Of a stretch of 64,000 nt of DNA, positions 1 to 64,000 are shown piece after piece. Position 1 is the stretch's first letter; each line of letters starts with the position of its first letter. This DNA is from Utricularia gibba (taxonomy: Eukaryota; Plantae; Magnoliophyta). Position numbers and translations under genes: made by a program. The DNA lies in contig CM007992.1 in assembly GCA_002189035.1 (NCBI GenBank), forward strand, positions 310,001-374,000, given 5' to 3'. The notes beneath the pieces are model-generated. The model was not told where the DNA came from. It did no database searches and saw only the letters and a program-made list of their open reading frames with translations.

Positions 1-64
1 TTTTTCCTTACTGACTTCATTTTTGCATGCTCTTTCCTCTTAATACATATCTGTGAATGAACAG

Positions 65-1523
65 GCATAGATGGACAGGAAGATATGAAGCTCATCTGTG
101 GGACAATACCTGTAAGAAAGAAGGTCAAAGTAGAAAGGGGAGACAAGGTAAAATTCTCCTGGAAACACAATTTTCTCAATCATGCTATGTTTCACTCACT
201 AGCTTCTTTTGCTTCCCTGCTTCGCTGATGACCCTGCTCCAGTTTACTTAGGTAAATTTTCCTTAAGAAATCAGTTTGTACTTCAAAATTTTCGCCTCAG
301 GTTTCGATGAAAACTAACAAATGCAGAGTGTAGGTGGATATGATATGGAGCAAAAAGCAGCTCGGGCTTATGATTTAGCAGCACTCAAGTACTGGGGAGC
401 TTCCACTCACATCAATTTCCCTGTATGTGATTACTGTTCCGCATTCCCTTACTGCCTGTAATTGCAAAAGTCCAATAGTAAAAACTCAATTCAGTTGGAG
501 GATTACCAACAAGAACTGGAAGAAATGAAGAATATGAGCAGACAGGAATACGTTGCTCACTTAAGAAGGTGCTTCTCTTTCCCCAACGTTTCGATTTTCA
601 AACTGTCGTCTTCTTAAATAAAGTTTGGACCTTGTGCAGGAAAAGCAGTGGTTTTTCGAGGGGAGCCTCGATTTACAGAGGAGTTACAAGGTCTTAATGC
701 GATATTAACAATAATAACACAGCTTAGCTTTTGAAGTCTGAGGTTTGTTTCTCTTTTAGCAGACATCATCAGCATGGGCGTTGGCAAGCTAGAATCGGCA
801 GAGTTGCAGGGAACAAAGATCTTTATCTCGGGACCTTCAGTGAGACTTTTAAATACCCAGAAAGAGTGAAATTTTCATCCATTTCTTCTTAGATTTGCTG
901 ATGCTTAAGACATTGTATCAGGTACCCAGGAAGAAGCTGCAGAAGCGTACGACGTAGCTGCGATCAAATTTCGAGGTGTAAACGCTGTTACAAACTTCGA
1001 TATTTCCCGTTACGACGTTGAGCGCATCATGGAGAGCAGTACGCTACTTTCCGGTGAAACTGCGCGCCGCAACAAAGAAGCAATCACATCAAACGAACCC
1101 ATACTCGCGCACCCAAGTTACGCGAACGACAACGTGGATTTCGATCCATCTTCGAAGAGCTGCTACGACTGGCGAATGGGTCTGTATCATCAGAAGCCCA
1201 CCCCAGAGAATTTCAGCATTCCCCCAAATTCTTCACCGGCGATGATGGGTATTGGAGCAATCACCGCCAATCAACAAGGCGTCGACGAATCTGAGGTTAA
1301 ATTTACAGGGTATTTGTCGAATCCCTCATCGTTGGTGTCAAGTTTTGACAGTTCCAGAGAAGAGAGCCCGGATCGGAACAATGAGTATACCTTGGGATTC
1401 GCGATACCGCCGCCGCCGATTGGGCCGCATATTCTGCCGGTTTCGACCACAAGTTCCTGGGTTCCGGCGACGCAGATGAAGCCTCAAATACCGCTTTTTA
1501 CCACATGGGGCGATGGATCGTAG
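65..1523 (+). CDS. ANT: AINTEGUMENTA-type double-AP2-domain transcription factor, 5'-truncated by window edge
   Basis: Exons read by hand: 65-147, 243-251, 334-422, 495-568, 640-690, 763-839, 922-1523. Spliced product gives [103 protein letters not shown], the euANT signature; C-terminal PLFTTW resembles the ANT tail. Confidence 0.93.
243..251 (+). other. 9-nt micro-exon (VYL) of the first AP2 domain
   Basis: ctccAG|TTTACTTAG|GTaaat; completes G+TT TAC TTA G+GT = V-Y-L-G. This micro-exon is established in ANT/WRI1-lineage genes. Confidence 0.9.
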
Positions 1524-1906
1524 GGCATTTTGCCCTGGGTGCTCAGATGTCTCGGGGTCCCCTTCTGTCAGCAAGCCATGCTACTGTGATCCGCGAGTGA
1601 TTATTACACTATAATTAGGATCACCCTCCTTCATCCTTTGACCTCTTTTCCTGCCTACACTCCTACAGTAGCTGTCTGTTTAAGTTTAGAAATAGGGCCA
1701 GTTGAGTTTGTATTCAGTGAGAGGCTCTGAATATGAAATGGGTACTTGGAGAAGATGGGGATTTTTCGTTGAGCCCCCTGCAACAGGGAAATACAATACA
1801 ATGATACAGCACAAAAAAATGAATCCCACACCTGAACTTCCTTTCCTCCTGCTTCAATTAGAACAGGAAGAAGCATGGTGAACAATAGGTAGATTTTGGA
1901 TCCTTC

Positions 1907-3553
1907 TTAGTTTGTGAAGAGTTGGCTTCCAAGAGTAACGGTTGTGGTTCCTTCTCCGATAACCGTTGTCCGGGATATCTCGTTCTCTAGTATCTGTTCC
2001 AGCTCCATAGCCACATTCGCCATTCTTGGCCTCTCTGTACTGGGAAACCGTGTGCATTTCTGCATCATCCTTAAGAGATCCCTCATTCCTTCCTCTGTGA
2101 AGCTGCCGGCCAAACGACTGTCGATGAGATCATCTGCTCGTAGATGGTTTTGTACCTGTAATGAAGCTTTCACGTTGATTTTTTTGATTGAAGACATATA
2201 TGGTTTGGAAATGGACGTACCCACTGAAGAATGCTGTCATTTGATCGGAAGGCATTCTCATCTTTTAGCTCTTCTCCGGAGATGAGCTCCAGAACTAGAA
2301 TACCGAAGCTGTAAACATCGTTTGACACTCGAGGGATGTCGCCAGGGCGCAGCCTGCACAATGCATGGAGATTATGCAGGGGAGGAAAGGATGAGAGAGT
2401 TGGTGAGAGGGAGGTAAGCTTACTCTGGATCCTTGAAGGGGTTGAAAGAACTTGAGGCAGATGAAGAAGATGCATCACTAATTTTCACAATGAGTCTTGA
2501 AACTCCAGCATCTGAAACCTTGGCTATGAAGTTTTCGTCAACCAGAACATTTGCTGTCCTGAAATTCCCATGAACCAATGGAGTATGTAGAGAGTGTAAA
2601 TGGCATAAACCTGTTACAGTAACAGAAAGATTCAGGAGTCAAATCTACAACACTTTCTAGGAAACCTTGAATGAGCAGTAAAATGGTCGAAACCTCTTGC
2701 TGCAGCAACTAAAATGGAGAGCCTTTGCTTGAATTCGAGCTTGATCCTTGAATCTTCATAGAGAAATATCGAAAAGATTAGTAAAAGAAAAAAAAGTGAA
2801 GCTTTCTATATGTTTGGAGGACATGGAAGAGAAGCAAGTGATTGATTACCACTTTCCAAATGATTTTTGATGCTTCCATTAGGTAGAAACTCAAATACTA
2901 GCATCAGCAATCCTCTGTCTTGACAGTAACCAAGAAGTGTAACTAAATTGCTGTGCCGAATTCTCGAAAGACAGCATACCTGAAACCAAAGCAACCCCTT
3001 AAAATCTCAGAAAAATAACCAATATCTGTAGTATGCACTGACTAAGAAGTTGTATCTGTTTTATTGCCTCTTCGATGAACTCCGGTTGATGTTGACCACT
3101 GCGTCGCTTGACGGCAATGATAGTTCCGTCGGAGAGCAATCCTTTAAAAACCGGGCCAAAGGTTCCATGACCAATAAGATTGCTCTCATGGAAGTATCTG
3201 GTTGCTTGCTCCAGTTCTTCAATCCTGAATTTTCTAGCTTCTGGTGAACTGGAAAGAGTAAGAGGTGAACTTGAATAAGGGCCACCACTTCTGCCACTGG
3301 TCATCTCCACTATGACAATCCAACATTAAAGCTAGACAAGCATCAAAGAGCAACAACAAAAATATCAGAACTAAGAGAGGGAGGAATGGGCTTTACCAAC
3401 AGCTGCTGATGGATCTGAAGAACTGGTTTCCGATTCTTTGTTGGAGGATTTCCTGAACCGGTTGTTGAAATACCATATCAAAAAGGCGAAGACCCCCAGT
3501 AGCAATATCGCCAGTACAAGTCCGATTATAACTGCATATGTAGTCTTCTTCAT
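1907..3553 (-). CDS. Single-pass receptor-like kinase with almost no ectodomain; degenerate catalytic loop
   Basis: N-terminal TM helix (YAVIIGLVLAILLLGVFAFLIWYF), then spliced kinase: GHGTFGPVFKG, IAVKRR, RHSNLVTLLGYC, LVHGNFRTANVLVD, VSDAG, KDPE, DVYSFG, RPRMANV. Exons include 3553-3397, 3309-3068, 2979-2850. Confidence 0.88.
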
Positions 3554-6492
3554 TGTTGTCTTGAGCAGATCTGGAAATCAATCCTGTGGCATAGAGAATG
3601 AAACGTATGCTGCTTTTTTAGCAGAAACAGTGGCATGAGCGCGAAATGCATAGTTCAAGCATTGAGGAACTGCTTGCTAATTAGGATGCCTTTGGTTGAT
3701 GGAAGTAATACTTGTGGTAGCTTTCTTTTGTGGCAGAATCCTGAGCTTCTAGTATTTAGGAAAAAACTTTCTCGGCCATTGCCAATGGCGGTCTGAAGCA
3801 TCAAACTTGAGATTTGGGGAAACAGGAAGTTATTGAAGAGAAATGCTGCCAATATATATTGCTGGACAACTCAAAAGTTTTGACACTGTACCCCACGCTG
3901 CTGTCCTGTCCAAAACATTCAATCTAGACCAAGGAAAAAACCTCTGAATCCTCTCACCATTGAATGCAATTCTTACAGCACTTATTGAAAAAAAAACTAT
4001 GAAATAAATAACATATTTGAGGGATTCTTGCATCCGAATGAAACAACAAAGAACTGTTTTTCACATTATTGCTCAGCTAGGCCTCATCAATCCCATTTGC
4101 CCTTTCCATGATTTCTACTTTAAGAGAGAAAGGGAAGTGAGACAAGTTAAACTGTAACAAGGCATCTGTATAAGAAGATGAACGTACACATGAAGTCAAG
4201 GTCATTGATGAACTTCCATAATCTCCAGCATGTATGCATTTCCAAGAAAAGTGAAACCTCCATGTTGAAAGGGCAATTGTGAAAACATCCCAAAGGAGAG
4301 TTCTGATGTAATTCTGCATCAGTTGCAACTTCCAGTGCCCAAAACTTTCCATTTCTCGGGAATATGAAAGTCAGAATTTTGCGGCCATTTGGAAAGAGGG
4401 ACAACTCAGAACACTTGATAGGATAATTATTGCACAAAATCCAACGTAAGAATAGTTTAACTCATTTATCAGGACGTGATTCCCCCGCTTCTATCTCTGT
4501 CCATTTCCATCATTTCACACCACAACCTCTTTTTTCTCGCTTGAGTTCTGTCGCTGTGCTGGAAAGAACAGACCCAGTTACCATTTTTAATGAATAGGAT
4601 GAGAGACAGTTCTTCTAGAGAGAGGATGACAGCTGAGGCAAGAAAGCGATAACTGCACCAGGCCGTGCAAGTTTCCAGCTTCTCTTCTTTTGTTTGCTTT
4701 TGTCCATAGAAAGTTGGTATTCCCTGCAAATCAGAGCCCCCTGTTTTTCACCTACTAACAATCTTCCTTCCAATTCCTTTCCCTGTAGGACAGCCTCGCC
4801 TAGCATTCAAAAACAACTGTCTTCTCCTCTCATGACCAGATGAGAATGCAACACAAAATTAAAGATTTTAGTCTAGAAGAAACTATGTGAAAATCTAGAC
4901 AAGAAAGATTTTATGTTTACTGTGTCCAAGATAATAGAAACTTAGGTATTCCACATTATCTCTGCCTGTAGTATGCACAGAAAACCTCCAAATAAGAAAA
5001 CTGTAGTCCATCAAATTATGAGCCATAGACAAGCTTCAAGTGGGCTTGTAAAAAAAAAGGTTCTTCGTGTAACACCACTCAAGGCACATATGTTCCTCTA
5101 TTTGCAGATCTTCCTGTGGGAAAGATATTCTCTCTGCGTTGCTGATTTGTAACTTGGCCCTGCAGAAGAGGTTAATCAGGTGGTCCTCAAGACGCGTACA
5201 ATTCTTTTACTTTGTCATCCCCACATGCAAACAGCAAACCAAAAAGAACTCTTTCCGGTTAGAGGTTCCCTTTCCAACCTTGGAATTTCAACAACAAAAT
5301 TTAACTGGTATGAACACACACCCTTTACACACAAAAAGTTGATTTCAAAGAGTTTCCATGTTGCAAGATATATCGTTTTGCCGGAGTAAGATGGGGAAAA
5401 ATAGCACATTATTCCTCTTCCTAGTGGTGGTCACTAAAGGGACATTCTTTATACTGAAACATCACCCCACCAGCAGACACTTATCAAAGAATCTCTGCCC
5501 CGCGCGGTGAACAGTGTATCCACACAAGGCTTTCATGTGAATAAAAAGGTATACTTCTTGTCATCAGGCAACTAGTTGCATTTACAGATCTGTCTTCTTG
5601 TTTTTCCAACTCTGCATAAAGAAAAAACATATATACCACGGCACAAGTATGGTGAATTCGATTCTGCTTGATTGGATTCACTAATGAAATTCATTTATGT
5701 GCGACAGAAGGGCCTTAACCTGCAGTTGCTACAAATTTCTTAAATTTTTCTACATAGCTGAAATCCAACACTTGATTTCAACAGAAATGACTTGAATTTG
5801 GTCTTTGGAACGCGTGCTCCACTCATACTGTAACGTCTTTTTCATCTGGGCACTGCCCAGAAGGAGAAAGAAAGCAAGTGATCTGTCAAACTGACTCCAC
5901 TGCCAATTTGTAATTTAACATGGGTGGGGTGATGGGGTGGGGGTAGACAGGAATAATCAAGATATTGTGAACTCAAATCTAATCATGTGGAGTACATAAT
6001 GTATTTTTTTTATGCAAACTAAAACAAAGTAGAAACGACCAAACTCTCACCAACTGACCTTCGGAAAGAACGTTGCATTGGGAAGGCTCTCTTAGCACTT
6101 TCTAAAGCTTCTCTATTGCAAAAGAATGATTTGCTCTTTTTTCCCCAGTAAGCGGTCATTTCTCCACTCTGCACTCCGCACCAATTCTGCCTAAACAAGA
6201 CCAGAAATCCGAGTCGCAAAGTGGGGCATTCGCACTCGATATTCTCCATCGGAAAATACACCCCGCCCACGAGACGACCACTGGTCCCGGCAAGACCTCG
6301 ACCACCGGAAAAACCACTCGGACAGCATTTCCCGGTGACCAAATCCACCACCCCAGACGACCGAAGACGACAGGGGCGATCCTAAACGGGTCGGTTACCG
6401 TTCATGGGCTGCACTGAAAGTGGGCCCTCACGTTCCCATCCATTCCGACTTCGTAGCCCATTGGGCCTGATCATATGCAAATATATAACCCC

Positions 6493-6520
6493 CTCTCTCT
6501 CTCCCTCTCTCTCTCTCTCT
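6493..6520. repeat. (CT)n microsatellite
   Basis: Interrupted CT dinucleotide run visible directly. Confidence 0.9.
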
Positions 6521-6839
6521 TCGCAGAATACTGATGATTGCAGTGTCCAACAAAAGCTCATAAAGTTGGTGCCCTTTTCTGGATTCTCGAGGGGAGCGAG
6601 TGAGTTGAGGGATGCTCACGTGGGAATCTCACTGGAATTTGGACAACTTTGTCCCATAAAAATGAGATGACTCGACTGGTACAACGTCTGCTGTGAATGG
6701 AAATCGATCATACCAAGAAGATGAAGCTTGCGGTTATTTCTTCTAGAAAAAAAAACATTACAATCTCTCAAAGCATAACTTGCCCCTAACAACAACAACA
6801 ACAGCTTCTCCTGTTCAGCTGCAATCGGAACAACTCCAC

Positions 6840-7139
6840 TCAAAGCCAAAGAGCGCCGGCTTTCTTCAGCATGCGTTTCAGGTCTCCCTTGAGGTGAAGG
6901 TTCAAGATCTCATCCGAACCTCCGGCGAACTTCCCACCAATGTAGACCGCCGGCACGGCAGTGTCGGAGCCGAGGAGCTGCTCGATCTCCCGGCCACGTG
7001 GGATCTCGTCCAGCTCGTAGATCGTGGGGTTGACCCCGAAATCACTGAAGAGTGTCTTGATCGTGTGGCTCATACAGCATGAGGTTTTGCTGAAAATCAC
7101 CACTGGCTTTTCGGCCACCATCCTGTTGACTCTCTCCAT
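6840..7139 (-). CDS. CC-type glutaredoxin (ROXY family, GRXS3-8-like)
   Basis: Intronless 99 aa ORF with CCMS active site, [21 protein letters not shown] and C-terminal ALWL (TGA-interaction motif). Confidence 0.95.
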
Positions 7140-7578
7140 GGATGCTTCCCGTCTTGTGCTTGGTGTGTGAGGGGAAATGAGAAGCGCTCAATGTGGTTTT
7201 TATAGTGATGCTGCTGAGGACAGAAGGTGTTTGTGATCAATCACAGACAGCAGGAAGGATATACGACAGTGGCTTGCCCTCTCTGTAGCGCACCGACGCC
7301 TTCTGGATTTTGATTCGGATATGATTCGAGCCATGCGGGCAACTAGGTGCTCTCAACACAGAGAAGCCATGTGTTGCAGCATCATTCCCTGCCATGTCTG
7401 CTGCTGCAAGCTTCTCGGGTCACCTTAAGCGCAAACCATGAGGGGCCTGTGCGTGTTTGGTTCTTAAAAAAAGCATCTTTGTTGCCAGAATTACGTGAGA
7501 TGGACGATCAGAACAATAACAACTAAGAGGATGAAGCTCCCGAAGGCGAATCTCTGCGTACGAAAAGAAAAGCAGGCA

Positions 7579-7629
7579 GATACGGACACGTCGTGTCTGG
7601 GATACGGACACGTCGTGTCTGGGATACGG
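7579..7629. repeat. 22-bp tandem repeat (2.3 copies) upstream of the glutaredoxin
   Basis: GATACGGACACGTCGTGTCTGG at 7579-7600 and 7601-7622, then GATACGG. Confidence 0.9.
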
Positions 7630-10021
7630 GCTCATCATAATGCGCATGATAACGATGAGAGTGCAGCAACTCGAATTTGGCTTGCGATCCACTGCTTTTT
7701 CATTTCGCTGCTTTATTCATTACTCGACTCCATCCCTTTCTAAGAAAGCTCGACTAGATGGTATGTATGAAGTTCAATAATATGAATCATATTACGAAAA
7801 ATTAAATTAAATTCATTATTAGTAATTTACAATTTATTATATATTCAAAAAAATAAATATTTTGATATCATGTTGAAATTATGAATTCAATGAATCGAGT
7901 GAAAATATATGAAATTTAAATACATAATAAATGTGAATTATATTACAAAAGATTAAAATCAATCAATTATTAATAATATTTAATTTTTTTATATACTTTA
8001 TTATTTTATTTTTAAATTTCGATATTAGATTATTTGTTTTAATAGTACCCACCCACAACATCTGATACACATCAACACTCGGAAATGATTGAGCATCAGC
8101 CGGAACATTTGGGACCAACTGGTTCAGCTGATTTGAGGGCAAGAATGAATGCGGCATGAGCGCATGGAGGTGCTCCGAGGATCGCAAGCGAACGACCGGC
8201 GAGTGGATGAGCAACACCAACGGAAAGCACCGCAGAGAAAAAAAGAAGGAATATGCCAATCCACTCACATCCAGCGCCCAAGAGAAATCTTCCTTGCCAA
8301 GTTGACTGCTCTTTATGCCTCCTAGCATTTCAACACCAACCCCACCCCCCTCAAAAAAAAAAAAAAAGATTTATAATGAGGATGAGCATTGACTTTGCAT
8401 TAGAAATATATATTTTTTTAATTTTTTGAAGATAAAAAAACTAAAAGTAAGTAATTGTATATTTTTATAATATTGATATCTCAAAAATTACTTTTTTTTT
8501 TTTATCAACATTCGAATTGTTTGAATCATTTTTTATTTCCTTAAATTCTAAACAATTGAGAATGAAACATGTGAAATGATGTTTATAAGCGAAAAAAATA
8601 CTTTCGCATAAAAAGTATTTTGAAAAGAGATCTTATGTCACTGGCATCAATTGGGAGGTGGTATGGTTGATCACGAATTTAGAGTTTAGGATTTAGGATA
8701 GTATAAGGATAGGATGGAATGAATAGGGTGGCGGCATGAAAATATATAATATTGGGAGGGAGGGATGGATGGATGGATGGAGAAGCAATGGGGATTTGCG
8801 TAGTGCGACTGGATTTGAAGGGTGGGCGCACTTTGGGAAGAATCGATATCCGGAAAACAAGATACGTGACTGTGGATGGAAAGTGACGAACTGGGAGGAA
8901 TTCTACGCCCTCCCCTGGAGCACAAAGGCATCACGCTTCACGCTTTGAATCCCACGCACACCGCCTTTTCAACGCTCTTTTTCGCCCTTTTTGTTTCTGA
9001 GGCTGATAGTACGATGATGGGAATCAGGGACTTCCGCCAGCCCAGCCCAGAGTGCCAAACACCCACCCCGCCGGATTCAGAGATGAAACTACTTCTAAAT
9101 TTAAAACCAGCAGTGGTTTTGGTTTGACTAAGGGCGGCATTTTGGAATCTGATAACAAGGAAGTTGCTGCTACGCTTCTAAGTCGATAGGTTTTTGGGTG
9201 GGTTTGCACCTTCCCTGTGCGTAGTCATTTTTGGGTTTAGGGGACTTCCAAAATTCAACTCGATCTAATAAATTAAAATCTTAGGTACACGTGAAACCTA
9301 ACTTATTTTAAAATCCATCAAAGTTATTATGTTGATTTTTCATGTAAACTAGTTGAAATGGTTTTCAATCATAAATCGTAAATACTAAACTAATTGAAAT
9401 GTCTTTTAAATAATAATGTTGTATTGTCAATCTCCTTATTCAATATTAAATACATTAGAAATGCGAATTATATTAAAAAAATATTAAATTCAATTGATTA
9501 CTATTAATTTATAATTTTATATATTTAATTATTTTAATTTATTTTTTAATATAAAAGAGGAGCATTCTGATAATGCACACAAGGAGAAGCATAGAAATAG
9601 CATGAGTCCCGAAACAAGACTGACCATGAAGCGATCACATTCTTTCCCTGTTCTGGCCATACTGGATCTTCAATTAAAAATCTAATATTCTTAAAAATAA
9701 AATAACTGATTATAATTACTAAATTTAAATAATAATTATCAGACACATTTTTTTAAAATATTTAACGATCTAATTATCTATTTATATTATATATCAGTTT
9801 ATATCATTTGATACATTGGTTTTTTGTATTCATATATAATGATAACTCATAAATTATATTTATTTAATAATTTTGATGTAAAGTATTTGGAAATATTAAT
9901 AAAATATTGATTGAATGAATTTAATAATTTTGGAAATTTAGTTGAAATTTAAAATCTTGTTACGTTAATAATAAGTGATATTTTTCTAGTAATCGATTTA
10001 TTTAAATGAGATACAAATTTC

Positions 10022-10821
10022 TCACTTTAGGTTTTCCTCAGACTCAGGCATGGTGGATGCAACAAGGACAAGATCCTCGGGCTGGGATGGTTTCTCTTCT
10101 TCGTCAGGGGAATGCTTCTCTTCAACAGAGGCTTCCACCTCTGCAACTTCGTCCTTCATCGGAATTACTCCTCCAAGCACTACAAAAACACACTGGCGTA
10201 AACCAGAGCCCCTATTCTTGAATTCAAGAAAACATCACCAACCTTCATTTTGTGCATTCGGGTTCCCTGCTGTTGTTTCTTCTGCTTTCTCTGCAGATTT
10301 GCTTTCTTGAATTGAAGATGAAGCAGATTCGTCATTGTTTACGATTGCCTTGTCTTGTTCTTGTTGAAGACCCTCAGCCGCATGTTTCTCTTCATCAGCT
10401 TCTTCTGTAGGTACCGATGAAACACCTTTTTAAACATTGACGCAAACCTTACGACGAATAGAAAGATGGGAAGAAATCATCGATCACCTCCATTTGCATC
10501 TGCATTGCCATTTTCTTCTGTTTTCTCCTCCGTTTCTTTTATTATCTCTTCTTGTTGTTGTTCAGGGATCGGGATTTCTTCAGTTTTGATCGATTTCTTG
10601 TCCTTCGAAACTACAATTCCATAGTCATTTTCGTCCATTTTTCTGGTTCCAATTCCTTCATCTTTCTTGCGATTTCCCCTTTCTTCGATCATGGGTTGGG
10701 TTCCATCCGAATTCACATTCTCACGACCTTTGGAATTGTCTTTAAAGCTTCTGCCTCTGCTCTTGCTCGGGGTGAGAACGTTCTTTGTGTTGACAGCATG
10801 TTTGGATTCCCCACAACCCAT
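10022..10821 (-). CDS. Uncharacterised acidic, low-complexity protein with N-terminal MGCGESKH acylation motif
   Basis: ATG at 10821 gives MGCGESKHAV; three E/K-rich exons join in frame through GT-AG introns to TGA at 10022-10024 (..PESEENLK*). Confidence 0.75.
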
Positions 10822-12334
10822 TCGACGAAATGCGAAGGAAGGAATCCAAGAAAATAGAGAAGGAATGGACGACTTCAAACAGGGGAAACACCTCAGGTTT
10901 AAATAGCAGCAGGAGAACTACATGCTTTGCAATATTTTCGCGTTCCTCTTTTCTTGCAGAATTTGGATGGACGTGAAGAACAGAGCATCCTTCATAATGC
11001 CCTTGAGATAATCTCTGCCACAAACACATGCACACAATCACAACTTCAATCTTGTTGCTTTTTTGTCCCTACTTATTACAAAACTGCCTTGCCTTGATCC
11101 CATTCATTAAAAACATGTCTTTTATCAGTTATCCCATTCAATAGAAAAAGGGGTTGTTTTTTTGGGTTCATCCTCTACCCTCCTGTTGCGATGGCACTTT
11201 TCTCTTTCTGCACTTTCCATTTTTTGTATTCTTTCAAAACCTGGGCTCACCCATTCAACAAAATCCTATGGAAGATCTGACCAGTGATAATATACTTTCT
11301 AGAACATAGGCTCTGGGCATGTTCTCTGTGTGTTTGAATTGCTGGACTACTGATTTCCTTTCTGGCAGCTTTGCATCTGATTCGATATTGTAGATTCACG
11401 TAGTTACCAGTCTTCTTTCATCAGTTTGTTAGGGAAATTTGGGGTCCTTGCGGATTCCTGTATCTGGGCTATTGGCGCCTGTGTTTCATGCAGCCTCTTA
11501 GAACGATACAATGCTAATCATTCAACACTGTTTTCATTTAGTGCTTACAACCATTTTAAACCTGTTGACAATTTGACTGATCCGATGTTGATTTAGGTGC
11601 AAGCACTACAGAAGACGATGTCGGATTCGAGCTCCATGCTGTAACGAAGTCGGCGATTGTCGTCAACTGTCTCCGTAGCTGCTCTGTTGGGACATTGCTT
11701 ACAGATACTGCTGTCCAATAGGCTCCAAGTCAATCCTAACACATGCCCAGAATCTGGGGAAGAATAGACGAAGAGGCCTATGTGGTTTAACTGAGAACCC
11801 TGTCAGCTTCTACAAGCCTCAGGTAGTTCATCTCTGAGTTTTTGTACAGATCGAAGAAGCAGGCGTGCCAGAGGAATGCTGACACAGCAAACTTCATGCC
11901 CCACCTCTGTGATTCAGAGCAAAAGCTTCCTCATTTCATCGAATCATCTGATCCCCACATAGCATATACAGGTTTGGAGTCTCTGCAGAGATACGCCGGA
12001 AGCCTAGTTCCACCTTATCGGTGAGAAACACGGGCACTGTAAATCATACAATACGAGGACGGTTGCTGCTCCAGCTCTTCCTCACTAAGGTATCACAATG
12101 TTATGCTGCTAACTTGGAAACTCTTAACAGAATGCATATGCCTATGTAAGAAACCGGCGATGAATGTTCGATGCTTCAGAACCGGAACACTGAGAATGGA
12201 AAATGGTTCACACTTCAAAGTTTCGAGAGTAAAAACAGAAGAAGATTTCAGAAAGCACAGTCAGGGTCGCATTGCATTACAACAACACACATCAGATTCA
12301 CTACTTACCGCTTCAACAGAAGCCCCCATCTCGT

Positions 12335-13467
12335 CTACCCCTTCTTGTGGCGGTTGAGTAGCGCGATCGCCGCCATCAACAAGAAGGCTATGGCGCCGGC
12401 GAGGGAAACGCCGAGAGCAGCGACACCCTGGCCGCAGAATCTCCCAAAAACGTTGCACACCTTCTTCCACTGAACATGGGAGTTCCCTTCGTAGCCCATT
12501 ATCCCGATAGCCATGGCGGCGCCGACGGCGGAGAACAGCAGGGCTACCGTCAGCAGGTCGGCGACGGCCACCACAGCCGCCGTCGCCGACTTCCTCGAGC
12601 CGCTATCAGCCAATGTTACAACCAAAGATATGGCGGCATATGCACTCGCAACGGCGTTCGCCACCACGAAAAACCTGAATTGCAAGAAGCATCATCTCTT
12701 CCGTTCCAACAATGGACCATTTTCTGTTTCTTCCATTTATTACAAAGCTACCAAATCACCCACTCGGGCCACTCACCCTGTCCAGAATTAACTTCTGTTC
12801 AACGCCACTGTACTGACTACCACCTCTGCTAGACTGCACCACATTGACCACAACCCACCCCATCCACAGATCTCCCTCCTGGATCTGCTGCTACATTTTT
12901 CTAGGCAGATGGTAATTTATTTATTTATTTTTCCTCCCAATTAATTGGTATTAAAATATTTTTAATGTTACCCCACAATTGACACCAAATTTTTTAATAC
13001 ACACTTGCAAATCAACACAGGTAATGCAACTATTTGTAAAATGAATAAAATAATTATTGAAAACTACGTTTGTTTAATATATGTTATTTATAAAATATTT
13101 CAATTATTTCAACTGGAAATTATTTTCTTAATAAAAAATATATTTTTTCCCTTTTAATTCGTTTTCAATATGTATCTAACACACAAAAGTATGAAAAGAA
13201 AGGGAAAAAAAAGAGGCCTTACACGAAGGCAGACAAATGATGCCACTTGGCGGTGACCGGAATAGTGACCGGCGGTAGAGACGAGAGGAGCGACACCGTG
13301 ACGTGGGTGGTCTGGGTGTTGACGCCGAGGATGATGGCGGCGGTGAGAGTCAGCACCAGAGCGAAGAACCTGAGTGGGAAACCCCATCCCCTCATGTGCC
13401 CCGTGTTGGCTTTCTGCGTTCCCAAGTTTTCATGCCTCTCCTCGCCGCCTTTCTTCTCCGAGTCCAT
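12335..13467 (-). CDS. CASP-like protein (CASPL1 subfamily, four TM helices)
   Basis: Two exons (13467-13223, 12674-12335): LRFFALVLTLTAAIILG, AKWHHLSAFV|FFVVANAVASAY, GYEGNSHVQWKKVCNVFGRFC. Confidence 0.93.
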
Positions 13468-14282
13468 CTTCCCCTTTTTTTTTTCCGGTGAGTGAGTTGC
13501 CTGGCGGTTGCTCTGCGTATAACCGGATTATATAGACCAACAGGTGGATGGACGTTGGGGTAGTAGTTTAAAAGCGCAGTAGAACATATCACCTTCAAAT
13601 ACGTTGTATCCTCAAATTTTTCAATCTTTTAAAATAAAATAATTAGATAAAAAACACATACATGACTATATTTTTTTCAATAAAAAAATGAAGATTCCAA
13701 AAAGTAGTCATTTTTTTCAATAATTTTTACGAAATTATCTTCTCATTTGAACTTCATTTCAATTGAACATCTTAAAAATTATATTTAAATCCTTTTCATT
13801 AAAAAAATTAATTTGTACAATGTATTATAATATTTTATAAGGAAATACTAAGTGTGAAAATTTTTACAATTTGGAAGATTGTGCGTAATTAATCGAATTC
13901 CCAACTGCAACGCTATTTTTCAGCCGCGTCTGCATTTTGACAGAGACGTGTCGTATGCAGCACAGGCCACGTAGTGCGGGAATCTGGACACGGCTCCCGT
14001 AGGTATGCGGATGCCTCGGACTCGTGCCATTTCAAAAAAGTTTAGAATAATTTTTTTCCCTATTTCTATAATTTTTTAATAAAATAAATTATGGGATTAA
14101 ATAGATAATAATTCCATTACCGTAGTTTGGAATCTGGATTTGTTCAATGTCCCATCGTGTAATAGACATTACACTTATTCATTTCCCCCTAACCAGCTGT
14201 GCTGTTCGGTAGCCCGTAGGGGCCATTTGACCCAACGCCTCATGTCATTTTCATTTCATTACATTTCATTTCATTTGGATTG

Positions 14283-14354
14283 TGGGCTTATTGGGCCTAC
14301 GGATGATGGAGGCCATCGGCCCAAATTAAATGGTTACGGATGGAGGGAGGCCCA
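14283..14354. promoter_or_regulatory. Cluster of site II elements (TGGGCY/RGCCCA) in the F-box promoter
   Basis: TGGGCT 14283, TGGGCC 14292, GGCCCA 14318 and 14349, about 170-240 bp upstream of the ATG. Confidence 0.5.
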
Positions 14355-14527
14355 GGAGAAGGTAAAGCCTGCTCTCCTCCCTGGGGAAGCATCACTCGTT
14401 GGATGAGTTGAAAAAGCGGGAGCGAATCCCGTTAGAAAGTCCTCCATCAAAAATGGCAGCTAATGGAAAAAGGGGGTTGGGAATAGGACCATAGGGGGAG
14501 AGCGAATGATGCTGCGGCCACGAGGCC

Positions 14528-15857
14528 ATGGAAACGCCCAGTTCAGTCCGGTTGCTTAATTCGCTTCCTTATGATATCGCCTTGAATCTAGCTTCATCTC
14601 TAGAGGTAAGCAGGTTACCCCTTTTTTCGTTGATGTGATTCTGAGTTGGATTCTGAGCAGGATTCGATTTTTGCCCAGGTTGTTGATGTTTGTTCGTTAG
14701 GGAGCTGTTCAAGGTATTGGAGGGATGTTTGTGAGTCTGATACTGTGTGGAAATCTCTGTACAGAGAAAGATGGCTGGATCGTCCTTTGGGTGAAAATTC
14801 TCTGGCTTCTCAACATCTGTACTTCGAGGTGATTCATTATTTTCTGCCTAATATGTGATGATCACCCATAGGTTTGATTCATCGAATTGTTCTGAAAATT
14901 ATCTGGGTTTGTTTTATTGCGATGAAGAAGTATTTGGATTACCGAATATGAAACTCCATCCACTAGGTTTTGTTGAAGACTTGTCCTTTCCTCGTACATA
15001 TGTTGGGTTCAGGAGAGCTAAGACTGAGTTGAGTTCTTATGAAGCAGATATGTAGTCATCCGCTTCTCACGTTCCATTAATAACATCGGTTATGAATAGA
15101 ATAGGACCGAGGGCACGGAACGTTTTCAGGGCGGTCAAGCCCCCAATAGTTTCTTGTTTTCTCTTACATGAAAATGTCAGTAGCGCTGGCTAATGAAGTA
15201 TGCCCTGGATTCAGGCATGGAGGCGTTTGTACATAATCAGGCACCATGAGATGGTGGCAAAAGCTGATTTGTTAAAGGGATTTCTGGAAATGGCTCTGGC
15301 TTCTGAGTCATTGGAAGTGGGGAAGTACTTGGGAGCACTCCAGTTCCTTGACTCACTGCAGTTTGGATTCAGAGATGTTCAAATGCTTTTACTCAAACCG
15401 AAGCTCAGCGTGCTGCTGAACTTGATCGGCTTGCATTACTGCATTGCATGGCTTAACATTCCGGTAAAAAGTTTCCCTAAGCTTGCATTTCATTACTTAC
15501 TTCAGCTTCGATTTTACGTTCTTCTTCTCGATTATACTTGTTGCGAGTTTAGCCATTCTTCATGGGAGGCACAAACTTTTTATGCAGGCAGGGGATATGA
15601 TACAAGTGCTAAATAGCTGCAACATCTCAGAAAGGCAGGTGTGTGTCCAATGGTGGAAACTTGGGAGGTGGGTTTACGGGTTTCGCCCTCGGGACGAGCT
15701 GCACTCCCGCAGCATCTCCTTGGTAGATTTATCCGTGCAGGATAGCGAGGTTCTTGGCGTGCTTCATAGAGGTGCCATTCATGAAGTGATTCGTGTTCAA
15801 ATACTTCCAGTTGTTAAGAGCCCCCCTTCCTGGTCTTACCAAGTGAACAGAGGGTGA
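14528..15857 (+). CDS. F-box protein of unknown function
   Basis: Exons 14528-14605, 14679-14828, 15215-15463, 15588-15857: LNSLPYDIALNLASSLE|VVDVCSLGSCSRYWRDVCESDTVWKSLYRERW (F-box), then AWRRLYIIRHHEM ... WWKLGRWVYGFR. Confidence 0.85.
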
Positions 15858-16160
15858 AGAAAGTGAGCCAGCTTCATTCATTCTGTACAGATGATCATCC
15901 CCTGAGATGCTTAATAAGGTGTAAATAAATCACTGCCATAAGTGCTTCTGTACATAGATCCATTGAAGAATGAAGCACATGAAGAACAGTGCTTGCTTAC
16001 CACAAAAAAGCAGTTGTACATGTACCAGGAACACAACCATCAGCATACTTTGAACCGGGATCCGGTCCGTGCGACTCGGAAACGGTTTAACCCGTTCGGT
16101 TCACAGGCAAAACTGTTGATATATAATTTGAACATGAAAAGTTGTTTAGTATATAATTGC

Positions 16161-16286
16161 CCACGTGGTGCACGAGAGGAGCCTTACGATCTGGAATCTG
16201 GTCTACTCCACGCGAGGCAAGGCGCGTGGCCGCACAAGCTCACGTTGGGTGCATAATCGACATTTCCTGTCCACCCCTATATATTT
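16161..16286 (+). promoter_or_regulatory. CSD core promoter: perfect G-box and TATA-like box
   Basis: CCACGTGG at 16161-16168; CCTATATATTT at about 16276-16286, upstream of the non-coding first exon. Confidence 0.55.
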
Positions 16287-16373
16287 TGCGTTTATACGTG
16301 TGTTTGTGTACCGCCGGTCCGCCTACCACGCTTTAGTCTTGGTCTCTAGAATCTTCTTTCCACTTGTTCGGCG

Positions 16374-16794
16374 CGGGGGTGCTCTGAGGTAAAGTCTCTG
16401 TGTGTTTGGTTGCTCATTCCCTCGATCTGATTTTTAAACATACACCTGCAAGTACTGGAGGTACTCTTTGGATGACGCGGTTTTGTTGGAGGATGATTTC
16501 TGTTTTCCAGATAATCGCTTGTTTTCTAGGCAATTTTTGTTCGAAATAGTTACGATTGTGATTATCTGGATGCGGATGGACTTTTTGGATCTTTTTTTGT
16601 GTAGTTTGTAGTGTAGAGCGTAATGGCCATTTAGCGAATCCGTACATTATTTTCGTCGTTTATTGGCGATAATTGGCATGATGTTTTTATTAATGAGTAT
16701 GAAGTAATTCTTTCTGGAAATTTTTATCCGTTCGTTGATATGTTACCCTGATTCAGAATTTTTTTTTTTTTTTTTTGGTATTGGATAGATCATA
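16374..16794 (+). promoter_or_regulatory. miR398 target site split by the 5'UTR intron (16389-16788)
   Basis: CGGGGGTGCTCTGAG (16374-16388) | GT...AG | ATCATA (16789-16794). The spliced 21-mer pairs with miR398 (UGUGUUCUCAGGUCGCCCCUG) with 2 mismatches and 4 G:U pairs. Confidence 0.85.
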
Positions 16795-16797
16795 ACC

Positions 16798-17891
16798 ATG
16801 GTGAAGGCGGTAGTGGTGCTTAGCAGCAATGCAGGTGTAACTGGCACTGTCTTTTTTAACCAGGAAGGAGATGGTACTTTTCTTTTTTGGGCAGACCTCG
16901 TTGTTGTTTTACATTGGAGGAGATGTGTAATAATGGAAATTGCTCCACTGGCATCAGGTCCGACTACTGTTACTGGAAATCTTTCTGGTCTGCAGCCTGG
17001 ACTCCATGGCTTTCATGTCCATGCCCTGGGTGACACCACCAATGGTTGCTTGTCTACTGGTAGTTTTTTTATTTCCATGTGAATGATTCTGCTTTGAGCC
17101 GTTCAACTATTTATGTGTATTTGACTTTTGATTGTGTGTAAACTGAAGGGCCACATTTTAATCCTCTTGGCAAGGAACATGGTGCACCTGAGGATGACAT
17201 TCGCCATGCTGGTGATCTAGGGAACGTTACTGTTGGAGAAGATGGTAAGTAAAACTACTTGTCAAAGATTTTCTACTTTGCAAATTGACGATCATTATAA
17301 AAGAAAAAGCATTAGCATTTGCTTGGCCCTTTTGGTGGCATACTTAGTGCAAAGCATGATGTGTTCTTCTGTCTTGTGCTCTTTCAGGAACTGCTTCCTT
17401 CACCATTGTTGACAGCCAGGTTCCCCGTAGTTCTTGTTTGAATCCCCCATGCAGACTCTCCGTTCAATCCTCATTGATCTTCTATTTAATTCATTCTTGG
17501 CAGATCCCGCTCACCGGATCAAATTCCATCATCGGCAGAGCTGTAGTTGTTCATGCCGATCCCGATGACCTCGGAAAGGGTACGTCACACCATTTGAGAA
17601 AACCTTATGATACATTCTTTAGAATCACATCAAAATAAAATGATGAGATTGTACTAGAGGTATACCACATAAAGAGAAGGAGCCTACACTACGTCTTCCT
17701 CAGCATCACCTGAGTTTTTCTCCATGGCATTTTCAGGTGGACATGAGCTGAGCAAATCTACTGGAAACGCCGGCGGACGCGTCGCCTGTGGTGAGTGAGC
17801 AAACCCAATGAATCACGAAGAAGTTTCCAACAAGTATGTTACCGCCCTCTTACGCTTTCTCACTGCAGGTGTGATCGGGCTCCAGGGCTGA
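16798..17891 (+). CDS. CSD1: Cytosolic Cu/Zn superoxide dismutase
   Basis: Seven coding exons (16798-16873, 16958-17059, 17149-17244, 17388-17419, 17504-17579, 17737-17790, 17869-17891): [86 protein letters not shown]. Confidence 0.97.
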
Positions 17892-18774
17892 GCAAGTGCA
17901 CTGCACTCTGGATATCATGGCTGGTGTCAGTCCCACCGTGTAATGGGATGCTAATAATGTTATTTCCACGACCTTGTGTCATTCTGTGCACTAGTATTCT
18001 GTTGTTGGTTAAAGCATGCTGTTGACGTTGGATTCTCTTCTATTACACCAGGAGCAGTTTCTGTTTTTTGGGTAGTAAAAAGTAATTTCAATAACTTTGT
18101 AGGTCAAAAAGGTATTATATGGAGCCTGTGGGTACGTGGATTTTTCGTTAGGTATTGGTAGTATGTCTGACTCGAATTCATGATTTTTATATTCCTTTAT
18201 TTAATTTATTAATCATTAAACCTAATAATGATTTGAACTCATACATAATGCTTAAATTTTGAATCATGAGTCATTTATAATAAAAATTGGGTTAAATTTA
18301 ATAAAACCATAATGGAACTATGATTGAATTATTTTCGCGATTTATGATTTATTTAGTAATTTAAAATTTGAGGAAACTTGTGGACTGGAGGGCATTTCCG
18401 GCATCACGTGTCATCAACGAAGTGGCTTCAGACACACCAAAGTCCACTTGTCGGGTAGGTAGATCTGGCCAATGAGAAACAAGCCGAGGCTGTGTTATTA
18501 GATATGGAATTTAAAGGGTAAACTAATATAATTATGGAGCAATGGCGAACAAGGGAAAAGACGAAATTGCCCTGAGTCAAGGAATTGGATGCTTCTTCTC
18601 CAATCAATTATCTATCATTTCCTCAACGCCTACGCCCCACCGCGATCATTGTTTCTCGGAGGATTCTCCGGCGGTTGAACTTCTTCTCCGCCGCGTAGTC
18701 GCCGCTTTAGTGATAGAGGTTTTGTTCAATTAGAGGAAACCAGTGCGCTGTGTGAAAGAGAGAATCTTGGAAAG

Positions 18775-21700
18775 ATGCAACAGAATCATCCTTCACCGGT
18801 CTCTGCTCCGCAGTATCTACCGGCTGGCACAGAAATGGCTGCCATAGGCGTTCCGGGGCTGGCGAATATTTCTCCCAGTGACATCAATTCCAGCTTCGAC
18901 TGGTCTGAATTACTGGACTTCAACGTCAATGAGACTTTCGTGATCCCTTTTCCAGAAGCGGGAACTGGGGCTGATTCGGGAGCAGAACCGGGGGTTATTG
19001 GTAGCTCTTCCCCCGAGAACGTGTCCCGGATTAGGAAGAGGGACCCAAGATTGTTGTGCCCCAACTTCTTGGCGGGTCGTGTGCCGTGCGTGTGTCCTGA
19101 TATGGACGAGAAGACGGCAGCGGAGGAGGAGGCAGCGCTTCCAGGGAAGAAGAGAACGAGGACAGGGAGAGTTGTGGGTGGGCGGCCGATTCGGTGCCAA
19201 GTTTCGGGATGTGAGGCTGACATTACTGAGCTCAAAGGGTATCATAAAAGGCATCGCGTGTGCTTGCACTGTGCCAATGCCAGTTGCGTGGAAATCGATG
19301 GGGAGCAGAAGAGATACTGCCAACAATGTGGAAAGTACGTTACTTTATGTGTTCTGTGTGTGTGTGTCGTTTTTTACTAACTGTTGAAGCAATTGAATGT
19401 TTTTTTGATTCTGTTCGTGGGTTTGGTGAGCGATTTAAGACATGATATAACGTATGTTTCGATTACAAATGCTGGAAACGGCATTAAAATCCTTTGTTGG
19501 TTAGCTGAATTCTGGAATAATTGATGTCGGTAAATCTTTCTGTAAGATGTTTCTTTTTGTAGAGATGTTTTTGGTGTTCAACTGGATTGGACTTGAGCCG
19601 CTTCATTGCTTTTGCCTGTACTTAAATGTTCTATCAGGTTCCATCCATTGCCAGATTTCGATGAGGGTAAACGTAGCTGCAGGAGGAAATTAGAACGGCA
19701 TAATAATAGACGACGAAGGAAACCAGATGACTCTAAGCAATCCCGCGTTAAAGAAGCTCAGCAGATAAATTTGGAAGATGATGTCAGTGGGGATGATGAT
19801 TCTGGAAAAGGTGTGGTTGACTTATTGTTAATGAATACTAGTTCTCTTGTTTCTGCTTATACCTTTACCTAAATTATGTCAAATTCATATTGTTACTTGA
19901 GGTCGTAGTCCATCTTAGATGTCTTTTTGTTACTTCAGATGGAATTTGTGTTAGCAGTCGGGTGAAAGAAGGGAGACCCTCATTGGAGTCAGAGGGACAA
20001 GAGCCATGTCCATCTTTGGGTTCACAAAAACAACAATCAGATGACATCAATGCCGATACACAAAAGCAGAATTCTATACAGAGAAGCTCCCCATCCTCTG
20101 GCGAAAACAAGAACACATTTTCTTCTGCAGTAAGGCATTCGAGTGTTGCTGACCTCTTTTTTGCTTTTACTCTTTGTTCAAGGAATCTTTGCAGCTTTTC
20201 CTGTGTTCTGATACTTTTTTTATAGTGTCCTACTGCTCGTATCTCATTCAAACTTTATGACTGGAATCCAGCAGAGTTTCCTAGACGACTTCGACTGCAG
20301 GTAACACTGTAGTAAGTCTGGTTTCAGGTTCCCATGTTGCAGAAAGAGATATACGTGATGTTAAGATGCTGATTGTATTCTGTTAAACTCCATGTGATTG
20401 ATAGATATTCCAGTGGTTGGCAAGCATGCCTGTTGAGTTGGAGGGGTATATTCGGCCTGGCTGCACTATTTTGACTGCTTTTGTTGCAATGCCAAGACCC
20501 ATGTGGCGTAAGGTAGATCCTAGCGTTGCCTCTTTTAAGTATATTATTACACAGTGCCTCATGGCTTTGGCTAACACGACAGCTGTTGGATGATCCAATT
20601 ATGAACATAAGAGATCTCATTTCCTCTCCCGGTAATGAGTTGTCTAGGGGAGGTTCAATGCTAATTTATATGAATGACATGGCCTTCCGAGTAACAAAAG
20701 GTCAGCAGGCATCTGATCTTGAAACTCCCCACGTCCTTCCATTACCTTGTTAAATGACTTTCGACTACTGTCCAATGGCAGATAGGAATTCCCTTGTGAA
20801 AATCAAGGTAAAAGATTGTTGTCCGAGGCTGCATTATGTGCATCCAACTTGCTTTGTGGCTGGAAGGCCTATTGAATTTGTTGCCTGTGGGAGCAATTTA
20901 CTTCAATCTAATCTCCGGTAAAGCTTTGTCTGCTTTTGAACTTAACAAGGCAGTAGCTTCTGGCTCTTGATTTATCATCTTTTATGCAACTTTCAGCTTC
21001 CTCATCTCATTTTCTGGACGGTATCTGGCGTACAATATTTCAGTACCTTCTCGATGTCGAATGGAAATATTTGGTCCAAGTTTTGATCATCAGTTGGTGA
21101 AGATAGTTGCACCCCTGACTGATGAAAATCTTGTTGGCCCTGCATTTATTGAGGTAAAGGACCAGGGTATCTCATTTTACTTCAGTCTGAAGCAGAGAAG
21201 GAGAAGAGCCAAAAGCAGATGAAATAAAACTTATCCCATCTTTTCTTTTGCAGGTTGAAAACCAGTCGGGCTTATCCAACTTTGTCCCCATTCTTGTTGG
21301 TGACAGAGAAACTTGTGATGAGATGCAACACTTGATACAAGACTTGGATATCTCACCATTCTCTGGCGTAATGAAACCATGCCTTTCATGTAAAATCATG
21401 GCAGCAAGACAAGCTCGACTCTCTGAGTTCCTTTTGGATGTGGCGTGGTTATTAAAACCAGAAAGAGAGAAAGCATTGACAGCATCAGATGTTCCAAGAT
21501 TCAACAGTCTAATAAAGTTCTTGGTAGAAAAAGAGTCGTCTGCTGTTTTGGAGAGAGTATTACGGTCATTATCATCTGCTCTTAGCAAATATTCAGGTGA
21601 TGGGATCTCCTTGACTGATATGAGCGCATTGCAGAAAAACATTAGTAATGCAGAATGTACGCTTCTTCTTTCAAGGGGGAAATTCTGCATCCCATGTTCA

Positions 21701-22123
21701 AAGATGCCTGATCAGCTTGCAGCTCCTGCTACGGTATGCCATTGATCAAAACTGATTAGTCTACGGAGAGTTGCTCCAGACTGATTGAAGGTATCTTATA
21801 ATGCATATATTGTGTTTGGCCGTGTTTTTTTTCAGGAAATAGTGAAGCATGCGAGCATGGCCAGGGACACCTCAGAATCTCAGGATTCATGCTCAACTGT
21901 TCCATTGTTAGCAGGAGACGTCGAAATGAACTTTGACAGAAGCAATGCTAACACACGGAGAAATTTCAGACTGCCACTGAGACCAAGTTTTCTATCATCA
22001 CGGTCTCTCATGGCCATCGCTGCCATTGTTTTCTGCATCGGAGCATGCATGCTTATCTTCCATCCGCATAGCGTAAGCCTAATTGCAGTGACGATAAGAA
22101 GATGCATGTTTGACATGTCATAG
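18775..22123 (+). CDS. SPL7: SQUAMOSA promoter-binding-like protein, SPL7 orthologue (copper-deficiency regulator)
   Basis: SBP domain with Cys4 first zinc site (CQVSGC...RVCLHC), RDPRLLCPNFLAGRVPC motif, RISFKLYDWNPAEFPRRLR, YIRPGC motif and C-terminal TM helix (SLMAIAAIVFCIGACMLIFHP); about 10 exons; no miR156 site seen. Confidence 0.93.
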
Positions 22124-22540
22124 AGATAAGTTTTCCCTATCTCTTGTCGGGTCTAGATTCTAGAATTATCTCTCATCACCCTCAAGTGTAACTTTAACTG
22201 TCCTGTGAAATTGTAGCTGGAAAAGAAGTGAACAGAAAACAGAGCACAGATTTTTTTTTGCTTACTGGTATGAAGTGTTGGAATCTCCAGTCAATGAATG
22301 TCTTTTGTTACACAGATTTGGAATCATTGATGTTTATAATTATGTTACATCAGAAAGTTCAAAGGAACCTGGAAGCATAAGAGCAACTGGATGCGAGAAA
22401 GATTTAATTGTAAGGAAATATATGTATTGCCATGATTCAACAAAGCAGTATGTTATATTACAGAATCAGGAAGAACAGGGAAGTAGTTATGAGTGGTATG
22501 GGATTCGGTTTTACAACGAACCTCCAATTACAATGATTTC

Positions 22541-24278
22541 TCACTGAACATTGCGCAGGATCAAGCCTTCAAAAACACTGTAGAGGTCCTTGTTCTCAAG
22601 GCCAAATATTTCATCAGCCTTCCTTAAAGTTTCCTGTGTCCATATAAAGAGCAGAGCAGGAGAAAAAAGACAGATTCAAGCTTGGAATGCACGAGGGGAG
22701 ATCGTTTTGCAGAACAAAAGCATATACAGGTACCTCCTTTGTTTGTTTGTGGGAGTTGAGCTCTTTGACATTGTTCAGAAACTCTCCAAACTGCTCGTAA
22801 GAGAGTCGATTTCTGATGGAGTAAACAAGTTCTCAGATAAGGAATGCTAAGCAGTTTTAGGAGACACTCACAAGATCAAGATTTTGCCGTATATTATCAT
22901 TATAAATGAAACTGGGAAGGAAGTTCTGTCACTTGAGAACTCATTCACATCACACCAACAAAGACATTGTCTGTGGTGTAATGAGGAGGAACTACCTGAC
23001 AAGGCGGAAAAATTCTTTCCCATCGACACGGGTTTTTCCTGCGATGAGACAACCAGATACAGTAAATATAGGAGGTAGCAATAGACTCTGAGAAAGTACA
23101 CAACTTGCCTGAAGGTGCAGATGAACCCATCAAAGTCTTGTCATCAGAGAAGCTCCTGGAGGATGATATTGAGATAGAGTGTCTTCTTGTTGGAGATAAA
23201 TTTGGTGGCGTCCTTAAAGGAGAGAGGTTGGGAGGTGTAAGAATAGGTGTGCTTTTTTGGGATTTAAGCGACGCCCGCGGCCTTGCAGCTGAGAGGCAGC
23301 CAATGGAGCTTAAGTGACAACTGAACATTCAAGGAGCTAGAGAGAGAACTGAGAAAAGAAACTACTTACTCTCACCTTCAGTGCCTTCTTTACCTACGGC
23401 ATCAGAGAACTGGCTTTGGGGTAACACAGCATCATTTTCTGAAAGGCAAACAACCATAATATTATAGCATAATTGTGTCAGAATTTTGGAACTAACAGCA
23501 GTGCATTTTTTTAGTCTTAATCGGGGGAGTTGGATCAAGCTTCCGAACCATCGATGCGCGCAGGTGCCGACTTTCGAGCACTAGCCTGTTGAAAAATATT
23601 GGAAATGAGCAGCTCAATGAGGCTGCTAAAAATAACAGAATGCAAATGCAGTAATATCTGAGAATGGAAGAGGCTTGTTCAACTTACAGGATTATCTTCA
23701 TCTTCTTGCAGTGATTTCATCAGCGTCTTTCTGAACACTTCCAACTGCAAAGACCCAAGAGTAAGTTGCTTCCCACAAAAACCGCACATCCAACTTCTAA
23801 GGATTTCATTACACTGATCCAAACCGGAGTCTCCTTTGATTCGAAAGAGCATAAATTTGTTAACGAAAGGATACCTTAGCAACATCCCTATTCAACTGTT
23901 TCACAGTACTGCTAAGCTGCTCATTCTCCCGCACCAACTTCTCCTACATATGAGTGAAGTTCAAGAATTCAAGCAAAAAAACATGAACCCATTTATAAAG
24001 TAAGGTGATTTTAGAACCTTTTCTTTCTGAGCTGCGTCGAGCTTCTCCGCCGCAGTGCTGAGCGACTCCAGCTTCTCTTCCAAACCAGAAATAACATCAT
24101 CCCGTTCAGCAAGCTGCTGCCGGAGTTCATAAATCACTGATTCCAACTCATCAACGCGCCTAGAGAGAGCAATTGATGTAATCTTGCGAGCAACATCCAG
24201 CTGCTCAAATGGGTCTGCTGGCAGAACCTCCAGCAGCTCATCAGGGAGGTCGAATTTCAGAGACCCTTTCGCCATCAT
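22541..24278 (-). CDS. At4g15545/NAIP-family coiled-coil protein
   Basis: LPADPFEQLDVARKITSIALSRRV N-terminus and C-terminal exons GKTRVDGKEFFRLV|RNRLSYEQFGEFLNNVKELNSHKQTKE|ETLRKADEIFGLENKDLYSVFEGLILRNVQ*. Confidence 0.9.
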
Positions 24279-24785
24279 ATCCTTTGCTATCATCTTGGTT
24301 CCATTCAATGCACAACCATATATATTTTCCTTGTGTTTTTTACTGGGTTTTTCATAGAATCCTTGCAAATGAACGCCATCCACAAATCCTTCTCAACACG
24401 TTATTCTCCTGATATGGGAAGTGATTCAGCGTCTTACTGTTCGGTGAAAGACCCGCATTACCCGCAAACAAAAGCTGTAAATCACCCAACAATTGATACA
24501 TTGCAAAACTCCAACACCGCAAACTCCGCAGAACAATTGAGCAGAAACTCCAGTTACCAAAAGAAAAAAAGAAAAACCGCCGGCGCATTCGCCAAATTCC
24601 AAAAGTAAAGGAAAAGGATATGCTCGAGCTTCGAGGAGCCAATTGCAGTGAAAAAGCTAGAAAACGAAAAATCTCCTCCTGATTCAAAATGGGCCGGGCC
24701 CAAGCAGATTCTTTAAATTAGGCCAACATCGGCAAAGCATGTACAAAAGCCTGTCTGATCATGGGCCTTGGGTAGCCCATTTTGT

Positions 24786-27061
24786 TCATCGTCTATGCAT
24801 CGTTCTGATGAGAGCCGTTACCTCTTCGATCTGCTGTTGGGTGGAGCAGGAAGACAACAGAACTCTTGCAGTTCCTCCATCAGGGTAACAGCCACTGTCG
24901 ATCATCTCCTCGAATATCTCCAGACATCTGTTGAACCGTTTCTTCCGGGAGTACCCACCCAATCGAGAAGTCCATGTAACCACATCTGCCTCCAAGTTCT
25001 TGCTCTCAACGCACGAGAAAACTTCTTCCATTTTGTCGATGAAGCCGGCTTGGCCGTAGATGTTGATCAAGATGTTGTAAGTGCTGATATCTGGGGTGCA
25101 TGCTCCATTCTCCATTGCAGACAACAGTTGCTCCATTTTGTCGAATTGACCTAAACGGCCGTACAAGTTGAGCATGGTGTTGAGGATGAAGGTGTCCGGT
25201 TGGAGGCCGATTTTTTGCATGTCGCTGAGTATCGCTTCGCATTTCGACAGGTTACTCTGTTTTGCATAGGCTGATAACAGCAGCATGTGGGATTTCATGG
25301 TGGGTTCGATGTGCAGGCGCTTCATTTCGTCGAAAACGGCTTGTGCTCCTGGGATGCAGCTTCTGTAAGGAAAAGGGCCTTTCTTTCTTCGGCTTAGTAT
25401 GCTTTGATTGCACTGAAAGTGAAGAGATACCTTCATGGAGACCTGCTCTCCCATAGGCATCAAGAATGATGTTGTAAGATGCTCTGTCTGGGTCACACCC
25501 CATTTGCTGCATCAGGGAGAAGATCTCCGCAGCGCCGTATGGATAGCCGCCTCGGCTGCGAATACATTCCTTGGTGTCCATGGAGAGTGGCAGTGCCTCA
25601 TTAACAAGGGTAGGTAACAGGCTGGTTTGATAGTTACCTGTAAGCTTCGATGAGGGCATTGTAAGCATACACGTCTGGCTCATGCCCTGCCTCCTGGAGT
25701 TGTTCGAAAATCTCTTCTGCTTTTTCGCATAGCCCATCTCTAGCAAATGCATTCATCATGGCAGTGTAAGTGCAGATGTTTGGCTTGCATTTTCGATTCT
25801 GCATCTCGTTGAATACTTCTAAGGCCATATGGGATCTGTTCTCCTGAACCAGGCACAATTTGGTGAACAAGCAGAGGTGCAAACATCAGAAAAGATCCGT
25901 GAACATTCACCTTCCCGTAGATGTTGATGATCATGGTGTAGGTATCAGCATTTGGCTCACAGTTTTCTCTCTTCATTCTCTGGAAGACCGCAAGAGCTTG
26001 CTCAGACTTTCTCCCCTTCACAAGCCCCTCAATGTAAGCATTGTACACGATGGTGCCTAGATCATGACCAAAAGAAACCACTAATGTTTCATCATTTCTC
26101 AGTTTGGGACTCCTCACACTGTTGGCAACATAAAGAAGACATACTTGGCGGAAACCGGTTCCTGCGCATCTCTGCAAAAACAGTTTCGGAATGCCCCACC
26201 AAGCCACACCTACTGTAAGCTTTTAGAAGAAGTGCATATGTGTCTTCTGTGGGAATGCATCGAGCTTCAAGAAGCTCATGGTAAGTGGATTCTGCCTTCT
26301 TGAAGTTCAGTTTTTGTCCAAACGCCTCTATCAGAAGATTGTAGCAAATCACATCAGGCCTATATCGGCTCCTCCCCAGTATCCACTCACACACCTGAAA
26401 ATGTGCAGGTTCAACTTCACAGAACCGGAGGAGCAAGAATGGAGAACCTGTTATGTACCAGTATTATAGAATCCCATTCTTTGCTGAGACGAAAGCGAAC
26501 GCACAAGCTGATCAGATCGTCCCAAGTTGTGTTTGTGGGAGCCAGTCTGTCTAATGAAGGCCATACTTTAGCAGCATCTTCCTCCTCCTGAACAAAGCTG
26601 AAGATCTCCTGTGCAGCAGGGCTTAACACCGGGAAGATTCCATCAACAAATCCGGAACCATATTTCCATCCTCGCCCCCTCAGCGAACCACCTGCACAAC
26701 AATGAAGGCTCTTCAGGTACAGAACCATAGAGAAACTGTGGACCCAATGACTGGATTTTCTTTTTCACAGCAACTAGTCTGGAGAAGGGATGTACACCTT
26801 TTTTCCTAGAAACCTTTTTGTGATCGAAGTGTCTGAATCTGCCATCTTTGTCAATGTAAAAGCTGTCCTTTTTCAACTCCGCAGACTCAGGGGCTCCATC
26901 TTTGGCTCTGCACTTGAAGCCACACTCGTAGTTTCTTACCTTCGTAGTAAGGTAATTTGTGGGGCATTTGACAGACAACCTGCAGAATGAAAATCGAATC
27001 TTTGTGATGAAAAGAAACAGAATGGAGCGAAAGTTAGGAGATGAAACAGGGGGGTTTACAT
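24786..27061 (-). CDS. Multi-exon P-class pentatricopeptide repeat protein (At2g35130-like)
   Basis: GSLRGRGWKYGSGFVDGIFPVLSP, WDDLI, VCEWIL, followed by tandem PPR motifs (PDVICYNLLIEAFGQ, PNICTYTAMMNAFARDG, PDVYAYNALIEAYSR). Start inferred as AT|G across intron 27059-26980. Confidence 0.9.
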
Positions 27062-27261
27062 GAAAGCTTCTGTGGAAGCTAATGGTGAAGAAGAACTGGA
27101 AGGGAAGAAGATAACATGAGAAGCGCGGCCCACGTATCATCTTTTGTGATCAAATTTTTTATTATTTTTTCTCGCCAAGAAAATTAAATTACAAAATAAA
27201 AACTAAAACTTTAAGCCAGCTCCCTTCATTTCAAACCAGGACCAGAGCAAAACGGTAACTC

Positions 27262-27724
27262 AGATGGCTCTTTGAGACTGTCGGCGTCTTCCTCCGCCAC
27301 CTTCCGACGGGAACCGTCTTCCTCTTCGGATTTATCGGCCAGTTTGATAAGGTGGCTGGCTCCTATCAGGTGTTGTGATCGTGTTCTATGGCCTTAGCTG
27401 CTTCATTTCTACGTTCACTGATAATCACACCGACGGTGAAGGGAAAAAGCGGCGCGGATCGCAACGAACGTCGGGATGTGGCCTGGCCCCCATGGAGAAG
27501 ACCTGTCACTTTACAGACTCAGAGTTGGAGATTTCATGCAAGCATTTTTTGCTTTGATAGTTTTTCATCTTGTGGCCCTTCGAATTTCATGGGTATCTCT
27601 TGTCGAAGCAGTAGGTCCTGATCAGGGTGCTGCCTCCGGTGATCGGATCAGCTGCCCGACAATATTCTTCATGTTTCCTAACATAAACCATGATACAGGA
27701 CACCCATCCTCCATAGAGATCTGA
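27262..27724 (+). pseudogene. DMP (DUF679) membrane protein pseudogene
   Basis: Motifs distributed over all three frames: LPTGTVFLF / GLSCFISTFTD..DGEGK / GMWP..DLSLYRLRVGDFMQAFFALIVF / VLPPVIG (preceded by TAG) / FFMFPNINHDTGHP. Confidence 0.82.
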
Positions 27725-28090
27725 TCCAGAATCTACAGGCTAAAATCGTGCAAAATGTCAAGTGTAGATTATGTTGCATGTCAGTGGTGTTTGATTAGAA
27801 GAAGAACGAAGTGGTTCCAACGGTCGAGATCTTCAAAGATATCGTGATGAGCAACATTGCTTCATGGGATTGTGTTAAGCATAATATGAGGAGCACCTGT
27901 ACGTTATCAGAAACAAACGAGTTTATTCCATGAAACAGGGAACTGATGTACAGATCAAGGCTGTACACAAGTCCTTCTCTTCTTCCTTTTCTGGTTCTTT
28001 GTGGTTTGCATCCATCAAAACAAAACATTTATGGTGATACCATCATCACACACCATTATTGAGTAACCTGTTGCACAAGGAACAAAACAC

Positions 28091-31016
28091 TCATGAGACA
28101 GCATAGCGTACACAGATGCGTCTCTCAATTGGGCTTCGGCACGAGGGGCAGTACTGCATTCCCTTCTTCTCATGGAGCTCATTGCACATGGTGCAGACCA
28201 CTTGATGAGCACAAGGCAGGAAAACAACAGACATCTCCTCTGACAAGCACATTACACATTCCCTTTCTCGTTTCACACTCCAGATGTCTTGGGAGTAGGT
28301 GTTGGCGACTGGCCTTGAAGCACTGGAGAGAGATGAATCTTTGACGGGTGGAGTCTCCGTGGCGTATGTGGCCTTCGAGGAATAACTGCCATCTATGCCT
28401 CTTCTAAGTTCGGCTATTCTTGATGAGTCAGTCCTCAACCGGATCAGGGAAATTTCTTTCTCAAGCCTCTCAATGTCTTCTTTGTACTTCTGTAGGTTGC
28501 TTTCAGCTGTTGATTTGATTGCTTCTTCCTTGGACCGGGTTGATGCTTCAATTTGTTCCCGTTCTTTCTGAACATGAGTAACCTGTGCCAGCAAATCATC
28601 CTTTGCCTTCTGTTCCTGATCCAATTTACCCTGTAACATAAAACACAGCAACGTGAATGTACTAATCGGTGCTGCAAGCTGAAACCACTTTTGTCCCATA
28701 GTTTAATGCAACAAAAAAGGTAGAAACTGATAGTTGAATGTAGTTCAAGGGCTATATTATGCTCTTTCTCTTGCAAGCTTACCCCTAGATCAGCTCAAAT
28801 ACGTTTCAACAAGGTTCCCATCTATGACCAAGAAAATAGCATACCTCAACGTGAGCTAGAGAACTTTTTGCTACCAATAGGAGCTGCTGGATATGCATTA
28901 GATTCATGTTTTCAGCTGAAAGGTCCTCTTGGAGAATTTTCTTCTGCTTCTCCCATGACTGAATTTCCATCAGAGTCTTCTTTTCCCTCTCTGCCGCCTC
29001 ATGACAATTCGCAGCTGATTTTGCAGCGTATAATTTTGAATTCTCCATTTCTCTCCTCAACAAAATATTCTCAGATTCAAGCCTTCGCACGGCAGCAGTT
29101 GCTCGTTCCACCTGCCCACTGGCCTTACTCAGAGCATTTTTCATCTCAGAAAGCTTTTTTGAGGTATTCTCCTCCAATGCTAGCTTTTCTTTCTTCAGCC
29201 TCTCCACTTCTTCCTTCTCTTGCCTAAGAGTTTTTAGCTCTGCTTTGTCCTTTCCCAGTCTTCGAGCCGCCTGCATGATCTTCTGATTTGCCCACTCCGT
29301 CCATTCTTGTACCTGATCCTGTAATGCTCTGGCTCTAGGCACTAGCTTCATGATTATCTCCTCCTTTCTGTCATGGGAAAGCCACTGCCTAAGAGACTTG
29401 GCATCCGAGGAACTAAGGAACTCCGGATTAGGAACCTCAACATTGCAGCCCACAGGCATTGCTGCATCGATTCTTTTGGCAGGGAATGACAAAGAGAGCT
29501 CAGTGTCAGCAGCAGGTAATGATGGAACAGTGTTAACAGGGAACATATTCGCATTAGATGAGATATTTGATGTGTGCAAGGAAGAGTGGAGCTCGCCATT
29601 GTCAAGACCAAATGCTGGTGTAGCAGATAATCCATTGGTTGCAGGAAGTGTACGATTATCACTCTCCTGTGGCAAATCTAATCCAACTCCCTTGTTACTA
29701 CTGAAAGGTGCATTCTTAGAATTTAAGCCAGTGGACTCTGCAACCCCTTTAAGCTTCTTATCCAAAGTGAGGCCACCAAAACAGCTGAGTCTGCTGCCAT
29801 TTCTGAGAGCACTTTTAGAACCATAAGAGCGGTAGTGCTTCTCAAGGTGCATCGACTTCTGACGCAATATGTGATCTCTTTTGGCAATCCCAGAAACTTT
29901 TCTATTGCTCGAAGTTTTCTCATCGGCACCTGAAGCATGGGATGTTCCTCCTACACTGAAAGTCTTCTCCTTAAGGCTTGGGGAAAAATTTTGAGACTCA
30001 TTTTCAGGAACTTGTCCATTCAAACTGAAAGACGACTTCAGAGACAAGTTGGAACCACCTGCTGTCTTAAGTGCCTCAGAATGAAAGTTATGCACACTTT
30101 GCAATGAAGCCGAGTTCGAAGGTGCTGAAGGGAAACCATAGGCATGATCATTTGTCTTAAAGGGAACTGCATTACCAAGATCAAAACTTTTGGGATCTGT
30201 TTTTGGATGGGGAGCAGTGACAATAACACTCGTCGCATCAGAGGGCCTATCACTCAGAAAACTGCCTAAAGAATCGCAATCCATGGCACAAGCATGCGAG
30301 ATGTTCATGTCGCATATCAGCAAGCACCACATTGCATCACCAGTGCTGAAGAAGGGGCGGACCTCCCTTAAAAGACAAACCAACTCTGCCAATATATATT
30401 TCTCCATCTGTTGCAAATCCTCGAAGGGGTGGTCCGCAGAAGGTCCAATTTCTTGGCCACTACTAAGGAATGCCAATGTATTCTCTGCTAAATTTGACAC
30501 TGTGTCTTTACACCCATACCAAAGTCCAGGACGCAGAATGGCCTTAGTAGCAACATCTTCACTGTAACCACTAGCAACTATTTTCTTGATTGCACTCCTG
30601 AAAATTGTGTCCAGGTTGCTCAAAACAATACCTTCTAGCTCAGATTCTGTAACGTCACTCCAATCAGCATCATGAAAATCGTCAGTAGATGCATCCATCT
30701 CCTCTCGAGGCTGGCTCATGCCTGCTTCAGATGTTGCCATAGAACAAGACAAACCAAGGTCAAGTTTCAAAAGTTCAGAGTTGTCTTGGTTCAAACAACA
30801 TACGTCACATCTACTGTGCCCATGGTTCTCAAACTTTTCAGCTGTAAATTCAAAACTGCCTCGTTCATTTAGGGGCGAAGGGGTAGCCTTCATGGGATCC
30901 GCCAGTGGTGGATCTGCCCGGAATTTTCTCTTATTCCGACTCCCTTTATCTTGCATAGTGATCGCAGAAATTTGTGAGGGATTACTGCTACAGGCCTTGG
31001 CAATCATCGACGCCAT
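28091..31016 (-). CDS. Putative RING E3 ubiquitin ligase, RF298/RF4-like
   Basis: MASMIAKAC..DKGSRNKRKFRADPP, DWSDVTESELE, long coiled coil and C-terminal RING (RERECVMCLSEEMSVVFLPCAHQVVCTMCNELHEKKGMQYCPSCR); exons 31016-28844 and 28630-28091. Confidence 0.93.
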
Positions 31017-32865
31017 ATTTACCCTGCACATATAAGGCATTCACCAATTCCTAAATTAACAATGAACTTCGTGGAGTACAATCAAACAAAACTTGGATAT
31101 CATGAATAAACACATCTGATCATCACGGATGAATGAGCAATCAAAACACCACCTATACATCAGCAAACTAGCTAACACACTGCTAAAATTTGTGGCACCA
31201 ATTGCATCTCACTGAAAACTACTGCCGAGAGATACAGAAACATTTTCAGAATTGAAAACTGCAAGAACTCAATGACCGCAAAGAAAAACAACCCGGGTGC
31301 AAGGAAAAAAAATTCCTGATCACAATATCCTCAACATCTCGATTTACCCCCCATCGCAAGATCGATATAGCAACAAATGGAGAAAGCCCAGAGTCCCAAA
31401 ACGCAAATCGAATCATGATAACCATCGTGAGGATCCATGAGAAGAAATCGATCAAATTTATAGCTTTTTCAACAATCCTTGCCACACTCGAACCATCCAT
31501 TCCTACCGTAATCAACTTTACAGTAATCGAACGATGTACAAAACTAGAAGAGGCGACAGTAGTCAGATTATGAATACGGATAGCAGTCTCTGGCTGCTCC
31601 GTTTTCCCCTTTCGTTCTCTCTTCTCTTCACCCTTCTCAATTCTCTCACCTTTTTTTCACCATTATATATATACCAATTAGAATAACTGCCTCTGGAAGA
31701 GCATTCAATGCCCATCTCGAAATTGCGGGGATATTAAAAATGAAAACACCATTAATTCATCCGCTTACTGTTCTTCCCATTAAGGCTGAGCTTGAGTTTG
31801 TCATTATCTACCCTAAGCAGTGAAAAGAATATTGCCAAACTCTAGTAAAGATCAAATTTTGGTTTTGCATTCCATTATGGCAGACACTGACAACGACGGA
31901 GATTGAATTTAATGCGAAAATGCCATGATCCAAGTTAATCAATACATGATTTGCAGCGGCTATATATTATCTAGAGCGTTTTGGTTTCCTCTCCATAGCC
32001 CACCAAATTTCATCAGACAAATCATCAGCACGCGCGCAGTGGAATGTGGGTTCAATTTGGGAGTGAAAAAAACTGAACTTTCTGGTCGCCGGATGGCGCC
32101 GGGCCATACTCGATTCCACGGCCGCCGCCGCCGGGTTGTTACTTGAGATTATGTTCTGATGTCTCACTTTCACCCGGGAAGAGGGGAATACACAGTTTAT
32201 TATTGTGTTGGACCGATCTCCCTTTCAAACTCTGCACCAGCGTCAAAAGACGCAAACGAAGACCAATTCAGAAAAGAAAATGAGGAAAATTATTATGTTG
32301 TAACGGTAGGGCTTGTGATGCAATTCCTCTGTCCGCTTCGTTTGTGTTTGAGTTTCGGTGCTCCGTGAGCTTCTCTCGATTTGGCTGTACAATGCCAGAT
32401 CTTTGCATCCATTGCAGAGGAGCAAAAACTGATCAAACTCATGGAGATTTAGAGGTCCCATCTGCGGGAATTGTGTGAGCTTTATTCTGCATCGGCAAAA
32501 TTCGACAGGTAAACCTCTACTTCTTAATGTTCACTTGAGTTAACGCTTTGGTATATATTCATGTTTCTCTGTTATGGTTCTCGGGGTCTTTCGCTTGGAG
32601 ATTCAACTCATCGGTGGTTATCAAATGAAAGATTGTTGTTTTTTTATACCTTTTTTACTTGCACGATGGAAATGTTGGCTTTTGATTCTGATAGAATGTT
32701 GTCGTATGGTTAGGCTGTTAATTCCTAATCCCAATCTCTCGTAGATTATTGATGATGCATGCAGATCCTGATACGATTAGGGAAGCTTCAGGGCAGAAGC
32801 AGCAGCAGTAAGTGTTTCAACTTTCAAAGAACAATGGCTGTTCAGATGATGATACAGAGTCTACG

Positions 32866-33044
32866 ATGGAACCACACGCGGGTAGAGTTTGATTCCGCTG
32901 GGGAGGCACAAGAATTTTTCAATCTTTATGCATCAGAGGTTAGGTTCAAAAGGAGGAATGGCAACTTTGAAGATCAAGAACTGATGGTTCAGTAATCTCA
33001 GGAAGATTTGCGTGTTCAAGGGAGGGATTTCAAACAAATTGGAG
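32866..33044 (+). pseudogene. Frameshifted FAR1 DNA-binding-domain fragment (FRS7/FRS12-like)
   Basis: EPHAG / EFDSAGEAQEFFNLYASEVRF / RSRTDGSVISGRFACSREGFQ in successive frames; homology stops before the GC..HNH half of the domain. Confidence 0.75.
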
Positions 33045-33822
33045 CCCAAAATTTTAAAACAGGAAACTGAATACCATATTATCAAGATCAAATTTTGACA
33101 ACTCCCATCTACGAGAATCATATCTATTTCGGTAGCAACAGGATCAAAATTTCAGATTTTGGCACTATACACGTCTCTCCAACTCGTAAGATGATTCGAG
33201 TTTGTTGAATACCATGTGTCCATTAACTGCCGCTGCCGGATGAAGTGATCCTACAACGAGGTTCTTGGGGTTGATGTAGGAGATTTTAAGTAGGAGTTGC
33301 CAGGTTGCTGCCTTCAATAGGCCAGCTCTGTAGGCCATAGTGGATAGTGGACCACTTGTTGATGCATTCAACGATTCCTTTACTGTCTCAATTTACTGAT
33401 GTCGAACAACACCTCAACACTACCAGGTAGAGTCAGCCAGCCTCATTTGGTTGACTATTGGAATCAATTAAAAATGAAACAGAAACTCCTGATGGTGGTC
33501 ATTATTTTTCAAGTTTTAATTTTTTTTATCTTTTGTGATATAAAACGGGAAAAATGGCTCTAGACAAAAAGGTAATACAGACAACACGGCAGTTCTTGAT
33601 TGCTGTCATATGTTGGCGAACGAGATGTTCACTTAAATCGAAATATAGTCAGCAGTATCTGTTTCCTTTTTGAGAAAGCAACTTGCAATTTGTGTTCGTC
33701 ACTTTTATTTCTGATTCTCGAGGGACGGGAAATCGCTATTTTGCGCGGTGTTTGCCCGTTTGTTTGTTTTCTCGAAGAAAAGAAGGTGGGTGGTGAAGAA
33801 GATCTTGCTTGACTTGAATCTC

Positions 33823-36800
33823 TATGGAACAGCTTATTAACTTTATAATAAGACCTCCAAGGTAAGATCTTTCGGATCAATTTCGCTCTTTTCATCCTTC
33901 TTCTCTTTTTTATTTCGAAAATTATTGCTTTGCGCCGCGGCGCTAGCGTTCCACTTTGAAGTTTTTGCACCTTGATTCCCATACGTGGTGGGTAATTTTT
34001 TCGTTCCAACTTGACATTTCTGTACTAGCGAAGGGAATGTTTGTTTATGTACCTAAATCCTCGATGCTTTATGATTATAGAGCTGAATACAACCCAAAAG
34101 ATGATTTATTGGATCAGGAGTTCATGCTGAAAGGCAAGTGGTATCAGAGGAGAGATTTGGAGGTTAGAGGCCCAATATGCCCTTTGATGTGTTTATCCAT
34201 CCTTTTCTAAAGTGTAACTTAGTTGTATCTTGTAGGTTGTAAATAAGCGAGGCGATACTCTCCACTGTAGTCATTACAAACCTATTATACCTCCTGAAGG
34301 AAAAACTCTCCCCTGTGTAATCTATTGCCATGGAAATAGGTTGGTTGCTTTGCCTATTACACGTTTTGTTGCTGCTGTCTGATTTTGTGAATTCTGTAGG
34401 CTATCAATCTGTGTGATGTGTTTTCTGTGTTATGTAACAGTTAGAAGTTGCAATGGTGTTATTTTCCCTTTGATTCCGCATTTTAGTTGCTTCAAACTTT
34501 GATGTATCTGTTCTTCAGTGGGTGTCGAACTGATGCCAGCGAAGCTGCTGTTATACTGTTGCCATCAAACATCACAGTCTTTGCTCTTGATTTTTCTGGC
34601 TCTGGACTGTCTGGTGGTGAGCATGTAACTCTGGGATGGAATGAAGTAAGCAGCATACTCATGATTGTATCTCACTATTAGTAAAATCTCCTCTGGTAAT
34701 AATTCCTTCAGGCCAGTAAAAAGTACTTCATATTATATTTCTTTGGTCTTGATTTTGCAGAAGGATGATCTCAGAGCAGTGGTTGACTACCTTCGGGAGG
34801 ATGGCAATGTGTCTTTAATTGGCTTGTGGGGACGATCCATGGGTGCTGTGACCAGGTATCAGACATGTTTTCCTTGTGAATCACATTCTGATATCTAAAT
34901 CCCCCCAAAATTCCTGGGTCTAAAATCTACTTGAAGTTGAAATAAGGTGGAGATAGAATGAATTCATTACTTTATGTGATGACTCCTTCAGTATTTTGTT
35001 CTACGCTGTTGATTTTTACTGCACTCGGATATTCATTATGTTGATTTTTTGGGCTGTTAACTCGAAAAAAGAAAATTTAATTAGTCATAGCACCTTCTAT
35101 CTTCAGCCTGATGTATGGAGCTGATGATCCTTCAATTGCTGGAATGGTTTTGGACAGCCCCTTCTCTGATTTGCTTGACTTGATGATGGAGCTTGTTGAC
35201 GCATACAAAGTCCGTGTTCCAAAGTTCACCGTAAGTGTAAACTATAATTTTTTGAATTTCATGAGCATGCTTTTTGCCAAACTTAATGTTGCATGATCAT
35301 GTCCGAACAGATTTTGTCTCTTCACTTTTTGTAACTTTTAGGTTAAGTTTGTGATCCAATACATGAGAAGGTCAATCCAGAAAAAAGCAAATTTCGACAT
35401 CACGGATCTGAATGCTGTAAAGGTATCCTCAACATTTGTTGAAGGAGAAGACACTTAATTTTCCAAAGTGATCTATTCCTTCCAAAGCAGAAACTCATTT
35501 TATTTCAGGTTGCAAAAACTTGTTTTGTTCCGGTTCTTATCGGTCATGCCACTGATGATGATTTCATACAACCCCATCATTCTGATCGTATTTATGAGGC
35601 CTACATGGTATATAATCTTCTCATGAAACTTCTCTCTTCCCTCAAATGTGTTGCTTGTAATTTCATGTCTTAGAAATATCTGCCTTGCAGACTCTGAGTG
35701 ATCTACATGACTAGCGACCAGTTCTTTTTTCTTTATTCTGATCAAATTGATATTCATACTCCACAGGGAGACAAAAACATCATTAAATTTGAGGGTGACC
35801 ACAACTCTCCTAGGCCACAGTTTTATTTCGACTCTGTAAGTATTTTCTTCAAGAATGTGTTGCAGCCCCCAGAGGAAGAAGTAGGAAGTGATTATTTTGA
35901 CTTATCTAATGAGTACTTTAACCAGGTAAGTCGAATGATCCTCTATTTTTATGAACAGTCATTGTGATTATGCTTCATTTAAAGATTACACAAAGTGGTC
36001 TGGTTATTATCTTCAGGGTAGATGGAATTTCCTGCATGGTGTTGAAGCGTCAGATGAATTTTTAGGTACCCTTACTATTTGAAGCTTGTTACAGTGTCCA
36101 CTTGCTTACACTTTTCCAAACTCAGGTGCAGTGGCTAGCAGCACCGAGGCTGCCATTAGGCAGCTTCGATCTCGGAGACCTATGAGTTCCACAGTGGTAA
36201 CAGTTATACTTAAAACATCTGGTCTTGGCAATTGGGTTTCATACTGCATTGATTCAGAGAAGAATTCATAGTAAATTAAAGAATTCTAGTTCACTTTTCA
36301 GGTTCCTGCAGATATTTCATCAGACAGTCAACCTGGCTCTCAGGTGCCTGAAACTTCCTGTGACCTGTCTGGTGATCCATTCCTGAAGCAGTTCTAAAGC
36401 AGTTTCTTGTATGCTTTTGTGCAGACTGAAACCAAAAAAGATGATTCAAATCCATCACCTTCTAATATGATCGATTTTGAGTTCTCAAGAGGTGGCCTCC
36501 AGAGTTCTTATGTGCCTGATTCAGATGATGATGAGTATGTAGAGTACCCTCTTGACTCCCTGGGTGATTTCCCTTCCAATGTTGAAGAAGAAGAAAGGGT
36601 AAGTTAGTTGAAATCTAACTTCCCCCACCCGAAAAGAATGACGAATTATTCGTATTTGATAACAACACAATGGTTGGATTTCTAAATTTTTCAGATGCTC
36701 ATGAAAGCAGTTATGGAGTCGCTGAAGGATCTGGAGGTGGCCGCGTCCTCAGTAGTGGAACAATCTTCTTACAAAGACCTGAACACAGAACCAAAACCAG

Positions 36801-37206
36801 AGAAGGATGGTTCTGTTTCCGCTGTGGCAGATGACTTGCCGGAAGCGGAGGCCACTCCCTCTTCAGCATCCACACATAATCCATCTTTACACGCAGAAGC
36901 TCAAGAAGCTTGTGCTTCTAGCAGTACATTGGTATCATCGGCACCAAACTTGGATCATGCTGACTGTAAAGATCATACAAACAGCTCTGAGACTCCAACC
37001 TGCGAGCTTGCTGTCGAGCCAGCTCGAGATCGAGATGCTACTGATGCCACTTCTAGTAGAATTGAGCCCCCACCAGCCAACCACAAGCTGAGATTGATGT
37101 AGCTGGTGGTACAACAGTTAAAGTCGAAGTCGAGAAGAAGGAACCAGCCAACGCCGTCGACGGGCTTTTGCGGCGACTGGATTTCGGTTTCTTCAGGAAC
37201 AGATGA
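33823..37206 (+). CDS. Alpha/beta-hydrolase (MEQLVNFIIRPPRAEY family), with an apparent -1 frameshift in the last exon
   Basis: MEQLINFIIRPPR|AEYNPKDDLL, YCHGN|SGCRTDA, LWGRSMGAVT (nucleophile elbow), GDHNSPRP; the conserved tail GLLRRLDFGFFRNR* is reached only by a frame change near the C5 run at 37067-37071. Confidence 0.9.
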
Positions 37207-37484
37207 TCGGGTGATCAATGGCTCTCTCCGACGACCTGTGAATGATCAGAACTAGGAGAAGGTGATAATGTTGAAGTCCCCTCTCTTGTACTCTGTCCCG
37301 CACAGTGACAGACTCTTCTGATTTGCAACCCATTTTTAAAGGCAAAAATAAGCATAGCTTTCAACAATTTTCTAACACACCGCTGTTGTACTTGTTGAAG
37401 CAAATTCTAGGAGACAAGAAAGCCATGAATTATTGTGCTTGTGATATTCAGGCAAAGCAACTGTTGAAGACGGGGATGCGAGCT

Positions 37485-38752
37485 TCACTTGATATGCTTG
37501 GAAAACCAGTCGAGCAAATCAGCATGTGCTTCATCGGCCCGCTTCACAGCTTCAGCGTCAGCGAGATCATACCGCAAACTCCAGCCATGAGAGACCCCAT
37601 AGAATATCTTGACGAAGCTATCAACCTACAAGATTTGTTCATGTTCTGATTCACGGTTCCATTCCATGGCAGTTATCATTGCAGCTGCATTTCAAGTTGT
37701 AGATGTTTTTTGTACCTCGGGCTTTGAGTTCAGGAAAACTTCGAACTGCTTAACAACCTCTGGTGGTGTTGTGCGATCGATTTCAGCTCCGAGAACTGAT
37801 ATTGGGACCTTAACTCCTGTGAATCATTTACAACTTCGAGTCTGGATCATTAAACTCTTAGGAAGGAACAGAAGTTTTGCAGGCTGACCTTGAATGTCTT
37901 CTACAGTTACTGAAGAAGGATGCAACAAAACTGCTGCTTGGATATAGGAGGTTTCTTTTGCCAACTCAACAACCACTTTGCCTGAAACAAAGACATGAGT
38001 AAATCTCTTATCCCTTTACATAAGAAGTGGATGCCATAAAACACACCTCCCCAGCAGAACCCTGCAGCTCCAACCTTGGATATGCCTTTGGCTTTTATGG
38101 CTTCTACAACTGGTTTCGCATCTTCGAATCCTTTATCCTGTAAAAGTTTTGTTTCTTTTTGATACCCAAGGAGGTTCTATGAAGTTTCTCTGGCACCCAA
38201 TGAGGCATCATTCACTTTGTACCAAAGAAAAATACGTACAGTTCCATGATTCTTACGCCAGTCCACCCTTGGAAGTCCAGGTACATACGGATCTCCAGCA
38301 AAGAAATCGGGCACCACAGTGAAAAATCCAGCCGCCCCAATATTGTCAGCCAGCTTCCTGCGAAAAGATTCAAAAAGAATATTCATTCACCCTTATGTCG
38401 ACAACAAGCAAGAATTAACAGACTACAATATGTACGAAGCTTCCGAAACACAGAGTATTTGCACCAGTGCGGTCACCAAAAGTACCTCAGATTCGGAGCT
38501 TCATATCCTGCGTAGGTTCAATAACGGAACACAACAATTCAAATTCCACCACAAATTTGATTCGAAGAGAAACAAACGCATCACGATCAGATCAATCAAC
38601 GTACCGAAAATATCGGAAACCAGAAGGACAGCACAGTGGGAATCTTCAGGGCCGGAGATGTAGCTACTGAGACCTCCAAAGACCTGAACTTTCCCGGTTC
38701 CCACGGCGGAGCTTAAAGTCGGAGGGTTCTCACAGCACTGTTCTCCCGCCAT
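37485..38752 (-). CDS. Dienelactone hydrolase family protein (endo-1,3;1,4-beta-D-glucanase-like)
   Basis: MAGEQCCENPP, LLVSDIFG, VVPDFFAGDP, GFCWG (Cys nucleophile), GAEID (Asp), VSHGW (His), ends DWFSKHIK*. Confidence 0.93.
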
Positions 38753-38879
38753 AGTTGGTTGCAGTCTGCAGATGACTAGAACAGTCATTTTATGTTACTC
38801 CAGCATCAATATTCAACTAACACACGAAATACCGAAAGCACCCCCACTCTCATCGCGTTATTATTTTACTTATGAGGGC

Positions 38880-39006
38880 ATAAAAGTCCTTGACGCCCCC
38901 ACATGGCTACTACCCTTATATTCTTTTATTCCGTTTTGAAAAATAAATGAAGTAATACTCCTCATAAATGAAAAGATAAGTTAGGATTGAAGTCAACTTT
39001 CCAAAG
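38880..39006. repeat. Non-coding block duplicated at about 45745-45893
   Basis: ATAAAAGTC..CTACTACCCTT..TATATTCTTTT..AAAATAAATGAA..AATACTCCT..AGGATTGAAGTCAACTTTCC present at both positions. Confidence 0.8.
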
Positions 39007-39806
39007 TTGAATATAGGGATGAATTAGAAAATTCGCATGTGTCAGAAAGATTGCATTAAAAAAATAATCACCCTATGTGTAAAATTTTTATTTTAATACG
39101 TAATAAATAAAATGATAGCGAAAAATTTTATAAATGATCTTGAATAGAGTTTTTTTTTTGTATAAAACCATCCATTTTTAATTGAGAAAAAAGAGTTATA
39201 TTCGTTTCATATGATATTTTAATTAATAATCCATTTAATTATTTATATTTAAATAAACATACATCTGTTTTTTTTTAGAGAAGAAAAAATTATGTTTCAA
39301 TTAAATTTTTTTCCATTTGTATTTAGATAAACATAAGTCTATAAAACAGTCTTATTATTATTTTTTTTGCTAGAGATCATGGAATCAAATGTTTTAAATT
39401 TCAACCAAATTTCAAGAAATTTTTTATTTCAAATTTTTTGATTCCAAAATTCTCCTGAAATTTAGTCATTTTCCCATGTAGGAAGACTCCATTTCTATAA
39501 TGCAGTCCAACTAGTTTTGTTCATGTAACCCTAAAATGTCAACTGCATGCCCCTTAAATTATTGTCCTAAGGATCTTGATTCATTCATTGTAAGAACCCT
39601 TACACAGAAGAAAAGATAAGCAGACACAAAGTCACAAAAAGTATGTACCTTGGTAGGCTTGAAGATCTATCTACCCTACAGAAGTAGAGAGCATATGAAT
39701 CACCAAGGAGAGCTACAAAAGAGTTATACTCCAAATCTGGTTGTCTTCGTCCTGGTCTCGGAGGCGCTGCATTGGGAGCTCGTAGTTTGGTGACGTTTCT
39801 GAAGTG

Positions 39807-40348
39807 GTGGTGAGCCATTTGAACCTCTTTCAGGTACCCTCAAACAACGATTCATTGGCTGTATGCGTTTACACTTTCCAGGATTTGTCGGGTGCCTCTG
39901 TTAATGCTAAATTTGGTTTTCTTATATTGTATAATGCAGGAGAAGCTTGGGAAAACTCAATGGGTTTCTGTGGTGCTTTCGAGTTTAAAGTATATGATTC
40001 TTGGTTCAGTTGCTTCGTTGCTTCTTGTTGAAAGATTTTGCTACCTATAAGGTTATCGATTTGGAGCTTTGGCCCTCTAGTGATTCCGCATTTGGTTGGC
40101 CCTCTGGTTCCTATACAATTTCCATCTACTTCGATCAATGATGGCAATCTGTCGACTATGGAGCGAGCTACTCCTCGAGTCTTGTTGATAGATGGCTGAC
40201 TCCTGTGGATGAACCTTGTAAGAATTCAACCACTGTCGGGATTCGATTTGATTTCCACATGTAGAAAATAATGACAGCAGCATGTTGATGTCCAAAGTTT
40301 GTTTTTTCAAGCACTGAATGAATCAGGGAAGCTTCATTATATCGGGGA
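39807..40348 (+). pseudogene. Truncated, frameshifted array copy (psi; closest to copy C)
   Basis: Start ATG changed to GTG at 39807; EKLGKTQWVS.., VDYGASYSSSLVDRWLTPVDEPCKNSTT recognisable; TM region deleted; homology ends at 40348 where the copy A leader begins. Confidence 0.85.
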
Positions 40349-40377
40349 GCTCACAGCAGGCCTGTATTTCTGAAGTG

Positions 40378-42178
40378 ATGGTGAGCAACAACGATACCAT
40401 TCAGGTACACTTGTAGAAGAATTTAGTTACTCTTTTAGGATTTTGAGGGCATATCTGTTAGTGCATTCTTTGATTTCTTATATCATTCCATGTAATTGCA
40501 GAAGAAATTTGGGAAAGTTCCATGGTTTTCTATGGTGAATTCACGATTAAACGAATTGACTCGTGGTTCATTTGGTGTTCTGCTTATTACCTGCTTCATA
40601 ATAAGTATTTTTTCGAAGTATTTTGCTACCTATAAGCCTATCGATTCAGAACTTTGGTCAAGACCTTACAGTAACTTGAGGTCTACTAACCCATTAGATC
40701 CTACCCAGTCTGGTTCAGCAACAACGAATGATAGCACTCTAAAACCTTGGATCTCAGCTGATTATGGAATGAACTACTCATCAAAACTTGTTGAGAGATG
40801 GCTGACGCCTCTTGGGGTTGAACCTTGTAAAAGTTCAAACACTGTGGAGATTAAATTTCTCTACTCAGAAAACAATGACAGCAGTATGATGTTATCAACT
40901 GGTGATATCCATGACTTAGTTTTTCAAGCAATTGATGAACCTGTGAATCCTCATTGTCTAGGGGGAGATTACTTTGAGATGGATCTTTCAGGAGAAAAAT
41001 GGAAATCCAGACCCCCAATACAGGATCTGGGAAATGGAACTTATACATTTTCTCTTCAAGTTCATCCTGATTTTGCTGGAGATTACAACTTGACCATTAT
41101 TCTCTTGTTTAGGCATTACGATGGTTTCAAAATTTCCACTGATGAATTTGTTTTTGACAAGGTTGTTCGTGTTATTCCTATTAAATTCTATGCATCTACA
41201 TCTCGATTACCAGAAATAACTCAGTGTAGAAGCAACGATTACTCGAAAGATGTTTGGTCTGGACGATGGACTCGTCATGCAAGAAATGATAGCTGTCCAA
41301 TTAGTGATGATGGAAGATACAGATGTCAGAAACCAGACTTCCCTTGTGAAAATCCATGGTGTAAAGGTCCATTAGGATCTATAGAAAGCAATGGGTGGGT
41401 GTACTCAGCTCACTGTTCATTCAAGATGTTTACCAAAACTGAAGCTTGGAAATGCTTGAAAAATCGATGGATTTTTTGGTGGGGTGACTCCAATCACTGC
41501 GATACAATACGTAACCTGCTTAACTTCATCTTGGATTTGAAATATGGCGAGATTCCCAGAATATTTGACAGCAACATCACCAATCCGGAAGACCCTTCAC
41601 AAGTAGTAAGATTCACCAGCATTTTCAACGGCCATCCAGAGCCACCCAAGAGCGGTGAGGGCTTGAACTCATTGAACCACCCACAGTACAGAACTCTGGG
41701 GAAGAGTTACTTTCATGGTGAAGAATTTCCAAACACGATCATCATGAATTCCGGCCTCCATGATTCAGGGTTTTGGCCTAATATCACCAGCTTTATCATG
41801 GGGGTGGAGTATGCCGCATCTTTTTGGACAGAGGTCTTGGATGAGGTACGACATAAAGGGGGGAGAAAACCAGAGATGGTGTACCGTACGACGGTGGCAG
41901 TAGGGGGATCCCATCGGCAGCAGAAGGTGAATCCTCAGAAGATGGAGGCGTACAATGGAGTGATGTTAGAGAAACTTCGAAAACACAGAATTATCGAGAA
42001 GATTGTTGATGACTTCGACATAACCTTTCCTTGGCACTATGACTACAGGTTTAGCGATGGAATTCACTATGAGCGCCCTCCTTCCAATACCCAGTGGGTG
42101 GACGCCATTGTTGGGCACCAGTACTTTGTGGATCTGATGCTTGCTCATATCCTCCTCAACACCATCTGCATTATATAA
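40378..42178 (+). CDS. Ig-like + SGNH/PC-esterase (NXPE-like) protein, copy A
   Basis: Exon 1 40378-40404 (MVSNNDTIQ), exon 2 40502-42178; TM helix, CLGGDYFE, DLGNGTY, GWVYSAHCSF, WGDSN, NSGLHD, SDGIHY. Confidence 0.88.
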
Positions 42179-43221
42179 CTTAACTTCCTTTTCTTTCATC
42201 ATCATCCTGATAGCATATTTATTCATTTTCGAAAATATTGATATGGTATTTTTGAAAATCGAGTTATTAAGTTTACATTATGTTTGTATCCATTTTTTAA
42301 AATCGTAATATTAAAATAAATATTATAAAATACATTTTAAATCATTTTCGAAATAAAACCGAATTTTGTCATTTACTTTTCTGGAGAAAAATGAAAAACA
42401 ATTTTACTTATTTTCGAAAACATTTATCCATTTACTAAAATGTCACATCATTATTTCCGAAAATGAGTAAATATAATTTGAGAAGTAGGTTGGAATAATG
42501 AAGTCAATCACTTATAATCTTTCCATTTCCATTCCTTTTTGCTCAGATCTGAGTTTATGAAGAACTCTAGTTACAAACAGCATTCACTCCTCCTTCCATG
42601 ATTCTTATGGTTCCCTTCACTATTTTTTTTTTATTATTGAGTGATCGTTTTGGTGATTTGAATGCTTAATTGGGGCAACTAATAATCAACTTTCAACTAC
42701 TCAATTTGGGCAAATAATCTAATAATATTAAAATATATTACTTCTTGTGGAAAATAAACTAATAATCATTAATGAATCAATATTACAAATCATTGCTTAA
42801 ATAACATGCAAGAAAACATAAGATTGGGATATTATTAAACATTACAAAAAAATAGGGAGTAAAAATTATCAATTTCTTTTAAAAAAATGGCATATTTTGT
42901 GAATTGACCAACTATTTACATTTTGTTTAAAAAAAAAGAATGAATGGAGAAAATACATGGGGATTGGTAGTGTAGAACGGCGTCCATCAATGCAACTATG
43001 GACTCTACCTACATACAACATTGGACTGAAGCATTAACTACAATAAACGATAAGTACAGAAAATGCAGCATAGCCGAACATCATCAATATTGACGATGAA
43101 GAGATGCTCACGTTGTACGGTCCAAGTGTAGCTTTCTTCACCTCAGTGTCTGATGTTTCCTGTTAATTTCAGTGCTTGGGATTCCATTGGGAGCTCACGG
43201 CACATCGGTGTTTACGAAGTG

Positions 43222-45020
43222 ATGGTGGGCGAGAACGATTCCTCTCAGGCACACTCGCAGAAGAATTTAGTGACTAATGTAGGATTTGGGAGGCGTAGTT
43301 GTTGAAGTGTTCTTTGCGTTCTTATATCGTGCCATGCAATGCAGGAGAAATTTGGGAATGTTACTTGGGGTTCTATGGTGGATTCGTGGTTAAAAGTGGT
43401 GACTTTTGGTTCATTTGCTGCTCTCCTTATTGCCTGCTTCATGATAAGTTTTCTTTCTAAGAATTTTGCTGCCTATAAGCTTCTCGATTCAGAATTCTGG
43501 TCAAGATCCTACAGTGACTGGAGGTCTGTTGGCCCTTTGGATCCTACCCATTCTCCTTCAGCTACGACAAATGGCAGCAATCTAAAACCTTGGATCTCGG
43601 TCGATTATGGAAAGAACTACTCGTTGAATCTTGTTGAAAGATGGCTGACTCCTCTTGGGGGTGAACCTTGTAAGAATTCTGAAACTGTAGGGATTAGATT
43701 TCTCTATTCAAAAAACAATGACAGCAGTATGTTGTTATCAACGGGTGATATCCATGATTTTGTTTTTCAAGCAATTGATGAAGCTGGGAATCCTCATTGT
43801 CTAGGAGGAGATTACTTTGAGACAGATCTTTCAGGAGAAAGATGGAAATCCAGACCCCCAATACAGGATCTGGGAAATGGATCTTATAAATTTTCTCTTC
43901 AAGTTCATCCTGATTTTGCTGGAGATTACTCTTTGACCATTACTCTCTTGTTTAGGGTTTATGATGGTTTCAAAATTTCCACTAGTGGATTTGTTTTCGA
44001 CGAGGTTGTTTGTGTTATTCCTATCAAATTCTATGCATCTACATCTCGGTTGCCCGAAATAGCCCAATGCAGAAGTAACGATTACTCGAAAGATGTTTGG
44101 TCTGGACGATGGACTCGTCATGCAAGAAATGAAAGCTGCCCAGTTAGTGATGATGGAAGATACAGATGTCAGAAACCAGACTTCCCTTGTGAAAATCCAT
44201 GGTGTAAAGGTCCATTAGGATCTATAGAAAGCAATGGATGGGTATACTCAGCTCATTGCTCATTCAAGATGTTTACAAAATCTGAAACTTGGAAATGTCT
44301 GAAAAATCAATGGATTTTTTGGTGGGGTGACTCGAATCACTGCGATACAATACGTAACCTCCTTAACTTCATCTTGGATTTGAGAGTTGTTGAAATTCCG
44401 AGGACATTCGACAAGATCATCATCAATCCAGAAGATCATTCACAGGTAGTAAGATTCACCAGCACCTTTAACGGTCATCCAAACCCAGGCGATGATAACC
44501 ATGGCTTGAACTCACTCAACAACCCAGAATACAGAAACATGTTGAAGAGCTACTTTCGTGGTGAAGTATCCCCAACACAATTATCATGAATTCAGGTCTC
44601 CATGATGCAGGGTTTTGGCCCAACATTAGCAGCTTCATCATAGGGGCGGAGCACGCGGCGTCTTTCTGGAGAGAGGTGGTGGATGGGGTACGGCGCAGAG
44701 GGGGGAGAGCACCGGAGATCGTGTACCGTACAACGGTGGCGGCGGGGGGATCCCATCGGAAGCAAAGGGTGAATCCTCAGAAGATGGAGGCATACAATGG
44801 AGTGATGTTGGAAAAACTTCGGAACCAGAAGATTGTTGGGAAGGCGGTTGATGACTTCGACATGACTTTTCCTTGGCATTTCGACAACAGGTGCAACGAT
44901 GGCGTTCACTATGGGCGCCGTCCTTCGAACAAGACGTGGATAGACGGGATAATTGGACACCAGTACTTTGTTGATCTCATGCTTGCACATGTCCTCCTCA
45001 ATGCCATCTGCCTCAAATGA
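43222..45020 (+). CDS. NXPE-like protein, copy B (1-nt deletion near 44574)
   Basis: Exon 1 43222-43248 with GC donor; ORFs 43339-44589 and 44586-45020 rejoin with one added base at CCAACACA; WGDSN, NSGLHD, NDGVHY intact. Confidence 0.85.
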
Positions 45021-46607
45021 GAGTATTTTTTATTTTGTTTTACTTAGGTGTGTTTTTAAAAAAAATTAAAATTTATTTTTATTTTTCAAAAATAAAAGTA
45101 ATTTATTTTAGAATACTATCAATTGTAAAAATAATTTTATCAAAAAAAATACTTTTCAAATTATACTATAAAAATTATTTTTGGAAAAGTAAAAAGTAGT
45201 TTATTTTTACTTTTTATTTCTATTTTTTTTAAAATAATTTTCAAAATTTAAAATAATTTTCAAAAATTTTTCAAAACACTGCTTTAGTATATAAATATAG
45301 TTGTGTGGATTCGGCGATTCATGAATTCGAATGAAATTAGTGATTTGAAAAATTATGGATACGTTGAGAAATTTCAGTTTATAATATTTAAATTAATAAA
45401 TTATTTTTTAAAATATTAAAATAAAATAATTTTTAATCACATATTGAAAATTCACAAAAAAACAAACAAAAAAATTTAGGTAATAATCGGTAAATGATGA
45501 TCATCGAACTTTGAATGATCATAGTTAAATAAGTTATGTAAATACTTTACAAATCATTCATATATTAAAAAAATACATCTATCAAATAGATGTCATTCTT
45601 AATGCATGTGTTTGAAAAGTTAAAATCATAATTTTTTTTTCGAAAATGATCGTAAACAATTTTATTATCAATAAATGATTTTTTTTATTTTAAACTTGTT
45701 CGAATTTAATCGAGGAAGATGTAAAATTGTTCATAATATATGTACATAAAAGTCTTTGATACCCTACTAGCATACTACTACCCTTTATAGCTGCAAGTGG
45801 TATATTCTTTTGTTCCATTTTTAAAAATAAATGAAATAATACTCCTATTAAATGAAAAAGAATAAACTAGGATTGAAGTCAACTTTCCCAAACTTCACAA
45901 TAAATAGAGTTTGTTCATAGTGAGTTGCAAAGATGGATATAGTGTGTTTTAAGACACATTAATTAATAACACAGTTGAATTATTTACGTGTAGATAAACT
46001 CATCCTAAATACTTAAAATTAAAAGTTAGTTTGATACATGATAACTGTTTATTTAAAATAAATTTTCGTCTAATGTATTTAAAATACATAAAAAAAACTA
46101 AGATTTCATTGATTCATAAAAGTAATTAAGAATTTCGGATTTTTTTCGAAATAAAATGTTCATGAAACTTCCTCCAAATTTGATCATTTTTTCTTGAGAT
46201 TTTTCTGGAATCAAATGAACCCTAAAAGTCCCACCGGCATTGACAGTTGGATGCTCACTTTCCAATGTATGAGGACTCCATTTCTATAATGCGGTCTACT
46301 TATTTTTGTTCAAGTAACCCTTCAAGTCAACTGCATGTCACTAAAATATTGTCCTAAGTATCATGATTCGTTTTGTTTCATCACGAAACATAGGTAAGAA
46401 CCCTTAAATAGAAGAAGAATAGCTGAGTAGACAAGGTCAGAATATGATCCTTTGTAGGTTCACATATATTATTTGCCCTACACAGATAGAGAGCATATGA
46501 ATCACCAAGGAGAGCTACAAAAGAGAGATACTACAACTTGGTTGTCTTCATCTTGATTCGGGTTGCGCTGCATTAGGAGCTCATATTTTGGTGCTGTCTC
46601 TGAAGTG

Positions 46608-48326
46608 ATGGTGAGCCAACCGGAACTACTTGAGGTTCATTCATATTGCACAATGCAGGAGAAGTTTTGGAAATGGGTTTCTATTGTGAATTCGAGCTTA
46701 AAATATGTGATTCTTGGATCATTTTCTATGTTGCTTATTGGCTGCTTCATTATGAGCATTTTTTCCAAGGATTTTGGTATCTATAAACTTATCGATCCAG
46801 AGTTTTGGTCAAGATCCTATAGTGATGAGAGGATGGTTAGCCCTTTGGATCCTACACATTTTCCTCCTGCTATGATCAATGGTAGCAATCTTGTACCTTG
46901 GATCTCCGTCGACTACGGAGCGAACTACTCCTCGAATCTTGTTGACAGATGGCTAACTCCGGTGAATGAACCTTGTAAGAATTCACCTACTGCGGGGATT
47001 CAATTTCCTTATGTAGAAAACAATGACAGCAGCATGTTGTTGTCTACTGGTGATGTTCACAAGTTTGTTTTCCAAGCAGTTGATGAATCAGGGAAGCTTC
47101 ATTGTATAGGAGGAGATTACTTTGAGATTGATCTTTCAGGAGAAAGATGGAAATCTAGGCCCCCGATACAGGATCTAGGAAATGGATCTTACAAATTTTG
47201 GTTTCAAGTTCATCCTGATTTTGCTGGAGACTATAACCTAAACATTACTCTCTTGTTCAGACACTATGAGGGCCTCGAGCATTTCACTGAAAAATACTTT
47301 TTCAATAAAGTTGTTCTTATGATTCAGATTAAATTCTACACATCATTGTCCCAGCTGCCCGAAATAGCTCAATGCAGAAGCAACGATTACTCGAGAGATG
47401 TTTGGTCTGGACGGTGGACTCGTCATGCAAAAAATGATAGCTGTCCAATTAGTGATGATGGGAGATACAGATGCCAAGAGCGAGACTTCCCCTGCGAAAA
47501 ACCATGGTGTGAGGGTCCATTAGGATCTATAGAGAGCAACGGGTGGGTGTATTCAGCCCACTGTTCATTCAAGATGTTTACCAAGCGTGAAGCTTGGAAT
47601 TGCTTGAAAAACCGATGGATCTTTTGGTGGGGTGACTCAAATCACTTAGATACAATACGCAACCTGCTTAATCTCGTCCTGGGTTTCCAGTATGGTGACA
47701 TTGATAGAACATTTGAGAGCTTCATCATAAATCCCGAGAACCATTCACAAGTAGTGAGAATCACCAACATCTTCAACGGCCATGCACACCCGTACGAGAA
47801 TCATGAGGGCTTGAACTCGCTGAAAAATCCAGAATACAGAGCCCTTTTGAAAAGCTACTTCTCGGGTGAAGTAATCCCAGACACGATATTCATGAACACA
47901 GGTCTCCATGACGGAAGGTTTTGGCCCAACATTACCAGTTTCATCAGCGCAGCAGAGTATGCAGCATCTTTCTGGAGAGAGGTGATGGATGAGGTACGAC
48001 GTGGAGGGAGGAGACCACCGGAGATCGTGTACCGTACCACAATTGCATCATCGGGATCCTCTCGGAGATTTGATTCTAATCCTCAGAAGATGGAGGCGTT
48101 CAATGGAGTGATGCTGGAGAAACTTCGGAAACACAAAGTTATCCAGAAGGTGGTGGATCACTTCGACATGACCTTTCCTTGGCACTATGACAAAAGATGT
48201 AGCGATGGTTTCCACTACGGGCGCTTGCCCATAAAGTCGATGTGGGTTGATGGCAATATCGGGCACCAATACTTCGTTGATGTAATGCTCGTTCATATCC
48301 TCTTGAACACCATTTGCCTAAAATAA
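46608..48326 (+). CDS. NXPE-like protein, copy C (single uninterrupted ORF)
   Basis: ATG 46608 reads through a 24-nt intron remnant into EKFWKW..; WGDSN, NTGLHD, SDGFHY. Confidence 0.9.
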   Translation: MVSQPELLEVHSYCTMQEKFWKWVSIVNSSLKYVILGSFSMLLIGCFIMSIFSKDFGIYKLIDPEFWSRSYSDERMVSPLDPTHFPPAMINGSNLVPWISVDYGANYSSNLVDRWLTPVNEPCKNSPTAGIQFPYVENNDSSMLLSTGDVHKFVFQAVDESGKLHCIGGDYFEIDLSGERWKSRPPIQDLGNGSYKFWFQVHPDFAGDYNLNITLLFRHYEGLEHFTEKYFFNKVVLMIQIKFYTSLSQLPEIAQCRSNDYSRDVWSGRWTRHAKNDSCPISDDGRYRCQERDFPCEKPWCEGPLGSIESNGWVYSAHCSFKMFTKREAWNCLKNRWIFWWGDSNHLDTIRNLLNLVLGFQYGDIDRTFESFIINPENHSQVVRITNIFNGHAHPYENHEGLNSLKNPEYRALLKSYFSGEVIPDTIFMNTGLHDGRFWPNITSFISAAEYAASFWREVMDEVRRGGRRPPEIVYRTTIASSGSSRRFDSNPQKMEAFNGVMLEKLRKHKVIQKVVDHFDMTFPWHYDKRCSDGFHYGRLPIKSMWVDGNIGHQYFVDVMLVHILLNTICLK

Positions 48327-49039
48327 GCTAGTGTTTTTCAATGATTTATTTTTTTAAAAAAAATGTTTCATATAGAGTTTTGTTATTAAATACACTTCAT
48401 TTCAATATCTTGAAAAAAAAATAAATCGCGCTTGGTTGAATTTCTTCATTTTGACATTCAGACCAGTGGGTGAAATCACATTGTATGAGTATCCACTTGA
48501 GCCATAGAATGATTTGTTTTAATTAAATAGTCAGATTTTCTATGTCGGTAATAGTGGGGGTTAGCCCCCCAGGGAAGACCCCCAGAGTTTAAAAAAATGA
48601 CATATTTTAAAATTTAAGGGTTAATTTTTTTTCTTGTTTACAATTTTCCATTTTTTATCAATAATATTTATATAGAGTAAAAACTATCAATTTCTTTTAA
48701 AAAAAATGTCATATTTTGTGATTTAACCAATTATTTACATTTAAAAGAAAGAAAGATAAATGAAGAAAGTACATGGGATTGATAGTATAGAACGGCGCCC
48801 ATGAATGCAGCTATGGACTCTACATGGAACATTGGAATGAAGCATTCACTACAAGAAACCCTAAGCGTAGAAAATGCAACGTAGCTGAAGATCATCAATA
48901 TTGACTATCGGGAGACGCTACACGATATATTTATATGGTACAAGTGTAGCTCCCTGTACTTTGTTTTCGCATGTTTCATGTTAATTTCAGTGCTTTGGAT
49001 TCCATCACGAGCTCGCAGCACATTGGCGTTTCTCAGGTG

Positions 49040-50876
49040 ATGGTGGGGAAGAACGATCCCTCCCAGGTACACTCACACAAGAATGAGTTTATTTTTATAT
49101 AAGTATAATTACAAGTGATAAAAAGATGGTATAGTGTGAAACTATGTTCTATGACTCTTTCATACGAAAATTTATTGATGTGTTTTTTGCTTTCTTATAT
49201 CGTGCCATGCGATGCAGGAGAAATTTGGGAATGTTACGTGGGGTTTTATGGTGGATTCGTGGTTAAAAGTGTTGACTTTTGCTTCATTTGCTGGTCTGCT
49301 TGTTGCCTGCTTCATGATCAGCTTTTTTTCAAAGGATTTTGCTACCTATAAGCTTATCGATTCAGAATTCTGGTCAAGAGCTTACAGTGACCGGAGGTCT
49401 GTTGGCCCTTTGGATCCTACAACAAATCACAGCAATCTAAAACCTTGGATCTCGGCCGATTATGGAAAGAACTTCTCGTTGAAATTTGTTGATAAGTGGT
49501 TGACTCCTCTTGGGGATGAACCCTGTAAGAATTCAACAACTGTGGGGATTAGATTTCTCAATCAAAAAATCAATAACAAGAGTGTGTTGTTGTCAACTGG
49601 GGATATCCATGACTTTGTTTTCCAAGCAATTGATGAAGCTGGGAAGGTTCATTGTCTAGGGGGAGACTACTTTGAGATGGATCTTTCAGGAGGGAGATGG
49701 AAATCCAGGCCCCCGATACAAGATCTGGGAAATGGATCCTACACGTTTTCGCTTCAAGTTCATCCTGATTTTGCTGGAACTTACAACCTCACCATTATTC
49801 TCTTGTTCAGACACTATGAAGGCCTTCAGCTTTCCACTGGAAAATTCTTTTTCGACAAGGTGGTTGGTGTGATTCCAATTGAATTCTACACATCCTCGTC
49901 CCAGTTGCCCAAAATAACCCAATGCAAAAGCAAGGATTACTCCAGAGATGTTTGGTCTGGACGATGGACTCGTCATGCAAGAAATGATAGTTGTCCAATT
50001 AGTCAGGATGGAAGATACAGATGCCAGAAACGAGACTTTCCCTGTGAAAAGCCATGGTGTGAAGGTTCATTAGGATGTATAGAGAGCAACGGGTGGGTGT
50101 ATTCAGCTCACTGTTCATTCAAGATGTTTACCAAGAATGAAACTTGGAAATGCTTGAAAAACCGATGGATTTTTTGGTGGGGAGACTCGAATTACATGGA
50201 TACAATACGTAATCTGTTTAACTTCGTCTTGGATTTTAACTATCGTGATATTGATAGAATATTTGACAGGAACATCACCAATCCCGATGATCATTCACAG
50301 GTAGTGAGATTCACCAACATTTTCAATGGCCATGCAGATCCACATAAGAATAGTGAAGGCTTGAACTCATTGAACAAACCAGAATATAGAGCACGTTTGA
50401 AAAGCTACTTCTCTGGTGAAGTAATCCCAGACACGATCTTCATGAACTCAGGTCTCCATGATGGGAGGTTTTGGCCCAACCTTCCCAGTTTCATCGGTGC
50501 AGCAGAGCATGCAGCATCTTTCTGGAGGGAGATAATGGATGAGGTACAACAGAGAGGGATTAAAACACCGGAGATTGTGTATCGTACAACGGTGGCAGCC
50601 GGGGGATCGGCTCGAAAACAGAATCTTAATCCTCAGAAGATGGAGGCATACAATGGAGTGATGTTGGAGAAATTTCGAAAACACAGAATTGTCGACAAGG
50701 TTGTTGATGACTTCGACATAACCTTTCCTTGGCACTATGACAACAGGTATAGCGATGGTATTCACTATGGGCGCGCTCCTTCGAATACTACGTGGGTGGA
50801 CGACATTGTTGGGCACCATTACTTCGTCGATCTGATGCTTGTCCATATCCTCCTCAATACCATCTGCGTCACATAA
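49040..50876 (+). CDS. NXPE-like protein, copy D
   Basis: Exon 1 49040-49066 (MVGKNDPSQ), intron 49067-49217, exon 2 49218-50876; WGDSN, NSGLHD, SDGIHY. Confidence 0.9.
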
Positions 50877-51455
50877 CTTACCTTTCTTCTCTTTGTATGG
50901 CGGGCGATGTAAAAACAACAAAGGCATTGCTCATCATCCCGAGAAGGAGGCTGGAATTACAATCACTCATCATCTCTTCATTTCCATTTCTTTTTGCTCA
51001 GATCTGAGTTTATGAAGAACTGCAGTTACAATCAGCATTCACTCTCTCCTTCCATCATTCTTGCGGCTCCCTTGTCTATTTTTGTTCTTATGAGTGATCG
51101 TTTTGGAGATTTGAATGCTTTAAGGACACGATCAAATTGCATTCGCATCTCGAGAGTAGGGTCTCGCAACTGGGGCAAAAAAGTCGCTGAGAATTTCTTT
51201 ACCCCATCATCATCATCATCTCTCCCCCTGTTTCAAGAATCAATTTTTACTTCTGGTAATGAATACTCGAGCATGATCGTTCTATATCAGACTGAAATTC
51301 TGCAAGGCGACTTATTTCCCAGGTAGTTAGCTTCTTTTGAATCTCTTTCCGGTGACTCATCTCCATCCCTTGTTTTCTCTACTGAACCAGAAGCTATGGA
51401 GCGTTGTACTCCCAGCTTCTCTGAAGCCAGGGGTTCATCCATTTTGTTTGCTTTT
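50876..51455. repeat. 3' flank of copy D, near-identical to 54668-55255
   Basis: ATAACTTACCTTTCTTCTCTTTGTATGGCGGGCGATG ... CATCATCATCATCTCTCCCCC ... GGGTTCATCCATTTTGTTTGCTTTT shared; the two diverge abruptly after 51455/55255. Confidence 0.9.
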
Positions 51456-52867
51456 CACATTGTTTGGTAGGTGGTTTAATAATAATTTTAAAGTGTATTT
51501 TGTTGAACATGTGCGTATGATGAGAAGTTTTAAATTTTAAAATCGGTTTATGATGTCTACAGTTTTATTAAAAATTAGTAAGATGACATGCTTTATATTA
51601 AATTAAATCATATATTTATTGCTAATTTACCTTTATTTCTACTTAAATTCTGAATAAATATAAAATTAATCATTTAAAATGATAATTCAAACATCTTTTC
51701 ATTACAAAATATAACACATATAAATCCTCTACTAAACACATTCTAAACCTAAAAACTACAAAGCATGGGTGTGGGTGCAGAGATACGGATAAGACAAGCT
51801 TAAAAGCATCCTATTAAGATACGATTCGGATACATTTATTTAAAATTTATTATTTTATTATTAAATACATTTACTTTCAATTTTTCTAAAAGGTTTGTTA
51901 TTGTTAATATGATCAATATGGCCATTAAGTGCCAATTAAATACCATTTGTTTTTTATTAGAAATACTTTTTAAATAAAGAATATATGGCTAACGCTTAGC
52001 TTTGGCATGCCCATAAGTGCCTTTTAAATGAGCCAAAAGTGTTGGTCAAACAATTTATTTATGTTTCCATAAATTTCAACAACTCGATTTTGGTAAATAA
52101 TTAAATAAAGTTATCTTTATATAGATATCTAAGAATTAGATGGATGATTTTGAAAAGTAAACATAATACAGTTATTATGTGTAAAAAATAATTACTTTAT
52201 ATGTGAAATTTTAGTATTAATGTGTGAAATAATGTTAGAATGATTAATTTTCAAAAAAAACCCAAATTAGATTCCATTGCACTTCGAAGCAATGAGGGTG
52301 AATAAAAAAAAATGTACCACTTTCTTTTATTAAAATATGATATCATTTATTGATAGTTGAATATGATGTTGTAATTATAAAAAATTTTTTAGAAGAATAA
52401 AATAATAATAACCAGAAATTATATATCATATTATTAATAGATATATTTATACAGATAGAGAGTAAAAACATGCAAGAAAACCTGAAATTGGGAAAGTATT
52501 AAATATTATGAAAGAGAGAGAGTAAAAATTATCAATTTCTTTTAAAAAAATGACATATTTTGTGATTTGACCAACTATTTACATTTAAATGAAAAAGATA
52601 AATGGAGAAAATACATGGGAGGGTTTGATAGTGTAGAACGGCGTCCATCAATGCAACTATGGACTCTACATGTAAAAGCATGCTACAAGAAACGATAAGT
52701 ACAGAAAATGCATACAGCGAAATCGAACATCAATGCTGACGCTCAACGATATATTTTATACGGTCCAAGTGTAGCTTCCTTCACCTCGGTTTCCGATGTT
52801 TCCTGTTAATTTCAGAGCTCCATGGGATTCCATTGGGAGCTCACGCCACGTCGGCGTTTCTGAAGTG

Positions 52868-54668
52868 ATGGTGAGCGAGAACGATCCCTCTCAGGTAGAG
52901 TTACGCAAGAATTTAGTGACTGTAGTAGGATTTGGAGGGCCTATTTGTTAATGTGTTCTTTGCTTTTTTATACCATGCCATGCAATGCAGGTGAAATTTG
53001 GGAGAGTTACGTGGGTTTCTTTGGTGGATTCATGGTTAAAAGTGTTGACTTTGGGTTCATTTGCTGCTCTGCTTATTGCCTGCTTCATGATAAGTCTTTT
53101 TTCGAAGGATTTTGCTATCAATAAGCTTATCGATTCAGAATTCTGGTCAAGAGTCTACAGTGACTGGAGATCTGTCAGCGCTTTGGATCCTACCCATTCT
53201 CATTCAGCTACGAAAAATGGCAGCAATGTAAAACCATGGATCTCGGCTGATTATGGAAAGAACTACTCGTTAAATCTTGTTGATAGATGGCTGACTCCTC
53301 TTGAGGGTGAACCCTGTAAAAATTCAAAAACTGTCGGGATTAGATTTCTCAATCCAAAAATCAATAACAAGAGTGTGTTGTTGTCAACTGGGGATATCCA
53401 TGACTTTGTTTTCCAAGCAATTGATGAAGCTGGGAAGGTTCATTGTCTAGGAGGAGACTACTTTGAGATTGATCTTTCAGGAGGGAGATGGAAATCCCGG
53501 CCCCCGATACAGGATTTGAGAAATGGATCTTATATATTTTCGCTTCAAGTTCATCCTGATTTTGTTGGAAATTACACTCTGACCATTACTCTCTTGTTCA
53601 GACATTATGAAGGCTTCCAGCTTTCCACTGAAAGATTCTTTTTCAACAAGGTGGTTGGTGTGATTCCGATTGAATTCTACACATCCTCGTCCCAGTTGCC
53701 CAAAATAACCCAATGCAGAAGCAAGGATTATTCCAGAGATGTTTGGTCTGGACGATGGACTCGTCATGCAAGAAATGATAGCTGCCCAGTTAGTGATGAT
53801 GGAAGATACAGATGCCAGAAACGAGACTTCCCTTGCGAAAAGCCATGGTGTGAGGGTCCATTAGGATCTATAGAGAGCAATGGATGGGTATATTCAGCTC
53901 ACTGTTCATTCAAGATGTTTTACTAAAAATGAAGCTTGGAAATGCTTGAAAAACCGATGGATTTTTTGGTGGGGAGACTCCAATCACTTGGATACAATAC
54001 GTAACCTGCTTAACTTCATATTGGATTTCAACTATGGTGATCTTGATAGAAAATTTGAGAGCAACATCACCAATCCCCAGGATCATTCACAAGTATTGAG
54101 ATTGACCAATATCTTCAATGGCCATGCAGATCCATACAAGAACAATGAGGGTTTGAACTCATTGAACAGTCCAGAATGTAGAGCACATTTGAAAAGCTAC
54201 TTCTCAGGTAAAGTGATCCCAGACACAATCTTCATGAACTCAGGTCTTCATGATGGAAGATTTTGGCCTAACATTACCAGTTTCATCGGTGGAGCCGAGC
54301 ATGCAGCATCCTTTTGGAGAGAAGTGATGGATGAGGTACGATATAGAGGGTTAAAACCACCGGAGATTGTGTACCGTACAACGGTGGCAGCTGGCGGACT
54401 CTCTCGAAAGCAAAATCTTAATCCTCAGAAGATGGAGGCGTACAATGGAGCGATTTTGGAGAAACTTCGGAAGTATGCAGTTGTCAGGAAGGTGATTGAT
54501 GATTTCGACATAACCTTTCCTTGGCACTATGACAACAGGTGCAGCGATGGTATTCACTATGGGCGCATTCCTTCAAATACCAAGTGGATGGACAACATAG
54601 TTGGGCACCAGTACTTCGTCGATCTGATGCTTGTCCATATCCTCCTCAATACCATCTGCGTCACATAA
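52868..54668 (+). CDS. NXPE-like protein, copy E (1-nt insertion at 53918-53921)
   Basis: Exon 1 52868-52894 (MVSENDPSQ); ORFs 52985-53926 and 53880-54668 join if ATGTTTTACT is read as ATGTTTACT; WGDSN, NSGLHD, SDGIHY. Confidence 0.85.
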
Positions 54669-57341
54669 CTTACCTTTCTTCTCTTTGTATGGCGGGCGAT
54701 GTAAAAACAACAAGGCATTGCTCATCATCCCGAGAACGAGGCTGGAATTACAATCACTTATCATCCTTCCATTTCCATTTCTTTTTGCTAAGATCTGAGA
54801 TTATGAAGAACTGCAGTTTACAATCAGCATTCACTCTCTCCTTCCATCATTCTTGCGGTTCCCTTCACTATTTTTTTTATTGAGTGATCGTTTTTGTGAT
54901 TTGAATGCTTAAAGGTTATGATCAAATTGCATTTGCATCTCGATAGTTGGGTATCGCAATTGGGGCAAAAAAGTCGTTGGTCATCCATGAGAATTTCTTT
55001 ACCCCATCATCATCATCATCTCTCCCCCTGTTTCAAGAATCAATTTTTACTTCTGGTAACGAATACTCGAGCATGATCGTTCTATATCAGACTGAAATTC
55101 TGCAAGGCGACTTATTTCCCAGGTAGTTAGCTTCTTTTGAATCTCTTTCCGGTGACTCATCTTCGTCCCTTGTTTTCTCTACTGAACCAGAAGCTATGGA
55201 GCGTTATATTCCCAGCTTCTCTGAAGCCAGGGGTTCATCCATTTTGTTTGCTTTTGATAAGTTTTCAAAGCTGATGCTAGACTTTTAATGATTAGTATAC
55301 TTTTTCTCCTTTGTTACATGGTGCCAGGTTTACAGTTGTGTGGATATACTGATCTTTCAGGAGTGTCCCTTTTTCATAGTCAGAAAATAGCAACTACACC
55401 ACCCCACTTAAAACTTATGCGACCTAACCAGTAGGATTCTGTGGAGTACCCATTACTTCGTAAAAGGATGACCTTATCACCTTAGCCAAAAAGGTGCATT
55501 TCTGCCTCCTTCGGTCTGTTACTCCTGAATCTGAGAAGGTAATAGGGATTCCCAATAGCATTTAGTGTCCAGAATTGTTGAAAACATGGCAAGAAAAAAA
55601 GTAGGCTCACCAGAGTTATTTTAAAAAAATGTGAAGCTTGTGTTTTAAAGGATTCAGTCCTCCCAAGAAGCCTAAAAAGGAGCTGGTTTCACTGAGATTA
55701 AAGGAGAGGAACATTGCATGTTTTCCAGTTTTCTCTTTATGTAGGGGACCATTTCAGTAGTATTTGGTTTGGTTTGCAATTACACCTGTGCAACTACCTC
55801 CAATTTTCACTTCTGCAACTTTTCTGATACACACTTGAAGAAAAGCAACCAGCCCAACCCCACCCTCATTGCTCATCGACAACTAACAAATAAGTTCCAT
55901 TTTCAACCCTTTTGACAGGTCCACAAACACAACACGTTGATAGATATCTTTGCATATGTGGAGAATGGGTCTGCACTTTGCTGGAATGAGTGGTTCTTGG
56001 CTGAACCAGCAACATCTTTTCCCTTCACACGCTTTTGTTTCTGTTGAAAAGTTCCAAAGAAACGTTGAGAGATATTGTTGGAAGGCAAATATGCCAGTGA
56101 CCCTAGAGCATACCCTCTAAACAAAGGGTCCACCTTCGCATGCTGCATGACAGTGGCAATAATGGTTTGTCCTTTGCAGATTCCTTCTTCTGAGGCATTC
56201 ACATTTGCATTTATTTTGTTTGTCTCTCGAGTCCCAACCCTTTGAAACATTTGCTGCAAACTGCAGAAACTCAACCACTAATCTCATCTCCAATCCTGGC
56301 TGCTGCTTCTGCTCCTCCTCCTGCTCCTGCTCATCACCATAACCTCATTTCTCCATTCTTCATCCCTCTTCTTCCACTTTCTAACCTGCACTCCAGTCTT
56401 CCCTTCCATTCTAGCTACTGGGAACCTTGCTTCTCACTAAAATGCCAGAGAAATGACCACCCAATGGTTCTCCTTATCTGCTAGCCATCCTTCCAGGCAC
56501 AGAATCATACTTCTGCTTCCTCATTCACAGAGGGGTAAGAAACAAATTGCCCCTACAGTCCTAAACTGTAATTTACTGTTTGTCCTAAGTGCAGGCAAGG
56601 ATGATGCTCTAACATTCTTTCCCCCCCACCTTTCTTTAATGGGCATGTTGTGGTCAGGGGTAGTTTTGTAAATGATAGGATATGATTGGTTGTTTATTGG
56701 GCCGGCCCATGTTGGTGGTCAGAGGGGACGCGGCATTCGTAGTTTGACCAGCCACGCCTTCTTTTTAACTAACCATGGTTAAGCCATAGCAGAGCCCGAG
56801 GAGCTCATCACCCGAAGAAGACAATTTTGGGAAAGAAATTACAGAGGGGTTTGGTTAGGGAGGGAGTTTGAGAAACACTAAAATCCATAAACAATGGGGA
56901 GCTTTTAAGTCTTCCAAAACAAAAAGATAAGAAAGAGGAGGAACAGAAGCACCGCATCCTCAAGCCAATTGAAGTGAGAGTTGGGTGAAAAACTTCTGCA
57001 TCCCCACTCTTCATTTCTTCTTCCCAGTGCCAGTCTGCAATTCGTTCGCTTCAGTGGTAACTTTATTTTCTCTCTCTGCCTCACACTCTTTCTTCTCTCT
57101 TACACAACAAATACTGCAGTTTTCTCGGTTTCCATCTCTGAAATAGAGGAAAGCCGAGACTGAGTAGAGGAGGTTAAATGTCGCTCAACAGTCGCCTCAT
57201 AGTCTCTCTTTCTTGTGCTCTCTTGTGAGTGCTTTCTGGGAGGGAGGGAGCTGACCCGTCTTCTTCTTTCTTTCTTCAGATCTATCCCATTTGATTTGCT
57301 ATTACTTGGGTTCGATCTGAAAAGTGTTTACAGTGTTTAAG

Positions 57342-59110
57342 ATGAGTAAAGAAGAGTTCTTGAAGACCCAGGTGAGCTTCTCTCGTACTCAGAGCATGTA
57401 GCGAAGCTTCATTCGGTTGTTTTTTTTTAATAAAGCTTTTACCTTGTGTCCTCTGGCTTTGCTTGTGACTGCAGACTTGTGTTCTTAAAGTCAATATTCA
57501 CTGTGAAGGGTGCAAGGCAAAGGTGAAGAAAGTGTTGCACAAGATCGATGGTACTGAATGGTTAAATTACTTCGCTTCGACTGTCACTCATTGATGTTGT
57601 TCAGGAAAAAATAAAGGGGGCTTGGTCTTTGTCAAAAAGCCAAAATCTTTAGCCATTTTTGCTGATTCTGATGGAAGTTTTGTGCGATGGGCTAAGTTCT
57701 TTTCTTTATCTTTTGCTTTTTCCTTTGTTTTTTCATGATTTTGTGTAGGTGTGTACACCACCAGCATAGACTCAGAGCTTGGAAAGGTGACAGTTTCAGG
57801 CAATGTTGACCCTGCGACACTGATCAAGAAGCTCAACAAGAAGGGAAAATTTGCAGAAATTTGGGGAGCAACGACGAAGAATCAGCTACCCAGCAATGTC
57901 AATAACCAACACCAGATGAAGAATCTGCAAATTGGAAATGGGAAAGGCGGAAATGGCAAGAATCAACCACCCCAAAAAGGAGCAGCGGTGAACTCTCAAC
58001 CGAAGGGTGGAGTTGTTGCTACTCAAGCTCAGAATCCGCAGCTTCAGCAACTTCAACAGATGAAAGTGTTGCAAGATCTGAAAAATCAGATGAAAGTGGC
58101 AGCGAATGACAAGGATCAGAAACCGGCGAAGTCGAATTTGCTGGAGGAGGAAGGACTGAGCGACGATGAGTTCGACACTGACGACGAATTCGACGATTAC
58201 GACGATGATGATGAGGATGAGTTCGAGGATGAAATTGGAGCTCCCCCAGTTAATAAAATGAAGCCGGTGATGGGAAATCCTCCGCAACAGATGGCGAATA
58301 TGATGATGAAGAACATGTTGAATGGTCAGCAGCAACAAGGGATGATGAAAAATGTTTCTAATGGTGCCAATCCCAAGAAGCCGATCGTCGTCGGGAATAT
58401 TCCGGCACAGTTCAACGCCGGAGGCGGCAACGTCGGTGGGAAGAAAGGCGGCGGCGGGGGGAATAATAGTAATTGTAACAATAATAATAATAGCAACGGG
58501 GGTGCTGGCAAAAATGGCGGTGGAAAAGGTGGCAAAAATGGAGGCGGAGCTCTGCCGCAGGATGGAAAAAACGGTGGTGGCGGTGACAACAAGAACGCCG
58601 GGGGCACGGCAGCGCCGGTGGTGGGCCTCCCAACGCGAGCAGTTTCGCGGGTAACGGATCCAAGAAAGCGATGATGAATGATGGACATCATGGCATGCCA
58701 AACATGATGCCCATGAATGCTGCTGTTACCGGGATGGGACCCACCGGTCATATGGCCATGGCCCACCCTCACATGACCCAGATGCCCAACAATCCCAGTC
58801 CCCAACCCTTCCCTCCCGCCGCCGGCGCCTACTTCCCACCCGCCGGAGCCGACCAAATCGGCGGAATCCCCTACACCCAGCAACAGCAGTACGCCGCCAT
58901 GATGATGAGCATGCAACAGGCCAACGGAAACGAGCGGTTCCAACCGATGGTGTACGCTCGGCCACCCCCGCCGTCAGCTACATGCCGCCGTCGTACCCTC
59001 CCCAACCTTACCCTTACTACTACCCGTACCCGCCGCCGAGATCCGGTGACCCCGCCGACGAGTACGCCATCTTCAGCGACGAAAACACTCAGAGCTGCAA
59101 CATAATGTGA
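57342..59110 (+). CDS. Heavy-metal-associated isoprenylated plant protein (HIPP32/33-like), two apparent -1 frameshifts
   Basis: Exons 57342-57371, 57475-57550, 57749-59110: [10 protein letters not shown]|[25 protein letters not shown] (HMA CxxC); C-terminal [12 protein letters not shown] (CaaX) restored by adding one base at G5 58600-58604 and one at C5 58965-58969. Confidence 0.9.
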
Positions 59111-59744
59111 AGAGACTGCTCTGATCTGCTCCTCCCCCCAACTACTTTCCCCCCAACGATTCCTAAAAGAGTAATCGTTTCGAATCAGTCGCGAGTCTAC
59201 CGAAGTGGCATGGCATGGCACATACAGTATCCCCCACCCCCGTCAATAATCCTTTTGTTTTTAAATATTTTCTACTCTTACAAAAACAAAAGCTAAATAA
59301 ATTATCCAATATTTAAAATGATTCTTTTTGTATAATATCTCCGCAAAATCATCGGATGTCGACACGTGGAGGCAGGAGTAATTAGTTGCACTGACACGTG
59401 ATGGATACAGATGGGGAAATTATACGTGCTAGTTTTAATATTATTATTTTTATTTTAAATGAGAATATTTTGTAATGAAGAAGGGGCCCGGCGGGTTGTC
59501 TTGTCTCGTCGTCGGCATCATCAGGTTCCGAAAGGAAAGATTCCTTGCCCCTACGCCTCCCTCTACACCTCCTTGTCCCACACGCTTTCTTCCATTCCCC
59601 TCCCAATTTTGGATTTTACCCATCCCAATTTTTAACATAATAAGTATTTTTTAAACTAATAAATTTACTTTTTTGGAACATAATAATTTATTGTAAAATT
59701 AATTTTGAAGAAACAAATTCACATGTTCCGACCGGCTCATTGTC

Positions 59745-60224
59745 AAAACGATCGAGACTTTACCATTTGGACACCATTTAACCATATGAGTGACTAAAGT
59801 GATGATACAACATCAATTTAAAGATCAGTCATCTTGAAGTTATTGAAGTTACATATTCATACATATAATATATATAAGGGCTCGAGCCAAGTAAGAATAT
59901 AATAACCTTAGACAAATTTAAGTATGAATAGAGTTACAATTTATATCTATGCTTGGTGTAGGTAATGTGGTACTGTTTTAGGATAACCCTTTATTGCTAT
60001 ATCATTGTCGTAATTTAACTATTTTCATACTGTTCAAAACGATTACTGCTGACAAGATCTAACACTTATCGCTATATTAGACTACCTCACTCCGATTTGG
60101 ATCCCATCAACTTCAAAACTAGATTTTCATGGCTTGTTGTGAAGGGCTCATGATCGAAACGATCGATACATTGCGATTCAGGCCATATGTGACTACAATA
60201 GAGATACAACATCAATTTAAAGAT
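59745..60224. repeat. Degenerate ~80-bp direct repeats about 400 bp apart
   Basis: AAACGATCGA..CCATATG(AG)TGACTA..GATACAACATCAATTTAAAGAT; the 22-mer is exact at 59804-59825 and 60203-60224. Confidence 0.7.
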
Positions 60225-60301
60225 GGTAATTGTATGTAATTAGTAAATTTTTTTAATAACCGGAAAAATGAAAGCAATTGGGTGCTCAAATTCCGAGGGG
60301 C

Positions 60302-60321
60302 GGGGGGGGGGGGGGGGGGGG
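60302..60321. repeat. Poly-G tract (20 nt)
   Basis: Seen directly; a short (ACTGCA)n run follows at about 60405-60430. Confidence 0.9.
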
Positions 60322-60926
60322 CACATGGGGTAATTAATTAGGATACGTACGCCCCCTAAATTCCTCCCTGACGCAAACTTTATTATTTATCATCGTCTAC
60401 TGCCACTGCAACTGCAACTGCAACTGCAACCACTGCCCTCCTGTCACTTTCCCCCTTCTTATTCTTTTCTTTTTTCTCCTTTCAATCTGTAATGTAATTT
60501 AAACACCTTCTATTTATTATTTATCATTCTCAAAATAGAAATTAATAATGTAATATAATTCTTTTTCTATTTATAACTTCATTACAGAATAGATTTTTAT
60601 TTTACTTTTATTTCTTATTTTCTTTTTCCAGAAAATTTATTTAATACTCATACTTTATTTAGAAAGATTAAAATGAGGAGCATGAAAGAGAGGGTGGGGA
60701 ACGCGTTTTATGCGGAAAAAAGAAGGCGGGCGGGTAACGGTCGAAGGGAAATCCCTCTTTTGACCCTGGGGATGATTCATAATTAAAAAAAGGGGGTAAA
60801 TCACCTTATTTGGATTAGGTTTTCCGATCCGACTGTTCCGCCCGACCCGAACAAGCAGCTCCCCTGTCTTCAAGCTCTGTGAACGACAACAGTCCCTGAG
60901 CGGGAAGACGTGTGTGACAATGGCGA

Positions 60927-61937
60927 CTAGGTGAGATCAGAGCTCTGAGATGCCTCACCTCGAAGAGCTTGCTCGTATGTCTGAAGTTGGCGCAGGAAGC
61001 CGGGGTTCGGACACACGCAGGGCCTTCTCAGCTTCACGTAGTCCAGAGCTTCCGATAAGCTCAGGCTGTTCTTGAACATCAGATAGGCTACAACGATCGT
61101 CGCGCTGCGGAAACGGGTGAGTAGGAAGGATGAGTCATGACAGTGAATGGACACGAAATCGATGTGGTGGATGGGACAGCATCGCACCTTCGTGATCGGC
61201 CGGCGAAGCAGTGAACCAGGACAGCGCCGTCGTTGCCTCTTGCTTCTTCTATGAAGCCAATGCACTCATCGAAAAACTGGGATAAGACCACATCTTCCCT
61301 ATCCGCCACTGCGTCGATCGGAAAACGAAACCAGCGCAGGAATGTATCAAACCACAACGGAAATCAAAGCCAAATGAGCAAGGATGGAGGCACAGCATTT
61401 CCTATGAAACCATGTAAACAAAACAAGCAGCTCCTTTGCTTTTCACACCATTGCACTTCCCTTTAGGATTGCATCAGAAACCACTTCGAAAAAACTGTCA
61501 AGTTTCTAGATTTATCTTATTCCATCAAGGACTATCAAGAAATGAAAAGACCGAGACGAAAAGAATCATGCATCACAGACAGTTCATCACTTCTAGATTT
61601 GGGTCGAGCTTAGAGCAAGACAGAAACCTTACCTGAAATGGTTTTGTATGTGAACTTCTCAGGATAAAGAGGCTGGAAATAGTTGGCTACAGTCAATATA
61701 TGCGTGATGTTAAACCTTCTGAGAGCATGCCAATTCTCAGCAGCTCCAAGGGAGCCAAGATAAAGACCCTAAGAAGAACAAAAAGAGAATGAAAACAAGA
61801 AGCCAAACACATAACTGGTGCACAGCAACGGATACCTTCTCAATTTCGCATGGAACGTTATCTTCCTTAACAAATCTTCTCGCGTTAACCACTTTCAGCA
61901 ATGCGGACACACGCTCTACGTACGAGTCATCCTCCAT
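60927..61937 (-). CDS. Dual-specificity protein phosphatase (DsPTP1/MKP2-like)
   Basis: Exons 61937-61836, 61768-61633, 61308-61188, 61104 onward: GLYLGSLGAA, ITHILTVA, VLVHCFAGRSRSATIVVAYLM, CPNPGFLRQL. The 3' end may use a further 63-nt intron (60958-60896), ending at about 60870. Confidence 0.93.
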
Positions 61938-62625
61938 AGCCGGACTAGTAACCGCAACCTTCAGATAAAAGGTGGATCTGCACATGAACAAGGAACCCAA
62001 TCAATTGGTACTCCAAATTTGGGGCTTCTAATCGCGGGATTGATCAAATTCATGGAATTCGCAGAAAACCCAGATGCAAAGAAAGAGTTTTTAGAAACCA
62101 CAACTCTTGGATTTCCCAAGATCATCATGAAGAAAAGAGGGAGACATCGCTAACCTACACCGGATTCAGCAAATTTGCTGCGGTTTGGGAGTTCTGCTAC
62201 ATTATTGATTCGACGTGGCATTATGCTTCACTTATACCTGATTATAATAAGATACACCATAATTAAGACATAAATGACTTTTCTTTCTTCTAAGATCTAC
62301 CAAAATCTCTAGCAAGAACTGAATCAGGCAAAGAAAACTTTTTTTCTCCCTAATTTAGATCATCCAAATGCTGGAATAGCGTAGGAAGTCAACAAAGATA
62401 GCGTTTTTATGGATCTTTCAGGCTATGGATGCAGGCCTGTCTGCTAATGCTCGCAAGCGCTTTTTCTTTTTTCTTTTTTTTTTTTTTTTGAAGAGCTTTG
62501 ACTTGACTAAGCAAAAGCAAAACAGCTAAAACCATAAACTTTAGGGATCCATGTGCTATTGAATTAGTGCCAAGAGGCGTGCCCTATTCATCTCCCTGGA
62601 CGAGGAATCTTGGGAAGACGAAGAA

Positions 62626-62847
62626 ATGGGCGCGACGGCGAGGATGAACGCCATGAGATCAGCGGTTGTGGTTTTGGGATCTTTAGCATTCGGGTACTTA
62701 ACTCTGCAAGTGGGTTTCAAGCCGTACCTTGAGCAAGCTCAGCATTTGGAGGATCAGCGGCGCCGCATGGCCGAGTCCGCCTCACCCGACGGCGCCGTCG
62801 ACGGGTTTGCACCGGACGATGGATTCCTAAAATCGGATGAAGAGTAA
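62626..62847 (+). CDS. Small (73 aa) single-TM protein of unknown function
   Basis: Clean ORF with a hydrophobic stretch (SAVVVLGSLAFGYLTLQVGF) followed by a charged/acidic tail; GC-rich coding-like composition relative to its flanks. Confidence 0.75.
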   Translation: MGATARMNAMRSAVVVLGSLAFGYLTLQVGFKPYLEQAQHLEDQRRRMAESASPDGAVDGFAPDDGFLKSDEE

Positions 62848-63500
62848 AAGCTTCTCTTCTCGTTTAATTGCATTCCCTTGTCTTGGCATCTTCACCTGCA
62901 TCAGCGACTCTGTTGAATTCAAGATTTGTATTCTTGAAATTTTAAAATTCGAACCCCAAATTCAAACCACGAGATTATCCTGGAAATGATGTCTGTTTAA
63001 GGCCAGACTAAACTTTGTCTCCACCTTCAAAATTGAAATTGATCTCAAACGGTCAAAAGTACATTTCCCCAAAAAAAATTGCGATTTTTTAAAGCCCACG
63101 AAAGCGGTTGAAGAAGACCTTCTTCCCACGCCCCCACGAACCCCATTCATTATTACAGCGTTTTCATTCCTCGTCCCTGTCTTCCTCCTCGTTCCTCGTT
63201 CACTGGTTGCTTTGCTAGGTTCTGGCCTACAGTCCAGGCTCCATTTTGAAGTTGCATTTCTTTTACTGGGTCGCATTGCTTGCCACTGTGGAAGCAGCCA
63301 TTGCTGCTTCTGCAAGTAAAGAAGTCATAGCCAGAAAGAAAGGGGAAAACTCCCTTCTTGGACTTTCTTAAACCCAACTCTATCATGATAAAAGTTGTCG
63401 TTCCAGCTGCAAGTTTCAAGTTTCTCTTTTGGGTGTCTCTTCTCCATTTCTGTCTCCTTGTTAATGCCCTGGAGAACAGAGTGCCTGTGTCTTGATTCAG

Positions 63501-63931
63501 ATGCGAAATAACCCAGTTGCTGAAGCGATGAACTTGGTGGATTTATGCAACAGAATGAAGCGGTTAAGGGTGTTTGAGACTTCTTTAGGGATTCTTGGAG
63601 TGACAATATGCGTTATATGTTGTTTCTTTTTGCTAGATTTCAGAGATGCAACAAAAAGGGCGAGGCATCCGTTAATGGATCAGAAGGTTTTGTGGTTGAG
63701 TTTTGATGGAAAGGGAGAGAAAGTAGGTGAGGAAAAAAATGATTTTTTAAGTGATTTTCACTGTGGGTGTGATGTCTTTGATGGAGATTGGGTTTGGGAT
63801 CCAAGCTATCCTTTGTACCAATCAAAAGATTGTAGATTCCTGGATCAAGGTTTCAGATGCTCTGAAAATGGGAGACCTGATTTTTTCTACACGAAATGGA
63901 GATGGCAACCCAGAAATTGCAATCTTCCCAG
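63501..63931 (+). CDS. TRICHOME BIREFRINGENCE-LIKE protein (TBL10/11-like), first coding exon; gene runs off the window
   Basis: MRNNPVAEAM..KRLRVFETSLGILGVTICVICCFFLLDFR (TM) ..CDVFDGDWVWDPSYPLYQSKDCRFLDQGFRCSENGRPDFFYTKWRWQPRNCNLPR|GT (PMR5 N-terminal domain). Absent from the supplied ORF track. Confidence 0.92.
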
Positions 63932-64000
63932 GTTTCTGTTCCCTAAACTTGCATTCATGCAACCGTTTTTTTTACTATTTGAATTTATTCCATGCCCTGG

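Follow-up and report, generated by a model that had tools for sequence, protein, structure and literature searches.

What do the proteins of a tandem gene array in Utricularia gibba do, and how many of its copies can still be read? The array lies within a 64,000-nucleotide stretch of contig CM007992.1 (hereafter, the window), where an earlier sequence-only reading had proposed five full-length copies and one relic of an NXPE-like protein. We followed up this proposal at the level of the gene copies, the protein fold, and the distribution of the family.

Organization of the array and state of each copy

When copy D was compared with the window by tblastn, five full-length matches and one partial match were found, all on the + strand. 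The array, consisting of five paralogues and one truncated relic, spans 39.8-54.7 kb of the window.

39807..40338, + strand: relic (sixth copy); promoter-proximal part, degenerate first exon (ATG to GTG) and some 165 codons of the N-terminal part, broken by frameshifts and stops
40378..42178, + strand: copy A; mini-exon 40378-40404, predicted intron 40405-40501, main exon 40502-42178
43222..45020, + strand: copy B; mini-exon 43222-43248 with a GC donor, main exon from 43345
46608..48326, + strand: copy C; intact open reading frame, second ATG at 46653
49040..51515, + strand: copy D; mini-exon 49040-49066, intron 49067-49217, main exon 49218-50876, 3′ UTR to about 51515; intact
52868..54668, + strand: copy E; mini-exon 52868-52894, main exon from 52991

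Counted from the position of the second ATG, the copies occupy 40496-42178 (A), 43339-45020 (B), 46653-48326 (C), 49212-50876 (D) and 52985-54668 (E), and the nucleotide identity between them is 78-89%. An invariant upstream ATG in a mini-exon of 27 nt is common to all five copies. In copy D this mini-exon is joined to the main exon by a contig of RNA run X7 (49066|49218, GT..AG, 151 nt), and therefore the genes are not strictly intronless. Contigs of RNA run X1 cover 49228-51515 of copy D with zero differences and no extension into the flanks, and the word share of this copy was 0.97 in run X1 and 0.95 in run X2. Copy D was the only copy with RNA support in this small RNA sampling; among the runs listed, none was found that contains copies A-C.

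The reading frames of the copies differ in their state. Copy C, the most diverged copy and the carrier of the NTGLHD form of a conserved motif, has an ATG at 46608 in frame with its second ATG because most of the intron is absent. Copy A has TTG at 40496 in place of the second ATG of the others and is readable (567 aa) only if the mini-exon is spliced on. Copy B has a 1-bp deletion after 44567, with the frame lost just ahead of NSGLHD, and on the sequence of this assembly it is a pseudogene. In copy E an additional T at 53918 shifts the frame; the extra T is present in contigs of DNA run X3, and a contig of DNA run X6, from another accession, is without that base. Judged from these contigs, copy E is a pseudogene in this accession, with its frame intact in the other accession. 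Because B and E are frameshifted and A has TTG at the second-ATG site, the readable copies are only A (if spliced), C and D. Thus, the five paralogues and the relic are present as proposed earlier, but B and E are frameshifted and the reading of A depends on splicing.

The relic ends where the upstream region of copy A starts, and the sequence ahead of it (39466-39817) matches that preceding copy C. It aligned with copy D by tblastn in two frames (49% and 33% identity) and with unit B by blastn at 65% over 486 nt, and the breaks are visible in the three-frame translation.

Motifs and domain structure of the encoded proteins

Every copy codes for a protein with a single hydrophobic helix close to the N-terminus and with 9-11 N-glycosylation sequons; past the helix there are 11 Cys. 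The following parts were assigned in copy D.

49260..49328, + strand: membrane helix, predicted signal anchor (from a hydropathy scan; also helical in the first AlphaFold model)
49530..49907, + strand: filamin-type Ig domain with GGDYFE and DLGNGSY (family profile and structural alignment)
49917..50150, + strand: Cys-rich segment, placed on the N-terminal lobe of XOAT1/TBL proteins by structural alignment
50151..50873, + strand: SGNH/PC-esterase-like domain, with GDS at 50181-50189, NSGLHD at 50445-50462 and DGIH at 50754-50765

In the residue numbering of copy D, the motifs are located at 150-155 (GGDYFE), 171-177 (DLGNGSY), 324-326 (GDS, within WGDSN), 412-417 (NSGLHD) and 515-518 (DGIH). 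GGDYFE, the Cys-rich segment, GDS, N(S/T)GLHD and DGxH are kept in all five copies, and DLGNG(S/T)Y is kept in 4 of the 5. The motifs and the single transmembrane helix listed earlier were accordingly found in all five copies, except that E has DLRNGSY in place of DLGNG(S/T)Y. Among 96 diverse homologues GDS was invariant down to 20% identity, and DGxH, H416/D417, R458 and N473 were conserved in at least 90%.

The AlphaFold model had a pLDDT of 95.6 and a pTM of 0.94, and it showed the feature of the SGNH/GDSL fold, namely, three alpha/beta/alpha layers in which GDS follows the first strand and DxxH precedes the last helix. In model numbering, the strand is at 233-239 with GDS at 239-241, and DGIH (430-433) precedes the helix at 453-467. 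The best match among solved structures was the xylan O-acetyltransferase XOAT1 (Z 16.4, rmsd 3.4 A, 245 residues, model 151-469 versus chain 134-486), and dozens of SGNH structures matched with Z 9-12, among them esterases and peptidoglycan O-acetyltransferases with Z 10-12. For the Ig domain, the family profile matched Dictyostelium gelation factor (1wlh, E 5.3e-20) and the structural match was the filamin domain of TRIM3 (7o0b, Z 11.4, rmsd 1.6 A, VIA-align); the Pfam Filamin threshold was not reached by single window proteins. These matches bear out the proposal of an SGNH/PC-esterase fold behind a filamin-type Ig module.

No Pfam match to PC-Esterase (PF13839) or PMR5N (PF14416) was found at E<=1 in the three copies searched. 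As the XOAT1 alignment begins inside the Cys-rich segment (model 151), this segment is probably the counterpart of the N-terminal lobe of TBL proteins, judging from the model; TBL30 and TBL41 aligned from model residues 141-143. The earlier statement that a PMR5N domain is missing is therefore correct by Pfam, but a structural counterpart of the TBL lobe is probably there.

The database label of cytochrome P450 was also considered. Its only support is the source name 'cytochrome P450 family protein'; no P450 Pfam match was obtained at E up to 1 and the fold is Ig plus SGNH-like, so that we reject this identity as having practically no chance of being right.

Relationship to NXPE, TBL and CASD1 proteins

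In the Foldseek search against Swiss-Prot, the top 11 matches were all NXPE1-4 proteins (E 1e-16 to 4e-15, TM 0.49-0.59), covering model residues 4-467, that is, the whole luminal part, and they were followed by CPED1, CASD1, TBL30, PCED1B and AXY9. When the family profile was compared with human NXPE1 (PDB 9pja), three collinear stretches were aligned with E 4.6e-7. The filamin region was placed on NXPE1 residues 71-205 and the GDS stretch on residues 342-361, which contain the catalytic Ser355; the alignment ends at 526, leaving His529 unplaced (NXPE1 His529/Asp526 versus D515-x-x-H518 of copy D). Neighbours in the ESM Atlas were NXPE3 clusters and cnidarian clusters with mixed Filamin, NXPE4_C and Neurexophilin matches.

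The two Pfam families of NXPE proteins are Neurexophilin (PF06312) and NXPE4_C (PF24536, gathering score 27 bits). Window proteins scored 13.2-14.4 bits with NXPE4_C (E 0.03-0.07), below this cut-off, and had no match to Neurexophilin at E<=1. NXPE4_C was matched at E<=0.01 by 9 of 45 family members, only a distant member from Diplonema being above the cut-off (28.3 bits).

The family shares with NXPE1-4 an N-terminal anchor, a beta-sandwich with GGD(F/Y)...NGTY, a linker lobe, and an esterase-fold domain with C-x-x-x-x-CL..K....GDS, whereas the identity is just 12-14% and the plant N-terminal module is a canonical filamin repeat. With XOAT1/ESK1/TBL29 and other TBL proteins it shares GDS plus DxxH, type II topology and a Cys-rich lobe ahead of the catalytic core, but the plant family has an additional filamin Ig domain and GDSNHxDTxRN as the context following GDS, and the profile match to XOAT1 was weak (E 0.24). 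The N-terminal esterase-fold domain of CASD1, a sialate 7/9-O-acetyltransferase, superposes on the catalytic domain over about 260 columns (E 1e-8, rmsd 3.8-5.8 A) and has the GDS/DxxH triad, but in CASD1 a multi-pass acyltransferase domain forms the C-terminal part and the Ig domain is absent. Unlike the cytoskeletal rod of filamin/ABP280, a single luminal repeat is here fused to an enzyme-like domain. Taken from the model and profile comparisons, the view that the family is a remote homologue of animal NXPE proteins with the same domain order is supported, in agreement with the NXPE-like layout noted earlier.

For NXPE1, the identity as a sialic acid O-acetyltransferase has been published (PMC12216134; bioRxiv 10.1101/2024.12.24.630288; bioRxiv 10.64898/2026.05.20.726592), in agreement with the sequence-only reading. 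This Golgi enzyme reacts with acetyl-CoA to give an acetyl-Ser355 intermediate, and its product is 9-O-acetylated Neu5Ac (bioRxiv 10.1101/2024.12.24.630288; PMC12216134), and its esterase domain superposes on XOAT1 (bioRxiv 10.64898/2026.05.20.726592).

Distribution, phylogeny and selection

The family was found in every land-plant lineage sampled, usually with about 2 genes per species, and the homologues carry names such as 'F28L1.9' and 'cytochrome P450 family protein'; in the literature, At3g06150 is named solely as an unknown protein or 'P450'. Low copy number and mislabelling had both been anticipated. In the tree, the five copies formed one clade (support 100) that was sister to the gene of Genlisea aurea (support 99), and therefore the expansion is lineage-specific, as suggested before. 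The tree also places this genome in the Lentibulariaceae.

An array of this kind may have no adaptive meaning and may reflect neutral tandem birth and death, with one functional gene (D) among silent or dying duplicates, a reading to which we give slightly less than an even chance. The relic and the two frameshifted copies favor it, as do the polymorphism of the E frameshift between accessions and the presence of D alone in the RNA runs; changes at positions conserved in at least 97% numbered 4-9 per copy versus a mean of 1.0 in other homologues, and this surplus points in the same direction. Against it, dN/dS among the copies was 0.23-0.41 (at dS 0.27-0.75), indicating that every lineage was long under purifying selection, B and E too until their frames broke, and none of the five copies has lost its catalytic motifs; the RNA sampling behind the apparent silence of the others is small and not resolved by tissue. 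The Cys-rich segment showed the lowest dN/dS of the protein (0.12). Since B and E are frameshifted and no RNA run was found for A-C among those listed, much of the array may be decaying.

Proposed function

Together, we consider it probable, with a fair margin for error, that the array belongs to an old land-plant-wide family of single-pass type II proteins of the secretory pathway, with a luminal filamin-Ig domain, a Cys-rich lobe and an SGNH/PC-esterase-like domain, and that these remote NXPE homologues act as candidate glycan O-acetyltransferases, tandemly expanded after the split from Genlisea. Kinship with NXPE makes the family a good candidate for a sugar-acetylating plant enzyme; the acetyltransferase activity, the Golgi location and the glycan acceptor are each inferred by analogy. 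Plants are not known to have sialic acid, so the acceptor must differ from that of NXPE.

In the mechanism that is most likely, modelled on NXPE1, CASD1 and XOAT1, His518 and Asp515 of DGxH would activate Ser326 of GDS, and this serine would be acetylated by a donor. The resulting acetyl-enzyme would then pass the acetyl to a hydroxyl of a Golgi-made glycan at an acceptor site shaped by the Ig and Cys-rich parts. As for the genes, one of the two Lamiales paralogues was tandemly duplicated after the Genlisea split, giving five copies and the stump, and birth-and-death turnover since then has left D expressed and intact, C intact, A intact if spliced, and B and E recently frameshifted.

The same fold could also serve hydrolysis, the proteins being O-acetyl esterases (deacetylases) that trim wall or secreted glycans rather than transferases. 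The catalytic domain matches SGNH carbohydrate esterases with Z 10-12 (acetyl-xylan esterases, the peptidoglycan O-acetylesterase Ape1 and a sialic acid esterase), the block-III-like Asn in NSGLHD is conserved, and the PC-esterase family was originally predicted to consist of esterases (PMC2824669). However, every one of the nearest relatives in fold and profile (NXPE1, CASD1 and XOAT1/TBL) is a transferase and XOAT1 is far above the esterases (Z 16.4 versus 12.1), and we regard deacetylation as unlikely. The Ser-His-Asp site might also act on something other than a glycan (a lipid, a protein side chain, a small metabolite), or the group transferred might be an acyl other than acetyl, which would be in keeping with the chemical versatility of SGNH enzymes and with an identity to NXPE of only 12-14%. 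Nevertheless, the characterised members of the PC-esterase branch all act on glycans (PMC2824669), and a luminal part that is N-glycosylated, rich in Cys and equipped with an Ig domain is of the type of glycan-modifying Golgi enzymes, making such a use quite improbable.

Implications for the family and for the array

Current views assign the O-acetylation of wall and secreted glycans in plants to TBL proteins working together with RWA and AXY9. The present family is a second branch of the PC-esterase family in the sampled land plants, and its nearest relative by fold is NXPE, whose function was solved only recently. In its boldest form, which is quite unlikely in our view, the family would be a third class of Golgi glycan O-acetyltransferases (non-TBL and non-AXY9) with a common ancestor with the animal sialate O-acetyltransferases; it may act on Kdo/Dha of RG-II, a sialic-acid-like keto-deoxy sugar, or on secreted mucilage or arabinogalactan glycans, and the expansion in this carnivorous-plant family would have diversified acceptor specificity for trap and gland secretions. 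The comparison further suggests that NXPE proteins have a derived form of the filamin-type Ig domain as their 'Neurexophilin' part.

A recent intron gain in the array is probable, and its diverged paralogues form a natural series within a very compact genome. For the family as a whole, the link to NXPE1 turns a mislabelled group of proteins into a concrete candidate O-acetyltransferase.

Layout of the array and integrity of the copies

The ORF list and tblastn with copy D placed five paralogous genes and one stump of the NXPE-like family on the forward strand of the window, as listed below.

Tandem copies in the window
~39807-40338, +, relic: degenerate first exon and ~165 N-terminal codons only, with frameshifts and stops
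40496-42178, +, copy A (ORF list, tblastn with D)
43339-45020, +, copy B (ORF list, tblastn with D)
46653-48326, +, copy C (ORF list, tblastn with D)
49212-50876, +, copy D (tblastn query; ORF list)
52985-54668, +, copy E (ORF list, tblastn with D)

Coding identity between copies was 78-89%. The duplication reaches past the coding parts: a 2.3-kb match at 89% connects the D and E units, and the upstream flank of the relic has its match in the DNA upstream of C. On this basis the array extends over roughly 39.5-55.3 kb. GGDYFE, WGDSN, N(S/T)GLHD and DGxHY were present in all five copies, and DLGNG(S/T)Y in four, with DLRNGSY in E. Each readable copy has a single N-terminal-proximal hydrophobic helix, 9-11 N-glycosylation sequons and 11 Cys after the helix, so that the motif set and the one transmembrane helix described from the sequence alone were both recovered. 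Two antisense ORFs (44592-44990 and 50448-50927) lie wholly within copies on the opposite strand and were treated as shadow ORFs.

The sequence-only reading had counted five full-length copies and a relic. It was largely right, as the five paralogues and the relic are real, but two of the copies are frameshifted and a small first exon had been overlooked. In this assembly the frame of copy B is shifted by a 1-bp deletion after 44567, and that of copy E by an extra T at 53918. Among public contigs over 49000-54999, the extra T was found in the DNA run X3 and was absent in the contig of X6, a DNA run from another accession that carries many SNPs relative to the window, so that copy E is a recent pseudogene, polymorphic between accessions. 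Contigs of X7 (RNA) and of X3 and X6 also connect 54987 back to 51188, and one X7 contig connects 50972 to 54839, indicating that D and E share near-identical segments on their 3′ sides (50972-51251 and 54839-54987); these joins reflect either accessions that differ in structure or segments that collapse when short reads are assembled.

A small first exon and a probable intron gain

Upstream of the main exon, 'GTGATGGTG' is invariant in all five copies and lies within a 27-nt mini-exon encoding MV(S/G)xND..Q. In copy D, to which the splicing evidence is limited, an X7 RNA contig is spliced from 49066 to 49218 with GT..AG borders, placing the mini-exon in frame with 'EKFG...'. The predicted intron is 96-151 nt long in A, B, D and E, with a GC donor at the mini-exon of B; in C it is mostly missing, and no splicing is needed to put the upstream ATG in frame. 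In copy A, TTG replaces the ATG of the 'MQEK' found in the other copies, which is probably of little consequence given the upstream ATG shared in the mini-exon.

The orthologues of Paulownia, Lycium and Capsicum start with an uninterrupted 'M-x-S-S-Q-M-(P/S)-(E/K)-K', and that of Sesamum has the same upstream Met in frame. Since the start is uninterrupted in these other asterids, the intron looks inserted in this lineage, after 'SQ' and ahead of the second Met, and a lineage-specific intron gain is probable, at the following stretches.

Stretches of the probable intron gain
40378-40501, +, copy A
43222-43344, +, copy B
46608-46658, +, copy C
49040-49217, +, copy D
52868-52990, +, copy E

Expression

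Copy D is transcribed and spliced. Contigs of the RNA run X1 were identical to 49228-51515 and none fell on intergenic DNA or on E, while DNA runs cover all of these; sampled words of copy D were present at 0.97 in X1 and 0.95 in a second RNA run, X2. Copies A-C were absent from the RNA runs listed, a small set in which absence is not proof of silence. Within this small set of libraries, RNA support was confined to D among the copies.

Family membership, fold and remote homology

The best database homologues of the window proteins were 56-63% identical and all from plants, under names such as 'hypothetical', 'F28L1.9' (At3g06150), 'cytochrome P450 family protein', 'Gelation factor like' and 'immunoglobulin-like'. 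Pfam gave NXPE4_C alone, below threshold with 13-14 bits where the cut-off is 27, and no match to P450, PC-Esterase, PMR5N or Neurexophilin; the cytochrome P450 identity of the database label is thereby ruled out. A profile search across 1.8 billion representative proteins found only 322 relatives, among them monocot, fern, lycophyte, moss and liverwort proteins and one from the euglenozoan Diplonema japonicum. A distant-member profile used in a word-indexed homologue search returned 7 proteins only, with no named animal NXPE among them. Our literature search found no paper linking NXPE to plants; At3g06150 came up only in work on poplar, as an unknown protein of the membrane fraction, and on cotton, where it is called a 'P450' hub gene.

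An AlphaFold model of D residues 86-554, built with 96 diverse homologues aligned, reached pLDDT 95.6 and pTM 0.94, and superseded a poor first model from a 27-sequence alignment (pLDDT 65, below 50 in the DGxH region). Foldseek of this model against Swiss-Prot models ranked all 11 NXPE1-4 entries at the top (E 1e-16 to 4e-15, TM up to 0.59), the matches spanning model residues 4-467, followed by CPED1, CASD1, TBL30, PCED1B and AXY9; the order was unchanged with the earlier, poorer model. Against solved structures, VIA-align placed XOAT1, the plant TBL-type xylan O-acetyltransferase, best (Z 16.4, 245 residues, model 151-469), and matched filamin domains to model residues 22-147, that of TRIM3 with Z 11.4 and rmsd 1.6 Å.

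The 96-sequence profile reached the Dictyostelium gelation factor (E 5.3e-20) and human NXPE1 (PDB 9pja, E 4.6e-7), the latter through three collinear stretches.

Collinear stretches of the profile on human NXPE1
71-205: filamin module, including GGD(F)...NNGTY
342-361: 'CL.gk....GDS', holding Ser355
510-526: 'iD.FDmT'

Because the PDB matches listed for Foldseek and VIA-align did not include 9pja, the link to NXPE1 rests on the sequence-profile search and the AlphaFold DB models. The ESM Atlas gave an independent placement, in which the protein adjoins NXPE3 clusters and also cnidarian clusters with mixed Filamin, NXPE4_C and Neurexophilin matches. From these profile and model matches we conclude that the plant family is a true remote homologue of NXPE, with the same predicted architecture. 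They also suggest that NXPE proteins have a derived filamin-type domain as their N-terminal part.

Evolution and neighbourhood of the array

In a tree of 129 sequences, copies A-E formed one clade (support 100), which has a long stem (0.46 substitutions per site) and Genlisea aurea M569_15407 as its sister (support 99). With this clade and the fold and profile matches to NXPE, both the structural and the evolutionary parts of the earlier interpretation are supported. Core Lamiales fell into two paralogue clades with about two genes per species; this and the P450 naming agree with the earlier description of the Arabidopsis homologues as low-copy and mislabelled. In Sesamum, Buddleja and Paulownia, a stretch reaching 10 kb to each side of the gene has one copy only, and in Lycium and Capsicum the paralogues are separated by 45 kb and 96 kb, so that a compact five-copy array is not the norm in these genomes.

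Pairwise dN/dS was 0.23-0.41 at dS 0.27-0.75, and lowest, 0.12, in the Cys-rich segment, which indicates that the duplications are old and the copies have been under purifying selection, and that B and E broke recently. At 144 positions conserved in at least 97% of 120 other homologues, the copies carry 4-9 changes each against a mean of 1.0 in those homologues. Because Genlisea branches are likewise long in the tree, this excess may in part be a lineage-wide rate effect.

Synteny was of no help, as a tblastx comparison of the window with the DNA flanking the orthologues in Paulownia and Buddleja detected no shared neighbours. A VTT-domain (SNARE-associated Golgi protein) gene follows the orthologue in Buddleja (L003 16620-21719) and Paulownia (L005 13760-19755); none was detected in the window by the same search. 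A merged gene model may be the reason why a Heracleum homologue is named 'SNARE associated Golgi protein family'. Downstream of the array, an ORF at 57751-59105 (+) opens with a heavy-metal-associated-like segment followed by long low-complexity Gly/Asn/Gln-rich sequence, by eye possibly an HMA-domain (HIPP-like) gene. ORF fragments at 60927-61357 (-) with an 'HCxxGxxR' motif (VLVHCFAGRSRR) suggest, also by eye, exons of a dual-specificity phosphatase gene.

Active site and putative function

Across the 96 sequences, whose identity falls as low as 20%, G324-D325-S326 and D499 (copy D numbering) are invariant, and H416, D417, R458, N473, D515, G516 and H518 are conserved in at least 90%. The model puts GDS after the first strand of the catalytic domain and DGIH in the loop preceding the last helix, a predicted placement that matches the arrangement of SGNH enzymes. 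The NXPE1 profile alignment leaves the DxxH region unplaced.

NXPE1 is Golgi-resident and 9-O-acetylates Neu5Ac through an acetyl-Ser355 intermediate formed from acetyl-CoA (bioRxiv 10.1101/2024.12.24.630288; PMC12216134). In cryo-EM its esterase domain was superposed on XOAT1, and the same ping-pong mechanism was proposed (bioRxiv 10.64898/2026.05.20.726592). By homology, the plant proteins are most likely type II Golgi O-acetyltransferases acting on a glycan; we infer enzymatic function, location and acceptor alike by this analogy. The main rival explanation is that they are deacetylating esterases. The matches of VIA-align at Z 10-12 include many SGNH esterases as well as peptidoglycan O-acetyltransferases, with the acetyltransferase XOAT1 above them. 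A study from 2010 described the PC-esterase family, together with its FAM55 (NXPE) branch and the fusions of the family to filamin-like Ig domains (PMC2824669). The PC-esterase/NXPE-type O-acetyltransferase architecture is known, and what is new is its occurrence in an uncharacterised plant branch.
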